The translations under genes and the position numbers were made by a program. This document shows positions 1 to 64,000 of a stretch of DNA of 64,000 bases, piece after piece. Within the stretch, counting starts at the first letter, position 1; each line of letters starts with the position of its first letter. Source of the stretch: Archaeoglobus sp. UBA230 (GTDB taxonomy: Archaea > Halobacteriota > Archaeoglobi > Archaeoglobales > Archaeoglobaceae); the NCBI RefSeq assembly GCF_002507545.1, contig NZ_DAVR01000018.1:2367-66366 (forward strand), given 5' to 3'. The notes under the pieces were generated by a model, which made no database searches, had not been told where the DNA came from, and saw only the letters and a list, made by a program, of their open reading frames with translations.

Positions 1-2
1 CG

Positions 3-1697
3 AAGTACCACCACCAGAGGACAACAGAAATTGTGAAGAGGTTGATTGAGAAGGGCTATGTTTATCCAAAGGATATACAGCTCGCATACTGCCCGAAATG
101 CGAAAGGTTTCTGCCTGACAGGTATGTTGAGGGTATCTGCCCTTACTGTGGTGCGACTGCGAGGGGGGATGAGTGTGATCAGGGTTGCGGAAGGCATTTG
201 GAGCCGGGAGAGATAAAGGAGCCAAGGTGCAAGATTTGCGGCTCGAAGGCTGAGTTCAGGAGCCAGAAGCACTACTTCTTCAAACTTACTGAATTCAAGG
301 ACTTTCTTGAGGACTATTTGTCCAAGCTGAGGGGTACTGAGAATGCGTTGAACTATGCCAGGAACTGGGTGAAAAATTTGAGGGACTGGTGCATAACCCG
401 AAACCTTGAGTGGGGAGTGATGTTCCCGGGAGAAGAGGAACTTGTTGTTTATGTGTGGGTTGACGCGCCGATTGGCTACATAAGCTTCACAGAAAAAGCT
501 TGTGAGAACAAGGGCTGTGACTGGAGGAAGATATGGATTCATGGCAATGGTGAAATCATTCACTTTATCGGACTCGACATAGTCTACCACCACTGCATCT
601 TCTGGCCTGCGATGCTGAAGGGCGCTGAGTATGCTTTACCTTCAGCCGTGGTTGCGAGCGGGATGGTGAAGGTTGAGGGTAAGACCTTCTCAAAGTCGAG
701 GGGTTACGTTGTCTGGGTTGAGGATGATTATCTGAAAGCTGGCCTCAGCCCCGACTACCTGAGATACTATATCGTCAACTACACGAGCCATCAAAAGGAC
801 CTCAACTTCTCGTGGGAGGTTTTCAGGGATAAGGTGAACAATGAGATTATCGCAACGCTCGGAAATTTCCTCTACAGAGTCCTGCTTTTCGCTTGGAAGA
901 ACTTCGGCGAAGTTAAAATGGATGACGTTGATGGAGAAATTCTGCAGAAAATAAGAGAGGCAAAGGAAAAGATAGAAAATGCAATTGGGGAGTGGGAGTT
1001 TAAAGTTGCGAGCGACGCCTTTATGGAGCTTGCAACATTTGGAAACGTTTACTTCCAGAATGCAAAACCATGGGAGCTGATAAAGGCGGATAAAGAGGCT
1101 GCCAGAAGAGTTGTTGCATCATGCCTTCAGCTTGCAAAAGCCCTGATAATCTTTGCCTATCCCGTAATGCCGAGAAGTATGGCGAAAATGGCTGAGGCAG
1201 TAGGGCTGGACATCAAAGCCTGTAAGCTGGAGGATGCGGCAAAGGTTGACGAGGTTATGAGTCTGAAGAAGCCGCAGGTTCCGTTTGAGAAGATTGAAGA
1301 CGAGAAACTTGATGAGCTGCAGAAGATTATGGAGAAGAGGTTCAGGGGAGAAGAAGTTAGGCAGGAGATGAAAGAAGAAATAACCATAGAGGACTTCCAA
1401 AGGCTGGATATCCGCATCGGCAAAGTCACAAGTGCAGAAAAGATTAAGGGAAGCAAGAAGCTGATCAAACTCATAGTTGACATCGGAGATGAGCACAGGC
1501 AGATCGTGTCAGGAATAGCGGAGGACTACAGACCCGAGGAGCTTGAGGGTATGCTCGTTGTTGTATTGGCAAATCTCAAACCGGCGAAGTTCATGGGTGT
1601 TGAAAGCAGAGGAATGATCCTCGCGGCAGAGAAAGATGGGAAGGCGATACTGCTAATTCCGGATAAGGAAGTGGAACCGGGGACGAGAGTTTGTTAG
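3..1697 (+). CDS. metG: Methionyl-tRNA synthetase, 5'-truncated by the window edge
   Basis: Frame is open from position 3 (KYHHQRTTEIVKRL...). Zn-knuckle CxxC pairs, VYVWVDAPIGY, KMSKS-like TFSKS, and a C-terminal OB-fold tRNA-binding domain (LDIRIGKV...ANLKPAKFMGVESRGMIL). Confidence 0.97.
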   Translation, partial: KYHHQRTTEIVKRLIEKGYVYPKDIQLAYCPKCERFLPDRYVEGICPYCGATARGDECDQGCGRHLEPGEIKEPRCKICGSKAEFRSQKHYFFKLTEFKDFLEDYLSKLRGTENALNYARNWVKNLRDWCITRNLEWGVMFPGEEELVVYVWVDAPIGYISFTEKACENKGCDWRKIWIHGNGEIIHFIGLDIVYHHCIFWPAMLKGAEYALPSAVVASGMVKVEGKTFSKSRGYVVWVEDDYLKAGLSPDYLRYYIVNYTSHQKDLNFSWEVFRDKVNNEIIATLGNFLYRVLLFAWKNFGEVKMDDVDGEILQKIREAKEKIENAIGEWEFKVASDAFMELATFGNVYFQNAKPWELIKADKEAARRVVASCLQLAKALIIFAYPVMPRSMAKMAEAVGLDIKACKLEDAAKVDEVMSLKKPQVPFEKIEDEKLDELQKIMEKRFRGEEVRQEMKEEITIEDFQRLDIRIGKVTSAEKIKGSKKLIKLIVDIGDEHRQIVSGIAEDYRPEELEGMLVVVLANLKPAKFMGVESRGMILAAEKDGKAILLIPDKEVEPGTRVC

Positions 1698-1700
1698 ATT

Positions 1701-2042
1701 TTACTTATACTCGTGTGTCCCAAGCTTGACGGGGATTCCAAAGTTCTCCTCAACTATTTTTGCCCATTCTTCTGCATTTCTGTAGGGGCAGCCGGGCTGT
1801 CTGAGCATGCATGAAGACAGATATATCTCCTCTGGCTTGACCTCAGAAAGCTTTATGGCCATGCCAATATTTGGAACCAGAGTATTTCCGGGACACTCGC
1901 ACCTCACAAAGGACATAACTCTAACAGGCTCATCAAACTTGCCCTCACCGAGTGCTGCGGCTTTCAGACACCGCCATTCGCCAGGACAGCCGTAGGTGGT
2001 GTCCATATATCTCCCACATGCAACAATAAAAACGTCCTTCAT
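1701..2042 (-). CDS. CGGC-domain-like putative metal-binding protein
   Basis: Cys pattern ACG..YGCPGEWRC..F.RCECPG..LSSCM..CPY and C-terminal GTH match my recollection of the CGGC family. Confidence 0.7.
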   Translation of the reverse strand: MKDVFIVACGRYMDTTYGCPGEWRCLKAAALGEGKFDEPVRVMSFVRCECPGNTLVPNIGMAIKLSEVKPEEIYLSSCMLRQPGCPYRNAEEWAKIVEENFGIPVKLGTHEYK

Positions 2043-2081
2043 GTTGAATCCTTAGTGTGTAAGCACAAAAATTTTTTGATT

Positions 2082-2921
2082 TTAGAACAGCATTGAGGGT
2101 ATGTGAATTACCTCAACGCCGTCTTTGTATACTGTGATATCCCCGCCCGTTTCTGAAACGACTACCGCTATCGCTTTCGTCTCCTTCGTTATTGAGGCGC
2201 ATGCTATGTGCCTCCCACCCAAGCCGCGTTTAATCCTCGAAAGAAGGTCTTTGGCTGAAGCTTCAATGTAACGACCGCAGGCAATTATAATACCTTTCTC
2301 ATCTATGACGAAGACTCCATCAATCTGGGAGAACTCCATAACACTTTCCCAGTTCTCAGGATTTTTTATGTCCCTATCATTCTCCTTGTGTCCCTCGTAT
2401 GGGTTAATGATCAGCTGGCTTGATCTGCTAAGAACTTCCTCGACATCACCGATGACGAAAGCTGTGCCGATCTTTCTACCCTCTCTACCCTTATGCGCGA
2501 TGTTCAAAGCAACCGTCAAAACTGCTCTGAGGGCATCAGGATCAACCCTCTCTGTACACTCCTCTATTGCCTGCATGAATGAGCTTTTGTCAGGATCAAA
2601 AACCGTTATTCCCTTCAGAATGTCCGTCTCAATCACAACAACCGCTCTATCCATCTCGAACCCCTTTAGATACATATAGGTCGAAATGTACTCCTTAGTC
2701 CTGTACATCTGGGAAAATTTTTCAGCAATGATTTTCTCAGCACTATCCTCGAAATAGTAAATCATGCTGTCGAGGAGTGTAGCGTATTTTTTGGGTACCT
2801 GAATTATTTCGATACCTTCAACAAAATCCTCATCAAAATCTGTTTTACTAACTACCGCAATTTTTTCGACACCGATCTCCTTCGCAACTATCAATGCACT
2901 TTTAACCAGTGTCTCAAGCAT
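2082..2921 (-). CDS. DisA_N/DAC-domain protein, archaeal diadenylate cyclase (DacZ-like)
   Basis: [21 protein letters not shown] (DGA-type motif), GLGGRHIA (RHR-type motif), AVVVSETGG. Confidence 0.85.
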
Positions 2922-2974
2922 TCAGATATAGCAATGTATGAAACAATTTTAAACTTAACGCATGAAAAATTCAT

Positions 2975-3808
2975 ATGCTTGAAAAAATGCTGTTCCCGAC
3001 AGACCTTTCCGAAAGCAACCTGAAAATTCTGGAACAGGTTGACGATCTGAAAAAAGCGGGTGTTGAGGAGGTTGGAATTCTCTATGTGATCAATCTGTCG
3101 AAACTTAGCGACGTGAGTGGGGGAATAGATATTGACAATTACATAGAAGAGGAGAGCAAAAAGGCCGAAGAGGGTATTGGGAAAATTGAGGAACTCATGA
3201 AGAGCAAGGGCTTAAAGGTCAATGCAATAAGACCTTTCCCAGCAGGCGACCCGGTGGCGGAGATATTGAACTACTCAAAAGACTACGATTTCATTGCAAT
3301 GAATTCCCGTGGAGCAAGCGCTTTCAAAAAGATTCTACTTGGGAGCGTTTCTGAAGGGGTGTTAAAAGCATCAAAGAAACCCGTTTACATTTTCAAGTTC
3401 GACAGTGAGGTTACGCATCCCACTGGTGACCTCTTCGATAAAGTCCTTGTGCCTTTTGACTTTTCAGAACATGCCAGAGTGGCTTTAGATTATGCCGTTT
3501 ACGTTGCCAAAAAGGTTGGGTCTGAGGTGCACCTACTGCATGTAATCGAGCCAGAATGCGACGGAGATTTGGAGAAACTCGCAGAAAATCTTAGTCAGGA
3601 GGGGCTTAAAGTTTCAGTGCATGTTCAGTCTGGAGTGCCACACAAGGTCATTCTGCGAAAGCAGGAGGAGCTTGGAGTGACCACGATTTTCATGGGCTCA
3701 AGAGGTGTTAGTGTTGTTAGATCGCTTCTACTCGGAAGTACTTCCGACAGTGTTATAAGACGCTCTCCTGTTCCAGTCTTCGTCTGTAAGGCGCCTGAGG
3801 AGGAGTAG
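2975..3808 (+). CDS. Tandem-domain universal stress protein
   Basis: Two UspA repeats: LFPTDLSE...SRG...LLGSVSEGV and VLVPFDFSE...GSRG...LLGSTSDSVIRRSPVPVFV. Confidence 0.93.
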   Translation: MLEKMLFPTDLSESNLKILEQVDDLKKAGVEEVGILYVINLSKLSDVSGGIDIDNYIEEESKKAEEGIGKIEELMKSKGLKVNAIRPFPAGDPVAEILNYSKDYDFIAMNSRGASAFKKILLGSVSEGVLKASKKPVYIFKFDSEVTHPTGDLFDKVLVPFDFSEHARVALDYAVYVAKKVGSEVHLLHVIEPECDGDLEKLAENLSQEGLKVSVHVQSGVPHKVILRKQEELGVTTIFMGSRGVSVVRSLLLGSTSDSVIRRSPVPVFVCKAPEEE

Positions 3809-3820
3809 AATGGTGATGAA

Positions 3821-4318
3821 ATGAAGGTAAGGGGAAAGGCGTGGAAGTTTGGAGACAATATCTCGACGGATCATATAACCCCCGGTAGATACTATCATCT
3901 GAGGAGCAATATGCCTGAACTGGCAAAACACATAATGGAGGATGCCGATCCTGAATTTCCTAACAAATTCACACCGGGTGATTTCATTGTTGCAGGGGAG
4001 AACTTCGGTATGGGGAGTAGCAGAGAGCATGCACCTCTTGCTTTGAAAATAGCAGGGGTATCGGCTGTAATAGCCAAATCCTTCGCAAGAATCTTTTACA
4101 GGAATGCAATAAACGTTGGCCTACCACTGCTGATCGCAGACACTGAGGAAATAGAGAGTGGAGACGAGCTTGAGGTTGATTTTGGTGAGGGCAGGATTGC
4201 TGACATTACGAAGGGCACTGAAATCAAAGCAAAACCACTTCCGGAGGTTATGTTGAGGATACTCAAAGAAGGTGGGCTTGTGAGCTACGTGAAAAAATAT
4301 GGGGACATCAAAATCTAA
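3821..4318 (+). CDS. leuD: 3-isopropylmalate/homoaconitate dehydratase small subunit (LeuD/HacB family)
   Basis: GKAWKFGDNISTDHITP, AGENFGMGSSREHAP, AKSFARIFYRNAINVGLP. Substrate (LeuD vs HacB) is not determinable from sequence alone. Confidence 0.88.
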   Translation: MKVRGKAWKFGDNISTDHITPGRYYHLRSNMPELAKHIMEDADPEFPNKFTPGDFIVAGENFGMGSSREHAPLALKIAGVSAVIAKSFARIFYRNAINVGLPLLIADTEEIESGDELEVDFGEGRIADITKGTEIKAKPLPEVMLRILKEGGLVSYVKKYGDIKI

Positions 4319-4320
4319 TT

Positions 4321-5109
4321 TTACTCAAACTTTGCCTCCCTTTTTTCGAGCATCGCCGTAACTCCCTCGATAAAATCCTTCGTGAGCGTGGCCATCATGG
4401 CAAGGTTGAGTTCGTAAGCCAAGTGTTCATCAATCTTGTTGGAGTGTGTGACGTTAAGGAGCTTTTTCAGGTTTGCAATCGCAACTCTCGGTCTGTTCAG
4501 GTAGATTTCAACGACCTCCCTCACCCTCTCCTCAAGCCTGTCATCCGGTACCACTTCTGTGACGATGCCGTAATCCAGCGCCTCTCTCGCCGAGAACCTC
4601 CTGCCAGTTGACATCAGCTCAAAAGCTCTCTTCATACTGCAACCCCTCGGTATCAGAAAGGAAGTGCCAGTATCAGGGCTCAACCCTATCAGGATGTAAC
4701 CGCAGGAAAACACCGCACTCTCGGCAGCAATTGCATAATCTGATGCGGCAACGAGTCCAACACCAGCACCAATTGAGTATCCTTTAACCTCTGCAATGAT
4801 GGGTTTTGGAATTTCCCTCATTTTCTTGATGACGTCAAAATGCAGCTTCAAACCATACTCAACTGGATTTCCTTCTCCAGCGGCAAATTTCATAAATTGT
4901 TTGAGGTCTGCCCCTGACGAGAAGCTTTTTCCCGCACCCTTCAGCACGATGACCTTAATACCATCATCTTTCCAACAGTCATCAAGCGCTGCAGAGAGGT
5001 CTCGAACAACCCCCATGTCAATGGCATTGTGAACCTCAGGTCTGCTTATGGTAATTTCAGCAACTTTGCCATCCTTTTCCAGTTTTACGAACTCCATGAC
5101 ACCAGACAT
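4321..5109 (-). CDS. Enoyl-CoA hydratase/isomerase (crotonase family)
   Basis: ISRPEVHNAI, FSSGADL, IAEVKGYSIGAGVGL, GLSPDTG, FLEKR-like C-terminus (MLEKREAKF). Confidence 0.92.
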   Translation of the reverse strand: MSGVMEFVKLEKDGKVAEITISRPEVHNAIDMGVVRDLSAALDDCWKDDGIKVIVLKGAGKSFSSGADLKQFMKFAAGEGNPVEYGLKLHFDVIKKMREIPKPIIAEVKGYSIGAGVGLVAASDYAIAAESAVFSCGYILIGLSPDTGTSFLIPRGCSMKRAFELMSTGRRFSAREALDYGIVTEVVPDDRLEERVREVVEIYLNRPRVAIANLKKLLNVTHSNKIDEHLAYELNLAMMATLTKDFIEGVTAMLEKREAKFE

Positions 5110-5208
5110 GCCACAGGCTTATTTAATAATTGCTGTCGTTTTGTAGCTTGTGTAAGAATTCAAATTGTTATTGATTATTATAATTGTTGCATTTAATCGC
5201 ATAGTAAA

Positions 5209-5223
5209 ATATATATATATATA
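5209..5223. repeat. (AT)7 dinucleotide tract in the lipase promoter region
   Basis: atatatatatatata ends 21 nt upstream of the lipase ATG at 5245. Confidence 0.85.
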
Positions 5224-5244
5224 CAGAAAAATTGTTTAAAATTT

Positions 5245-6672
5245 ATGAGGAGGATTGGGCTGGTGATATATCTGTTTTTAGCAATTCAAGCAGTATCGGC
5301 AGAAGAACTTAGGCCTGTTATTTTCGTACACGGTCTTGGTGGATCCGGAGGACAGTTTGAGAGTCAAGCACTCCGTTTCACCTCGAACGGTTATCCTGCA
5401 GAGTATATAAAGGTATTCGAGTATGACACAATAACATGGGGTCTTGTGATGGAGACAGACTTAGCTCTGAGCGGTCTCTCTTCTGTGCTTGGTATTAATC
5501 TCACTAAACTCCTCGATGAGAAGATAATAAACAAAATACTTGAAGAGCCGAGAGAGGAAGTTATGGCTAAGGTGTTCGGCAGACTTGACAGACTCATTGA
5601 CGAGACTCTGGCGGAGAGTGGGGCAGATAAAGTAGATTTGGTTGGACATTCGATGGGGACATTTTTGCTGATGGAATACGTAAAATCCTCGCCGGAAAGG
5701 GCTTCTAAGGTTGCACACCTCATCCTTCTGGATGGGATATGGGGGGTTGATGCTCCAGAAGGTATTCCAACCCTTGCTATCTTTGGGAATCTTAAATCTC
5801 TCCCTGCTCTGGAATTTCCAGAGGGTAGGGAAGTCCACGGGGCGACAAACGTCTACTTCAATAACATGACCCACGTCCAGCTCTGCACGGCTGCACCAAC
5901 TTTTGCTGAAATGTATAAGTTCATAAACGGAGTTAAGCCAGATACAACGGATATCCTACATCAGAGTGGAGAATATGTCAAAGTTAAAGGAAAGTTCGTG
6001 GCGTTTGCAACAAACGCGAAAGTTTCCGGATGGTTGAGGGTATATCCAATTGATGAGAATGGTAAGCGATTAAGGTGGTTTCCTGTCAAAATTATAAGGC
6101 TCTGGGATGGAAGCTTCGAGATGACGCTGAAGAAAGGGCAGAGATACGAGTTTGTCCTGATCAAAGACTTCAACTACATGGTTTATCACTACTACCGTGC
6201 TCCCTTTGTGAGGGATGATTTGTGGGTAAGATTCCTCGCATCAACTCCTCCAGCAGATGTTGAACTTCTGATAACACCTGAAAGGTTATCGCCAAATGCC
6301 AAAAACGCCGTTGGTTTACTTCTTGTCAGGTACAAAGAGATGCTTGGGGAGTATGATGTGGACATAGGTGGTGTGGATGAGGTTTATGTCAACGGCATCA
6401 ACATCTGCACGGCAAAGATATGTCCCATCTCGAAAGCTGTAAACGGTCTGTGGGTCTTCGACAGGTTTGCTGACGGTAAGAGCAATCTCGAAAAGAAAGT
6501 ATTGAGATTCTCTCCGCTTCCATTCATGTCTGCTGCAGACTTGTTTGTTCCTGCTGACGGTGTGGTTAAGTTAACTGTCAAATCACGCAGTGGAGGAATG
6601 GAAAGCTTCACAGTTCCAGCATGGCCTGCAAGCAGGCATTCGGTGATCGTCCAGTTCTCAGACACCATCTAA
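5245..6672 (+). CDS. Secreted alpha/beta-hydrolase lipase, Archaeoglobus alkaline lipase (AFL) type with C-terminal lipid-binding domain
   Basis: Signal peptide, oxyanion HG (FVHGLGG), nucleophile GHSMG, LDG, THVQLC. Closely resembles the A. fulgidus lipase as recalled. Confidence 0.9.
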   Translation: MRRIGLVIYLFLAIQAVSAEELRPVIFVHGLGGSGGQFESQALRFTSNGYPAEYIKVFEYDTITWGLVMETDLALSGLSSVLGINLTKLLDEKIINKILEEPREEVMAKVFGRLDRLIDETLAESGADKVDLVGHSMGTFLLMEYVKSSPERASKVAHLILLDGIWGVDAPEGIPTLAIFGNLKSLPALEFPEGREVHGATNVYFNNMTHVQLCTAAPTFAEMYKFINGVKPDTTDILHQSGEYVKVKGKFVAFATNAKVSGWLRVYPIDENGKRLRWFPVKIIRLWDGSFEMTLKKGQRYEFVLIKDFNYMVYHYYRAPFVRDDLWVRFLASTPPADVELLITPERLSPNAKNAVGLLLVRYKEMLGEYDVDIGGVDEVYVNGINICTAKICPISKAVNGLWVFDRFADGKSNLEKKVLRFSPLPFMSAADLFVPADGVVKLTVKSRSGGMESFTVPAWPASRHSVIVQFSDTI

Positions 6673-6680
6673 TTTTTTAT

Positions 6681-7136
6681 TTATTCAATGCAGCACGGGA
6701 AGAACTCTACCTCCACTCCTGCTTCTCTCAGCAAATCGAGACCCCTTTTGTCTGCATACTCTTTCCCGTAAACCACCCTCTTTATGCCAGCGTTGATTAT
6801 TATTTTGGCGCAGGTTATGCACGGGCAGTGTGTTGAGTAAAGGGCAGCTCCATCAACGCTTATCCCGAACTTTGCAGCCTGAATTATTGCGTTCTGCTCC
6901 GCATGCACACCCCTGCAAAGCTCCTGTCTCTCGCCACTCGGCACCGCCATTTTATCTCTCAGACATCCAACATCCTCACAATGGGGTAACCCCGAGGGTG
7001 CACCGTTGTAGCCAGTTGCGAGAATCCTTTTGTCCTTGACTATCACTGCTCCAACGTGTTGTCTCAAACATGTGGAACGCTTTGCCACTACAGATGCAAT
7101 CTCCATGAAGTATTCATCCAAGGTCGGTCTGTTCAT
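6681..7136 (-). CDS. dCMP deaminase (cytidine/deoxycytidylate deaminase family)
   Basis: [32 protein letters not shown] zinc motif. Confidence 0.93.
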
Positions 7137-7137
7137 A

Positions 7138-7884
7138 CTACAACCTCAGGAACTTTCTGGCATTATCTCTCGCAACGCTCCTCATCTCTTTCTCTCCCAC
7201 AACCTCCATAACTTTCTTGGCAGCCTCAGCTACGGTCGTTATTTCCGTATCCCTGTAACCAGCATCGCTGTTCAGCATGAATTTTTCAGAACCATGTTCC
7301 AACACTATCCTGGCAGCATCGTCTGGAGATAACTTACCGGGCTGAACAGTGAGACCAATCCAGTAACCACTCCTCAGAACCATGTCGAGGGTTTCGAAAT
7401 TCACGTGGTCTATAACAGCCAGCTCTACTGGAAAATCGAGTTTTTCAAGTATTTCGAGGGTTTTTTCCGTTGCACTTTTTTTGTTTCCTCTTGGGGTGTG
7501 TATTATGCACGGGATGTCCCTTTCTTTTGCAATTTCAAGCTGTGAAGTTAAGACTTCGATCTCTTCTTTCGTGACATTTTCAAGGCCAATTTCACCGAAT
7601 GCCAGCCATTCTCCTTCTTCGAGGTGTTTCATCACAAAACCGTAATCTGGTGGGATGCAGCGGGGGTGGATGCCAACTGCAGGATACATTTTCACTCCTG
7701 CAGCCTCGCATCTTAAAGTTTCAAATTCTGTTAGCTTTCTAAAAAGATCAACCATCGTTTGCGGAAATTTTGGCTCGATGGGGAAGAACGCCAAGCTGCA
7801 AACCTCTTTTATCCCTGCTTCACTGAGTTTTTTCAGGTCTGAGAAGCCCAGACCCTCAGTATGGAGATGGGAGTCGAAATACAT
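7138..7884 (-). CDS. TatD-related metal-dependent hydrolase
   Basis: DSHLH, GIHP, GEIGLE, IIHTP, IDH and NSD motifs. Confidence 0.85.
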
Positions 7885-7984
7885 GCGCTTGGGTTGTTAA
7901 ACTGCCTTTTAAGTTTTACCTTGGGTCAAGGTATTTCGTTGCATTGGAAAGATTTTTTAACTAAATTTGAGTGGGTAATAGCTA

Positions 7985-9766
7985 ATGCACAACTTTGTAA
8001 TAGTAGTAATATTACTATTCGCTATTATACAACCTTCCTTAGCCTTGGAGCTAAAGGTGGGAGTTTACGACAATCCACCGCTAGTTTTTAAAGAGGGTGA
8101 GGAGATTAAAGGCTTCTTTATTGACATTCTCGGGTCAATTGCGGAAGAAGAAGGATGGGAGATTGAATATGTTTACGACAACTTTCCCAATCTACTGGAG
8201 AAATTGAAAAACGGTGAAATTGACTTGCTTGTAGACATTGCTTACACTGAGGAGAGAGCTAAGGATTTCAAGTTCAGCAATGAAACTGTGTTGACCAACT
8301 GGGGGGTAGTTGTATCCAAGGAACACGTGGATTCAATCTTAGACCTCGACGGGTTGATAGTTGCTGTGGTTAAAGGGGACGTTTATTATGAAGGCTTCAA
8401 GAGGCTTGTTGATGACTTCAACATCGAATGTGGATTTGTGGAGGTTGAGGGGGATTATATCGGTGTTTTTGAAGCTGTCAAGTCTGGAAAAGCCGATGTA
8501 GGTGTTGTATCAAGACTGTTCTCTTATCTGCACACGGGTAAATACGGATTAAAGGAGAGCAACATCATTTTTTCACCCGTTGAACTTAGATTTGCGGGTA
8601 ATGATAAGACAGTTCTCGATGCTATTGATAGCAGGTTAAGGGTGATGAAAGAAGATGCCAATTCAGTTTATTATCAAGCACTGGACAGATGGTTCGGGCC
8701 TAAAGCTATTGCTATCCCTCAATGGATTTACCCCATTACAGCTGCTCTTCTAATTATCCTCGTTTCTGTTATACTCTCCAATGTATATCTCAGCAGAGAA
8801 GTTGCAAAGAGGACAAAAGAAGTGGAAGAAAGAGGACGTTTTCTTGAAGCGGTCTTCAACACAATACAGGAAGGGATAAGTGTTCTTGACGCTGACATGA
8901 GCATTATCATGGTCAACCACGCGATGAAAAAATGGTATGGGGACGTAGTGGGAAGGAAATGCTATGAAGCTTACCATGGCCGAAATGAACTCTGCGAGAA
9001 CTGTCCCACCATAGAGGCAATAAAGACTGGTAAGATGAAAAGTGGAGTAGTTCCCGGTCCTGGAGGAGGGGTTGAATGGGTGGAGCTTTTCAGCTACCCC
9101 GTCATTGAAGGCGGTAGGGTGAAGATGGTTGTTGAGTTTGTTAGAGATATCACTGTGAAAAGGAGAATGGAAGAAGAGCTTAAGAAGGCTCTGGAAAGGT
9201 ATGAATATCTCTGGAATAGTGCAAATGATATATTCTTTATCCATGACTTAGAAGGCAGGATTATTAGTGTGAACAGGAAGGCTATGGAGATTGTTGGACA
9301 GGATGAGATGGAAGATGCAAATATCTGGGACTTCATTCCCACCAACTACCACGACTCTGTCAGGGAAAAAATTGACGAAATTGTTAGAACGAAAGAGCCA
9401 ACCCCTCCCTTTGAAATTCCACTAATTGGTAGCTCGGGAAAAACGGTTTGGATCGAAGTTGTTGCTCACCCCGTCATCGAGAATGGAGAAGTCCTCGCGA
9501 TACATGGGGTGGCGAGAGAGATAACTGAGAGGAGGGAACTAATCGAAAAAATTGAGGAAAATATCAAACTCATCTCTTTTCTTGTGGACAGGATTAGAAA
9601 CCCTCTCGCTGCTGCAAGGGCATACTGTGAACTCAGAGACAAACTTGGAAATGAGATATATGGAAAAGTAATAGAAAACATTGACAGAATAACTGTGTTG
9701 GTAGATGACCTTGATAGAGTTTGGGGGAACCTTGAGAAGCTGAGAAGGGGTCTCAGGAAGTCCTGA
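7985..9766 (+). CDS. Membrane sensor: extracellular amino-acid-binding (PBPb) domain, TM helix, two PAS domains and a HisKA-like tail
   Basis: Signal peptide, LKVGVYDNPP...GFFIDIL PBPb fold, TM around aa 250-270, two PAS/PAC repeats, terminal DRIRNPL helix. Confidence 0.85.
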   Translation: MHNFVIVVILLFAIIQPSLALELKVGVYDNPPLVFKEGEEIKGFFIDILGSIAEEEGWEIEYVYDNFPNLLEKLKNGEIDLLVDIAYTEERAKDFKFSNETVLTNWGVVVSKEHVDSILDLDGLIVAVVKGDVYYEGFKRLVDDFNIECGFVEVEGDYIGVFEAVKSGKADVGVVSRLFSYLHTGKYGLKESNIIFSPVELRFAGNDKTVLDAIDSRLRVMKEDANSVYYQALDRWFGPKAIAIPQWIYPITAALLIILVSVILSNVYLSREVAKRTKEVEERGRFLEAVFNTIQEGISVLDADMSIIMVNHAMKKWYGDVVGRKCYEAYHGRNELCENCPTIEAIKTGKMKSGVVPGPGGGVEWVELFSYPVIEGGRVKMVVEFVRDITVKRRMEEELKKALERYEYLWNSANDIFFIHDLEGRIISVNRKAMEIVGQDEMEDANIWDFIPTNYHDSVREKIDEIVRTKEPTPPFEIPLIGSSGKTVWIEVVAHPVIENGEVLAIHGVAREITERRELIEKIEENIKLISFLVDRIRNPLAAARAYCELRDKLGNEIYGKVIENIDRITVLVDDLDRVWGNLEKLRRGLRKS

Positions 9767-9949
9767 GCTTTACAATGAAAGTTTGAATTATAACGACGCT
9801 ATCGCAGCCTTTTAAGTTATATGTGGGCTGATTCAGAAGATTCTAACACTCACAGTTAGGAGGAATTTCTTAGGCATCTGTTACGGGGAGAATGATGTGT
9901 TTAGCCACCTCGGAATCACAGGGAAAACTTTTTAACATTAAAGTTCATT

Positions 9950-11590
9950 ATGTATATGGAGCTTAAATACAAAATCGGGTTTCCGAGCCTTTATTACCCC
10001 AGAATCTCTTTGGCGGACAGAATTGACCATGCTGCAGAGAAGTTTGGTGAAAAAACTGCCATAATCTCGGCAGAACCAAGATTTCCATCGGAGTTTCCGG
10101 AGAAGATGAACTTCATTGAGATTGCTGAAACAACAAAGAGGCTGGCTTCAGGCTTTGCCAAGAAAGGTGTGAGGAAGGGTGAGCATGTTGCTGTATGCGT
10201 TCCCAACTCTATTGACTACGTCATGTCCGTCTATGCCCTCTGGAGAGTGGCTGCAACTCCCGTGCCGGTAAACCCGATGTACAAGTCATTTGAGCTTGAA
10301 CATTTGCTCAACGACAGCGAGGCGACGACATTAATCGTCCACAGAATGCTCTACGACAGCTTTAAGCAGGTTCTGGACAGGACAAAGGTTGAGAGGGTTT
10401 TTGTTGTAGCTGGAGAGGAGAACAATCTCTCAGAGGTCATGGATGCTGGTAGCGAGGAGTTTGAGAATGTGAAGGTGAACCCGGAAGATGATGTAGCTCT
10501 TTTACCATACACCGGTGGGACTACAGGAATGCCAAAGGGTGTCATGCTCACACATTTCAATTTGACAGCAAACGCTCTGCAGCTTGCTGTAGCCACTGGC
10601 TTATCGCACATGGACACCATTATCGGCTGTATGCCGATGTTCCACTCTGCAGAATTCGGGCTGGTGAATCTGATGGTGACAGTCGGAAATGAGTACATCG
10701 TGATGGGCATGTTCAACCCCGAACTCATGGCCGAGAACATTGAGAAGTATAAAGGAACCTTTTCCTGGGCAGTTCCACCAGCCCTCAACGTGCTTGTCAA
10801 TACAATTGAAAATAGCAACAAAACATACGACTGGCGCTATCTTAAGGCATTTGCTACAGGAGCGTGGCCCGTAGCTCCCGCATTGGTGGAGAGGCTGCTG
10901 AAGGTTGCTGCGGAGAAGTGCAACAATCCGAGGCTGAAGCACAATCAGGTGTGGGGAATGACAGAAGCAAGTCCAATGGTCACAACAAACCCTGCTTTAA
11001 GGCTGGACAAGAGCACAACTCAGGGCATTCCGCTGTCTGACATAGAGCTTAAGATAATTTCACTCGAAGATGGCAGAGAGCTTGGGATTGGAGAGAGTGG
11101 AGAGATAGTGATAAGAGGACCGAACGTGTTCAAGGGATACTGGAAGAGGGAGAAGGAAAATCAGGAATGCTGGTGGTATGACGAGAAGGGAAGGAAGTTT
11201 TTCAGAACCGGAGACATAGGCTATATTGACGAAGAGGGCTTTCTGCACTTTCAGGACAGGGTTAAAGAAGTTATCAAGTACAAGGGCTACACAATAGCCC
11301 CCTTCGAGCTTGAAGCGCTGTTGATGAAACACGAGGCTGTGATGGATGTTGCTGTTATCGGAAAGCCAGATGAGGAAGCTGGAGAGATACCAAAGGCCTT
11401 CATAGTTCTCAAACCGGACTACAAGGGCAGGGTTACAGAAGAGGAGATAGTAGAGTGGGTGAGGGAAAGGATATCGGGCTACAAGAGAGTAAGAGAGGTG
11501 GAGTTCGTCGAAGAGTTGCCGAGAACGCCAGCAGGAAAGCTTCTCAGGAGGTTACTGAGAGAAAAAGAGCTGGAGAGGTCTAAGACTTAA
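9950..11590 (+). CDS. fadD: Long/medium-chain fatty-acid--CoA ligase (AMP-binding family)
   Basis: YTGGTTGMPKG P-loop, WGMTE, FRTGDIG, PRTPAGKLLRR. Confidence 0.93.
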   Translation: MYMELKYKIGFPSLYYPRISLADRIDHAAEKFGEKTAIISAEPRFPSEFPEKMNFIEIAETTKRLASGFAKKGVRKGEHVAVCVPNSIDYVMSVYALWRVAATPVPVNPMYKSFELEHLLNDSEATTLIVHRMLYDSFKQVLDRTKVERVFVVAGEENNLSEVMDAGSEEFENVKVNPEDDVALLPYTGGTTGMPKGVMLTHFNLTANALQLAVATGLSHMDTIIGCMPMFHSAEFGLVNLMVTVGNEYIVMGMFNPELMAENIEKYKGTFSWAVPPALNVLVNTIENSNKTYDWRYLKAFATGAWPVAPALVERLLKVAAEKCNNPRLKHNQVWGMTEASPMVTTNPALRLDKSTTQGIPLSDIELKIISLEDGRELGIGESGEIVIRGPNVFKGYWKREKENQECWWYDEKGRKFFRTGDIGYIDEEGFLHFQDRVKEVIKYKGYTIAPFELEALLMKHEAVMDVAVIGKPDEEAGEIPKAFIVLKPDYKGRVTEEEIVEWVRERISGYKRVREVEFVEELPRTPAGKLLRRLLREKELERSKT

Positions 11591-12836
11591 GAGCAACAAC
11601 AGCGAGGGTTGCAACAACTCTGAATATGCTCAAAACGGCAATTACCCAGAACATCCAGTGAATCCAGATGCTGCTTAGCCAAGCGAGGAAGCAGAAGACC
11701 ATTACCAGAAATATTCTCTCATCTCTTTTTCCGGGCAGGTATTCCATAATGCGGATTTTACCGTATATGCTCTCACCAAACTCAGCCTTGTACTTTTCTG
11801 TGGTGTAACTCACCATGACACTGCCAAAGATGGCAAAAAGAGCTATCTTCAGGGATTCAGGATATAACATCGCTAAAAAAGCCAGAAATAAAAAATCCAC
11901 AAACCTGTCGAGGATGGAGTCAATATACCCTCCCTTTCTTGAGGTTAGCAGAGAAGCTCTTGCGATTTCTCCATCGCATCCATCTAAGATGGACGATAAT
12001 TGGTAGATAATTCCAGCTACAGGAGGACTGAGAAAAATCATCAGAGAAGAAAAAATTCCAGTCAAAAAGGATACAACAGTCATCTGAGCTGGATTAACTC
12101 TGTTTACGAGCATTGCGGAGATAACCGTAGAAATTCTTCGGTTAAGGTGTCTCGAAATGAAGCCGTCTCCAGATGATTTTACTGCTGTTTTGACAAGAGC
12201 CCAGTTTGCCCTTTTGACATCTTCCTTGGTGTCAACATCCATCCAAAGCTTTCCGTCAACGTAAGTTACTGGTATCTTTGCCTCCCTCACAACATCACTC
12301 AGCGGTATTTCTTCTTTCTCAACCACTTTTTTAGCGACGTCAAAAATGCTCTTGTCAAGGACAAAAAAACCCGTGTCAACACAGTCAAAGGTGTCAAGAT
12401 TTTTTCCTACGTCCACAACTCTATCATTTTCAACCTTTATCTTTGTTGCCTCGCTTACATCCACAAACTTTGGTTCTCTATCAGCGATAACTCCCTCTCC
12501 TTTAACAGCCTCCTTTATGAATTCCTCGCTGTAAATATGGTCTCCCATAACAAGGATAAACCTTTCATTGACAAAATCCTCAGCCATCAGCAGAGAGTAG
12601 CCATTACCCTTTTCAGGCCTGTCATGTTTTACAATCGTATAACTGAAGCCCCTATCTTTCAGAAATTCGTCTATTCTCGTAGCATAACGGCTTGCAACTA
12701 TCACGAACTCGGAAACGTATGGTGATAGCAATTTCATCGTTCGCAAAATTATTTCACACCCAGCCACCTTGAGCAAAGGTTTCGGCACACCGCCGAGCCT
12801 CGTACCCAATCCAGCGGCTAAGATAACCGCCTTCAT
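11580..12836 (-). CDS. Bifunctional CTP:inositol-1-phosphate cytidylyltransferase / di-myo-inositol-phosphate-phosphate synthase (IPCT/DIPPS)
   Basis: N-terminal NTP-transferase ([14 protein letters not shown]) fused to a CDP-alcohol phosphotransferase ([17 protein letters not shown]). Confidence 0.93.
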
Positions 12837-12889
12837 CGTTTTATTTACTCACTGCAAAGATTTTTAAGTATTCTCCCTCAGTATTTATC

Positions 12890-13900
12890 ATGGGTGCAGA
12901 CATTGGAGACCTTCTTGAAAAAGAGGAGGTCGAGCTTGAATACTTCTCAGGAAAGAAAATTGCCATAGATGCGTTTAACACACTATATCAGTTCATCTCG
13001 ATAATTAGACAGCCTGACGGCACACCGCTAAAGGATTCACGGGGTAGAATCACCTCTCACCTCTCAGGAATTCTTTACAGGGTTTCAAACATGGTTGATG
13101 TTGGAATGAAGCCCATCTTCGTCTTCGATGGTGAACCCCCTGACTTCAAGAAGGCTGAAATCGAGGAAAGGGCAAAGAGGAGATTAGAAGCCGAGGAAAA
13201 ATGGATAGCAGCGGTGCAGGCAGGGGAGAGAGACGCGAAGAAGTATGCTCAGGCTGCTGGGAGGGTTGACGAATACATTGTAAACTCCTCAAAAGAATTG
13301 CTCGATTACATGGGCATACCCTATGTTGATGCTCCTTCAGAGGGTGAAGCTCAGGCAGCCTACATGGCTGCAAAGGGAGATGTGGATTACACGGGAAGTC
13401 AGGATTACGATTCACTTCTGTTCGGCAGTCCCAAACTTGCGAGGAATCTGGCAATAACGGGAAAGAGAAAGCTTCCGGGCAAGAATGTTTACATTGATGT
13501 TAAGCCAGAGATCATTCTGCTTGCAGAGAATCTCAGGAGGCTTGAAATTACGAGAGAGCAGCTGATTGACATCGCCATTTTGGTTGGGACAGACTACAAC
13601 GAGGGTGTGAAGGGTGTTGGCATCAAGAAAGCTCTCAAGCTCATAAAGACTCACGGTGATATTTTCAGGGCTTTAAAGGTCTTAAAGGTGGAAATTGAGA
13701 ATGTTGAGGCGATAAGGGAGTTTTACCTCAACCCTCCCGTCACAGACGACTACAGAGTAGAGTTCGGGGAGCCAGATGCTGATAAGGTGATAGAGTTCCT
13801 GTGTGAAGAGCATGATTTCAGCGTTGAGAGAGTTGAAAAGGCTCTTGAAAAGATGAAAAACCTCAAATCTACCCAAGCCACGCTTGAAAGGTGGTTCTAA
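12890..13900 (+). CDS. fen: Flap endonuclease 1
   Basis: [50 protein letters not shown]-terminal PIP box QATLERWF. Confidence 0.98.
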
Positions 13901-14409
13901 TGCATGAGGGGGATGTTGATTTTAAAGTTGCTGTCATAACTGTCTCCACCTCAAGATATGAAAAATACGGAGAATTGAGAGGTGTTGATAAAATAAGGAG
14001 CGATGACGAATCTGGAAAGCTGATATACGAAAGCTTTGAAGGAAATGTGGTTGACTACTTCCTTGTTCCAGATGACGCTGTTAAGATACAAAAGTCAGTC
14101 CTTGATGCTCTCAGCAAGGCTGACGTTTGCATACTTACTGGAGGGACTGGTTTAAACCCAACAGATGTCACGATTGAAGCAGTTGAACCACTTTTCACAA
14201 AAAAAATTGATGGTTTTGGAGAGATTTTCAGGATGCTCAGCTATAATGAAGTTGGTTATGCTTCGATACTTTCAAGGGCAATGGCGGGGTTGATCAAAGA
14301 TAAAGTCGTGTTCTGTCTTCCGGGATCGAAAAAAGCTGTAAGGCTTGGTTTGGAGATAATAAAGAGTTCTTTAAAGCACATTCTGAGCCATGCGAAGGGT
14401 TTATCCTGA
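13900..14409 (+). CDS. moaB: Molybdopterin adenylyltransferase MoaB/MogA family
   Basis: VITVSTSR, D.SG, TGGTGLNPTDVTIEA, GFGEIFR, LSRAMAG, LPGS. The ATG at 13900 overlaps the fen stop (TAATG). Confidence 0.92.
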   Translation: MHEGDVDFKVAVITVSTSRYEKYGELRGVDKIRSDDESGKLIYESFEGNVVDYFLVPDDAVKIQKSVLDALSKADVCILTGGTGLNPTDVTIEAVEPLFTKKIDGFGEIFRMLSYNEVGYASILSRAMAGLIKDKVVFCLPGSKKAVRLGLEIIKSSLKHILSHAKGLS

Positions 14410-14416
14410 CCTCATT

Positions 14417-14593
14417 TCAGTAGAGCTTATCCAGAAAGAAGATTCCTCTTTTCTTGGTCAACCTTCTTGACCCGCAGAAGGGGCAGTAAAGGTTAGGAAT
14501 ATGGAGTGGCCCGGAATAGCTCGTCGTTCTCCTGATGTTTATGTCAAACTCTGCACCACATCTCGCACAGTAAATGTTGTCGAGTTTGGTCAT
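14417..14593 (-). CDS. Unannotated 58-aa CxxC...CPxCG zinc-finger microprotein
   Basis: Hand translation: MTKLDNIYCARCGAEFDINIRRTTSYSGPLHIPNLYCPFCGSRRLTKKRGIFFLDKLY. GAGGA Shine-Dalgarno 6 nt upstream of the ATG. Confidence 0.75.
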   Translation of the reverse strand: MTKLDNIYCARCGAEFDINIRRTTSYSGPLHIPNLYCPFCGSRRLTKKRGIFFLDKLY

Positions 14594-14657
14594 GTTTAGT
14601 CCTCATCAATGCTGGTTTTATGCTTTTCTCAATCCTTTGTTGAATCAAGCTCGAACA

Positions 14658-15485
14658 TCAACCCTTTAAGACCATGTATACCCCAAGAAGGATCGTCATC
14701 GCACCAGCAAAGGTCAGTACAGTAAGTTCCTCATCGAGAAGTAAACTGCCTGCAATAAGAGAAACGACAGGGATGGTGAGCAGAAATATTGACGCCTTTG
14801 AAGCCTCTTCCCTCTCTAAAAAGTAGTACCAACCCATGTAGCCCAGATACGTGGAGAAGAATCCGAGAAAGAGGATAGAAGTTATGGTGTTAGGATTGCT
14901 CAATATCTCAGCAAGAGATGAAGGAAGAAATGGGATTAGGGGGATTGAGCCGAGAAGCATTGTGTAGCTTGTCAGAGTTACTGCATCGTATTTCTCCATC
15001 AGTTTCTTACCCAGTGTCGTGTAAATTGCTGCTGCGATTGCACTCGCAAGAACAATTAGGATTCCAAAAATATTGCCTGAAGAAGGTTTGGAGATTAGTG
15101 CAACACCTGCAAAGGCAACACCTGTGCCGATAATTTTCAGCGCTGTAATTCTCTCATTCAAAAACATCCAAGACAGTATTAAGACGAAGACCGGAGCGAG
15201 TGAGATTATGAGGCTTGCGACACCTGATGAAACGTAAATCTCACCGATATTAAGACAGATGTGGTAAACTGAGACACCAAACACACCGAGTACAAGTGTC
15301 ATTGGCAGGTCTCTTGACTGAACTCTTCTTCCACTAAGTATGCTTAGAAGAAATAGAGTATCGGCCACAGCAAATCTCAATGTAGCAATGGAAATCGGAC
15401 TGATGAAGGCAACAGCGTACTTTATAGCCGTGAAGGCAAGACCCCAGAAGATTATCGTTGCTGTGAGCACTACCCATTTGAACAT
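14658..15485 (-). CDS. EamA/DMT-family transporter
   Basis: About 10 TM helices in two repeats; IFWGLAFTAIK, LRFAVA, APVFVLILS..L.ERI. Confidence 0.9.
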   Translation of the reverse strand: MFKWVVLTATIIFWGLAFTAIKYAVAFISPISIATLRFAVADTLFLLSILSGRRVQSRDLPMTLVLGVFGVSVYHICLNIGEIYVSSGVASLIISLAPVFVLILSWMFLNERITALKIIGTGVAFAGVALISKPSSGNIFGILIVLASAIAAAIYTTLGKKLMEKYDAVTLTSYTMLLGSIPLIPFLPSSLAEILSNPNTITSILFLGFFSTYLGYMGWYYFLEREEASKASIFLLTIPVVSLIAGSLLLDEELTVLTFAGAMTILLGVYMVLKG

Positions 15486-15569
15486 TATCCTTGATATCCG
15501 GTAGGGTTATTTTTTCTTCCGGTTAAGAACTCTAAAAACATTTTTATATGACATTTCACTCAGCATTTT

Positions 15570-16004
15570 ATGAAAATTTTAAAATACTTGCTGGCGCTTG
15601 TTTTTCTCTTTGTAATTGTAAAGCTGACAGGCTTTGCCATTCTTGAAACACTTTCTGACTATAGAACGGGTGATGGAAAAGAAACTGATTTTGGGCTAAC
15701 AAACAATCTTCGTGAGCTGGGTGTAAATGTATACAGTGTGAGAATCGAATCAAACGGTGCGAGAAAGATAGTTGTTGACTATGAACCGCAGTTCAGGGGT
15801 GGAGACAACGAGATGCTGATGGACTATGGGATCATTATCGGGTATATTTATGCTGAAAAAGACTTTGATGTGCTTATAATAAACAACTATTTCGACGGTT
15901 ATGAGGTTCTGACTGTTTATATCTCCTATTCGGCAATCTACAGCTATATTCATGGAGAAATGTCTGTTGATGATTTTAAGGAGTCGTGGGAGGTATATAC
16001 ATGA
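15570..16004 (+). CDS. Hypothetical membrane-anchored or secreted protein
   Basis: N-terminal hydrophobic segment. The stop overlaps the next ATG (ATGA). No family recognised. Confidence 0.65.
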   Translation: MKILKYLLALVFLFVIVKLTGFAILETLSDYRTGDGKETDFGLTNNLRELGVNVYSVRIESNGARKIVVDYEPQFRGGDNEMLMDYGIIIGYIYAEKDFDVLIINNYFDGYEVLTVYISYSAIYSYIHGEMSVDDFKESWEVYT

Positions 16005-17188
16005 GGCTGTGTATTCTCGTAGCCATCATTTTACTCGTGGCTCCAGTATCTGCTGTGTGTGAGGGGGAAAAGGCAGAATATGAAAGGGCATATTCGGAAT
16101 ACAACGCCAATCCAACCAAGGAGACACATGACGCTCTTTCAGCTGCATACCTGCGGTATGTAAACTGTGTTTCCAGTGAGGAGGTTGTAGAAGTAACTGA
16201 AACTGCTACAGAAACAGCTGAGGAGGATGAGATACCTGCGGAATGTAGAGACGAATTTGAGGCATATCAAAGAGCATTTATCGAAGCCCAAAGCACATAT
16301 GATATAGAGGAGAGGACTAAAAAAGAGGAGGAACTTTTGGCGACTCAGACGAATTACTACAATTGCGTGTATGGCTACCATGGTGAAACAAAGGGAACAG
16401 CAGTAACAACTCCGGAGGAGGTAGAAGAGACAACTGAAAAGACTCCAGGGAGGATAAAGGAGGCTATAAGAATCCATGAAAACCTTGTTGTTATTTCCCA
16501 GCCTACGGATGAAGTTGTAGATCAGAAGTTCCTTGAGATTATGGAAGAACTTGAGAAAGAGCTTGAAGATTACAGTCAATCCAATTCTGATCCGGAGGTT
16601 ATGGATAGAATTATCGAGGCTGTTGACGGGTTGATGGATAGGGAGATGCAGATAAAGGAGATCACAGCAAACAGAGACGTTGAAACTCAGCATCTCATTG
16701 AAGAAATTGTTAACAGCACTCCAGAATCTGAAAAATCGCTTGTTGAAGAAATACTTTATCTTGCCCTTGAAAAAACCAAAGAAAAGGCTGTTGAGAGCAC
16801 TGAGACATATTTGAAGGATGAACTGAGGAAAAGAGGTTATGAAACGCTTGTTTCAAAGGTTGAGAAGTTTGAGGAGTGGAACAGCAAAGTCAATGATTAT
16901 CTCTCAAAGGCTGTTGAACTGAAGGAATTTAAGGATGAGATTGATGATATCAGCAAACTTCACAAGGATGGAGAAATCACAAAGGAGGATTCGAGAATTC
17001 TGAAAGCTGCAATAGCGTTGAAAAAATGTGTTTCGTGGTTAACTTCCAAGATACCTATCATAGGAGATTCTATGTCCGAAGTTTACACCAAATCCCTCGA
17101 TGCCGGGATAAAAACAGGTGTGATGTTTGCAAAGCACAAAAAAGGAGTAAATGAGGTCATAGAATGTCTTGAAACCAACACATGTTAA
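16001..17188 (+). CDS. Hypothetical secreted acidic helical protein with two Cys-bracketed repeats
   Basis: Signal peptide MRLCILVAIILLVAPVSA, GGAGGT SD before 16001, very E/T-rich. No family recognised. Confidence 0.75.
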   Translation: MRLCILVAIILLVAPVSAVCEGEKAEYERAYSEYNANPTKETHDALSAAYLRYVNCVSSEEVVEVTETATETAEEDEIPAECRDEFEAYQRAFIEAQSTYDIEERTKKEEELLATQTNYYNCVYGYHGETKGTAVTTPEEVEETTEKTPGRIKEAIRIHENLVVISQPTDEVVDQKFLEIMEELEKELEDYSQSNSDPEVMDRIIEAVDGLMDREMQIKEITANRDVETQHLIEEIVNSTPESEKSLVEEILYLALEKTKEKAVESTETYLKDELRKRGYETLVSKVEKFEEWNSKVNDYLSKAVELKEFKDEIDDISKLHKDGEITKEDSRILKAAIALKKCVSWLTSKIPIIGDSMSEVYTKSLDAGIKTGVMFAKHKKGVNEVIECLETNTC

Positions 17189-17192
17189 AAAA

Positions 17193-18326
17193 TTATTCAG
17201 AAGCCGCGGGAATTTCTCCCACGACGTTGTCAACAAAGAAGTTCATTGAAAGCAGTTCCTCGTCAGTCATTACCTCTCCTTCAGCCTTAACGAGATTGCC
17301 CTGCTGGTCGTAGATTGGACCTACAAACGGATACTGCTCAGCCACTTCTCCACTGAGGTATTTCTCCTTCTCTTCTTCGACCATCTTTCTCACGTCTTCC
17401 GGAACAGCATCGTTGAATGGTGCAATGCCAACAACGCCCCTGTCTATGCCCCACCAGATTTCTTCGCTCTTCCATGTTCCCTGCATTACCTGCTCAATGA
17501 TGTAGGAGTAAATCACACTCCAGTTCCACACTGCAGCGGTCAAATGGGCATTGGGTGCGAACTTGGACATGTCACTGTGGTATCCTATGGAGTAAGCACC
17601 TCTCTCCTCTGCAGCCTGCTGTGCTGCCGGAGAATCCTGATGCTGGGCTATAACGTCACAACCCTCATCGAGCAGGCTTATTGCTGCCTCCTTTTCCTTA
17701 GCAGGGTCATACCATGTTCCCGTCCAGACAACGTAAACCTTCGCTTCCGGGTTTACCTTCTTAACACCAAGGGCAAAGGCGTTAATTCCTCTGATAACCT
17801 CTGGAATTGGGTGGGCGGCAACATAGCCAATTTTGTTCGTCTTCGTCATTGCTCCTGCCACAATTCCAGTCAGATAGCGGGCTTGATACATCCTGCCGAA
17901 GTAAGTTCCGACATTTTCAGCGGTCTTGTAACCGCTGCAGTGCTCGAAGATTGTGTCAGGGAAGTCCTTGGCAACTGTAATGGTGGCATCCATGAATCCG
18001 AAGGATGTTGTGAAGATTACATCATAACCCTGCTCAGCATACTCTCTTATTACCCTCTCGTCATCTCCTCCTTCGGCAACATTTTCGGTGTAGGCCGTCT
18101 TAATGCCGTACTTTTTCTCTATAAATTGCCTTCCTTGATCATGCATGTATGTCCAGCCAGCATCTCCAATGGGGCTTACGTAAACGAATGCAGCTTTAAT
18201 CTCTTTTTTCTCTTCAGGGGTGGTAGCGGGTGTTGTTACCTGCTTTCCCTCCTCACCTGCGCATCCTGCTAACAATCCGGCAGCTAAAACTGCCAATATA
18301 ATGAGAACCAGAAACTTAGCCTTCAT
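17193..18326 (-). CDS. BMP-family (PnrA/Med-like) ABC substrate-binding lipoprotein, nucleoside/purine type
   Basis: Lipobox LLAGC; AAFVYVSPIGDAGWTYMHDQGR, FTTSFGF, YFGRMYQARYLTG, AQHQDS. Start moved to MKAKF at 18326. Confidence 0.92.
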   Translation of the reverse strand: MKAKFLVLIILAVLAAGLLAGCAGEEGKQVTTPATTPEEKKEIKAAFVYVSPIGDAGWTYMHDQGRQFIEKKYGIKTAYTENVAEGGDDERVIREYAEQGYDVIFTTSFGFMDATITVAKDFPDTIFEHCSGYKTAENVGTYFGRMYQARYLTGIVAGAMTKTNKIGYVAAHPIPEVIRGINAFALGVKKVNPEAKVYVVWTGTWYDPAKEKEAAISLLDEGCDVIAQHQDSPAAQQAAEERGAYSIGYHSDMSKFAPNAHLTAAVWNWSVIYSYIIEQVMQGTWKSEEIWWGIDRGVVGIAPFNDAVPEDVRKMVEEEKEKYLSGEVAEQYPFVGPIYDQQGNLVKAEGEVMTDEELLSMNFFVDNVVGEIPAASE

Positions 18327-18357
18327 GTTTTCTGCCAAGTCACAAATGAGATAAACT

Positions 18358-19290
18358 TTACTGTTTTCTTCCCCTGATGTATGGGACTCCAAGAGATGCA
18401 GGTGCTCCAAAGGCAGCCCTTTTCCTTATGACGCTGAATAGCAGCACGACGATGGTTACAACGTAAGGCACCATCCTCATCAGGTGGTATGAAATGCCAA
18501 CTCCAGTGGCTTGAAGTTTGAATGAAAGGACATCTAACCCGCCGAAGAGGTAGGCGCCGAGCACTGCCCTTTGTGGCATCCAGCCGCTGAAAATGACTAA
18601 AGCGAGACAAATCCATCCCCTTCCTGCAGTCATTCCCTCGGTCCACAGTTTTGCGTAGGCCAGGCTGAGGTAAGCTCCCCCAATACCAACCAAAAAACCT
18701 CCAATCAATGTGCTGATGTATCTGATTCTATCTACATCAACTCCAACGCTATCTGCTGCTTCTGGGTTTTCCCCTGCTGCAATTATCTCCAAGCCATACC
18801 TCGTTTTGAAGAGTAAAAACCAGAGGACAGCAGCAAGGATTACAGCAATGTAGGCGAGAGGATCATGGGTGAACAATATTTCACCAACATACGGTAAACT
18901 GGAAAGATACGGAATGTGGATGGGGTTAATGTAAACAGCTACCTCTCCAATATAGCTTCTACCAAAGAAACCTGTGATTCCGAGGCCGAGAAGAACGATC
19001 ATCAGGCCTGTAATGGGTTGATTTGCCTTTAAAGTTATGGAAAAGAAAGCGTGAATAAAAGCCAGTGCCATACCTGCAAATCCCGCAAAAAGCACTCCGA
19101 GCCATGGATTGCCTGTGAGTATGCTCACCGCAAACCCCGTAAAGGCTCCGGTTATCATTATCCCCTCGATTCCAAGATTCAGTATTCCGCTTCTTTCGGT
19201 TAAAGTCTCACCAAGCGTGGCGTAGAGTAAAGGTGTCCCGGCCCTTATCGAGGATGCCAAGAGCGATGCTATGAATCCCGCGTCAACCAT
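18358..19290 (-). CDS. Nucleoside/sugar ABC transporter permease
   Basis: LGETLTERSGILNLGIEG, AGENPEAADSVG, GRGWICLALVIFSGW. Confidence 0.92.
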   Translation of the reverse strand: MVDAGFIASLLASSIRAGTPLLYATLGETLTERSGILNLGIEGIMITGAFTGFAVSILTGNPWLGVLFAGFAGMALAFIHAFFSITLKANQPITGLMIVLLGLGITGFFGRSYIGEVAVYINPIHIPYLSSLPYVGEILFTHDPLAYIAVILAAVLWFLLFKTRYGLEIIAAGENPEAADSVGVDVDRIRYISTLIGGFLVGIGGAYLSLAYAKLWTEGMTAGRGWICLALVIFSGWMPQRAVLGAYLFGGLDVLSFKLQATGVGISYHLMRMVPYVVTIVVLLFSVIRKRAAFGAPASLGVPYIRGRKQ

Positions 19291-20292
19291 TTAGTCTCCC
19301 CTCCTGAGCGACTGTCCACCAATTATGAAAAGCACTATCAGAGCCTGAAAAACATAGACTATTGCTACCGGAACGGAATAAGTAGTTTGGAGGGCTGATC
19401 CACCAACGTAGAGGAATCCAAAGAGTGATGCGGAGAGTATGACCAACAACGGGTTTCCAGATGCAAGCAGCGCTACAGGAATTCCTGCATATCCGTATCC
19501 AGTGGAGATGGCTGGCCTCAATCTCAGCTGTATTCCGCTAACCTCAATCATCCCGGCAATTCCTGCAAGCATTCCTCCGAGAAGCATAGAATAAAAAATT
19601 ATTTTCTGTCTGCTTATCCCTGCATAATCAGCAGCTCTTGGATTTGCACCTACAACTCTTACGGCAAAGCCGAAGTCTGTCCTTTTCAGAATGTGGTAGA
19701 TTGCGATTGCAATAAGGATGGCAATCAAAAAGCCGAGGTGAAGGCGGGTGCCAAAAAACCTTGGGAGAGTTGCAGCATCTGGAAAGAGATCGGTATAGGG
19801 GAAGTTGTAGACCTCCTTACCCCTCATCGGCCCGTAAACCATATATTCTACCCAGTATATTGCCACGTAATTCAGAAGGAGCGTGGAAATAATCTCGTTA
19901 AGGTCGAACTTTGCCTTTAGAAATGCTGGAATTGCAGCCCATCCCATACCGAAGATTGCTCCAGCAGCCATCATTAATGGAATCACAAGAAACTCCGGGA
20001 GGTTGATATAGAGTGCAACAACACTCGCTGCAAAGGCACCCATGTAAAGCTGCCCTTCTGCGCCAATGTTCCATAACCCTGCTCTCAGGGGAATTGCAAC
20101 AGCCAAGCCTGTGAGGATGAGCGGTGTTGTTTTCACACAAAGTTCAGCCAGACCAAATTTGGATGCAAAAGACCGAGAAAACATCACGATATAGGCTTCA
20201 AGGGGATTTATCCCCATAACAGCAAGCATCACCCCAACAACGGCAAGGGATGCGACTATCGAAATCACTGGCGCTAAGTAGTTCCACCTCAT
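19291..20292 (-). CDS. Nucleoside/sugar ABC transporter permease
   Basis: GLWNIGAEGQL, NEIISTLLLNY, GANPRAADYAGI, GYGYAGIPVALLA. Confidence 0.92.
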   Translation of the reverse strand: MRWNYLAPVISIVASLAVVGVMLAVMGINPLEAYIVMFSRSFASKFGLAELCVKTTPLILTGLAVAIPLRAGLWNIGAEGQLYMGAFAASVVALYINLPEFLVIPLMMAAGAIFGMGWAAIPAFLKAKFDLNEIISTLLLNYVAIYWVEYMVYGPMRGKEVYNFPYTDLFPDAATLPRFFGTRLHLGFLIAILIAIAIYHILKRTDFGFAVRVVGANPRAADYAGISRQKIIFYSMLLGGMLAGIAGMIEVSGIQLRLRPAISTGYGYAGIPVALLASGNPLLVILSASLFGFLYVGGSALQTTYSVPVAIVYVFQALIVLFIIGGQSLRRGD

Positions 20293-21794
20293 ACTGCAAC
20301 CTCCAGACCACCAGCCATTAAATAGCCAACTCTCTCGTAATCTGCTTCCTTTCTCTCCATAATTCCTCTTATCTCTCCCTCGAATATCACTGCAATCCTA
20401 TCGCTTATCTGGAAAATTTCATCTAAATCTTCAGATATCAGAAGAACAGCGCAACCCTTGGCGGCACTTTCAACGAGTCTCCTTCTCACGTAGTCTATCC
20501 CGGCGACATCAAGTCCCCTTGTGGGTTGAGATGCTATTATTAATCTTGGACTTCTGGATAGTTCTCTTGCGAGGATCAAACGCTGAATGTTTCCACCAGA
20601 AAGTGTGCTTGCAGGAGAGTGGAGAGAAGGGGTTTTTACTGAGAATTCCTCTATCAGTTCCTTTGCCCTCTCCTCCATTTTTTCGTAATCCAGTACCAAA
20701 CCCTTTCTATACTTTTTGAAGTCCTTTAGCATCAGATTTTCGAGAACGGAGAGGGAAGGGGCTAAACCAACACCGATTCTATCTTCCGGGACATAAGCTA
20801 TTTCATTTCTCTTTTCCACTCCGAGTTTGGTTATATCCTTCCCGTCGAGCAGTATTTTTCCCCTTGCAGGAGTTCTGAGTCCTGCTATAGCCTCCTCAAG
20901 CTCCTTCTGACCATTGCCCGAAACCCCTGCGATTCCAAAAATTTCGCCCTCTCTAATGGAAAAACTCACACCCTTTACTGCAAAGCCACCTCTATCATCT
21001 TTAACCCATAAATCCTCAACTCTCAGCACTTCTCTACCAAACTCAACTTCTGGTTTGGCTACATCCATCACCACGTCCCTTCCCACCATCATTCTTGCAA
21101 GCTCACGTTCGCTCGTCTCAGCTGTGATGACCGTTCCCACGTTCTTTCCTTTTCTCAACACCGTTATTCTGTCCGTAACCTTCAAAGCCTCCTTGAGCTT
21201 GTGTGTGATGAATATAATCGTTAGACCGCTCTTCGTCATGGATTTGAGGGCATAAAAAAGGCTGTCAACTTCTTGAGGAGTGAGAACCGCAGTGGGCTCA
21301 TCCAGAATGAGAAGCTTGACATCCCTGAAAAGAGCTTTCAGAATCTCAACCCTCTGCTCCTCACCAACGCTAAGGTTCATTACAACCTCATACAGAGCTA
21401 TGTCAATCCCGTATTTCTCTGATAGCTTCTCAACCTTACTCTCTACCCATTTGTGGTTTATCAGTGGATCAGAGGGGGTTCGATAGCCAAGGATTACATT
21501 CTGGAGAACGTTCATTCTCGGCACGAGCATGAAATGCTGGTGAACCATACCTATACCTGCTGAAATCGCATCTCTGGGACTCTTGAATCTCACTTTTCTA
21601 CCCTCAAAGATTATCTCTCCCTCATCAGGCTGGTAGATTCCGTAAAGAACATTCATTAAAGTGGTTTTTCCAGCTCCGTTCTCACCCAGAAGTCCGTGTA
21701 TTTCTCCCTTTCTGACTTTGAGGTTAACGTGGTCGTTGGCAACAACATCTCCAAATCTCTTTACGATGTTTCTCATTTCAAGTATGGCTTCCAA
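20289..21794 (-). CDS. Nucleoside/sugar ABC transporter ATP-binding protein (two ABC domains)
   Basis: GENGAGKT, LSVGEEQRVEI, ILDEPTAVL, GVSGNGQ, LSGGNIQR, QPTRGLD. Confidence 0.95.
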   Translation of the reverse strand: MEAILEMRNIVKRFGDVVANDHVNLKVRKGEIHGLLGENGAGKTTLMNVLYGIYQPDEGEIIFEGRKVRFKSPRDAISAGIGMVHQHFMLVPRMNVLQNVILGYRTPSDPLINHKWVESKVEKLSEKYGIDIALYEVVMNLSVGEEQRVEILKALFRDVKLLILDEPTAVLTPQEVDSLFYALKSMTKSGLTIIFITHKLKEALKVTDRITVLRKGKNVGTVITAETSERELARMMVGRDVVMDVAKPEVEFGREVLRVEDLWVKDDRGGFAVKGVSFSIREGEIFGIAGVSGNGQKELEEAIAGLRTPARGKILLDGKDITKLGVEKRNEIAYVPEDRIGVGLAPSLSVLENLMLKDFKKYRKGLVLDYEKMEERAKELIEEFSVKTPSLHSPASTLSGGNIQRLILARELSRSPRLIIASQPTRGLDVAGIDYVRRRLVESAAKGCAVLLISEDLDEIFQISDRIAVIFEGEIRGIMERKEADYERVGYLMAGGLEVAV

Positions 21795-21873
21795 CCGCTA
21801 CCACCCCATGTCGAGAGGCTATGGTGAGCCTTACCTCTGAACTTTTAAAGTCTTTCAGTCATACACATATCTG

Positions 21874-22884
21874 GTGTGGTATATGCTCTCCGTTGATTGG
21901 TATTATGAAAGAATGAAGCTTGTAAAGACCTTTGCAAAGGAAATCGAGGTTGAAGAGGTTGCAGTGTGCATACCTCTCGAATACAAGAGCGCATGTCTCA
22001 TTTACGAACTTTCGAAATACACGAGCGTAATTCCAGTGCAGCTTGACAGGCACTCGACGAAAGAAGAAGCCGTAAAATGGCTTGAGGAGAGGGGTGTTAA
22101 TGTTCTCAGAAAGAGAGACGCTCTAAATGCTGAATACTTCCTCGACTGTGCAGCTGTACTTTCGAGAATCGCAGCAAAATATGGTAGGAAGGAGTTGAAG
22201 GTTGTAGAGTTGACTAAAACAGGTGAACATTATCTGAAGACTTTGAAGATCAAAATAAAAGCAGTGTCTCTTGATTCTTCCACTCTAAAGGGTGTCGGAG
22301 AGAATACTTACGGCACTGCCTTCGGGCTACTCGATGCCCTTTTGAGGCTGAACGTATTTTTACCTGGAAAGAAAGTCAAGATAATTGGATTTGGACGAGT
22401 TGGAAAGGGGTGTGCCCGATTGCTTAAGTCTCTGGGCTGTAAAGTGAGTGTATGGGATAAATCTGAACAGAGGGTCATTGAGGCTATATATGAGGGCTTT
22501 GAAGTCTCAGATGAACTTGATTCGGACATTATCGTAACGTGCACCGGAAGCGCGGGATGCATAGGGGCGAAGGAGATTGCCAGAATACAGGATGGCAGCA
22601 TACTAATCAATCTTGGAGCCGAGATGGAGATAGAACCTGCTGGAGAGATGGTTAAAGATTATGGCTGTGTGAAAAAGTATACTATTGGGCAGAAGAGCTA
22701 TTATCTTGTCTCTGATGGCTACGCCGCAAATCTCGCAGTGGGTAGCGGAACACCGATTGAGGTGATGGACAGAACATTTTCAGCGGCAATTCTGGCTTTA
22801 AACTACCTGAAGCGTGAAGATTTCGAGGGAGTCAGACCCCTTCCCAGTGGCATCGAAAGTTCAATTATTTTAGAAACAAAATAG
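21874..22884 (+). CDS. Divergent S-adenosylhomocysteine-hydrolase-like protein (NAD-binding, catalytic motifs altered)
   Basis: ENTYGT (cf. DNRYGT), GKKVKIIGFGRVGKG Rossmann motif, VTCTG, G.AANL..G.G.P.EVMD.TF. Shorter than canonical AhcY. Confidence 0.8.
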   Translation: MWYMLSVDWYYERMKLVKTFAKEIEVEEVAVCIPLEYKSACLIYELSKYTSVIPVQLDRHSTKEEAVKWLEERGVNVLRKRDALNAEYFLDCAAVLSRIAAKYGRKELKVVELTKTGEHYLKTLKIKIKAVSLDSSTLKGVGENTYGTAFGLLDALLRLNVFLPGKKVKIIGFGRVGKGCARLLKSLGCKVSVWDKSEQRVIEAIYEGFEVSDELDSDIIVTCTGSAGCIGAKEIARIQDGSILINLGAEMEIEPAGEMVKDYGCVKKYTIGQKSYYLVSDGYAANLAVGSGTPIEVMDRTFSAAILALNYLKREDFEGVRPLPSGIESSIILETK

Positions 22885-22933
22885 CAATTTTTTTAAAGAT
22901 TTTGTGTTAATAAGAATAAAAGAGGTGGTTTTG

Positions 22934-24346
22934 ATGATTGGTTCTCCAGAAGAGTATATTGAGCGACTTAGGGGATATAAAAGGGATATTTACGTGTTGG
23001 GGAAGAAGGTTGACAATTTTGTTGACCATCCGAATATCAGACCGACTGTTAACGCCTTTGCCTACACCTACGAACTGGCAAAAACAAGAGAGGAATTCTC
23101 TCCATACTCTGATCTTGTAGGAGAGAGGGTAAACAGGCTGAATTATGTAAACAAGAATCCTGAAGACCTTACTGCGAGATATGAGTATCAGAGAGAGCTC
23201 AGCAAGAGAATTGCAACCTGCAATTATCGCTGCACGGGTTGTGATGCCATAAATGCCATTTATCCGGCAACAAAGGCTCTGGACGAGAGAGAAGGAACAG
23301 ATTACCATCAGAGATTTTTGAAATTGCTTAAAGAGATTCAGAAGAAGGACTACTCCTGCACGGCTGCACTGACAGATGTTAAGGGTGACAGAAGTAAAAG
23401 GCCGGCAGATCAGAGAGATATGTTTATCCATGTTGTCGAAAAGAGAGAGGATGGAATAGTCGTCAGTGGGGCTAAAATTTCTCAGAGTGGAGCTTTTGCT
23501 GCCGATGTCAACTTTGTCCTACCCACACAGACATTTAAGCAGGGTGAGGAAGAGTTTGCAATTGTCTTCGCAGTTACACCTGAGGATGAGGGTGTGAGAT
23601 ATGTGATTCAGAATACCGGTGTTCAGGCGAAGCAGAGAGAAGGTGGGGAATTTGAGCCGGGAAATGCAAAATATGGGGACAGAACAACATGCATGGTGGT
23701 TTTTGATAACGTCTTTGTACCGTGGGAGAGGGTGTTTGTTTTTGAGGACTTGAAGGCAACGAGAGATGTGCTTAACTACTTTGCAGCTTCACACAGGTGT
23801 GTTGGGGCTGCATGTAAGGCAGGTTTCATAGATTCTATGGCTGGAGCGGCAAGTCTGATGCTGAAGGCGAACGGGCTTGAGGGAGTGGCAGTTTTGCAGC
23901 AGAGAATTGCGGAGATGGTCGCAGTGAGTGAGGGAGCCTTTGGAATTGCTGTTGGAGCCGCAACTAAGGGTTATGAAGCCAAAGGTAGCTGGCAGCCAAA
24001 CCCACTCATGGCGAATGCTGGAAAGGTCATAGGTGTCGAGGGATTCACAAAGTCTCTCGTTAATCTGATAGATATCTCAGGTGGGATAATTGGTACCTCG
24101 CCCTCTGAATTTGATATGGAGGGGGAGCTTGGGGATAAGCTGTTAAATTATCTTAAAGCAAGCGAAAAATTCACCGCAGAGCAGAGAATGAAGATTGCGA
24201 AGTTTATTGAATTCTGGGCAACATCGTCACACTTTGTCGGAGCTATTCACGGAGGAGGGTCTCCCTCTGCTGCACTGATCACTCTAAGGTTTATGATGGA
24301 TGTTGAAGACAAGGAGAAGGCTGTTAAGGATTGCTTGGATATTTGA
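22934..24346 (+). CDS. 4-hydroxybutyryl-CoA dehydratase / HpaB-family flavoprotein
   Basis: CNYRC, ALTDVKGDRS, GIVVSGAK, VVFDNVFVPWERVF, HRCVGAAC, HGGGSP. GAGGTGG SD before 22934. Confidence 0.88.
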   Translation: MIGSPEEYIERLRGYKRDIYVLGKKVDNFVDHPNIRPTVNAFAYTYELAKTREEFSPYSDLVGERVNRLNYVNKNPEDLTARYEYQRELSKRIATCNYRCTGCDAINAIYPATKALDEREGTDYHQRFLKLLKEIQKKDYSCTAALTDVKGDRSKRPADQRDMFIHVVEKREDGIVVSGAKISQSGAFAADVNFVLPTQTFKQGEEEFAIVFAVTPEDEGVRYVIQNTGVQAKQREGGEFEPGNAKYGDRTTCMVVFDNVFVPWERVFVFEDLKATRDVLNYFAASHRCVGAACKAGFIDSMAGAASLMLKANGLEGVAVLQQRIAEMVAVSEGAFGIAVGAATKGYEAKGSWQPNPLMANAGKVIGVEGFTKSLVNLIDISGGIIGTSPSEFDMEGELGDKLLNYLKASEKFTAEQRMKIAKFIEFWATSSHFVGAIHGGGSPSAALITLRFMMDVEDKEKAVKDCLDI

Positions 24347-24355
24347 TTTTTTATT

Positions 24356-25366
24356 TTAAAGAGTGGGCTCCTCTCCAATCGCCATCCTGCAGAGTTCGCT
24401 AACCATTATTGGTATCAATCCCTTTGCCCTGACCTTTTCTGCCAGAGTTGTGTGACACATTGGGCAGTTGAAAACCACGTGCGTTGCTCCCGAATTCGCC
24501 ATATCATCGAGATTTTTCTTTTGAAGCTCCTCTGATTTCTCTGGCTCCTTTGAGAGGACAAAGGGAGCACCGCAGCATAATGCCCTTTCTCTGTCATACT
24601 CTCTATCCACCCTTTCGACCCCAATCAGTTCGAATATCTTGTCAAGAGTCTTATCCGTTTCAGGGATAAATCTGTTGGAACAGTTCCGCTGATATACCAC
24701 CTTAAGCCCAAGTGGTTTCACTTCCATGTCCTTAAGCCGATTGTAGAGATAATCGAAGAGATGTACGAATTTAAAGGGTACTTTGATCCCATATGCCTCA
24801 GCGAAGGATTTATAGAAGGCGTAGCACTCGTCGTGATAGAGCACGATTTCATCTGCACCGAGCTTTTGCAAGTTCTTTATGGTTCTCTCAGCTCTATCCT
24901 TTACCACTGAAATCATGCCGTAATGGAGATAGAGCATGTTGCAGAAGACATGCCTCCCCCTTATCACTTCAAAACCTTCGAACAGTCCTCCTCTAATCAG
25001 TTCTTTCACTTCAGGAAATAGGCAGATGTGGACGAACTTTCCTCCTACTTTTTTCGGGATAAATTCTCCCTCGACATCATACCTCTGCAGAAGGGCTCTT
25101 CTGTTTTCGTCATCTATTTTCTTAACACCCAAGCTTTCTTGGAGTTCAGCCATCCGGTAGAAGGGATGATTTCCGAATTCACAGTATTCTTCGCAACCGT
25201 AGCATGTGTAACATTCCTCAAGAACCTTACTATACTCTCCCAGAGCAATTTTCACTCTCTCTTCCCTTGCAGACTCAAAATCGTAGTTCAGGTTTATACA
25301 TTTTGTAAGACAGCTGTAGGTACTGCAATTTAGGCACAGATCAGGGTTAAATTTGAGTTCGCTCAT
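24356..25366 (-). CDS. Fe-S oxidoreductase with CCG domain(s) (HdrD/GlpC-like)
   Basis: N-terminal CLNC..CLTKC and CYTCYGCEEYC; C-terminal RNC...CCGAP...NCPMC. Confidence 0.8.
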   Translation of the reverse strand: MSELKFNPDLCLNCSTYSCLTKCINLNYDFESAREERVKIALGEYSKVLEECYTCYGCEEYCEFGNHPFYRMAELQESLGVKKIDDENRRALLQRYDVEGEFIPKKVGGKFVHICLFPEVKELIRGGLFEGFEVIRGRHVFCNMLYLHYGMISVVKDRAERTIKNLQKLGADEIVLYHDECYAFYKSFAEAYGIKVPFKFVHLFDYLYNRLKDMEVKPLGLKVVYQRNCSNRFIPETDKTLDKIFELIGVERVDREYDRERALCCGAPFVLSKEPEKSEELQKKNLDDMANSGATHVVFNCPMCHTTLAEKVRAKGLIPIMVSELCRMAIGEEPTL

Positions 25367-26238
25367 CTGACTACCCCTCTTTTAGCTGCGTCAAGCATGC
25401 CAGTGGCTGAGGTGTAGATGAAACTCAGGGCGACTGGCTTTTCACTCAGCATCTGAAAGAGCTTCTCCACGTCCTCATCCGTCTTTCTAAGCCTTTCAAC
25501 AAACTCTTCAACTCCTCCTGCTTCGCCCATTTCCTTTGCAATCTCCATCCACATCTCTATTTTTTCAAGAGACTTCAAGATTGGCCAGCTTCCCTCAACA
25601 ACGCCAAAGTGGGTGAAGGCTACGCACTCTACATCAAGCTTCATGAGCCTTCTCAGAGTTTTCACAGCAGATTCTGGATCGAAAGGTGGTGGAGTCAGCG
25701 GGAAGACGATATCTTCAAAGCACATTCCCACTGCATCCGCTGGAAATAGCACTTTGGAATCGAGGAGATAGTAAACGAGCATGTGGGGTGCGTGACCGGG
25801 GGCATGGAATACCTTGAGTGTATCCTCGCCCAAATCAAACTCCTGCCCATCCTCCACTGCAATAACCCTGCTCTCATCTACGCTCTCAGGTTTTCCGTAG
25901 ACTTCCGCCACCTCACCCAGAACTGTCTTTGAAGCCTGCCAGAGTTTCTCTGGATTAACCACATGCCTAACACCTTTCGGATGGACTATGATTTTGGCAT
26001 CAAGGGTTTTTGCAAGCTTAGCCGCCCCTCCCCCGTGATCAATGTGTATGTGCGTCGGGCATATATACTCGACATTCCAGTCTTTGTCAATCTCCTTGAG
26101 GATTATATCCGCTCCTTTAGCCGTTCCGGGGTCTATTATTGCTGCTATATCGTGTTTTACAGCATATGATGAGATAACTCCTGGCTCTATGTATTTGAGG
26201 GTGTCAATAAGATATATTTGCGGTAAAACCTCTTCCAT
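25363..26238 (-). CDS. Metallo-beta-lactamase-fold hydrolase
   Basis: THIHIDHGG, APGHAPH, DAVG, THFG. Confidence 0.9.
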   Translation of the reverse strand: MEEVLPQIYLIDTLKYIEPGVISSYAVKHDIAAIIDPGTAKGADIILKEIDKDWNVEYICPTHIHIDHGGGAAKLAKTLDAKIIVHPKGVRHVVNPEKLWQASKTVLGEVAEVYGKPESVDESRVIAVEDGQEFDLGEDTLKVFHAPGHAPHMLVYYLLDSKVLFPADAVGMCFEDIVFPLTPPPFDPESAVKTLRRLMKLDVECVAFTHFGVVEGSWPILKSLEKIEMWMEIAKEMGEAGGVEEFVERLRKTDEDVEKLFQMLSEKPVALSFIYTSATGMLDAAKRGVVR

Positions 26239-26336
26239 AAGCTGAGAGTAAATTAATAATTGAAAAAAGTTTCTAATCTCCTCGGAAGGTCCGGCACTTT
26301 CGACAGTTTTATTTTTCTCTAAGGCGGATTTGAGCT

Positions 26337-26942
26337 ATGCTCCATGTCCAGATAAAAACTAAGCTTCCAGAGGACTGCACACTCGGAACACTGAAAGAGC
26401 TCATGAAAGATGCTGTGATGAGGGTGGAGGGGCTGACTAAGGTTGACTCCAGCGTAAAGGGGCTGGTGAGGGTTAAAGCCCAGAAGGTGGATAGTATAAT
26501 TTCTAATCTTCCCTCCTACTGTGAAGGTGTAACTCTTTCCTCAAAGGAGGCGAAAGTGCTCATGAGGGAGCACACATGTCTTGTCTCAGTTCCAATACTC
26601 GAATCGGGATGCATAATTACGGGTGTTGAACTTGAAGAAAACAGCATCCTGTGGAGCATTACATGCGATGATGAGTCCTTTCTAACTTTACTTTCAAAAC
26701 TTGAAGATGCAAAGGTTGAGTTCGACATTTTATACAAGGGGAAGCCCGACGACAGGAGTGAGATTACCTATAGAGAAGAAGAAATTCTAAAAATAGCCCT
26801 TGAGATGGGATATTTTGACTTTCCAAAGAAAGTAAAGCTCGAAGAGCTTGCAGCGATTGTTGGAATAGCCCCTTCAACACTTTCCGAAATTCTCAGGAGG
26901 GGACAGAAAAAGATACTTGAAAGATATTTTAAAGAAAAATAA
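26337..26942 (+). CDS. Bacterio-opsin-activator-type (HTH_10) transcriptional regulator
   Basis: C-terminal T.REEEIL..ALEMGYFDFPKKVKLEELA..VGIAPSTLSEILRRGQKK. Confidence 0.88.
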   Translation: MLHVQIKTKLPEDCTLGTLKELMKDAVMRVEGLTKVDSSVKGLVRVKAQKVDSIISNLPSYCEGVTLSSKEAKVLMREHTCLVSVPILESGCIITGVELEENSILWSITCDDESFLTLLSKLEDAKVEFDILYKGKPDDRSEITYREEEILKIALEMGYFDFPKKVKLEELAAIVGIAPSTLSEILRRGQKKILERYFKEK

Positions 26943-26946
26943 TAAA

Positions 26947-28935
26947 TTATTTCTGCTCTCTCTCAGCCTGCTCTATAGTCTGCTCCACCAGCACGAGAGC
27001 TTCCGGATTCATCAGAGTTGATGTATCACCAATTCTCTCTCCCGTCAGCTTCGCTCTAACGAGTCTTCGCATTATCTTTCCGCTCCTCGTTTTCGGTAGG
27101 TCTGGGACGAAAAATATCTCATCTGGGCGCGCAATCTTTCCGATTTCCTTGGCAACGTGCTCTCTGAGCTCATTCTTCAGCTCTTCAGAAGGCTGATAGC
27201 CCCTTCTGAGGACGACAAAGGCCACTATCGCCTCTCCCTTCACCTCATGCGGCTTTCCAACCACTGCAGCTTCACTTACCGCAGGATGACTCACCAATGC
27301 AGACTCAACCTCACTGTTACCAATTCTATGACCAGCAACGTTGAGCACATCATCCAGTCTCCCCTGAATCCAGAAGTAGCCATCTTCATCTACCCTTGCA
27401 GCGTCCCCAGTTAAATATACATCCCTGAACTTCTCCCAGTAGGTCTTGAAGTATCTCTCCGGATTCTTCCACACACCTCTCAGCATTCCCGGCCATGGCT
27501 TCTTTATGACGAGGTAACCTCCGACGTTCCTGCCATAGAGCGAGTTACCGTCGTCGTCAAACACGTCAACATCAATCCCCGGGAAGGGCTTTGTGGCTGA
27601 ACCGGGTTTAAGCGGTGTAACTGGCAGAGGGGTTATAATGAAGTGTCCAGTCTCTGTCTGCCACCATGTGTCCATGATGGGGCAGCGCTCATTGCCAATG
27701 TTCTTATAGTACCAGTACCACGCCTCAGGATTTATCGGTTCTCCAACACTGCCCAACAAGCGTAAACTGCTTAAGTCATACTTCTTAACCCACTCCTCAC
27801 CGAGACGCATGAACATCCTTATAGCTGTTGGAGCTGTGTAAAAAACCGTCACTCCGTATCTCTCGATCATCTCCCACCATCTTCCTGCATCTGGAAAATC
27901 GGGGGCTCCACAGTATAGAACGGTTGTGGCTCCGAGAATGAGCGGTGCATAGACGATGTAGCTGTGTCCCGTAATCCAGCCTATGTCTGCTGTACACCAG
28001 TAAACGTCATCCTCTTTCAAGTCCATCACGAACTTGAGAGTGGCAGCAGTGCCAACTGCATAGCCACCATGGGCGTGAATAACACCCTTTGGCTTTCCTG
28101 TTGTGCCGGATGTATAGAGGATGAAGAGTGTGTCGTTGGCATCCATCACCTCCGTCTCACACTCCTTCGGTTGACCATTAACGACATCATCCCACCACAC
28201 ATCCCTGCCTTCCTGCATCGGCACGTTTAAGCCAATCCTCCTCACAACCACAACCTTCTCAACGCTTGACGCACCTTCCAGAGCCTTGTCGGCATCCTCC
28301 TTCAGGTGGACTATGCTCCCCCTTCTGTAAAAGCCATCAGCCGTAATCAGGAGCTTTGCCTCAGCATCGTTTATTCTATCCCTCAAAGCCATTGGGCTGA
28401 AGCCCGAAAAGACATCGGTATGAATAGCGCCTATCTTGGCGCAGGCAAGCATAGCTATCGGCAGTTCGGGCAACATCGGAAGGTAGATTGCAACTCTGTC
28501 CCCCTTCCTCACACCAAGCTCTTTCAGAGCGTTTGCAAACTTATTCACTTCTCTGTAAAGCTCTCCGTAGGTTATCTTTCTAACTTCCCCATTTTCGCCT
28601 TCCCAGATGTAGGCGATCTTGTTCTTTCTCAACTTCGCCTGCTTGTCAACCGCATCGTGCACGATATTGTATTTAGCCCCTACAAACCACTTCGCGTAGG
28701 GCGAGTCCCACTCCAGAACTTTCTTGGGCTCCTCAAACCACCCTATTCCGACTTCCTTTGCCATCTCACTCCAGAACCATTCTATGTCAGAGAGTGCCCT
28801 TTTCCTGAGTTCGTCCTCATCTTTTATGCCGTGTTTGTCCATAAACTGCTTTATGTTTGATTTTTCCACAAGCTCCTTAGGTGGGCGAAAAACTCTCTCC
28901 TCCCTGAGGAGGGACTCTAAGCCGGGCATGTTCAT
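26947..28935 (-). CDS. acs: AMP-forming acetyl-CoA synthetase
   Basis: [53 protein letters not shown]. Confidence 0.96.
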
Positions 28936-29035
28936 ATCACCGGCATCTAAATAGTTCTCATAGGCATATAATAATTTTTGAGTTTTTCAACATCTTCTAA
29001 AACCAAAATTTTTTATCTACTTTGACCTCAACTAT

Positions 29036-29254
29036 ATGCACATGAATCCGTTCAAAGTCTTCACAGGATTCGTTATCCTGATGCTTGGAGTTTCATTGCT
29101 TTTTCTAAGCTCGATCCAGACCAATACGGAGTATGGGGGAGTAATAATAATCGGCCCGTTCCCGATTGTGTTCGCATCAAACCCAGATATCGCGACCTTT
29201 GTGATCCTCATAGCGATTATCTTCGTTCTTTTACCTTTGCTGTGGAGGTGGTAG
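29036..29254 (+). CDS. DUF131/TIGR00304-like small membrane protein
   Basis: GGVIIIGPFPIVF motif between two TM helices. Confidence 0.8.
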   Translation: MHMNPFKVFTGFVILMLGVSLLFLSSIQTNTEYGGVIIIGPFPIVFASNPDIATFVILIAIIFVLLPLLWRW

Positions 29255-29255
29255 T

Positions 29256-29549
29256 TTGATCGCAATTCTCGCTGCCGTCATAATAATCCTTGGGCTCTAT
29301 CTTATCTTCACCGGACTGCGAGAGGAAATTGAAATTCGTGAGGCATTTAGAGAATATGAGGATTATGAGGCTGACAAGTTGGTTGAGGATCAAATCAAGA
29401 AGGAAAAAAGGGTAAAGGGTGGTGGGGTTATATTAATTGGTCCCATCCCTATCGTATTTGGTGACAGTAAATATGCAGTCATTTCGTTAATTCTTGCGAT
29501 TGTTCTCATGCTCCTTTCCATTGCTTTACTCCTTCTCATGCAGGTATAG
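29256..29549 (+). CDS. DUF131/TIGR00304-like small membrane protein, second tandem copy
   Basis: KGGGVILIGPIPIVFG motif; TTG start 1 nt after the upstream stop. Confidence 0.8.
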   Translation: MIAILAAVIIILGLYLIFTGLREEIEIREAFREYEDYEADKLVEDQIKKEKRVKGGGVILIGPIPIVFGDSKYAVISLILAIVLMLLSIALLLLMQV

Positions 29550-29615
29550 CGATATGCATGAATGAGCATATCATAAACTATTTATCCTTACAAATTGATT
29601 AGATTTGGTGATAGT

Positions 29616-31457
29616 GTGGTTGGAGGATATATGGGAAAGATTTTGAAAGTGAATTTAAGTGACGGTACCATAAAAGAAATATCACTTGACGAAGAACTCG
29701 CAAAAAAGTATCTTGGAGGGAAAGGATACGCTGTAAGGCTCTTTTACGATTATATCAGAGAGTATGAAAAACTTGGCATCGCTCCCGAAGACATTGACCC
29801 CTTCGGGGAATACAATGTCCTGATCTTCGCAACAGGTCCCGCAACTGGTGTTACGGGTTTTCCAGAGTCTGGGAGATACCACGTAATGACGCTCAGAAGT
29901 CCGCTTACTGGCGGGATAGGCTCGGCGAACAGCGGAGGTAGATTTGGGCCGTATATGAAATTTGCAGGTTATGATATGCTTATTTTCGAGGGTAGAAGTG
30001 AAGACCCAGTTTACCTTGAGATCGTTGATGGTAGTGCTGAGATTAAGTGTGCAAAAGACCTGTGGGGTAAGAACACCTTTGACACTACAAGGATACTCTC
30101 AGATAGAGTTGGTGGAGATTGTAGCGTAGCTTGCATCGGTCCTGCAGGCGAGAACCTCGTCCACTTTGCGTGCATAATCAACGAAGAGCACAGAGCTGCT
30201 GGAAGGACAGGTGTGGGGGCGGTGATGGGCTCAAAGAATTTAAAGGCGATTGTTGTTAAGGGCAAAGAAAGACCGGAAATAGCCAAGCCAGATGAATTCA
30301 AGGAGGCATCAAAAGCCGCGATGGATAAGGTGAAGCAGAATCCAGTAACTGGAGAGGGTTTGCCGAAATATGGGACTGCTGTACTTGTCAACGTGATAAA
30401 CAATGCTGGGGCACTTCCCTACAAGAACTGGCAGGAAGCTTACCACGAAAAGGCGGATGATATTAGCGGTGAAACGATGGAAGCCAAATATCTCAGAAAG
30501 CGTGTTGCATGCTGGGGCTGCGCGATTGGATGTGGAAGGGCTACGGAAGTAAAGACTGGCCCCTTCAAGGTGCTGAACACGGAAGGGCCTGAATACGAGT
30601 CAATCTGGTCTCTTGGAAATGACACAGCGGTCATTAACCTCGAAGCCATCATCAAAGCGAACCACTTCTGCGACGAACTCGGTTTGGATACAATCACCAT
30701 GGGGGCAACGATAGCCTGTGCAATGGAGCTTTACGAGAAGGGATACGTTAAGGATGAAGACTTACAGGGACTCGATCTGTCCTTTGGAAATGATGCAGCG
30801 ATGGTTGAGGCAGTATGGAGAACAGCCTATAAATCTGGCTTCGGTAAATACTTAGCTCTCGGAAGCAAAAGATTGGCGGAAATATTCGGTGCTCCTGATT
30901 TATCAATGAGTGTCAAAGGACTGGAAATGCCTGCATACGACCCGAGAGGAATTAAAGGGATAGGTCTGAATTATGCTACTGCAAACAGAGGGGGTTGTCA
31001 TGTTACAGGCTACACGGTCTCGCCGGAGATTATTGGACTGCCGGAGAAGGTTGATCCGCTCACATATGAAGGTAAGGCTGCATGGGTTAAAGCCTTCCAG
31101 GACTTCACGTGTGTGGTCAACTCAGCGGTAAACTGTCTGTTTACCACCTTTGCCTTGGGTGCTGACGACTATGCTGTGCTGCTCTCTAATGTTACGGGAT
31201 GGGATTTGAACACTGAAGAGGTAATGAAGATTGGAGAGAGAATCTACAACCTCGAAAGGGTTATCATAAACAAGTATGGCTTTGATGCCAAGGATGACAC
31301 TCTGCCAAAGAGATTGCTTCAAGAACCACTCAAAGAGGGGCCGGCTAAGGGGCAAGTTGTCGAACTTGACAAAATGAAGGAAGAGTACTACCAGCTAAGA
31401 GGATGGGTTGACGGAAGACCAACAGAAGAAAAGCTGAAGGAGCTGGAAATACCTTAA
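29616..31457 (+). CDS. aor: Tungsten-type aldehyde:ferredoxin oxidoreductase
   Basis: GYMGKILKVNLS, RAAGRTGVGAVMGSKNLKA, CWGCAIGC, EGPEYE, DELGLD, ANRGGCH. Start uncertain (29595/29616/29631). Confidence 0.94.
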   Translation: MVGGYMGKILKVNLSDGTIKEISLDEELAKKYLGGKGYAVRLFYDYIREYEKLGIAPEDIDPFGEYNVLIFATGPATGVTGFPESGRYHVMTLRSPLTGGIGSANSGGRFGPYMKFAGYDMLIFEGRSEDPVYLEIVDGSAEIKCAKDLWGKNTFDTTRILSDRVGGDCSVACIGPAGENLVHFACIINEEHRAAGRTGVGAVMGSKNLKAIVVKGKERPEIAKPDEFKEASKAAMDKVKQNPVTGEGLPKYGTAVLVNVINNAGALPYKNWQEAYHEKADDISGETMEAKYLRKRVACWGCAIGCGRATEVKTGPFKVLNTEGPEYESIWSLGNDTAVINLEAIIKANHFCDELGLDTITMGATIACAMELYEKGYVKDEDLQGLDLSFGNDAAMVEAVWRTAYKSGFGKYLALGSKRLAEIFGAPDLSMSVKGLEMPAYDPRGIKGIGLNYATANRGGCHVTGYTVSPEIIGLPEKVDPLTYEGKAAWVKAFQDFTCVVNSAVNCLFTTFALGADDYAVLLSNVTGWDLNTEEVMKIGERIYNLERVIINKYGFDAKDDTLPKRLLQEPLKEGPAKGQVVELDKMKEEYYQLRGWVDGRPTEEKLKELEIP

Positions 31458-31461
31458 ATTT

Positions 31462-32259
31462 TTACTGAATTTCTTCAATTATTTTGTTCATCTCCTCTGC
31501 TTTGCTTCTCAGAATTTCCAGTGCTTTCCTCATCACAACTCTTAGGGGTAAAGCCCCGGTGGCTTCAACCGTAAAAAGGAAGTTGTTGGTCTCATTGACC
31601 TTTATAGCATTCTGTTCGCAGACTTTGATACATTCCATGCAGAGGGAACAGTTCAGCACATCTTTAACTGCGATTTTGTCTCCCCCGGCTTCCAATACGT
31701 CTCTCGGACATGCCTCTATGCAATCCTTACACAGGGTGCAGTCCTCGGTAATCTCTATCTCAGGGATTATCTTATACGCACACACTGACACTGGTTGGAA
31801 CTTTGCGTGCTCTCTCCCTGTCCCAAGCCTTGCAACTGCCTCCAACATCAGCTGTTGACCTTCAAAAAGTTCGAGGACAGGAATGTTGTCTATCGCAAAG
31901 ACGATTTCTGGGTCATCACTTATGAAGTCCTCTGAATAGACGACCTTAGGACCCTCAACGTTCAGCCTGAAGGAAATCTGGCAGTTCGGGCAACCTTCAC
32001 CACCACACACACACTCGTTCTGCATGTTGAATTTCTCGAGGTCTGTTTTTATCGGAAGCATTCCGAGGCGATGGGCTAAAATCTCGTCATACAGGTAGCT
32101 TGAGTTCACATAGAAGTCAACGTAGTCAACAGCGAGCGTTGGAACCTCAGCTTTCATCGCCCTCCTGAAGGAGTTGGCTAAGGCTGGTGAAACGTTTTTG
32201 AGAATAAATCTGATTTTAAAGTCACTTTCTTCCAGAATTTCAATTTTGGGCTTCATCAA
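31462..32259 (-). CDS. rpoD: DNA-directed RNA polymerase subunit D (Rpo3) with ferredoxin-like insert
   Basis: [36 protein letters not shown] and [11 protein letters not shown]. Confidence 0.97.
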
Positions 32260-32660
32260 ACTCTCCTGCCCCTCTTTCCACCCGGAGGTCTCGTACCATC
32301 ATGCGGGATTGGAGTAACATCCTCAATTCTACCAATCTTAAGTCCTGCCCTTGCAAGCGCTCTTATTGCTGCCTGAGCTCCCGGTCCTGGCGTTGTGTGT
32401 TTGTTTCCACCGGGCGCTCTAACCTTTATGTGGACACCTTCAATTCCCTTCTCTTTTGCAACTGCAGCAGCTCTAAGGGCAGCTTGCATTGCCGTGTATG
32501 GGTTTCCTTCATCCCTGTCGGCTTTCACAATCATACCACCGCTTATCCTCGTAATGGTCTCACTTCCAGTTATATCTGTTATCGTGATAATGGTGTTGTT
32601 GTAGGATGAAAAGATGTGAGCAATACCCCACTTACCCCCTTTTTTCTTCTCAGCCATCAT
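32256..32660 (-). CDS. rps11: 30S ribosomal protein S11 (uS11)
   Basis: [37 protein letters not shown]. Confidence 0.98.
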
Positions 32661-33181
32661 ACCACCTCAGTTTCAGTTTTTGCAAGAGGAGAATTCTTAT
32701 ATAGCGATATTTTACTCTCAAGGTCTCTCGTAACAATAAAGCTTGGAGACGTAACTCTCCTACCGTCAACTGCTACATGACCATGGGTTATGAACTGCCT
32801 CGCCTGGCGTATAGTCCTCGCAATTCCCTGTCTGTAAACCATAGTCTGAAGTCTTCTTTCAAGGAAGTCTTCTACGGAGAGATTGAGAATGTCGTCAAGA
32901 GTTGCGTTCTCAGGTAGAATCCCCATCTTGTAGAGTTTTCTGATAACTGTCTGCGCCTTTGCCTTTGCGATTTCACCCTCTTTTCCCGGAAGGTCTATCT
33001 CCGCCAAGAGGTCTCTTGCAACTCTTCTATACTTTCTCAAAATGTTCTGGAACCTCCAGAGCTCTCTCTTGTTCCTCAGCCCGTATTTTATAACGAGCTG
33101 CACTTCCTTTTCAAGCCTCGCCTTATCCCATGGATGTGTTGGGGTTGTGTATTTCTTTCTATGCCTCTTTGGATCGCCCAT
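32657..33181 (-). CDS. rps4: 30S ribosomal protein S4 (uS4)
   Basis: [39 protein letters not shown]. Confidence 0.98.
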
Positions 33182-33185
33182 AAAA

Positions 33186-33626
33186 TCACCTCTTCCTCCT
33201 TATAACCCCAACGGTTCTACCGAATCTTCCAGTGGACCTTGTCCTCTGTCCCCTAACTTTCTTTCCTTTAGCATGCCTGATTCCTCGATAGCACTTCATC
33301 TTGATCATTCTCTCAATATCGAGCATTCTCGCAAAATCAACATCTTTCGAGAATAGGTGTAGATCTTTCCCTGTATGTGGGTCTTTCCTTCTGTTGAGCA
33401 GCCATGATGGCAAAGACTCTATATTTTCCTCTATGAAGCTTTTAACCTTCTGTATCGTCTCGTCGTCAAGTTCTCCGAGTTTTGCCCTTCCGTCTACTCC
33501 CAGTTCGTTGACTATGCATCTCGCTGCCCTCAACCCAATTCCCTTTATCCCGGTTAGAGCGAACATTAAGCTCTTATTTCCGTCAAGGTCCGTATCGGCA
33601 ATTCTCACGATATGCTTGAACGTCAT
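33186..33626 (-). CDS. rps13: 30S ribosomal protein S13 (uS13)
   Basis: [41 protein letters not shown]. Confidence 0.98.
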
Positions 33627-33817
33627 AACATCACCGCTAAGAAAACGGACTCCTTTAAGGATATTTAAAGGTTATGTGCTGAACGGAATTGGAGGCAAAA
33701 TTTCACATAAAATCCATAAAAATTCAAACGTTTTCTGGCTCGTTGAAATAGGGATCAAACGGGTTTAGGAAGAGTGCGGAACGTCTTATAAGCAGTTTTT
33801 CTTATGAACTCTGAAAT

Positions 33818-34282
33818 TTATCTGACAATCTCTGGTCTTACGATCCACAGTATTCTCCACTTTCCATCTTCACTTTCTTCTCTCTCCAGGCATACCACTC
33901 CGCCAAACCTGAAGCTTATGGCATCAAGTTCCTGATTGTTGGCGATCAGATAATTTGCAAGTCTTGATAGATGGGGCAGATGTCCTACGAGCATGATGTC
34001 TTCTCTTATATCCTTAATTCTCTCGACCCACACATCTATTTCTGCCAGCGGCTCAAGACCATCTGCTTTCTCAAGCTCAACGTCGATGTGCTTTGCCAGT
34101 ATCTCGGCAGTCTGTAAGGCTCTAAGCTTTCCGCTGTGGAAAATCTTTGTAACTTTAACTCCAACCTTTTTCAAAAACTTACCGACAGCTTCAACTTCTG
34201 ATTTGCCCTCATCAGAAAGTGATCTCTCTGGATCCTCTTCCTTTGGTCTTGCCTTACCATGCTGGACAAGGTACAGTTTCAT
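33818..34282 (-). CDS. sixA: SixA-like phosphohistidine phosphatase (histidine phosphatase superfamily)
   Basis: LYLVQHGKA, RSLSDEG, HSGKLRALQTA, MLVGHLPHL. Confidence 0.85.
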   Translation of the reverse strand: MKLYLVQHGKARPKEEDPERSLSDEGKSEVEAVGKFLKKVGVKVTKIFHSGKLRALQTAEILAKHIDVELEKADGLEPLAEIDVWVERIKDIREDIMLVGHLPHLSRLANYLIANNQELDAISFRFGGVVCLEREESEDGKWRILWIVRPEIVR

Positions 34283-34356
34283 ATTTATGAGTTTATGTTT
34301 AGTGCAGTTAAAGTTAATGCAAAATAGATATATATTAATAGTTATAACGCTCTGGC

Positions 34357-36684
34357 ATGAAAAAGCTCGTGGTAGTACCCATGCTTCTACTCATAGTCTT
34401 TGTCATGGCTGCACACAGCTACCTCAACCTTCTTGCACCCTTCAGCGGGAGCTTATGGAAGCAGACTGGTGAGAAAGTAGTTCTCAATCCCTACGGGTAT
34501 GTCGAGGTTTACTACGACGAGTATGGAGTTCCCCACATTGTCGCGGAGAATGAAAAGGCTATGGCCTTTGCCATCGGCTATATCCACGCCAAAGACAGAC
34601 TCTTCCAGATGGACTTGTACAGAAGGCTGATGAGAGGAGAGCTGAGCGAGGTATTTGGAGAGGATTTTTTTGATTCCGATGAGTTCCACATCAAGATGGA
34701 CTTTGCCGGGGCTGCTGAAGCTTCTTGGGAGTTGATAAAGGAAACAGAACTTGGCGAGATGCTTATGGCGTACAGTGAAGGTGTAAATTACTACATGGAT
34801 CACAATGAACTGCCAGTTGAGTTCAAACTTGCAGGATACAGACCTGAAAAGTGGACACCACAGGATACGTTGATTATTGGGAAGGAGATGGCTTGGGGTT
34901 TAACTGGTAATTTTTGGGACTTGAAGAGGGCTTTAATAGTTGAAAAGCTTGGTGAAGGTGCGCTTGAGCTGTATCCGGACTATATGAACCATAGTTACCC
35001 GATAATCAGGACTGGAGTTGTGAACAAATCATTGTTGGACTGGCTCAAACCCTTTGAGGCTAAGGACGGGATAGGGTCGAACAACTGGGTAGTTTCGGGG
35101 AAGTTTACTGCTAACGGAAAGCCGATGCTGGCCAACGACCCTCACCTTCTTCTCATAGTCCCTCCAATATGGTATGAAATGCATCTTCAGGTTAAAGGGG
35201 AAAATGTAAGAGGTGTAACTCTCCCCGGAGTTCCGGTTGTGGTAATCGGGATGAATGACTATGTGGCGTGGGGATTCACAAATGTTGGGGCTGATGTGAT
35301 AGATTTCTATTACTATCTCTGGAAAGATGGTAAATATTACTACAAGGGGCAGTGGCTTGAGCCGCAGAAGGAAATCAGAACAGTGAGGGTTAAGACTGAT
35401 AGTGGATATGAGGAAAGAAAAGTCGTTGTTGAAAAAACCGTTCACGGACCTCTGATTGACAAGTATGGCTCGAAGGTTGCAGTGGCTTGGACTGGACTGA
35501 CGGCAACGACTGAATCTATTGCCTTGTATAAGTATAATCACGCCCATAACATTACAGAGTTCATGGATGGGTTGAGATACTTCGATGTCCCGGCACAGAA
35601 TGTTGTCTACGCCGACATCTACGGGAATGTCATGTATTACCCGGCCGGAAAATATCCCATAAGATTGATCAACGGAAAAGAGGTTCCCGGAAACATCATT
35701 TTCAACGGTTCTGCCGGGGAGGGAGAATGGAGGGGTTTCAAGCCCTATGGAATCTCAACGTGGGAGGGTTTCATCCCCTTCGAGGAAATTCCTCACCTCA
35801 TAAACCCGGATTATGTTGCAACAGCCAACCAGAGGGTCGTTTTTGGATATCAACATTATTTGGGAGATTCAATGTACTTTGCTGATCCCTACAGAGGAAT
35901 GAGGATTTACGAGATGCTGGATGCAGCTGTAAAGTCGAAGGTGAAGATCACCCCGGAATTCTTCATGAAGATGCAGAGGGATGTTTACTCGAAGCCTGCC
36001 GAATTCTTCATCCCCTACATTCTTCAGGCTGAAGGGAAAATGAGCAAGAAAGCCAGGGAGTATGTTGAAGAGCTGAAGGGCTGGGACCTTAGAATGGAGA
36101 GGGATTCAAGAGCTGCTTTGATCTTTTCGATATGGCTCGATAATTTCGTGAATGAAACCTTCAAGGATGAGTTCTACCATGCTGGGCTGGACAGAAGCTT
36201 CTATCCTCACCTTTACATTCTCCAGAATCTGCCTGCAGAAAGCAGGTGGTTTGATGATATCCAAACACCTGACAGGGAGACAAGGGAGGATATAGTGGCG
36301 AGGGCAATGGAAATGGCTGTGAAAGAGATTGAGGAGAAGGGATACAGGGTTTACGGGGACTACAACAGGCTGAACATAGAACATCCCTTTAGCAGAGTTG
36401 TGAAATTCTTCAATTATCCCTCTATGCCTATGAACGGATCAACCTACACGGTATTCAACTTCAGAAGGGCTGTGGATTGGGAAACTGGAGTTTCGCAAGT
36501 TGGTAGCAGCTGGAGGATGATTGTGAACTTTGACGAAAACTATTGCATAATACCCGGTGGCAATTCGGGGAACTACTTCTCGAAGCATTATTCTGACCAG
36601 CTTGAAATGTGGGCGAATGGCAGGTACAAGCCCCTCGATTTCGAGATTAGAGGGGAGAAGATCATTTTTGAGGTGAGCAGATGA
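34357..36684 (+). CDS. Penicillin-acylase-family Ntn hydrolase, secreted or membrane-anchored
   Basis: N-terminal signal/anchor, DEYGVPHI, HAKDRLFQMDL.RR, nucleophile GSNNW, LANDPHL, ATANQR, PGGNSG..S.HY.DQ..MW. Confidence 0.93.
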   Translation: MKKLVVVPMLLLIVFVMAAHSYLNLLAPFSGSLWKQTGEKVVLNPYGYVEVYYDEYGVPHIVAENEKAMAFAIGYIHAKDRLFQMDLYRRLMRGELSEVFGEDFFDSDEFHIKMDFAGAAEASWELIKETELGEMLMAYSEGVNYYMDHNELPVEFKLAGYRPEKWTPQDTLIIGKEMAWGLTGNFWDLKRALIVEKLGEGALELYPDYMNHSYPIIRTGVVNKSLLDWLKPFEAKDGIGSNNWVVSGKFTANGKPMLANDPHLLLIVPPIWYEMHLQVKGENVRGVTLPGVPVVVIGMNDYVAWGFTNVGADVIDFYYYLWKDGKYYYKGQWLEPQKEIRTVRVKTDSGYEERKVVVEKTVHGPLIDKYGSKVAVAWTGLTATTESIALYKYNHAHNITEFMDGLRYFDVPAQNVVYADIYGNVMYYPAGKYPIRLINGKEVPGNIIFNGSAGEGEWRGFKPYGISTWEGFIPFEEIPHLINPDYVATANQRVVFGYQHYLGDSMYFADPYRGMRIYEMLDAAVKSKVKITPEFFMKMQRDVYSKPAEFFIPYILQAEGKMSKKAREYVEELKGWDLRMERDSRAALIFSIWLDNFVNETFKDEFYHAGLDRSFYPHLYILQNLPAESRWFDDIQTPDRETREDIVARAMEMAVKEIEEKGYRVYGDYNRLNIEHPFSRVVKFFNYPSMPMNGSTYTVFNFRRAVDWETGVSQVGSSWRMIVNFDENYCIIPGGNSGNYFSKHYSDQLEMWANGRYKPLDFEIRGEKIIFEVSR

Positions 36685-37001
36685 GAGATGAAATCAAGCT
36701 TTTGGCAGGTTTTGTGATTGGTCTTGCAATCTCTTATTTCCACTGGGTAGGCCTGATAGTTGGGGGACTTGCCGTTGGTGCAGTAACAAGGAGTCTAAAG
36801 ATTGCCCTGGTGTCAGGTTTCATCTTTGGCATCGTGGTATGGCTCGCCTTTGTTGCAATGCTATCGGCAAACGGGATGGTTGGCAAGTTTTTTGCAATGT
36901 CTCCTCTACAGTACATCAGTCTCGTGCTGACAGTAATTGCCACGACAATTTCAGCGTCTATCACAAACTTTTTTTCACGTTCCTTACAATACAAAACGTG
37001 A
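36681..37001 (+). CDS. Small hypothetical membrane protein (3-4 TM)
   Basis: Hydrophobic ORF with 4-nt overlaps to both neighbours. Confidence 0.75.
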   Translation: MRDEIKLLAGFVIGLAISYFHWVGLIVGGLAVGAVTRSLKIALVSGFIFGIVVWLAFVAMLSANGMVGKFFAMSPLQYISLVLTVIATTISASITNFFSRSLQYKT

Positions 37002-37330
37002 AAGGATTGCCACCATCACTGAGAAGCAGAAAAAGATATATTGCCTTCAGAATTATAGCAGAAAAGGAGGTTGACGAAAGGTCACTTTCGCGAGCACTGA
37101 CGGACAGTATGATGTCTCTGTTTGGCGAGTGCTTTACGGCAGGGAGCGGAATAAGACTGGAGTACTTTGACGGGCAAAAAGGAATAATTAGATGTCACAG
37201 AGAAGCACTGGAAAAGGTGGTGGTGGCCTTTACGCTGATTGATAGAGTGGGTGAAGTAAGGGTAATCCCGCTGACAATCGGGGTCAGCGGAACGATAAAA
37301 AGGTGTAAAAGAAAGTATTTGGAGGTGTAG
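36998..37330 (+). CDS. rnp2: Ribonuclease P protein component 2 (Pop5/Rpp14)
   Basis: [30 protein letters not shown] start at 36998 is in frame with the track ORF. Confidence 0.93.
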
Positions 37331-37332
37331 AT

Positions 37333-38073
37333 ATGCATTTACCCCAGATGGGATATGATAGAGCAATTACAGTCTTCAGTCCAGACGGTAGGCTGTTTCA
37401 GGTAGAGTATGCAAGAGAGGCTGTAAAGAGAGGAGCCACAGCAATTGGAATAAAATGCAGGGATGGGGTTATTCTTATTGCTGACAAGAGGGTTGGCAGT
37501 AAGCTTCTCGAAGCAGATACCATCGAAAAAATATACAAGATTGACGAACACATCTGCGCTGCAACTTCAGGGCTTGTGGCGGATGCGAGAGTCTTAATTG
37601 ATAGGGCGAGGATAGAGGCTCAGATTAACCGCCTCACCTACGACGAGACTATAACGGTCAAGGAGCTGGCAAAGAGAATATGTGATTTCAAGCAGCAGTA
37701 TACACAGTATGGTGGCGTAAGACCCTTTGGCGTCTCCCTTTTGATTGCAGGCGTTGATGAGGTTCCCAAGCTATACGAAACAGACCCAAGTGGTGCTCTT
37801 CTTGAATATAAGGCTACAGCAATTGGAATGGGTAGGAATACAGTTGTTGAGTACTTCGAAAAAGAATATAGTCCGGATATGGGCTTTGATGAAGCGTTGA
37901 TTCTTGGCTTGGTGGCGATGGGTAAAGCGATAGAAAGTGAGATTTCGGCAGATAACCTCGAGGTTGGATACGTCAAGGTAGAGGACAGGCAGTTCAGAGA
38001 TATGAGTGCTGAGGAACTCGCGCCATACGTGGATAAAGCGAATGAGAAAATAAGAGAGGAACTGAAAAAGTAA
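37333..38073 (+). CDS. psmA: Proteasome alpha subunit
   Basis: [47 protein letters not shown]. Confidence 0.98.
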
Positions 38074-38081
38074 GCGGTATT

Positions 38082-38786
38082 ATGGTATCTCTCGATAAAG
38101 CTGTAATCGCAAGACTTCGAAAAGGAGGAGAAGAATACGAGGTTCTTGTTGATCCCTACCTTGCAAGAGACCTTAAAGAAGGCAAGGATGTGAATTTTGA
38201 AGAATTGCTTGCTGCGGAGGAAATATTCAAAGACGCAAAGAAGGGAGAGAGAGCGTCCTCCGAGGAGCTTAGGAAGACGTTTGGCACAGACGACATCTAC
38301 GACGTTGCGAAGAGAATAATACTGGAAGGTGAAGTGCAGGTAACAGCAGAGCAGAGAAAGGAGATGCTTGAAGCGAAGAGGAAGCAAATAATCACCTTTA
38401 TAAGCAGAAATACCATTGATCCCAGGACTAATGCCCCCCATCCTCCCAGTAGAATTGAGAGGGCTTTGGAGGAGGCAAAGGTTCACATTGACATCTTTAA
38501 GCCAGTAGAAGCACAGATAAAGGAAATCGTGAAAGCACTGAAGCCAATACTTCCGCTTAAATTCGAAGAGACTGAAATCGCCATAAAGATACCACCTGAG
38601 TATACAGGAAAGGCAATTTCTGCACTTTACAACTTCGGAGGGATAACGAAGGAAGAGTGGCAAAGAGACGGAAGTTGGATATGCGTAATGCGAATTCCAT
38701 CTGGGATGTATGGAGAACTTATGGATTTGCTTGGTAGGGTTGCCAAAGGAGAAGCTCTTACAAAAGTTTTGAGGAGGATTGGATAA
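38082..38786 (+). CDS. Ribosome maturation protein SBDS/Sdo1
   Basis: [36 protein letters not shown], position within the exosome operon. Confidence 0.96.
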
Positions 38787-39457
38787 TGAGAAAGATTGTT
38801 CTTCCCGGAGACCTGCTCTCAACAAACCCAAGGGCAGCTGGCTATGGCACTTATGTTGAGAATGGGAAAGTTTACGCAAAGATAATCGGACTTTTTGATG
38901 AAACCGAAACTCACGTTAGGGTAATTCCCCTCAAGGGTAGATACTCTCCCTCACCTGGTGATGTTGTTGTGGGTATAGTAAGAGAAGTTGCGGCAAATGG
39001 ATGGGTTGTTGACATCTACTCCCCATATCAGGCATTTCTGCCTTCCAGTGAAAATCCAGAGATGAAGCCAAACAAAAAGGCAAACGAGGTGCTTGATATT
39101 GGCGATGCCATCATTGCCAAGGTTCTCAACATTGACCCCAAAATGAAGGTCACGCTGACGATGAGGGATAGGATTTGCAGGGCAATAAGGTTTGGCAGAA
39201 TTGTTGCCATAAATCCCGCAAGGGTTCCGAGGGTCATAGGGAAGAAGGGAAGTATGATAAAGCTGCTTAAAAGTGAGTTAGACGTTCAGATTATTGTCGG
39301 ACAGAATGGCCTTATATGGGTCAACGGTGATCGGAGAAAAGTTTCTATTGCTGAAGAAGCTATTTATTTAATCGAAGAGGAAGCTCATACAGAAGGTTTA
39401 ACGGATAGAGTTGCTGAATTTATTAAAAGGAGGAAGTTAGATGTCGGAATTCAATGA
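38786..39457 (+). CDS. rrp4: Exosome RNA-binding subunit Rrp4
   Basis: IVLPGD, Y.P..GDVVVG (S1 domain), [13 protein letters not shown] and VGQNG.IW (KH domain). Confidence 0.96.
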
Positions 39458-40217
39458 AAAACCCGAAAAGTTGATTGTTGATGGTTTGCGCCTTGACGGA
39501 CGAAAATTCGACGAGCTTAGACCGATCAAGATCGAAGCTAACGTTCTGAAGAGGGCTGACGGATCATGCTACCTTGAAATGGGAAAAAACAAGGTGATAG
39601 CGGCAGTTTATGGGCCGAGGGAGGTGCATCCGAGACATCTCCAAGACCCAAGCAAGGCAGTGATTAGATACAGATACAACATGGCTCCTTTCAGCGTTGA
39701 GGAGAGGAAGAGGCCGGGACCAGATAGAAGGAGCATTGAGATATCTAAGGTGAGTAAGGAGGCTTTCGAGGCTGTTATAATGAAAGAACTTTTTCCGAGA
39801 AGTGCTATAGACATCTTTGTGGAAGTTCTGCAGGCTGATGCCGGAAGCAGAACTGCTTGCCTGAATGCTGCGAGCGTAGCTCTGGTGGATGCTGGCGTGC
39901 CGATGAAGGGTATAATAACTTCTGTTGCTGTAGGAAAAGCGGACGGACAGCTTGTCCTTGATCCTATGAAGGAGGAGGACAATTTTGGAGAGGCTGACAT
40001 GCCCTTCGCCTTTCTGATAAGGAATGGCAAGATTGAGTCTATTGCTCTGCTTCAGATGGATGGCTGTATGACGAAGGATGAGATTAAGCAGGCTTTGGAA
40101 CTTGCCAAAAAAGGAGCCTTAAAGATATATGAAATGCAGAAGGAGGCAATACTGAAAAGATATTTGGAGGCTGGCGAGGAGATGGATGAAATAGCAGAGG
40201 GGAGAGAAGATGCCTGA
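39441..40217 (+). CDS. rrp41: Exosome catalytic subunit Rrp41
   Basis: [41 protein letters not shown]. Confidence 0.98.
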
Positions 40218-40989
40218 AGACATTCTTGTTGACATTAAGAGGGATTACGTTCTCTCAAAGCTCAGGGATGGGGAGAGGATTGATGGGAGAGGCTTTGACG
40301 AATTCAGGAATGTTGAGATCATACCAAATATCGTTGAAAAGGCAGAGGGTTCTGCACTTGTGAAGCTGGGAAACACGGAGGTTGTTGTCGGAGTGAAAAT
40401 GCAACCGGGAGAGCCCTATCCAGACACGCCGGACAGGGGTGTTATAATAGTAAACGCAGAGCTTGTACCGCTTGCATCTCCAACCTTTGAACCCGGTCCA
40501 CCTGATGAAGGCTCGATAGAGTTAGCAAGAGTTGTTGATAGGGGGATAAGAGAAAGTGAAGCTGTGGATTTGTCAAAACTTGTGATAGAAGAGGGTGAGA
40601 AGGTCTGGATAGTTTTCGTTGACATTCACGCTTTGGATGATGATGGTAACCTGCTTGATGCCTCAGCCTTAGCCGCGATTGCTGCACTGCTGAACACGAA
40701 GGTGCCGGCGGAAAGATTTGACTTGGGGGAAGATTATCTACTTCCAGTCAGAGATCTCCCTGTTTCGGTTACATCGCTGATTGTCAACAACAGATACCTT
40801 GTTGATCCGTGCAGAGAAGAAATGAGCGTTGGCGAGAACACACTTACAATTTCAACCGATCAGGATGATAACATTGTGGCGATGCAGAAAAGTGGTGGAT
40901 ATTTGCTGGATGAGAAGCTGTTTGATGATCTTCTTGATGTGAGCGTTAACTGTGCGAGAAAGCTAAGGGAAAAACTCAAGGAGATATAG
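40210..40989 (+). CDS. rrp42: Exosome subunit Rrp42
   Basis: [47 protein letters not shown]. Confidence 0.98.
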
Positions 40990-41590
40990 CCTCATCTTTT
41001 TCCTCCACACTTTTTGCAAGAATATAAGCTCCGGCAAGGAAGGTGAGAATCCCTATTGCAGCGGAGAGTATCCTGTCCATCTCAAACTGCAGTTTCAAGT
41101 TCAGAAGAAGAGGGTAAAGAAGGAAGATAAGGAGAGAGAAGATGAAAGCTTGGAGATAAGAAATGTAGCACCTTTCACAGGGAACACCGTTGACCCTTGC
41201 CCCTCTTATTGACTCCCAGTTTCCATGAAGAATTTCTGCAGTTACGTAGAGCCACGTAACAATCAAAAGCGGTTCTACACTGCCAGCATATGATGAGAAG
41301 GCAGCATGAAGACTCTCCGCGACCCCTCTGAATCTAAGGGCGTAAAGCGTGTCAATAAACCCCTCAAAAATCTCGGAATCAGGCAAGATGGGAGAGAGGT
41401 TGAAGAATATCAGAAGGGAGTAAAAATAGAAGTTGAATGGTCTTCTGAAAAGAAGGCTGATTAACGGTATTACAAAAAGCAAGAGTTCAGCGGGGTATGG
41501 AATAAAGTATCTAAGCGGTGATGAAACAAAGCTGTTGTAGGTAAAGTATGCAGCAACTTCGGCAATTAGAAGGTTAACTAAGTATATCAT
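40976..41590 (-). CDS. Hypothetical multi-pass membrane protein, third gene of the MoxR-DUF58 operon
   Basis: Several hydrophobic helices; ATGA overlap with the DUF58 gene. Confidence 0.75.
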   Translation of the reverse strand: MIYLVNLLIAEVAAYFTYNSFVSSPLRYFIPYPAELLLFVIPLISLLFRRPFNFYFYSLLIFFNLSPILPDSEIFEGFIDTLYALRFRGVAESLHAAFSSYAGSVEPLLIVTWLYVTAEILHGNWESIRGARVNGVPCERCYISYLQAFIFSLLIFLLYPLLLNLKLQFEMDRILSAAIGILTFLAGAYILAKSVEEKDEAISP

Positions 41591-42810
41591 CTCGCAACAC
41601 CCACCATAACCTTCTCAACAGGTTTGCCAGCTTCTACCTCTATAACGTTAACACCAGCAGCCCTCAAACTACGCTCCGCACTCCCCTCCATTGCTTTAAC
41701 CACTGTAGAAGCGAGTGTGTTGGGTTCAATCGTAGATTTAATGGTAATGACAGAAACTGGCAAGTTTGACCTGCCCATCGCTCGTAGAGCAGCTTTGGTG
41801 GGGTTGCTATACTCAGCTCTCGTAATGAAAATTGAAGCGGGTTTAACAGTTTCGATATACTTCTTGGCTTTATCGAGGGCAACTCCAAAATCCTCTCGCC
41901 TCTCAGCCACATCGAGCTTCATCAGGGTGGAGTATACCTTGTTGAACTGCCTTTTTCCTGATTCAGGATAAAGAACAATGCTGTGGCCAACAACATAGAG
42001 TCCTACCTTATGTCCCCTCATCGCGAAAAAATATGAGAGGGAGGCTGCGATTTCAATTGCAGTCTCAAAGCAGTTTCGTTTAATATCACCATGCAACATG
42101 TAAGGATTTGCGTCGAGAAATATCCAGACGGCTTTCTTTCCCTCCCTCTCAAACTCATTCACCATCAATTCTCCAAGTTTTGCTGTAGCTTTCCAGTTTA
42201 TGAATTTCACCGGGTCACCGTGACTATACTTGCGAATCTCTCTAAAATCTGTTCCCGGAACACCTACCTTTGAAACGTCAATCTCAGGAATTGGCTTTCT
42301 CGCCACACCCCTTTTCGCCGCAACCCTTCTTATCCTGTAAATCCTGCTCTTGACCTCTACCTCTTTCCCCAAATTCAATGTTCTTCTGGTTCTTCTCGTT
42401 GCGAAGACGTTCTCTGACTCAATCAAAAACTTTCCTAAGCTGTAATTCCCCCTCTTCATCGGAACGCAGACGTATTTGATCTCTACGCTACCAATTCCTG
42501 CCACGAACGTGGCTTTTGCGTTTGATCCTTCAATGAGTTCAAAAGAATTGGGTAAAACGTGCATGGCCTTTATTATCCCAAATCCGGTGACTTTAAGCTT
42601 TATAGACGCCGATAGTGGCTCTCCAACCCGCTCTCCACCTTCGAGATTTACAGAGATTACGCTTGTTCTGAAGGGAATGTTCGGAAATGCCAGAATGAGG
42701 AGTGGTAGAATGGCAATCCAGAGCAACTTGACGGATGTAAACAAAACTGAAAGAGTAAGGAGGAAGATAGAGGTAATTACAAGGGCTCTGCTAACCCTTC
42801 TAAGCTTCAT
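41587..42810 (-). CDS. DUF58 (vWA-like) protein
   Basis: N-terminal TM, RG.Y, DFREIRKY..GDPVKFINWKATAK, EFERE, IFLD. Confidence 0.9.
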   Translation of the reverse strand: MKLRRVSRALVITSIFLLTLSVLFTSVKLLWIAILPLLILAFPNIPFRTSVISVNLEGGERVGEPLSASIKLKVTGFGIIKAMHVLPNSFELIEGSNAKATFVAGIGSVEIKYVCVPMKRGNYSLGKFLIESENVFATRRTRRTLNLGKEVEVKSRIYRIRRVAAKRGVARKPIPEIDVSKVGVPGTDFREIRKYSHGDPVKFINWKATAKLGELMVNEFEREGKKAVWIFLDANPYMLHGDIKRNCFETAIEIAASLSYFFAMRGHKVGLYVVGHSIVLYPESGKRQFNKVYSTLMKLDVAERREDFGVALDKAKKYIETVKPASIFITRAEYSNPTKAALRAMGRSNLPVSVITIKSTIEPNTLASTVVKAMEGSAERSLRAAGVNVIEVEAGKPVEKVMVGVAR

Positions 42811-43750
42811 ATTTGGGTACCCTCACTCTCTCGAGAATATCCTTTACAACTTCTTCTGCTCTTAAACCCTCTACAGCATACTCGAACTTGAGAATTATTC
42901 TGTGACTCAACGCTTCAACGGCAACCCTTTTAACATCATCGGGAATAACGTAGTCTCTACCGTCTATAACAGCCAAAGCTCTGCTCAGTTTGAGTAAAGC
43001 CAATCCACCGCGTGGACTTGAACCAAGCTCAACAAGCTCGTGTCTCCTCGTCTCCCTTACAAGCTCTGAGATGTACTCCAGAATTTTTCTGTCAACATAA
43101 ACGTCTTCAACAGCTCTCTGCATTTTCTCAAAGGTAGAAAGAGAGATGACTGGGTCAATGTCTTCAGTCGGATCGTCCTTCTTCCAGTTCATCCTCCTTT
43201 TAAGTATTTCCATCTCCTCTTCAATTGTCTCGGGGTATCCGGGGCTAATTCTAAGCATAAACCTGTCCATCTGAGCTTCAGGGAGAGGATACGTCCCCTC
43301 CTGCTCAATTGGGTTCTGTGTGGCTATCACGAAGAAGGGAAGTTTGAGCCTGTATGTTTCACCCTCGACCGTAACCTGCTTTTCTTCCATTGCCTCAAGC
43401 AGCGCTGCCTGAGTTTTTGGAGGACTTCTGTTTATCTCATCAGCAAGAAGAACATTGGTGAATAAGGGCCCTTTAACGAATTCAAAACCGTTACCTCGCC
43501 AGATTTTTACTCCGATTATGTCTGATGGAAGCAAATCGGGAGTGAACTGCACTCTTCTGTAATCTGCACCAATAACCCTCGCAAAAATCTTTGCAAGGAG
43601 AGTTTTTCCCAATCCCGGATAATCCTCAAAAAGAATGTTTCCATTTGTCAGAGCCGCGGCGAGCATTTTCTCAACCAGCTCTTTGCTTCCAACATAAACG
43701 TCACATACAGCATTGATTATTCTGACGCAGATGTCGGAGATTTCTTTCAT
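42800..43750 (-). CDS. MoxR-family AAA+ ATPase
   Basis: EDYPGLGKT, RVQFTPDLLPSDIIG, LADEINR..PKTQAALLEAM, ATQNPIEQEGTYPLPEAQMDRF, SPR. Confidence 0.96.
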   Translation of the reverse strand: MKEISDICVRIINAVCDVYVGSKELVEKMLAAALTNGNILFEDYPGLGKTLLAKIFARVIGADYRRVQFTPDLLPSDIIGVKIWRGNGFEFVKGPLFTNVLLADEINRSPPKTQAALLEAMEEKQVTVEGETYRLKLPFFVIATQNPIEQEGTYPLPEAQMDRFMLRISPGYPETIEEEMEILKRRMNWKKDDPTEDIDPVISLSTFEKMQRAVEDVYVDRKILEYISELVRETRRHELVELGSSPRGGLALLKLSRALAVIDGRDYVIPDDVKRVAVEALSHRIILKFEYAVEGLRAEEVVKDILERVRVPKYEA

Positions 43751-43882
43751 ATTCCCAGTAGCTCTCCCGAATTATATTTATGTTTTGGGTCTAAACAGTG
43801 ATAGATCGGTTGAGGATATGTGCAGTGTCGCTTTTGGAGAATGGTCTGAATATCACTCACAAGTGCACAAGATACCAAAATA

Positions 43883-44318
43883 TCATCCCATCAAGGCAAG
43901 GATGCCGGGATTTGATATCAAACCAACTGCAACACCAGCGGCAAGTCCTCTTTTAAGGTCAATGCGATAAGCGAGCTTCACGAGGAGGGAGGCATATGGT
44001 GCTACCATTGCGAAAGACAGGATGTATAGGCATTATGGCGTTGCTGGATGCTGCGTTTGCAGCGGTATCGAGCAGAAGCCCGCCGAGCGTGAGTATGAAT
44101 GTCACGAAAACGAACTTAGCCCCAAGTTTGAGCCTCATCACCTTCAGAACAGCGGCGAGGATTGCAGAGTTCACTGCCAGATTGATTGTGAAAAGTAGTA
44201 TGAGCATCTGAGATTCCGTCATCCAGGGCGATTCTCCTGGAGGTATAGGGTCTGCTCCGACGATTTGCATGGCAATTATGCCCATTGTCGCAGCAGTTTT
44301 AACACACAACCTCGACAT
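43883..44318 (-). pseudogene. Membrane-protein gene with an apparent +1 frameshift near 44033 (pseudogene or sequence error)
   Basis: The hydrophobic frame 44318-44034 (..AANAASSNAI) continues as CLYILSFAMVAPYASLLVKLAYRIDLKRGLAAGVAVGLISNPGILALMG* in the adjacent frame (44032-43883) if one base is removed. The track ORF instead ends in a non-hydrophobic tail at 43959. Confidence 0.6.
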
Positions 44319-45473
44319 TCAGATCACCCTCAAAATAACAGGATTCGAACGTAGAACTATCTCCTCCCTTAAATCTCCGTAGGCTGAGACTTTAACGATT
44401 GCTGTTACCTCGTAAACTCCTGATTCCTCGATTCTGCAGCTCATATTCGCTGAGAGTTCAGATTCAGGTTCTACAGTTCTCTTCGAAAGAACAGATAGCT
44501 GCAGTTCTGGCAGTTTGCATACGAGCCCGCTCTCATTCCTAACCTCGATTCTGAAGGGATGTAAGTGTCCAAAGTGGATCGTGATAGCATTGTCCCCCTC
44601 ATTGATGAGCTTGGGTTTGAAGCTGACAATACCACGTCTCACAATATCATCTATCTCAAGTTCAAGCTTAAGGTTCTCGACGATCAGTTTCGTGTCTTCG
44701 CTGAAAGACAGCTCAGCATTCCACCTATTAAAAATCGTAGTCCTCTTGCTCAGGTCGTTAGCCTCAATTATCACCTCGAACGGATACTCGAATATCTTGA
44801 GGATGTAGCGATTTTTGAACTCTGCTATCCCGCTTTCGTTCGTTTTTGCTTTGAATCTGTAGAGCGGATTTGCATCGCTCTGCACGATCACCGTTGCATT
44901 CTCAATTGCCTTTCCATCAAAATCCAGAATTTTAACGAAGAAAACTGGCTCAACAAAATCGGTGTTAATGACATCTTTCCAGAGAACAAACCTCTTTGAG
45001 TTCACGCTGATCACGTAAACACCCTCTGATTTCAGCATCTTAATCGGAATTATGAATCCATCCTTGAGAGCGTAGCATCCATGAACTTCTTTATCTGCCA
45101 CTTCAACGCTTACATTTGCATCCGTCATGTTCAAAACTTCGATTACTTCACCAACATACTTCAGAACTTTGAGTGGATGTGCGTAACCAACCTCCTCCCT
45201 CACTTCCCTCACGCTTAGCCAGTTGTTTATCTTTGCTTCGTAACATTTCTGCGAATCACAGAAGTGGATCAACGCTTTGCCAATGCTCCCATTTTCAATG
45301 TAGAGCTCCATTCCGGCAAGCACGGCTGAAGTGTTCTCGACTTCCGTTGCATTCAGCAACTCACTCCACACATCCTCCAGTTCGACTACTCTGAGAGGTT
45401 CTGGATGTGTCGCCGTTAACAGTGCCAAAGCTACAAGAGTGATGAGCAGTAGGATTGTGTAAAACGCTCTCAT
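44319..45473 (-). CDS. Hypothetical secreted or surface protein with Ig-like domains (C-terminal BsuPI-like domain)
   Basis: Signal peptide MRAFYTILLLITLVALALLTA; D.DG..IENATV...KT.ESG.A.F carboxypeptidase-regulatory-like segment; C-terminal LINEGDNAITIHF..HPFRIEVRNESG. Domain calls are from recall. Confidence 0.7.
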   Translation of the reverse strand: MRAFYTILLLITLVALALLTATHPEPLRVVELEDVWSELLNATEVENTSAVLAGMELYIENGSIGKALIHFCDSQKCYEAKINNWLSVREVREEVGYAHPLKVLKYVGEVIEVLNMTDANVSVEVADKEVHGCYALKDGFIIPIKMLKSEGVYVISVNSKRFVLWKDVINTDFVEPVFFVKILDFDGKAIENATVIVQSDANPLYRFKAKTNESGIAEFKNRYILKIFEYPFEVIIEANDLSKRTTIFNRWNAELSFSEDTKLIVENLKLELEIDDIVRRGIVSFKPKLINEGDNAITIHFGHLHPFRIEVRNESGLVCKLPELQLSVLSKRTVEPESELSANMSCRIEESGVYEVTAIVKVSAYGDLREEIVLRSNPVILRVI

Positions 45474-45617
45474 TTTCTGCCCATCCTGTTTGAATCTTTT
45501 CAAATTTTTCTTTTTGTTCGATTTAATAGAAAGATTGAATTTTTTAATCCGACCATCTTACCCTTACGTTCTTCGGTTCTATATAGCGGGGGTTTTGAAA
45601 ATGCTAAAGGCTGGTAG

Positions 45618-48435
<2,818 letters not shown>

Positions 48436-48439
<4 letters not shown>

Positions 48440-49230
48440 AAATGCGGCTTCTTTTCTCCTCAATGTTCCTTTACGAGTACTCTACGGACATGATTGCCAA
48501 AGCCATTGACCTTGCAGAGTATGACGGAGTCGAGTTCTGGCCAGAAACTCCACATTTCTGGGTGGATAGAGATATGGAGAAACTGGAATGTTTTTTAGAC
48601 TATGAAATGGCAGTACACTCTCCTGTTCTTGATTTAAATCCCGTTTCTGTGAACAATGATGTGTGCGACCTCACTCTGCGGGAAAGTCTGTATGCGGTCT
48701 CGCTGGCAGCAAAAATGAAAGCCTGGCCAGTTACAGTGCATGCGGGGAAGAGAAGTGCGGCAAGGGAACCGGTGTGGGCTGACTATCTATCTCTGAACAG
48801 GTATCTGAGGATTCTAAGCAGATATGCGAGAATAAAGGGGGTTGATGTGGGCTTGGAGAATTCAGAGAACAGGATAAACAACCTGTGCAGGAAGGCAGAT
48901 GAGGTTAAAAAGTTTGTTGATGCCAATAATATCAAATTTACACTTGACATCAAGCACGCACTGCTTAACGGAGGAGTTAACGAGTTTATCGAACCTCTCT
49001 TCGACAAGATTTGCAATATTCACGTCAGCTTCTATGATGAGAAGGGAAGACATGTGCAGCCGAGTAGGGGAGAAACTGTGAAGGAGGCTTTGGAGAAAAT
49101 AGCTGATCTGGGATATAGTGGGACAGTTACAGTTGAGCTTGATGATCTCGGCATTGGAAACATGGATTTTATGAAGAAGGTTGAGATTCTTAGGAAGGAA
49201 GGACATTTTGTTGAGAAGTTTTTTGGTTGA
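48436..49230 (+). CDS. Sugar phosphate isomerase/epimerase / AP-endonuclease-2 TIM-barrel protein
   Basis: GVEFW, VHSP..DLNP.S, VTVHAG, GLEN, TLDIKH, IHVS, H..P, TVEL. Confidence 0.85.
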
Positions 49231-49232
49231 GG

Positions 49233-50096
49233 TTATTTACTTGTTGCAGTTATATAAACACCGGTAATAGTTATTATACCACCTATGACTGTGAAAATGT
49301 CTGGAACCTCATTCAGTGCATAGAAAGCAAATATTGCCGTAAATAAAGGGACGAGATAAACGTAAACAGCCACACTCGTCGAGTCAGAGTCTGAGAGGGC
49401 GTAGTACCATACAACGTATGCAAAAACTGAACATAAAATGGAAAGATAGAGCAGTGCTATCGCAGTCTCAAAACTGACAGAAATTGGGTTTGCAACTCCA
49501 CTCCACATAGCGAATGGGATCAGGAATACTGTTCCCAAGGAAAAGGCATATGCTGTCAGAGTTTCGTGATCGTATTTCAAAAGCATTTTTGAGCCAAGCA
49601 GCGTATAAACCGCCCACAGAAAGCCATCTATTATCATCAAGACATCTCCGAAAAATGTTTCTGATGTGAAAAAGTCCATCTTGCCCTTAGAGACTATTAA
49701 AATAACACCTGCAAAGGAAATGAGCACACCAAAAATCTTTCTTGCATTTGCTTCTCCTCTCACAAACCCCCATATTGCAACAAAAACTGCAGAAGTGTTG
49801 ATTAGGATTGCAGCATTTGTGGCTGTGGTATATTCAAGAGCCAAAAACTGGAAAGCATAGAGCAGAGACACCCCGGACATGGCAAGAACTGAAATGTACA
49901 ACCAGTCTTTCGGGTTTATTCCACCAAAACCTTTCCTCCAAATGACCCATGCAAGCAAAAGGGGTGATGCTATCAGGAACCTGTAAAAGGCGAGATTGTA
50001 TGGATCGAGTTCTCTCAAACCAACTTTAATGAAAATAAAGGACCCTGCCCATATGAACATCGTTAGGGCGAGGAGTAGATGTGTTTTAGAATTCAT
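49233..50096 (-). CDS. EamA/DMT-family transporter
   Basis: IWAGSFIFIK, FYRFLIA, AAILINTSAVF, WAVYTLLG; about 10 TM helices. Confidence 0.9.
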   Translation of the reverse strand: MNSKTHLLLALTMFIWAGSFIFIKVGLRELDPYNLAFYRFLIASPLLLAWVIWRKGFGGINPKDWLYISVLAMSGVSLLYAFQFLALEYTTATNAAILINTSAVFVAIWGFVRGEANARKIFGVLISFAGVILIVSKGKMDFFTSETFFGDVLMIIDGFLWAVYTLLGSKMLLKYDHETLTAYAFSLGTVFLIPFAMWSGVANPISVSFETAIALLYLSILCSVFAYVVWYYALSDSDSTSVAVYVYLVPLFTAIFAFYALNEVPDIFTVIGGIITITGVYITATSK

Positions 50097-50679
50097 TTAG
50101 CCTCAAGAAGTATTCGTGAATTCTTGTGTCATCCGTCAACTCAGGGTGGAAAGCCAAACCCAGTATGTTATTCTCCTGAGCAGCAACCACATACTCCTCA
50201 AACCTTGCCAGAACCTCCACGTTTTTACCAACTTCCACAATAGCTGGCGCTCTTATGAACACTGCATCGAACCTACCGATGTGCTTTACATCAAGCTCAA
50301 CCTGAAAGCTTTCCCTCTGCCTGCCAAAGGCATTTCTCTTAACTCTGACGTTCAGCAGTCCGAGAAGTCTGGTGTCGGTCTTGATTACCTGTTCGTCTCC
50401 ATACTTTGAAAGCAGGATAAGTCCAGCGCACGTTCCCATCACTGGCTTTCCACTCTCGGCAAGCTCGATAATCTCATCTGCTATACCATCAGAAAAAATG
50501 AGCTTGCTGATGGTCGTGCTTTCTCCGCCTGGGATAATCACAGCGTCGCTCTCTGAAACAACTCCTGCCCTGCGGGTAGCAACAACTTCTCCGTCAATTC
50601 CTAATTTTTTGAGGGTTTTTTTTACTGCAATTACGTGTTCCTCTACATCTCCCTGAACTCCAATGACAGCTACTCTCAT
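50086..50679 (-). CDS. pdxT: PLP synthase glutaminase subunit
   Basis: [43 protein letters not shown]. Confidence 0.97.
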
Positions 50680-51686
50680 ACACCTCTCGTCTGCAGTCTC
50701 TCCTCTTCGCTGAGCTTGAACACATCCAATCCTTTCATTGCTTCTCCCAACCCTTTGGAAACCTCTGCCACAACTTCTGGTTCATCGTAGTGCTGCACCG
50801 CCTCAACTATGGCTCTGGCATACTCAGGTGGGTTGGAAGATTTGAAGATACCTGAACCTACAAACACTCCGTCCGCTCCAAGCTGCATCATCAGGGCAGC
50901 ATCCGCTGGAGTGGCAACTCCACCAGCAGCAAAGTTTACAACTGGCAGTCTTCCGATCTCTCTTATCTCCAGAAGTACTTTGTAGATGCCATCAATGATC
51001 TCACCGAGCGTATACTCTTCAAACACCACATCGTTCCTACCAACCTCGCCAAGCCCCATGTCTCCCTTTACAGCTGATGTAAGCTCTGCATACCTTGAGG
51101 CATACTTCTCGGCCACGTCGTATATCCTCTCCTCTGGCAACCTCCTAAGCTCGTCAATAGCCCTGTTGATTAACCTCATGTGTTTTACAGCTTCAACAAC
51201 GTTGCCAGTCCCTGCTTCGCCTTTTGTCCTTATCATCGCCGCTCCTTCCCATATTCTCCTCACTGCCTCTCCAAGACTTCTTGCCCCGCATACGAAGGGG
51301 ACAACAAACTTCCTCTTGTCAATGTGGAAAAAGACGTCTGCTGGAGTTAGCACCTCGCTCTCGTCAATCATGTCAACTCCAAGAGCCTCAAGTGCCCTTG
51401 CCTCTGCGATGTGTCCTATTCTGCATTTGGCCATAACTGGAATTGTGACTGCATCAATGATCTCCTGAATCTTCTTGGGGTCTGCCATTCTTGCCACTCC
51501 CCCAGCGGACCTGATATCTGCTGGTACCTTGTGCAACGCCATGACAGCCACAGCTCCAGCTTCTTCAGCTATGGCAGCCTGTTCAGCGTTGGTTACATCC
51601 ATTATTACTCCACCTTTCTGCATCTTGGCAAATCCCCTTTTTATGAGCTCCGTGCCAAATTTAAGCTCCTCAAGATTTACTTTCAT
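50676..51686 (-). CDS. pdxS: PLP synthase lyase subunit
   Basis: [57 protein letters not shown]. Start taken as MKVNL at 51686. Confidence 0.97.
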
Positions 51687-51905
51687 CGTTTTAGCTTCGC
51701 AATGGCTGAATATAAAGTTTGGGCTAAGGTAGGACAGCCGAACATGTGTAATAATAATGGTGAAAATTGACAATTAGATTTTAAAAATCATTAAAATCTT
51801 TTTGGGTATAACCCTATTGCTGTTGGAGACAAAGAATAGAAAAGCTTGATGATATCCTCTCGACCATCCAGAAGCTTTATTTTCTGACGAGCTAATGCAT
51901 TAGAG

Positions 51906-54900
51906 ATGAATCTCACCCTTGATGCCTTCTTTCCACTCTTTGATTCGGAGCAAAATGAGGATTTTTGGAGAATTGAAGAAATTCGAAAATACCATGATTT
52001 GCTCTTGACCGAACTTGAGCGTCTTTACAGAATTGCGGAACTTGCAAGACAGAAGGGCCTCGATCCAGAGCTTAGGGTAGAAATTCCAGTAGCGAAGAAC
52101 ATGGCTGAGAGAGTTGAAAAGCTGATGGGCGTTAATGGGCTGGCTGAAAGGATTATAGAGTTAGAGGAGAGAGGAGTTAGTAGAGAGATAATCTGTTTTA
52201 AGGTTGCGGAGGAAATTCTCGATGGTAAATTTGGAGAAATGGGTGTGGAAGAGGCGATAGATAAGGCTGTAAGAACTGCTGTAGCGATAATGACTGAAGG
52301 TGTAGTTGCGGCGCCGATTGAGGGGATTGCGAGAATAAAAATTGATAAGGACGATTTTCTGAGGGTTTATTATGCAGGGCCGATCAGGAGTGCTGGTGGC
52401 ACTGCGCAGGTAATCTCGGTTCTTGTTGCAGATTACGTTAGAAGGAAGGCCGGGATTGGGAGATATGTTCCCACCGAGCAGGAAATTCTGAGATACTGCG
52501 AGGAGATTCCACTTTACAAGAAGGTGGCAAATCTGCAGTATCTTCCGAGCGATGAAGAGATCAGGTTAATAGTTTCTAACTGCCCCGTCTGCATTGACGG
52601 AGAGCCTACAGAGGATGCGGAAGTTGCAGGACACAGGAATTTGCCGAGGGTTGAGACGAACAGAGTGAGGGGTGGAATGGCTCTCGTTATAGCAGAGGGA
52701 ATCGCTCTGAAGGCGCCTAAGCTCAAAAAAATGGTTGACGAGGTTGGTATCGAAGGATGGGGATGGCTTGATAAGCTGATAAAGGGAGGCAGCGGTGGGG
52801 ATGAAAGGGACGACAAAGTTGAGATTAAACCGAAGGATAAGTATCTGTCAGATATTGTTGCAGGGAGACCGGTTTTCAGCCATCCATCACGAAAGGGTGG
52901 GTTCAGGCTAAGATACGGCAGGGCAAGGAATTCCGGCTTTGCAACCGTTGGTATAAGCCCAGCAACAATGGCTCTACTCGATTTCATTGCAGTAGGCACT
53001 CAGCTGAAGGTTGAGAGGCCAGGTAAGGCGGGAGGAGTTGTGCCAGTATCAAGCATTGAAGGACCGACTGTAAGGTTGAAAAATGGAGATGTTGTAAGGA
53101 TTAGGACTGCAGGTGAGGCAAGAGCTCTGAAAGGTGAGGTTGAAAAAATACTTGACCTCGGGGAGATACTGATAAACTTCGGAGACTTCTTGGAGAACAA
53201 CCACCCCTTAATTCCTGCTTCCTACTCCTACGAGTGGTGGATTCAGGAGGTAGAAAAGGCTGGAAAGGCTATAAGAGGGGATTACAGGAGGATCAGTGAG
53301 GAGGAAGCTCTAAAACTATGTGATGAGAATCATATCCCACTGCATCCCGATTACACCTATCTGTGGCATGATATAACTGTTGAAGAATATTGCTACCTCA
53401 GAAATTTTATTTCAGATAACGGTAAAATCGAGGCAAAACACGGAATAAGCTCTTTAATGCTACCCTTTGATTCCAGAGCGAAGGATGTTCTTGAAAAACT
53501 CTTGGTGGAACATAAGGTCAGAGAGAATTACATAGTAATCGAAACTTGGAAAGTACTCATAAGGTGTCTCGGACTCGATGAGCGTCTTGAGAAAATAACA
53601 GAAGTTTCTGGAAATGATGTCCTCGAAATTGTTAATGCTGTCTCAGGCATTAAGGTGAGGGCTAAGGCTCCATCGAGGATAGGAGCAAGAATGGGAAGGC
53701 CTGAGAAGGCAAAGGAAAGGAAGATGAGCCCCCCGCCCCACATTCTGTTTCCTGTGGGGATTGCTGGGGGTAAAACAAGAGATTTGAAGAATGCGATCAA
53801 TTATACAAAGGACTACAACTCCGCAAAGGGAGAGGTTGAGGTAGAGGTGGCGTTAAGAAGGTGCAAAGAGTGCGGGAAGGAAACTTTTTGGCTTAAGTGC
53901 GATTGTGGAGGAATAACAGAGCAGATATACTACTGCCCTTCATGTAGAATAAAGAATGGGAGTGAGAGGTGCGTTAAATGTGGGAGAGAAACTAAGGGCT
54001 ATTTCAAGAGAAAGATAAATATTAGAGAGATTTATGAAGCTGCGATAAGGAATTTAAAGGAACATGACTCCTTTAATACGATCAAGGGCGTTTTAGGAAT
54101 GTCGTCGAAACTCAAAATGCCTGAGAGGCTTGAGAAAGGGATATTGAGGGCCAAACACGATGTCTACGTGTTTAAAGATGGAACTGCAAGGTTTGATGCC
54201 ACTGACCTACCCATAACTCACTTCAGACCGAGAGAAATAGGCGTTAGTGTTAAAAAGTTGAGAGAGCTTGGGTATGAGAGAGATTATAGGGGGATGGAGC
54301 TTAAAAGTGAAGATCAAATTGTTGAACTGAAGCCACAGGACGTTATACTACCAAAAAATGGTGCTGAGTATCTTCTCAGGGTTTCAAAATTTATAGATGA
54401 ACTCCTTGTGAAATTTTATGGCCTTGAGCCCTTTTACAATGCTGAAGACATCGAGGATCTGATAGGACATCTTGTCATAGGATTGGCTCCCCACACCTCT
54501 GCTGGGGTTCTTGGGAGGATTATAGGATTCTCAGATGTTCTTGCGGGTTACGCACATCCGTATTTCCATGCAGCAAAGAGGAGGAACTGTGACGGAGATG
54601 AAGATTGCTTTATGCTACTTCTCGATGGTCTACTGAACTTCTCCAGAAAGTTCCTTCCCGATAAAAGAGGAGGGCAGATGGACGCTCCACTCGTTTTGAC
54701 AGCAATAGTTGACCCGAGAGAAGTGGATAAAGAAGTTCACAACATGGATGTCGTGGACAGATATCCAATTGAGTTCTATGAGGCGACTTTGAGATACAGC
54801 AGTCCGAAGGAAGTTGAAGATTACGTAGAAAAGGTTGGGGATAGGCTGAAGGATGAGATGAGGTTTTGCGGGCTTAAGTTCACTCACGACACCGATGATA

Positions 54901-55340
54901 TCGCTGGGAGTGTAAAGGAGAGTGCATACAAGTACCTGAAGACGATGCAGGATAAAGTCTATCATCAGATGGAGCTGGCGAAGAAAATTGTCGCTGTTGA
55001 TGAGCACGATGTTGCTGAGAGGGTTATAAATGTTCATTTCCTTCCAGATATAATCGGCAATTTGAGGGCGTTCTCCCGCCAAGAGTTCAGGTGTGTGAAG
55101 TGTAACACCAAATACCGCAGGATTCCCCTTGTAGGAAAATGCACGAAATGTGGTGGGAAACTAACACTTACAGTTCACAGCAACTCTATAATGAAGTATC
55201 TGGATTTGTCCAAATACCTTTGTGAGAACTTTAACGTTTCCGCTTATACAAAACAGAGACTACACCTTTTAGAGCAGGAAATAAAATCTTTGTTCGAAAA
55301 TGAAGGCGAGAAACAGGTTACAATTTCTGATTTCGTTTAA
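51906..55340 (+). CDS. polC: DNA polymerase D large subunit (DP2), intein-free
   Basis: YYAGPIRSAGGT, GGFRLRYGR.R, RIGARMGRPEKA, KRRNCDGDED, DKRGGQMDAPL, Zn-finger Cys clusters. Confidence 0.98.
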   Translation: MNLTLDAFFPLFDSEQNEDFWRIEEIRKYHDLLLTELERLYRIAELARQKGLDPELRVEIPVAKNMAERVEKLMGVNGLAERIIELEERGVSREIICFKVAEEILDGKFGEMGVEEAIDKAVRTAVAIMTEGVVAAPIEGIARIKIDKDDFLRVYYAGPIRSAGGTAQVISVLVADYVRRKAGIGRYVPTEQEILRYCEEIPLYKKVANLQYLPSDEEIRLIVSNCPVCIDGEPTEDAEVAGHRNLPRVETNRVRGGMALVIAEGIALKAPKLKKMVDEVGIEGWGWLDKLIKGGSGGDERDDKVEIKPKDKYLSDIVAGRPVFSHPSRKGGFRLRYGRARNSGFATVGISPATMALLDFIAVGTQLKVERPGKAGGVVPVSSIEGPTVRLKNGDVVRIRTAGEARALKGEVEKILDLGEILINFGDFLENNHPLIPASYSYEWWIQEVEKAGKAIRGDYRRISEEEALKLCDENHIPLHPDYTYLWHDITVEEYCYLRNFISDNGKIEAKHGISSLMLPFDSRAKDVLEKLLVEHKVRENYIVIETWKVLIRCLGLDERLEKITEVSGNDVLEIVNAVSGIKVRAKAPSRIGARMGRPEKAKERKMSPPPHILFPVGIAGGKTRDLKNAINYTKDYNSAKGEVEVEVALRRCKECGKETFWLKCDCGGITEQIYYCPSCRIKNGSERCVKCGRETKGYFKRKINIREIYEAAIRNLKEHDSFNTIKGVLGMSSKLKMPERLEKGILRAKHDVYVFKDGTARFDATDLPITHFRPREIGVSVKKLRELGYERDYRGMELKSEDQIVELKPQDVILPKNGAEYLLRVSKFIDELLVKFYGLEPFYNAEDIEDLIGHLVIGLAPHTSAGVLGRIIGFSDVLAGYAHPYFHAAKRRNCDGDEDCFMLLLDGLLNFSRKFLPDKRGGQMDAPLVLTAIVDPREVDKEVHNMDVVDRYPIEFYEATLRYSSPKEVEDYVEKVGDRLKDEMRFCGLKFTHDTDDIAGSVKESAYKYLKTMQDKVYHQMELAKKIVAVDEHDVAERVINVHFLPDIIGNLRAFSRQEFRCVKCNTKYRRIPLVGKCTKCGGKLTLTVHSNSIMKYLDLSKYLCENFNVSAYTKQRLHLLEQEIKSLFENEGEKQVTISDFV

Positions 55341-55376
55341 CAATACAACTATATAGTATTGGGTTCAAGTAATACC

Positions 55377-55793
55377 GTGGATGAAAAGGATTTGAAGATA
55401 ATTCAGATGCTGGTAGAGAATGCCAGAATTCCAAAAACGAAGATAGCAAAGATGCTGGATGTTACTGAAGCAGCGGTGAGAAAAAGGATATCCAATCTTG
55501 AAAAAAGAGAGGAAATTCTCGGCTACAGAGCTATAGTAAACTACAAAAAGGTTGGGATAAGCGCCTCGTTGACGGGGGTTGATGTCGAGCCAGATAAACT
55601 GTGGTCTGTTGTTGAGGAACTGAAAAATCTTGAAGAGGTCAAGTCACTTTGGCTCACAACAGGAGATCATACTATAATGGCAGAAATCATCGCCAAATCT
55701 GTCAGAGAGCTCTCCGAGCTACATGAGAAAATCGAGAGGATAGAGGGTGTTAAGAGAGTTTGCCCTTCAATCGTGACAGACATACTGAAGTAA
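55377..55793 (+). CDS. Lrp/AsnC-family transcriptional regulator (LrpA-like)
   Basis: DEKDLKII..L..NAR.P...IA..L.VTEAAVRKRI..L HTH; TTGDHTIM effector-domain motif. Confidence 0.92.
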   Translation: MDEKDLKIIQMLVENARIPKTKIAKMLDVTEAAVRKRISNLEKREEILGYRAIVNYKKVGISASLTGVDVEPDKLWSVVEELKNLEEVKSLWLTTGDHTIMAEIIAKSVRELSELHEKIERIEGVKRVCPSIVTDILK

Positions 55794-55828
55794 AAGATTT
55801 AATTGTGTGCACCCTCAAAGGAAGAACG

Positions 55829-56746
55829 ATGGACAGGAAATTCAGAAACTGCATTCTCGGAGTTGCAGTTGGTGACGCCCTTGGAATGCCAGCCGAAGGA
55901 CTTTCGAGGGAAGACATAAAGCAAATCTATGGTGAAATCAGGGATTTTTATCCCTCTCCTTATGGAGACCTTAAGCCGGGAGAATGGACGGATGACACAG
56001 AACAGATGCTTTTACTTGCAGAATCCCTGATTGAAACCGTTTATTTCAGTCCTGAGAACTTCTCCGAGAAACTGAAGAATTGGTTTTTGAGTACCAAAAG
56101 CCGTAGAATAGGTCCCAGCTCAACGAGGGCGATATCCAATCTTTTGAGTGGTATCCCTTGGAACAGGGCAGGAGTTCATAGCGACACGTGTGGGGCAGCT
56201 ATGAGAGTAGCTCCGATCGGGTTGGTTTACCACTTCAGCTTAAATCTGGTGGAAAGGTATGCAGAACTCTCGGCGAGGGTTACGCATACAGGAAGTGGAG
56301 CGATATCTGGTGCTGTAGCTGTGGCAGTTGCAATTGCATGCAACGTTCTTGATTTCAGCGATGAAGAAATGCTTGCAGAGGTGCTGAGAAGAGTTGAAGC
56401 TATAGACTCTCTAATGGCGGACAAAATTAAGTATGCCTACGAAATTTCAGACAGAGATTCTGATTTCGCAGTTGAAAAAATTGGAAACACCATTTCAGCA
56501 CTTGATGTTGTTCCAATGGCCTTTTACTGCTACTTTGCAGCAGAGGATTTTGAAGAGTCACTGGTGAGGGCTGCAAATACTGGAGGAGATGCAGATTCGA
56601 TTTCAGCGATATGCGGTGCTCTGAAGGGGTCGGCAAGTCATGAAATTCCTGAAAGGTGGTTGAGAGGCCTCAAAGACAAAGACCTTTTAATTGAAATTGC
56701 TGATAAGCTCTATGATTTACACGTGAAAATCGTCAAGATTGCATAA
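55829..56746 (+). CDS. ADP-ribosylglycohydrolase (DraG/ARH family)
   Basis: GVAVGDALG.P.E, WTDDTEQ, CGAAMRVAPIG, THT, GGDADSISAICGAL.G. Confidence 0.93.
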   Translation: MDRKFRNCILGVAVGDALGMPAEGLSREDIKQIYGEIRDFYPSPYGDLKPGEWTDDTEQMLLLAESLIETVYFSPENFSEKLKNWFLSTKSRRIGPSSTRAISNLLSGIPWNRAGVHSDTCGAAMRVAPIGLVYHFSLNLVERYAELSARVTHTGSGAISGAVAVAVAIACNVLDFSDEEMLAEVLRRVEAIDSLMADKIKYAYEISDRDSDFAVEKIGNTISALDVVPMAFYCYFAAEDFEESLVRAANTGGDADSISAICGALKGSASHEIPERWLRGLKDKDLLIEIADKLYDLHVKIVKIA

Positions 56747-57686
56747 TCTTGCATTCCTCAGGGCTTTTATCATCCCTTAATCTGAGAAAAACAGGCGATC
56801 TGAGCTTTTGGTCTTCTGTCAACTCGAGAAATTCAACCTCACAAACGTAAACGGGTTTCACCCAGTGCACGCCCTTCTTCTCCATCTCAAAATGTGGCTT
56901 GCCTATCTCAATCTCATGCAATTTTTTTGAGAACCAGTCCATGAACTCTCTGTCAAATCCTGTTCCAACCTGTCCAACATGTTTAAATTTTCCGTCAGAA
57001 TAAACTGCAAGAATTAGGGAGCCAAAACTTTCTTCTCTCTCCCCTTCTCCCTCCAACCATCCCACAATAACGCAATCAGCAGTATTTCTCTTCTTTATCT
57101 TCCTCCAGAACTTGCTTCTTTTTCCTATCTGGTATCTGCTATCCTTCTTTTTAGCAACTACTCCTTCAAGACCAATTTCAATCACTTTTCGGTACAGCTC
57201 CTCCCCTTTTTTGTTAATGAAGTCTGTTTTCATGATCCTTTCCGAATTTTCCATCACCTCATCAAGCACTTTTTTTCTTTCAATCAGCTCAAGGTCGGTG
57301 ATCCATCCATCCTTTTGAGTGTATAGAACGTCGAAGGCGATGTATACCGCAGGGATTGTTTTGCTAAGAATCTCAATTTTGAATTTGCTGTCAACATGCT
57401 CTCTTTTTTGCAGAAGCGGAAAGGATGGTTTCCCATCCTTTGTAACCACGATCTCTCCATCAAGAATCGCATTCTGTTCAACTACCTTGAAGAAGTCAAG
57501 TTCAGGATAGCGGTGGGTTATATCTAAAAGTCTTCGGTTCTGCAATCTCAACCTGCGGTTTTCTACATCTACAAAGGCTATACAGCGAGTGCCATCCCAC
57601 TTTATCTCGTAAATGAACCCATCGTCACTGAAAGGTGCACTTCTTACAGCAAGCATTGGTCTGATTTCTCTCTCAAACCAGCTCAT
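56733..57686 (-). CDS. ATP-dependent DNA ligase, stand-alone LigD-type ligase domain
   Basis: EIKWDGTR (KxDG), LDGEIV, AFDVL, EGVVAK..DS.Y..G.RS..W.KIK, GQVGTGF, EVEF, LRSPVF..LR.DK. Confidence 0.93.
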   Translation of the reverse strand: MSWFEREIRPMLAVRSAPFSDDGFIYEIKWDGTRCIAFVDVENRRLRLQNRRLLDITHRYPELDFFKVVEQNAILDGEIVVTKDGKPSFPLLQKREHVDSKFKIEILSKTIPAVYIAFDVLYTQKDGWITDLELIERKKVLDEVMENSERIMKTDFINKKGEELYRKVIEIGLEGVVAKKKDSRYQIGKRSKFWRKIKKRNTADCVIVGWLEGEGEREESFGSLILAVYSDGKFKHVGQVGTGFDREFMDWFSKKLHEIEIGKPHFEMEKKGVHWVKPVYVCEVEFLELTEDQKLRSPVFLRLRDDKSPEECKIMQS

Positions 57687-58450
57687 GCCTCTTTTACAGC
57701 CTCCAGACTTGCTTTAAGAGCATCCATCAGGGACTTCACTTCTTCAACACCCTCAGTCACGGTTACCTCTCTCCCGGCAAGTTTGGCCTCGATCAGTTCC
57801 ATCAAAGCCTCTTTGTATTCGTCTCTGTATTCTTCGAGCTTCAACGGCTTCTTCATCGCTATTACAAGCTTCTTGGCAAGCTCAAGCTCCTCCTCGCTAA
57901 CTTCAATCTCAATACCCCAACCCGGTACCTCTGCCGGACTTCTGATCTCGTCTATGTAGTGAAGCTGGGTGAGGAGGAGACCGCCATCAAAGGCCTTAAG
58001 AGCGATGAGGTGCTCCTTACCTCTCATACCCATCTTGCCGATTGCCATACTTCCTGTCTCACTCATTGCCCTCTTGAGGAGATAATACGCCTTCTCTCCA
58101 CCCTTGTCGGGTGAGACGTAGTAGAAGTTACTGTAATAGATTACTCCCAGCTCGCTGGGATCGAAGAACTGCTTGATCTCGATGCTCTTTACAGTTTTGA
58201 GAGGAACTTTTTCGAAATCTTCGTCAGTTAGGATAACATACTCATTTTTTGAAATTTCGTATCCCCTCACAATTTCATCATTTGAAACTTCTTTGCCGCA
58301 TTTTTCACAAACCTTTTTGTATCTAATTCTACCGCCATCAGCAGAGTGCAGGAGGCTGAATTTCAGTTCCTTGGGTAAAATGGCGGTATATACCTTGACC
58401 GGGATCGTAACCAGACCAAAGGTGATGCTGCCTTTCCAGCTTGCTCTCAT
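57683..58450 (-). CDS. ku: Prokaryotic Ku protein (NHEJ)
   Basis: MRASWKGSITFGLVTIPVKVY, RIRY..VC, IVRGYE, I.I.QF, YYVSPD, Y.LL..AM, Y.DE.R, Y.DEY, V..LMDALKASL. ATGA overlap with the ligase gene. Confidence 0.95.
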   Translation of the reverse strand: MRASWKGSITFGLVTIPVKVYTAILPKELKFSLLHSADGGRIRYKKVCEKCGKEVSNDEIVRGYEISKNEYVILTDEDFEKVPLKTVKSIEIKQFFDPSELGVIYYSNFYYVSPDKGGEKAYYLLKRAMSETGSMAIGKMGMRGKEHLIALKAFDGGLLLTQLHYIDEIRSPAEVPGWGIEIEVSEEELELAKKLVIAMKKPLKLEEYRDEYKEALMELIEAKLAGREVTVTEGVEEVKSLMDALKASLEAVKEA

Positions 58451-58605
58451 AGTGTATAATTTACCGCAGATGAAATAAAATTTCCGATGCAATCAAAAAC
58501 GATAAATTGAGTTATTTTTAAATCGTGCTAAAATATAATACAAATATTCAATTTAGATACGTATTTAGTAAGAAGATTTAAATAACTAAAACAAACATAA
58601 TACGT

Positions 58606-59940
58606 ATGAATAAGGAAATTTTTGAAGAGAAGGGAAAGGAAAAGATATCTCCAAAATGGCACGCTTATTATAAGGGGAAGGTCGAGATACTCCCAAAGTG
58701 CCCGATAAGGGGTCTGGACGATTTCAGTGTCTGGTATACTCCCGGAGTAGCTGAGGTTTGTAATGAAATTGCTAACTCACCGGATAGGGTTTATGATTAC
58801 ACCAACAAATGGAACACTATTGCGATAGTAACCGATGGTTCGAGAACTCTGGGTCTGGGCAATATAGGGGCGATGGCTGCGCTGCCAGTTATGGAGGGAA
58901 AAGCCCTGCTGTTTAAGTATCTTGGCGCAGTTGACGCATTTCCACTTGTGATCTCCGAACAGGACCCGGAAAAGATCATTGAAATTGTAAAGGCCATCTC
59001 GCCAAGTTTTGGTGGAATAAACCTCGAAGATATTTCCACACCAAAATGCTTTTACATCCTCGAAAGGCTTCAGAATGAACTCAACATTCCTGTCTGGCAT
59101 GACGATCAGCAGGGGACCGCAACTGCAACCCTTGCAGCCCTCATCAACGCACTGAAAGTCGTCGGTAAAAACATCGAAGATGTGAAAATTGCGATTGTAG
59201 GTGTTGGTGCGGCAAACGTTGCGACTATAAGATTGCTGAAAGCTGCGGGGGCAAATCCGGAGAAAATGTTTGTTGTGGATAGTAAAGGATTGTTGCATCC
59301 GGAGAGGGTAGACCTTGAAAAGAAAAAAGACATCAACCCGCACAAGTGGAGAATATGCCTTGAAACTAACGGTGAGAGAAGAAAGGGAGGGATGGAGGAG
59401 GCAATCAAGGGCACAGATGTTCTCATTGCGGCAAGCAAGCCCGGACCAGACGTTGTTAAGAAGGAGTGGATTGCCCAGATGAACAAGGACGCTATCGTTT
59501 TTGCATTGGCCAACCCCACTCCCGAAATATGGCCATGGGAGGCCAAGGATGCCGGAGCGAGAATTGTAGGAACCGGGAGAAGTGACTTTCCAAATCAGAT
59601 CAACAACTCTCTTGTTTTTCCGGGAGTCTTCAGAGGTGCGTTGACGGTTAGGGCGAACAGAATAACTGATGACATGTGTCTCGCAGCAGCTCACGCTCTT
59701 GCCGACTTTGCCGAGAAGAACGGACTTTGTGAGGATTACATAATTCCGAAGATGACCGAAAAGGAGGTTTTTCCAGAAGTCGCAACGGCAGTTGGAGTTA
59801 AGGCTGTTGAACTCGGATTGGCAAAAGTTAACATGAGGGAGGAGGAGATATATGAACTTGCAGAGCTTATGATTTCGGCAACGCAAAGGAAAATAAAGAA
59901 GCTTTACGAGCTTGGTTTTATAAGGGAGCCTCCCTGTTAA
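58606..59940 (+). CDS. NAD(P)-dependent malic enzyme
   Basis: YTPGVA, IVTDGSRTLGLGNIG, PVMEGKA.LFK, INLEDI, HDDQQGTA, GVGAAN, ALANPTPEI, GRSDFPNQINN. Confidence 0.95.
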   Translation: MNKEIFEEKGKEKISPKWHAYYKGKVEILPKCPIRGLDDFSVWYTPGVAEVCNEIANSPDRVYDYTNKWNTIAIVTDGSRTLGLGNIGAMAALPVMEGKALLFKYLGAVDAFPLVISEQDPEKIIEIVKAISPSFGGINLEDISTPKCFYILERLQNELNIPVWHDDQQGTATATLAALINALKVVGKNIEDVKIAIVGVGAANVATIRLLKAAGANPEKMFVVDSKGLLHPERVDLEKKKDINPHKWRICLETNGERRKGGMEEAIKGTDVLIAASKPGPDVVKKEWIAQMNKDAIVFALANPTPEIWPWEAKDAGARIVGTGRSDFPNQINNSLVFPGVFRGALTVRANRITDDMCLAAAHALADFAEKNGLCEDYIIPKMTEKEVFPEVATAVGVKAVELGLAKVNMREEEIYELAELMISATQRKIKKLYELGFIREPPC

Positions 59941-60017
59941 TTGCGGAGCAGATAGCTTTTACATTCCTGATACTGGCAAGTGGTACTGGCAACTTCAGAA
60001 GTGAAAAAGGTAGATAG

Positions 60018-61310
60018 TCAGGGAACAAGCCTGTGCCTGTCTCTTGGAAACAGCACTGCCTCTCTCACATTCTTCAATCCGAGCATTGACATCAGCAACC
60101 TCTCCGCCCCGAGTCCCCAACCAGCGTGGGGCGGCATGCCATAACGGAAGGCTTCGAGGTAGAATCCAAAGCTCTCAGGCTCCATGCCTTTTGCCCTTAT
60201 ACTCTCAACCAGCATGTCGTAGAGGTGAATTCTCTGCGCTCCACTCGCCAGCTCAAGCCATTCATGCATGAGATCAAAGCTCTTGCTGATCTCCGGCTTA
60301 TCCTCGTAAGGCATCGCGTAGAAGGGCTTTGATTCAGTCGGCCAGTCTGTTATGAAGTAAAGCCCACCGATTTCGTCTCCAACGTGCTTTAGTGCAGTAG
60401 TGTTCAGGTCTTCTCCCCACGGAATTTCTTCACCCTTTTTTGCTGCAATCTCCATCGCCTCGTCATACGTTATTCTCTCGAAGGGAAGTTCGGGCACCTC
60501 CAAAGACAGCTCGAGCCATTGGAGATATCTCTCGCACTTCTCAGCCACATCCTCGTAAACCCTATACACGAGCCTCTCAAGAACTTCCATAACACCATTG
60601 TGATCGGTGAAGCTCATCTCGATATCTATGGAAATCGCCTCATTCAGGTGCCTCGTCGTATTGTGCTCCTCAGCTCTGAATATCGGCCCTATCTCAAACA
60701 CCTTCTCAAATCCCGCACCCATCAAAACCTGTTTGTAGAGCTGCGGGCTCTGATTGAGAAAAGCCTCCTTTTCGAAATAGCTGATGGGAAACAGCTCTGT
60801 GCCACCTTCAGTTGCTGTCGAAACAATTTTTGGTGTGTGAACTTCGATGAACCCCTCCTCACATAAAAATTCTCTGACAGTTTGCATCATCTGATGCCTT
60901 ATCCTGAAAATTGCCTGCACCCTCGGTCTTCTTAAGTCCATGAAGCGGTGGTCGAGGCGCGTGTCAAGCTCTGCTGGTACTTTTTCGGTAACCTCAAGCG
61001 GTAAGGGAGCATCAGATTCGTTCAAAACCTCAATGGTTTCAGGAATAATCTCAAACCCACCCGGAGCCTTCTCCTCAACCTTGACCTCGCCAACAACCCT
61101 AATCACACTCTCCCTTCTAATCTTTTTGGCGAGCTTGAAGATTTCCTTGCTGACGAACTTCTTCGGCAGGGTTATCTGAGCGATTCCCTCTCTGTCTCTG
61201 AGCAGCAGAAAGACCAATCCGCCAAGATCGCGAACCTCGTGCACCCACCCGTAGAGTGTGACCTTCTGCCCCTCCATCTCTGGTGTGATGTCGGCAGTGT
61301 GAACTCGCAT
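60018..61310 (-). CDS. aspS: Aspartyl-tRNA synthetase (archaeal type)
   Basis: [66 protein letters not shown]. Confidence 0.97.
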
Positions 61311-61340
61311 GCCTTTAAGATGGCACGACAGTTTTTAATT

Positions 61341-62576
61341 TTAACTGATCTCGTAAATCTTTTCCAGATTCCTCAGTTTTACAACATTTTCCACGTCTCC
61401 TCTTCTTATCACTCTGAAAGCATGCTTGATCACACTTTTGTAAAACTCGCAGAAAGGACTTCTCTCCATAAGAGATCCTCTTTCCGCGTACACCTCCGCT
61501 GGACAGGGGCTTCCACAGACATTTCTGTAAAGACACTCTTTGCAATCCTCAATAAGCTCCACTTTTCTGCTTCTGACATCTCTGAAGGCATTTTCGAGAT
61601 TGTTCAGGTTCTCAAATCCCACTCTGAACTTCTCAAGCCCGATGAACTCACTGCACGGGAATAACCCATCGGGAGTTACCGCAAAGAACCTCCTTCCAGC
61701 TCCGCAGGGAGAGATGTCGCATTGTAGAACTCTCGAGTATGGTGCGATAATTCCAAGCATAATGTTTGCAAAATCACCAACAACTATCCTTCTGCCATTT
61801 TTCGTGTGCTCTATCGCCCTATCAACAGCCTTTATGAAGCTCTCAGCCGCTCGCTCTGGGTTAGGGCGAAGTTCTCTGCCACCCTTACTCGTGCCCCTGA
61901 CGGGGTTCATGAGCGTAACCTCAACCTTTCCAGCCAGAAAGTCAATCATCTCTGGAAGATGGTCGAAATTGTACCTGTTTATCGTCGTTATGACGTTAAA
62001 TCTTCCATACCCTTCAAACCAGTCCAGAATCTCCTGTATCTTCCTGTAGTGTCCCTTTCCCCTGAGAAAATTCTCAATTTCTTCCCTTGGAGAATCGAAA
62101 GATACTCCCACGTTAATTTCCTTTTCCCTCAGAAACTCCGCATCCTCCTCTGTCATGAGAAAACCGTTCGTCTGAAGTCCAAAGTAAAATTTAAAATCCT
62201 CTATCGCCCTGAAAATTAAATCCTTGCATATCAGAGGTTCTGCACCGTGAAAGATTACATTTCTGACTCCCATCTCCTCAAATTTAGTCAGCAACTCTTC
62301 AAGAGTCATATGGTCCATCATCCTGCCTCTCCTCCTTACCTCTACCGGGATGTAGCAGTATGGACAGTTTGCGTTGCAACTTTCGGTTACGTTGAGGTAA
62401 ACAGTTCTAAAATCGACTTCAAACCGGTACTTTTCCATTCTGTTTCTCAGACTATCCTTGTTCTCAAGATAAAGTTTCTTCACTCTCCCTGGCAGTTTTC
62501 CATCGTGAATTGCCCAGAAGTTCGTTTCTGGATCAATGGTAACGTTAAAGTCGTCAATCTTGGCAGTTTCGAACAT
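61341..62576 (-). CDS. Radical SAM/SPASM-domain enzyme, probable peptide maturase (CbpB-like)
   Basis: CNANCPYC (CxxxCxxC), FHGAEP, C-terminal CDISPCGAG...PCSEF...CKECLYRNVCGSPCPAE...FC, N-terminal IDPETNFWA extension, GAGGTGG SD, small peptide ORF immediately upstream. Confidence 0.88.
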   Translation of the reverse strand: MFETAKIDDFNVTIDPETNFWAIHDGKLPGRVKKLYLENKDSLRNRMEKYRFEVDFRTVYLNVTESCNANCPYCYIPVEVRRRGRMMDHMTLEELLTKFEEMGVRNVIFHGAEPLICKDLIFRAIEDFKFYFGLQTNGFLMTEEDAEFLREKEINVGVSFDSPREEIENFLRGKGHYRKIQEILDWFEGYGRFNVITTINRYNFDHLPEMIDFLAGKVEVTLMNPVRGTSKGGRELRPNPERAAESFIKAVDRAIEHTKNGRRIVVGDFANIMLGIIAPYSRVLQCDISPCGAGRRFFAVTPDGLFPCSEFIGLEKFRVGFENLNNLENAFRDVRSRKVELIEDCKECLYRNVCGSPCPAEVYAERGSLMERSPFCEFYKSVIKHAFRVIRRGDVENVVKLRNLEKIYEIS

Positions 62577-62596
62577 TTCTCCACCTCATAAAAATT

Positions 62597-62680
62597 TTAA
62601 AAGGGAGAGTCCTCCCCAGTCCTGACGTAATGCGTTAATCCACCATCGGGCTGACACTCGTACATGAAGCTGTAGATCAT
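62597..62680 (-). CDS. Unannotated 27-aa putative RiPP precursor peptide (CbpA-like)
   Basis: Hand translation MIYSFMYECQPDGGLTHYVRTGEDSPF*. The stop lies 20 nt before the rSAM ATG on the same strand. Core CxxDGGLTHYV resembles the recalled CbpA motif C..DGxGLSHYI. Confidence 0.75.
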   Translation of the reverse strand: MIYSFMYECQPDGGLTHYVRTGEDSPF

Positions 62681-62727
62681 GCTTTTCAGTTTCTGGGAAT
62701 GAATAAATTCTTTGTTTTTGTTATACG

Positions 62728-62754
62728 ATTGTATTACAAAACTCTGAATACAAT
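62728..62754. promoter_or_regulatory. Perfect inverted repeat ATTGTATT-N11-AATACAAT, candidate operator between divergent promoters
   Basis: Seen directly. It abuts a TATA-like TTATAT (62754-62759) about 25 nt before the regulator ATG. A minus-strand TTTATT (62707-62702) lies about 25 nt before the peptide ATG. Confidence 0.6.
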
Positions 62755-62781
62755 TATATTTCAAGACTATGATAGACTATT

Positions 62782-63171
62782 ATGGAAATTAAGTTCAGAA
62801 TGTGGATCGAAAAGAATGGTGAACATGTCATAGGAAAAGGTGGAGCACGGATTTTGAGAGCGATAGAGAAAGGAGGTTCGATATCGGCTGCAAGCAAGAG
62901 CCTCGGAATGTCGTATCGCTATGTGTGGGGCTACATAAAGAGAATGGAAAAGATCGTTGGAAAGGTTGTGAGCAGCTCAAAAGGAGGTAGCAAGGGTGGT
63001 AAAAGTGCGCTAACTGATAATGGAAAGGAGATTGTTGAATTTTACGAGTTTTATGAAAATTTAATGACAAAGTTGACATCTGGAGATTTCGTAAGGGGTA
63101 AAGTTGAAAAGGGCAAAGTTTTTCCTGAGAAAGAGTTGGAAGATGGAGAGGTAATCATATTAAAAGTTTAA
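62782..63171 (+). CDS. ModE-type winged-helix transcriptional regulator
   Basis: MWIE..GEHVIGKG.ARILRAI..GGSISAASKSLGMSYRYVW.YI..ME...G..V.S.KGG..GG.S.LT is the ModE N-terminal HTH pattern. Short C-terminal tail with no full TOBE pair. Confidence 0.88.
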   Translation: MEIKFRMWIEKNGEHVIGKGGARILRAIEKGGSISAASKSLGMSYRYVWGYIKRMEKIVGKVVSSSKGGSKGGKSALTDNGKEIVEFYEFYENLMTKLTSGDFVRGKVEKGKVFPEKELEDGEVIILKV

Positions 63172-64000
63172 GGACTGTGAAGGCGAGGGCTGGATCTCTG
63201 ATAAGTCTGAGAACTATTTTGAAGACTGAGTTTGGTAATTGCAGGGTTGAGGGTTTGTCCATGTGCACTCCCGGAAAGTCAAAACCTTTCATGATCTCGA
63301 AGAGTTTCTCCATTTTTTGATCATCCATTGTGTAGAGTTTTCGTATTTTGTACCCAAACTTGTATTCTCTTCCAAGTTCCTTGATATACTTCTTCTGGTA
63401 ACTATTGAAGTCTGGAAAGCTATCAGCAAGCTTTTCCGCTGCAACGAGCAGGTAGTATAGTCCTCCACCTGTGTAGGGCTTTACCATTCCCGCAGCATCA
63501 CCTATGAGTGCCACGTTGCCCTTGGAGAAATCAATTAGCCTGTCAGGTATGGCTCCAGCATTAAGCTCGATTACACCCCCCCTCACCCTTTTTGACACTG
63601 AAGGGTGATCGTAAATCAGCTTATTGAACCTTTCCAGCGCTCCTTCTCTGCTTATCACACCAACTTTTGCAGTGTCACCAATAGGAATGGCGTATGCAAA
63701 GAAATCGCTCCACTTGTTTCCAAAGTAAAGTTCCACGTAGTTCTCATCTAAAGCCTCAAATCTCATCTCAGCCTGAAGTGCTGTAAAAACCCCTGGCCTC
63801 TCAAATCCAAAATGTCTTGCGACAGTTGAATTTATACCGTCTGCTCCGATTATCTTATCAGCTTTGATCTCTTTGCCGTTTAATATCGCTTTACTACCTC
63901 TGAATTTGGTTTTGGATTTGACAAAAACATCTGCGACATCTGACGCTCTCTCGAAGAGAAGTGTGTCGAGAATTTTTCTCTCGATAACATACGCATCTCC
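63155..64000 (-). CDS. Geranylgeranyl-reductase-family FAD-dependent oxidoreductase, 5'-truncated by the window edge
   Basis: The frame stays open upstream of 63766 (IIGADGINSTVARHFG); FFAYAIP, LIGDAAGMVKPYTGGGL. Confidence 0.88.
   Translation of the reverse strand, partial: GDAYVIERKILDTLLFERASDVADVFVKSKTKFRGSKAILNGKEIKADKIIGADGINSTVARHFGFERPGVFTALQAEMRFEALDENYVELYFGNKWSDFFAYAIPIGDTAKVGVISREGALERFNKLIYDHPSVSKRVRGGVIELNAGAIPDRLIDFSKGNVALIGDAAGMVKPYTGGGLYYLLVAAEKLADSFPDFNSYQKKYIKELGREYKFGYKIRKLYTMDDQKMEKLFEIMKGFDFPGVHMDKPSTLQLPNSVFKIVLRLIRDPALAFTVLKLLI

Follow-up and report, generated by a model that had tools for sequence, protein, structure and literature searches.

A CbpA/CbpB peptide and radical SAM/SPASM enzyme cassette in Archaeoglobus, with a probable link to cobamide metabolism

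The window, a stretch of 64,000 nucleotides from Archaeoglobus sp. UBA230, almost certainly contains a genuine cbpA–cbpB cassette of the catalogued, uncharacterised CbpA/CbpB family (TIGR04164/TIGR04163), consisting of a very short precursor peptide gene and the gene for a radical SAM/SPASM enzyme. The cassette is probably linked to cobamide metabolism. The best overall explanation, held with moderate confidence, is that CbpA and CbpB would yield a cyclised peptide with a role in the late steps of cobamide assembly or in corrinoid handling; a thioether is a possible, still tentative, choice for the chemistry of CbpB. The features of the locus are as follows.

61341–62576 (−): cbpB, encoding a 411-aa radical SAM/SPASM enzyme (TIGR04163, PF04055, AF2 model)
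62577–62596 (−): intercistronic spacer of 20 nt, with a T-tract (62590–62594) just past the cbpA stop and a Shine–Dalgarno-like GAGGTGGAG (62579–62587) for cbpB
62597–62680 (−): cbpA, encoding the 27-aa precursor peptide MIYSFMYECQPDGGLTHYVRTGEDSPF (ORF scan, TIGR04164 match, orthologous ORFs)
62702–62707 (−): TATA-like box TTTATT, 21 nt before the cbpA ATG
62717–62740 (no strand): operator-like palindrome TTTGTAATAC-AATC-GTATAACAAA, 9 nt upstream of the TATA-like box (repeat search)
62782–63171 (+): gene for a ModE N-terminal-type HTH protein of 129 aa, a divergent neighbour (TIGR00637, 100.7 bits, cut-off 98.5)

The original prediction had a 27-aa ORF at 62597–62680 (−) with a radical SAM gene next to it. 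The ORF scan gives the same coordinates for the peptide, and the enzyme gene is found at 61341–62576 (−), separated from it by exactly 20 nt. Taken alone, a 27-aa ORF is meaningless, because the same 6 kb around the locus contain 89 ORFs that reach 20 aa or more; the cbpA frame itself has an alternative start, TTG at 62764, giving 55 aa. The outcome that was to count against the pair, a peptide ORF not conserved beside orthologous radical SAM enzymes, is not what the loci show: of the 81 archaeal and bacterial loci, 77 have a CbpA-like ORF ahead of CbpB. An alignment of 82 distinct orthologous cores leaves C, G, L and H invariant and T/S and Y/F nearly so, with a conserved core of the form aromatic-x3-C-x3..7-G-L-T/S-H-Y/F. 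All synonymous codons are used at the invariant C, G, L and H positions, Leu being encoded by all six, and pN/pS is about 0.26 (between the window and its nearest relative, pS is 0.86 and pN 0.09). Codon use and pN/pS argue that cbpA is a real gene, which by these sequence measures is under strong purifying selection. The CbpA peptide of the window has no leader region, and its relatives start 4–7 residues ahead of the Cys.

The CbpA/CbpB identity, as originally proposed, stands in full for the enzyme, which passes TIGR04163 (483.5 bits, cut-off 375), and in part for the peptide, which matches TIGR04164 but at 29.2 bits (E 4.8e-7) falls under the cut-off of 35, because FMYEC replaces the YRxEC of the model and the tail differs. 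Two peptides that share the archaeal type of the window peptide and end in PF, the A. fulgidus-type and the Ferroglobus one, reach 59.8 and 53.6 bits. Peptides adjoining bona fide CbpB mostly score 20–30 bits on TIGR04164 or have no score, and the model is narrow. A short ORF directly upstream of cbpB, in the same direction and with the core C-x-G-L-T/S-H-Y/F, is present here; position, length and core motif are those of the database families, entitled 'modified peptide precursor CbpA' (TIGR04164) and 'peptide-modifying radical SAM enzyme CbpB' (TIGR04163). The profile matches, together with the conservation of the peptide next to orthologous enzymes, uphold the central reading of the locus as a precursor peptide paired with a radical SAM/SPASM maturase. 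The family is thus already known to databases; the literature search found no published work on CbpA/CbpB, on TIGR04163/TIGR04164 or on B12-linked RiPPs. From context, we read the 'cobo' applied to CbpA/CbpB as 'cobalamin operon'.

The match of CbpB to TIGR04163 aligns residues 9–398 with model positions 10–427 of 428, and a search of the whole genome returned the same result. PF04055 scores 86 bits, and the radical SAM motif CX3CX2C is found at C67/C71/C74. The C-terminal part contains eight Cys residues (C286, C291, C308, C345, C348, C354, C358 and C376), seven of which form the SPASM motif C291-x12-G-x3-C308, C345-x2-C348-x5-C354-x3-C358 and C376, with C286 in addition; all of these Cys, and those of CX3CX2C, are fully or almost fully conserved across 78 sequences. 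The Cys-rich C-terminus, at first described as SPASM-like, thus carries a complete SPASM motif, although Pfam PF13186 gives no score on CbpB. In the AF2 model (pLDDT 94.6), the N-terminus (residues 3–52) adopts a β3-α1 arrangement bearing the IDPETNFW motif. The proposal that this extension is a peptide-recognition element agrees with the conservation of the motif (F20 is invariant and W21 is kept in at least 90%) but not with a full RRE, since three strands and one helix are all that is present. A profile search found no PqqD-type domain on CbpB at E values up to 1. The best PDB matches are CteB (5WHY/5WGG; E 3e-20, profile score 133.8 bits) and then anSME, and the next-best NCBIfam matches after TIGR04163 are the thioether maturases PapB, TIGR04083 and SCIFF. 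By type, CbpB belongs to the three-cluster radical SAM/SPASM enzymes; among solved structures, that of the thioether-forming peptide maturase CteB comes nearest to it.

CteB, a SCIFF-type thioether maturase with CteA as its substrate (PDB 5WGG/5WHY), is the best match by both structure and profile. Both enzymes have a radical SAM core and a full SPASM region and a Cys-containing substrate; however, their identity is about 20%, the CteA-type substrate has six Cys and CbpA one, and the profile match leaves uncovered CteB residues 1–92, which contain its RRE and in place of which CbpB has only the β3-α1 element. The ranthipeptide maturase PapB likewise combines a radical SAM core, a full SPASM region and a Cys-containing substrate, but CbpA has no conserved counterpart of its Asp/Glu acceptor. 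The anSME enzymes (PDB 4K36–4K39), the second-best fold match, have eight cluster-ligating Cys in the SPASM region, as does CbpB. They oxidise Cys or Ser of a large protein, the sulfatase context is absent at cbpAB, and the anSME family profile scores 78 bits on CbpB against a cut-off of 349. The PqqA/PqqE and MftA/MftC pairs also place a very short, highly conserved peptide beside a SPASM enzyme and are tied to metabolism rather than to microbial warfare. CbpA/CbpB differ from them in having no PqqD-type partner or domain and no conserved further processing genes, and the similarity of PqqE and MftC to CbpB is weak (69 and 63 bits). The combination that generally marks a RiPP system, a precursor leader and a PqqD-like RRE on the maturase, is not found in CbpA/CbpB. 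For a possible thioether of the sactipeptide/ranthipeptide kind, between the Cys sulfur and a carbon of an acceptor residue, the thioether maturases nearest to CbpB and the one invariant Cys of CbpA are indirect support.

The TATA-like element noticed originally is confirmed as TTTATT, with its centre some 25 nt ahead of the cbpA ATG; about 17 related loci also have a TATA-like box, at −27/−28 relative to the start of the peptide. Its position predicts a leaderless or near-leaderless cbpA transcript. GAGGTGGAG is located 3–11 nt ahead of the cbpB ATG, and most Archaeoglobaceae loci have the same TTTTTT-GAGGTG layout after the cbpA stop; the spacer may combine a partial terminator with a ribosome-binding site. 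An Rfam scan of positions 60000–64000 found no riboswitch or other RNA family.

The palindrome upstream of the TATA-like box is kept in the nearest relatives, and many Archaeoglobaceae cbpA promoters that lie beside unrelated genes have it too. When the genome itself was scanned with a PWM, only three strong sites emerged, at cbpA, at cobT (its product identified by TIGR00303, 428 bits) and at a ribbon-helix-helix (RHH) regulator gene (C32:18186–19046), with scores of 26–31 bits against a maximum of about 19 for shuffled sequences. Weaker sites at C3:40933 (inside an ORF), C27:10301 (3′ of a gene) and C49:14989 scored within the shuffled-sequence range and were dropped. In related genomes, 20 sites were found away from known cbpA genes; 12 of them precede cobT by about 40 nt, 4 precede the RHH gene by 2–4 nt and 1 precedes a cbpB fragment at a contig end. 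The operator before cobT also occurs in four genomes without cbpB (G002, G004, G005 and G007), so membership of cbpAB in the regulon is optional. The C-terminal domain of the RHH protein has a PurM-superfamily fold, assigned at fold level only and with no support from Pfam or NCBIfam. Judging by co-occurrence, the RHH protein may be the regulator that binds the cbpA palindrome.

No B12 gene was found within about 15 kb of the window cassette or adjacent to the other Archaeoglobaceae cbpAB loci. Bacterial cbpAB, by contrast, is located within operons for cobalamin synthesis, salvage and transport, where the confirmed neighbours are CbiO, CobT, CbiX/C, CobS, CbiD, CbiA and CbiM, and in three bacterial loci (L077, L066 and L090) a cobalamin riboswitch is situated directly upstream of cbpA. 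The bacterial cassettes encode an orthologous enzyme (40–46% identity) and the same peptide core, C-x-GL(T/S)H(Y/F), but bacterial CbpA differs from the window peptide in a Lys-rich N-terminal extension and in its tail. The bacterial genes are under RNA control, whereas a protein-type operator is the putative counterpart in the archaeon. The window pair thus departs from the catalogued one in having no adjacent cobalamin gene, its link to B12 being the operator common with cobT. The cbpA of the window, with neither riboswitch nor B12 neighbour, supplies in this operator an independent line of evidence. Since CobT is the enzyme that activates the lower base, the shared operator narrows the likely role to late cobamide assembly.

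Under the preferred explanation, the RHH protein would act as a regulator, doing in the archaeon what the riboswitch does in bacteria, and the cbpA transcript would be leaderless. The CbpA peptide may dock on the small N-terminal β-sheet of CbpB, which would then cleave SAM and abstract a hydrogen within the G-L-T/S-H-Y/F segment; a residue of this segment could thereby be bonded to the single Cys, closing a thioether ring. The cyclised peptide would act at the lower ligand or nucleotide loop stage of cobamide assembly or in corrinoid handling. All eight Cys of the SPASM region are present, and this count suggests that CbpB has no open cluster site for the substrate Cys, which is compatible equally well with a thioether and with a C–C link. 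The Asp of CQPDGGLTHY, originally listed among the cross-link sites, is not the one used by the family, because DGG alternates with GGG, EGG and ANG and the residue is unconserved. The spacing between the Cys and GL(T/S)H differs by up to four residues among CbpA cores; this is unusual for a fixed ring and counts against the preferred explanation.

A cofactor route of the PqqA/PqqE or MftA/MftC kind would have CbpB introduce the first cross-link, with other enzymes cutting out a small molecule based on T/S-H-Y/F, for example an imidazole-type base for CobT. PqqA and MftA are short, leaderless and extremely conserved peptides, and CbpA resembles them in all three respects; cbpAB is also co-regulated with or adjacent to cobT, the base-activating enzyme, and in several bacterial loci the gene after cbpB encodes a Dph6-like ATP pyrophosphatase. 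Archaeoglobi genomes each carry one ThiC-like gene, so a BzaF paralogue is absent. However, exactly one ThiC-like gene is found per genome both with and without cbpB, so that copy number is uncorrelated with the presence of the enzyme and speaks neither for nor against a replacement of BzaF by cbpAB; some genomes have the cobT operator but not cbpB, and the archaeal pair has neither a protease nor another tailoring enzyme as a conserved neighbour. Such a route is unlikely. A chelator or chaperone, in which a cyclised Cys/His/Tyr peptide binds Co(II) and hands it on to a chelatase or aids import, is quite unlikely. The invariance of Cys and His and the position of the Nitrospirota cbpAB between cbiMQO and cbiD/cbiX would suit it, but many bacterial loci are of the salvage type (BtuF, BtuC, TonB-dependent receptor, CobU/T/S/C), with the chelatase absent from the 13 kb examined and free cobalt not needed. 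In the archaeon's own genome, cbpA shares the strong operator only with the cobT and RHH-gene promoters, the site at the cbiM/cbiX cluster on contig C27 is no stronger than noise (12.2 bits, 3′ of a gene), and no exporter or receptor is conserved beside archaeal cassettes. The earlier suggestion of a metallophore or metal-binding peptide accordingly finds no specific support, the context being cobamide metabolism, especially cobT and nucleotide-loop genes, and not free-metal chelation.

The ModE-N HTH gene, divergent from cbpA over 101 bp, raises the idea of a peptide linked to Mo or W under this regulator. The arrangement is retained in three close relatives (L011, L106 and L107), and this gene is the only conserved neighbour of cbpAB found in Archaeoglobaceae, being confined to that closest clade. 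The other cbpAB loci lack it, and many of them have the same palindrome, which also stands before cobT and the RHH gene; moreover, a profile search found no Mop domain in the 129-aa protein, and genes for Mo or W do not recur in the surroundings of cbpAB. The Mo/W link is very unlikely, and the ModE-like neighbour is probably outside the cbpAB system and not its controller. A role outside B12 metabolism, as a secreted antimicrobial RiPP (a bacteriocin of the sacti- or ranthipeptide type), is suggested by the thioether peptides that the nearest characterised relatives of CbpB make, but is highly improbable: conserved genes for a transporter, a protease or immunity are missing from the neighbourhood, the archaeal peptide has no signal or leader region, the CbpA core hardly differs between archaeal and bacterial phyla, whereas bacteriocins evolve fast, and the context is that of B12 operons, riboswitches and the cobT regulon.

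Anaerobic cobamide biosynthesis is regarded as mostly mapped, and a peptide–enzyme pair distributed across many archaeal and bacterial phyla and situated in B12 operons is of interest in this respect. A further, rather unlikely possibility is that CbpA/CbpB are an unrecognised peptide component of cobamide completion, in which the CbpB-modified peptide would use its invariant T/S-H-Y/F triad to supply, carry or present the base activated by CobT, or would itself be a His-type ligand of incomplete corrinoids, and in which an RHH/PurM-fold factor, the protein counterpart of the bacterial B12 riboswitch, would run an Archaeoglobi regulon of cobT, cbpAB and the regulator gene. The RHH/PurM-fold protein is, moreover, a candidate regulator of archaeal cobamide genes. 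In ANME-1, Methanoliparia and Methanolliviera, the RHH gene is followed by a divergent cbpA-cbpB-cobT.

The cbpA gene, encoding a 27-aa candidate precursor peptide, and cbpB, encoding a putative radical SAM/SPASM maturase, lie in tandem, and the positions originally predicted for both ORFs agree with the ORF listing and the sequence. The features of the cassette and of its candidate regulator are as follows:

62680 to 62597, minus strand: cbpA ORF, 27 aa, MIYSFMYECQPDGGLTHYVRTGEDSPF
20 nt between cbpA and cbpB, minus strand: spacer AATTTTTATGAGGTGGAGAA, a T-tract and then a strong Shine-Dalgarno-like GAGGTG
62576 (start) to 61341 (end), minus strand: cbpB radical SAM gene, 411 aa, 20 nt downstream of the cbpA ORF
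62702-62707: TATA-like box TTTATT, 27-28 nt ahead of the start codon in archaeal cbpA genes
62717-62740: palindrome TTTGTAWTAC-N4-GTAWTACAAA (the putative operator), ending about 35 nt ahead of the cbpA start
C32:18186-19046 (another contig of the same genome, outside the window), minus strand: gene for a ribbon-helix-helix (RHH) protein, 286 aa, followed by a precorrin-2 dehydrogenase-like gene

The cassette is flanked by aspS on one side and by a gene for a ModE-N-type HTH protein on the other, with a geranylgeranyl reductase gene nearby. The cbpA frame is also open back to TTG 62764, where a start would give 55 aa; the genome contains just one CbpA-like ORF. With 89 ORFs of 20 aa or more overlapping the 6-kb stretch around the cassette, a short ORF is by itself no evidence of a gene. 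A run of 5-7 T directly 3' of the cbpA stop codon (62590-62594 in the window) is kept in about 25 archaeal loci. Archaeal T runs can terminate transcription, and termination there would yield more peptide mRNA than enzyme mRNA.

CbpB homologues number 1958 proteins at E values up to 1e-30 and are present in 14 of 41 related genomes. For comparison, 80 loci were fetched from Archaeoglobi, Bathyarchaeia, Methanoliparia, ANME-1, Hydrothermarchaeota, Methanonatronarchaeia, Nitrospirota, Omnitrophota, Planctomycetota, Thermodesulfobacteriota, Elusimicrobia and other groups. The predicted conservation of the peptide beside the radical SAM orthologues was borne out: a CbpA-like ORF lies just upstream of cbpB in 77 of 81 loci, one of the four exceptions having too little flank to judge, and is absent from the loci of other radical SAM paralogues. 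The peptides share the core aromatic-x3-C-x3..7-G-L-(T/S)-H-(Y/F), in which Cys, Gly, Leu and His never vary over 82 distinct sequences while every synonymous codon is used, all six in the case of Leu. Synonymous sites are saturated (pS 0.86), and pN is 0.22, or 0.09 against the nearest relatives. Judged by this selection signal, cbpA is a real gene. The CbpA peptides do not conserve the Asp that was originally put forward as a cross-link site. Archaeal CbpA starts 4-7 residues ahead of the Cys and ends in (S/T/A)PF; bacterial CbpA carries a Lys-rich N-terminal extension. A variant from Candidatus Methanohalarchaeum thermophilum (L056:5751-5846; L-numbers denote the loci compared) ends right after GGLTHFV, so that the acidic (S/T/A)PF tail seen in the other archaeal peptides is missing; this tail may be dispensable.

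In the NCBIfam profile search, the cbpB product matched TIGR04163, "peptide-modifying radical SAM enzyme CbpB", with 483.5 bits (cut-off 375) and thus belongs to this family by the curated cut-off. The next-best matches, the thioether maturases PapB, TIGR04083 and SCIFF, were all far under their cut-offs, and Pfam detected the radical SAM core. The sole match of the peptide was TIGR04164, "modified peptide precursor CbpA" (29.2 bits, E 4.8e-7), under the cut-off of 35. This model scores 59.8 bits for an A. fulgidus-type peptide and 53.6 bits for one from Ferroglobus, and gives 20-30 bits or no score for most peptides beside clear CbpB genes; it is a narrow model. The CbpA/CbpB assignment given in the original prediction was therefore right, by score for the enzyme and by position and motif, not by score, for the peptide. 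This pair adds a new member to a family that NCBIfam/TIGRFAMs already list and that PGAP names in relatives; a literature search found no paper on it.

The Cys-rich, SPASM-like C-terminus noticed earlier proved to carry a SPASM signature, C345-x2-C-x5-C-x3-C358. Of the cluster-binding residues, C67/C71/C74 (CX3CX2C), C286, C291, C308, C345, C354, C358 and C376 do not vary among 78 aligned CbpB sequences, and C348 hardly varies. AlphaFold modelled the enzyme with high confidence (pLDDT 94.6), and the closest PDB match is CteB (5WHY/5WGG, E 3e-20, profile 133.8 bits), followed by anSME, ChlB, TigE, SkfB and SuiB. The profile match does not cover CteB residues 1-92, which hold its RRE. In CbpB, the conserved IDPETNFW motif is carried by residues 3-52, which fold into three short strands plus a long helix, about half of a canonical RRE, and the PqqD-type domain gave no score on CbpB in the Pfam/profile search. 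A small N-terminal sheet for docking the peptide is plausible.

Neighbours were clustered across the cbpAB loci, and representatives were checked against NCBIfam. Bacterial cbpAB genes are co-directional among cbiMQO, cbiX/C, cbiD, cbiA, cbiP, cbiB, cobD, cobU, cobT, cobS, cobC, btuF, btuC and TonB-dependent receptor genes. L077, L066 (123.7 bits) and L090 have a cobalamin/AdoCbl riboswitch immediately ahead of cbpA, and L072 and L059 have one at the head of the operon. From this context, "cobo" in the model name can be read as "cobalamin operon". In ANME-1, Methanoliparia and Methanolliviera, an RHH gene is divergent from cbpA-cbpB-cobT. The Archaeoglobaceae cassettes have no conserved neighbour among the loci compared, the ModE-like one being retained in the closest relatives only; elsewhere, the genome under study encodes the cobamide synthesis proteins CbiA, CbiB, CbiC, CbiD, CbiE, CbiF/H/L, CbiM, CbiO and CbiP.

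Even where neighbours differ, archaeal cbpA upstream regions share the TATA-like box and the palindrome. A weight matrix built on 12 cbpA-type sites and scanned over the whole genome found only three sites at 26-31 bits; shuffled sequence reached about 19 at most. One is at cbpA; another (C42:43458-43481) precedes archaeal cobT (TIGR00303, 428 bits) with the same promoter layout (palindrome, 7 nt, TTTATTT, 22 nt, ATG); the third (C32:19049-19072) lies 2 nt ahead of the ATG of the RHH gene, whose product is homologous over its full length (E 8e-20) to the Methanoliparum protein encoded divergently from cbpA. Among the 41 related genomes, 16 have 1-3 sites each (reversed control, 0-1). Away from already known cbpA genes there are 20 sites, 12 of them about 40 nt ahead of cobT, four at 2-4 nt ahead of the RHH gene and one ahead of a partial cbpB at the end of a contig; the remainder look like chance. 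The cobT site is still present in genomes without cbpB.

From these sites we infer a small regulon in which the regulator gene itself is a member beside cobT and cbpAB. The C-terminal domain of the RHH protein is predicted (pLDDT 88.7) to have the PurM-superfamily fold common to SelD, ThiL, HypE and PurL. The protein would be a transcription factor that controls its own gene and senses a nucleotide or other ligand through a binding domain. None of the sources searched gives the RHH family a functional name, and no description of this candidate regulator of archaeal cobamide genes was found; the operator common to cbpA and cobT and this RHH/PurM-fold candidate are the new elements of the analysis. 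The evidence argues against control of the cassette by the ModE-like gene through the palindrome. A second inverted repeat (62728-62754, ATTGTATT-N11-AATACAAT) overlaps the distal half of the putative operator and, unlike 62717-62740, has not been retained in the nearest relatives.

In the proposed scheme, a leaderless cbpA transcript would be driven by the TATA-like box and partly terminate at the conserved T-tract after cbpA, cbpB then being translated from GAGGTG. The peptide would dock on the N-terminal sheet of CbpB, SAM would be cleaved, and a hydrogen would be abstracted within the GL(T/S)H(Y/F) segment, the residue concerned then forming a thioether with the single Cys. The eight-Cys SPASM region would fit a C-C link through His or Tyr just as well. 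The modified peptide may act at a late step of cobamide assembly or in the handling of corrinoids; a product chelating free cobalt is argued against both by the salvage-type bacterial cbpAB operons and by the putative cobT-specific regulon.

A Dph6-like ATP pyrophosphatase gene (PF01902, under all NCBIfam cut-offs) follows or lies near cbpB in L060, L064, L097, L004, L084, L096 and L065 (Planctomycetota, Elusimicrobia, Omnitrophota), and a paralogue in the genome under study (C27:10447-11070) adjoins cbiE/cbiD. The protein may represent an amidating or adenylating activity of B12 operons that has so far gone unrecognised. Among the 41 related genomes, each Archaeoglobi genome carries a single ThiC-family gene, against 2-4 in methanogen relatives; Archaeoglobi therefore seem to be without a BzaF-type 5-hydroxybenzimidazole synthase. 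A pair of ORFs that overlap each other, one of 269 aa (57683-58492) and one of 317 aa (56733-57686), occupies 56733-58492, 3 kb from the cassette. A reverse gyrase gene (TIGR01054, 1323 bits; L025:3644-6859) lies just past the end of the window, consistent with a hyperthermophile.
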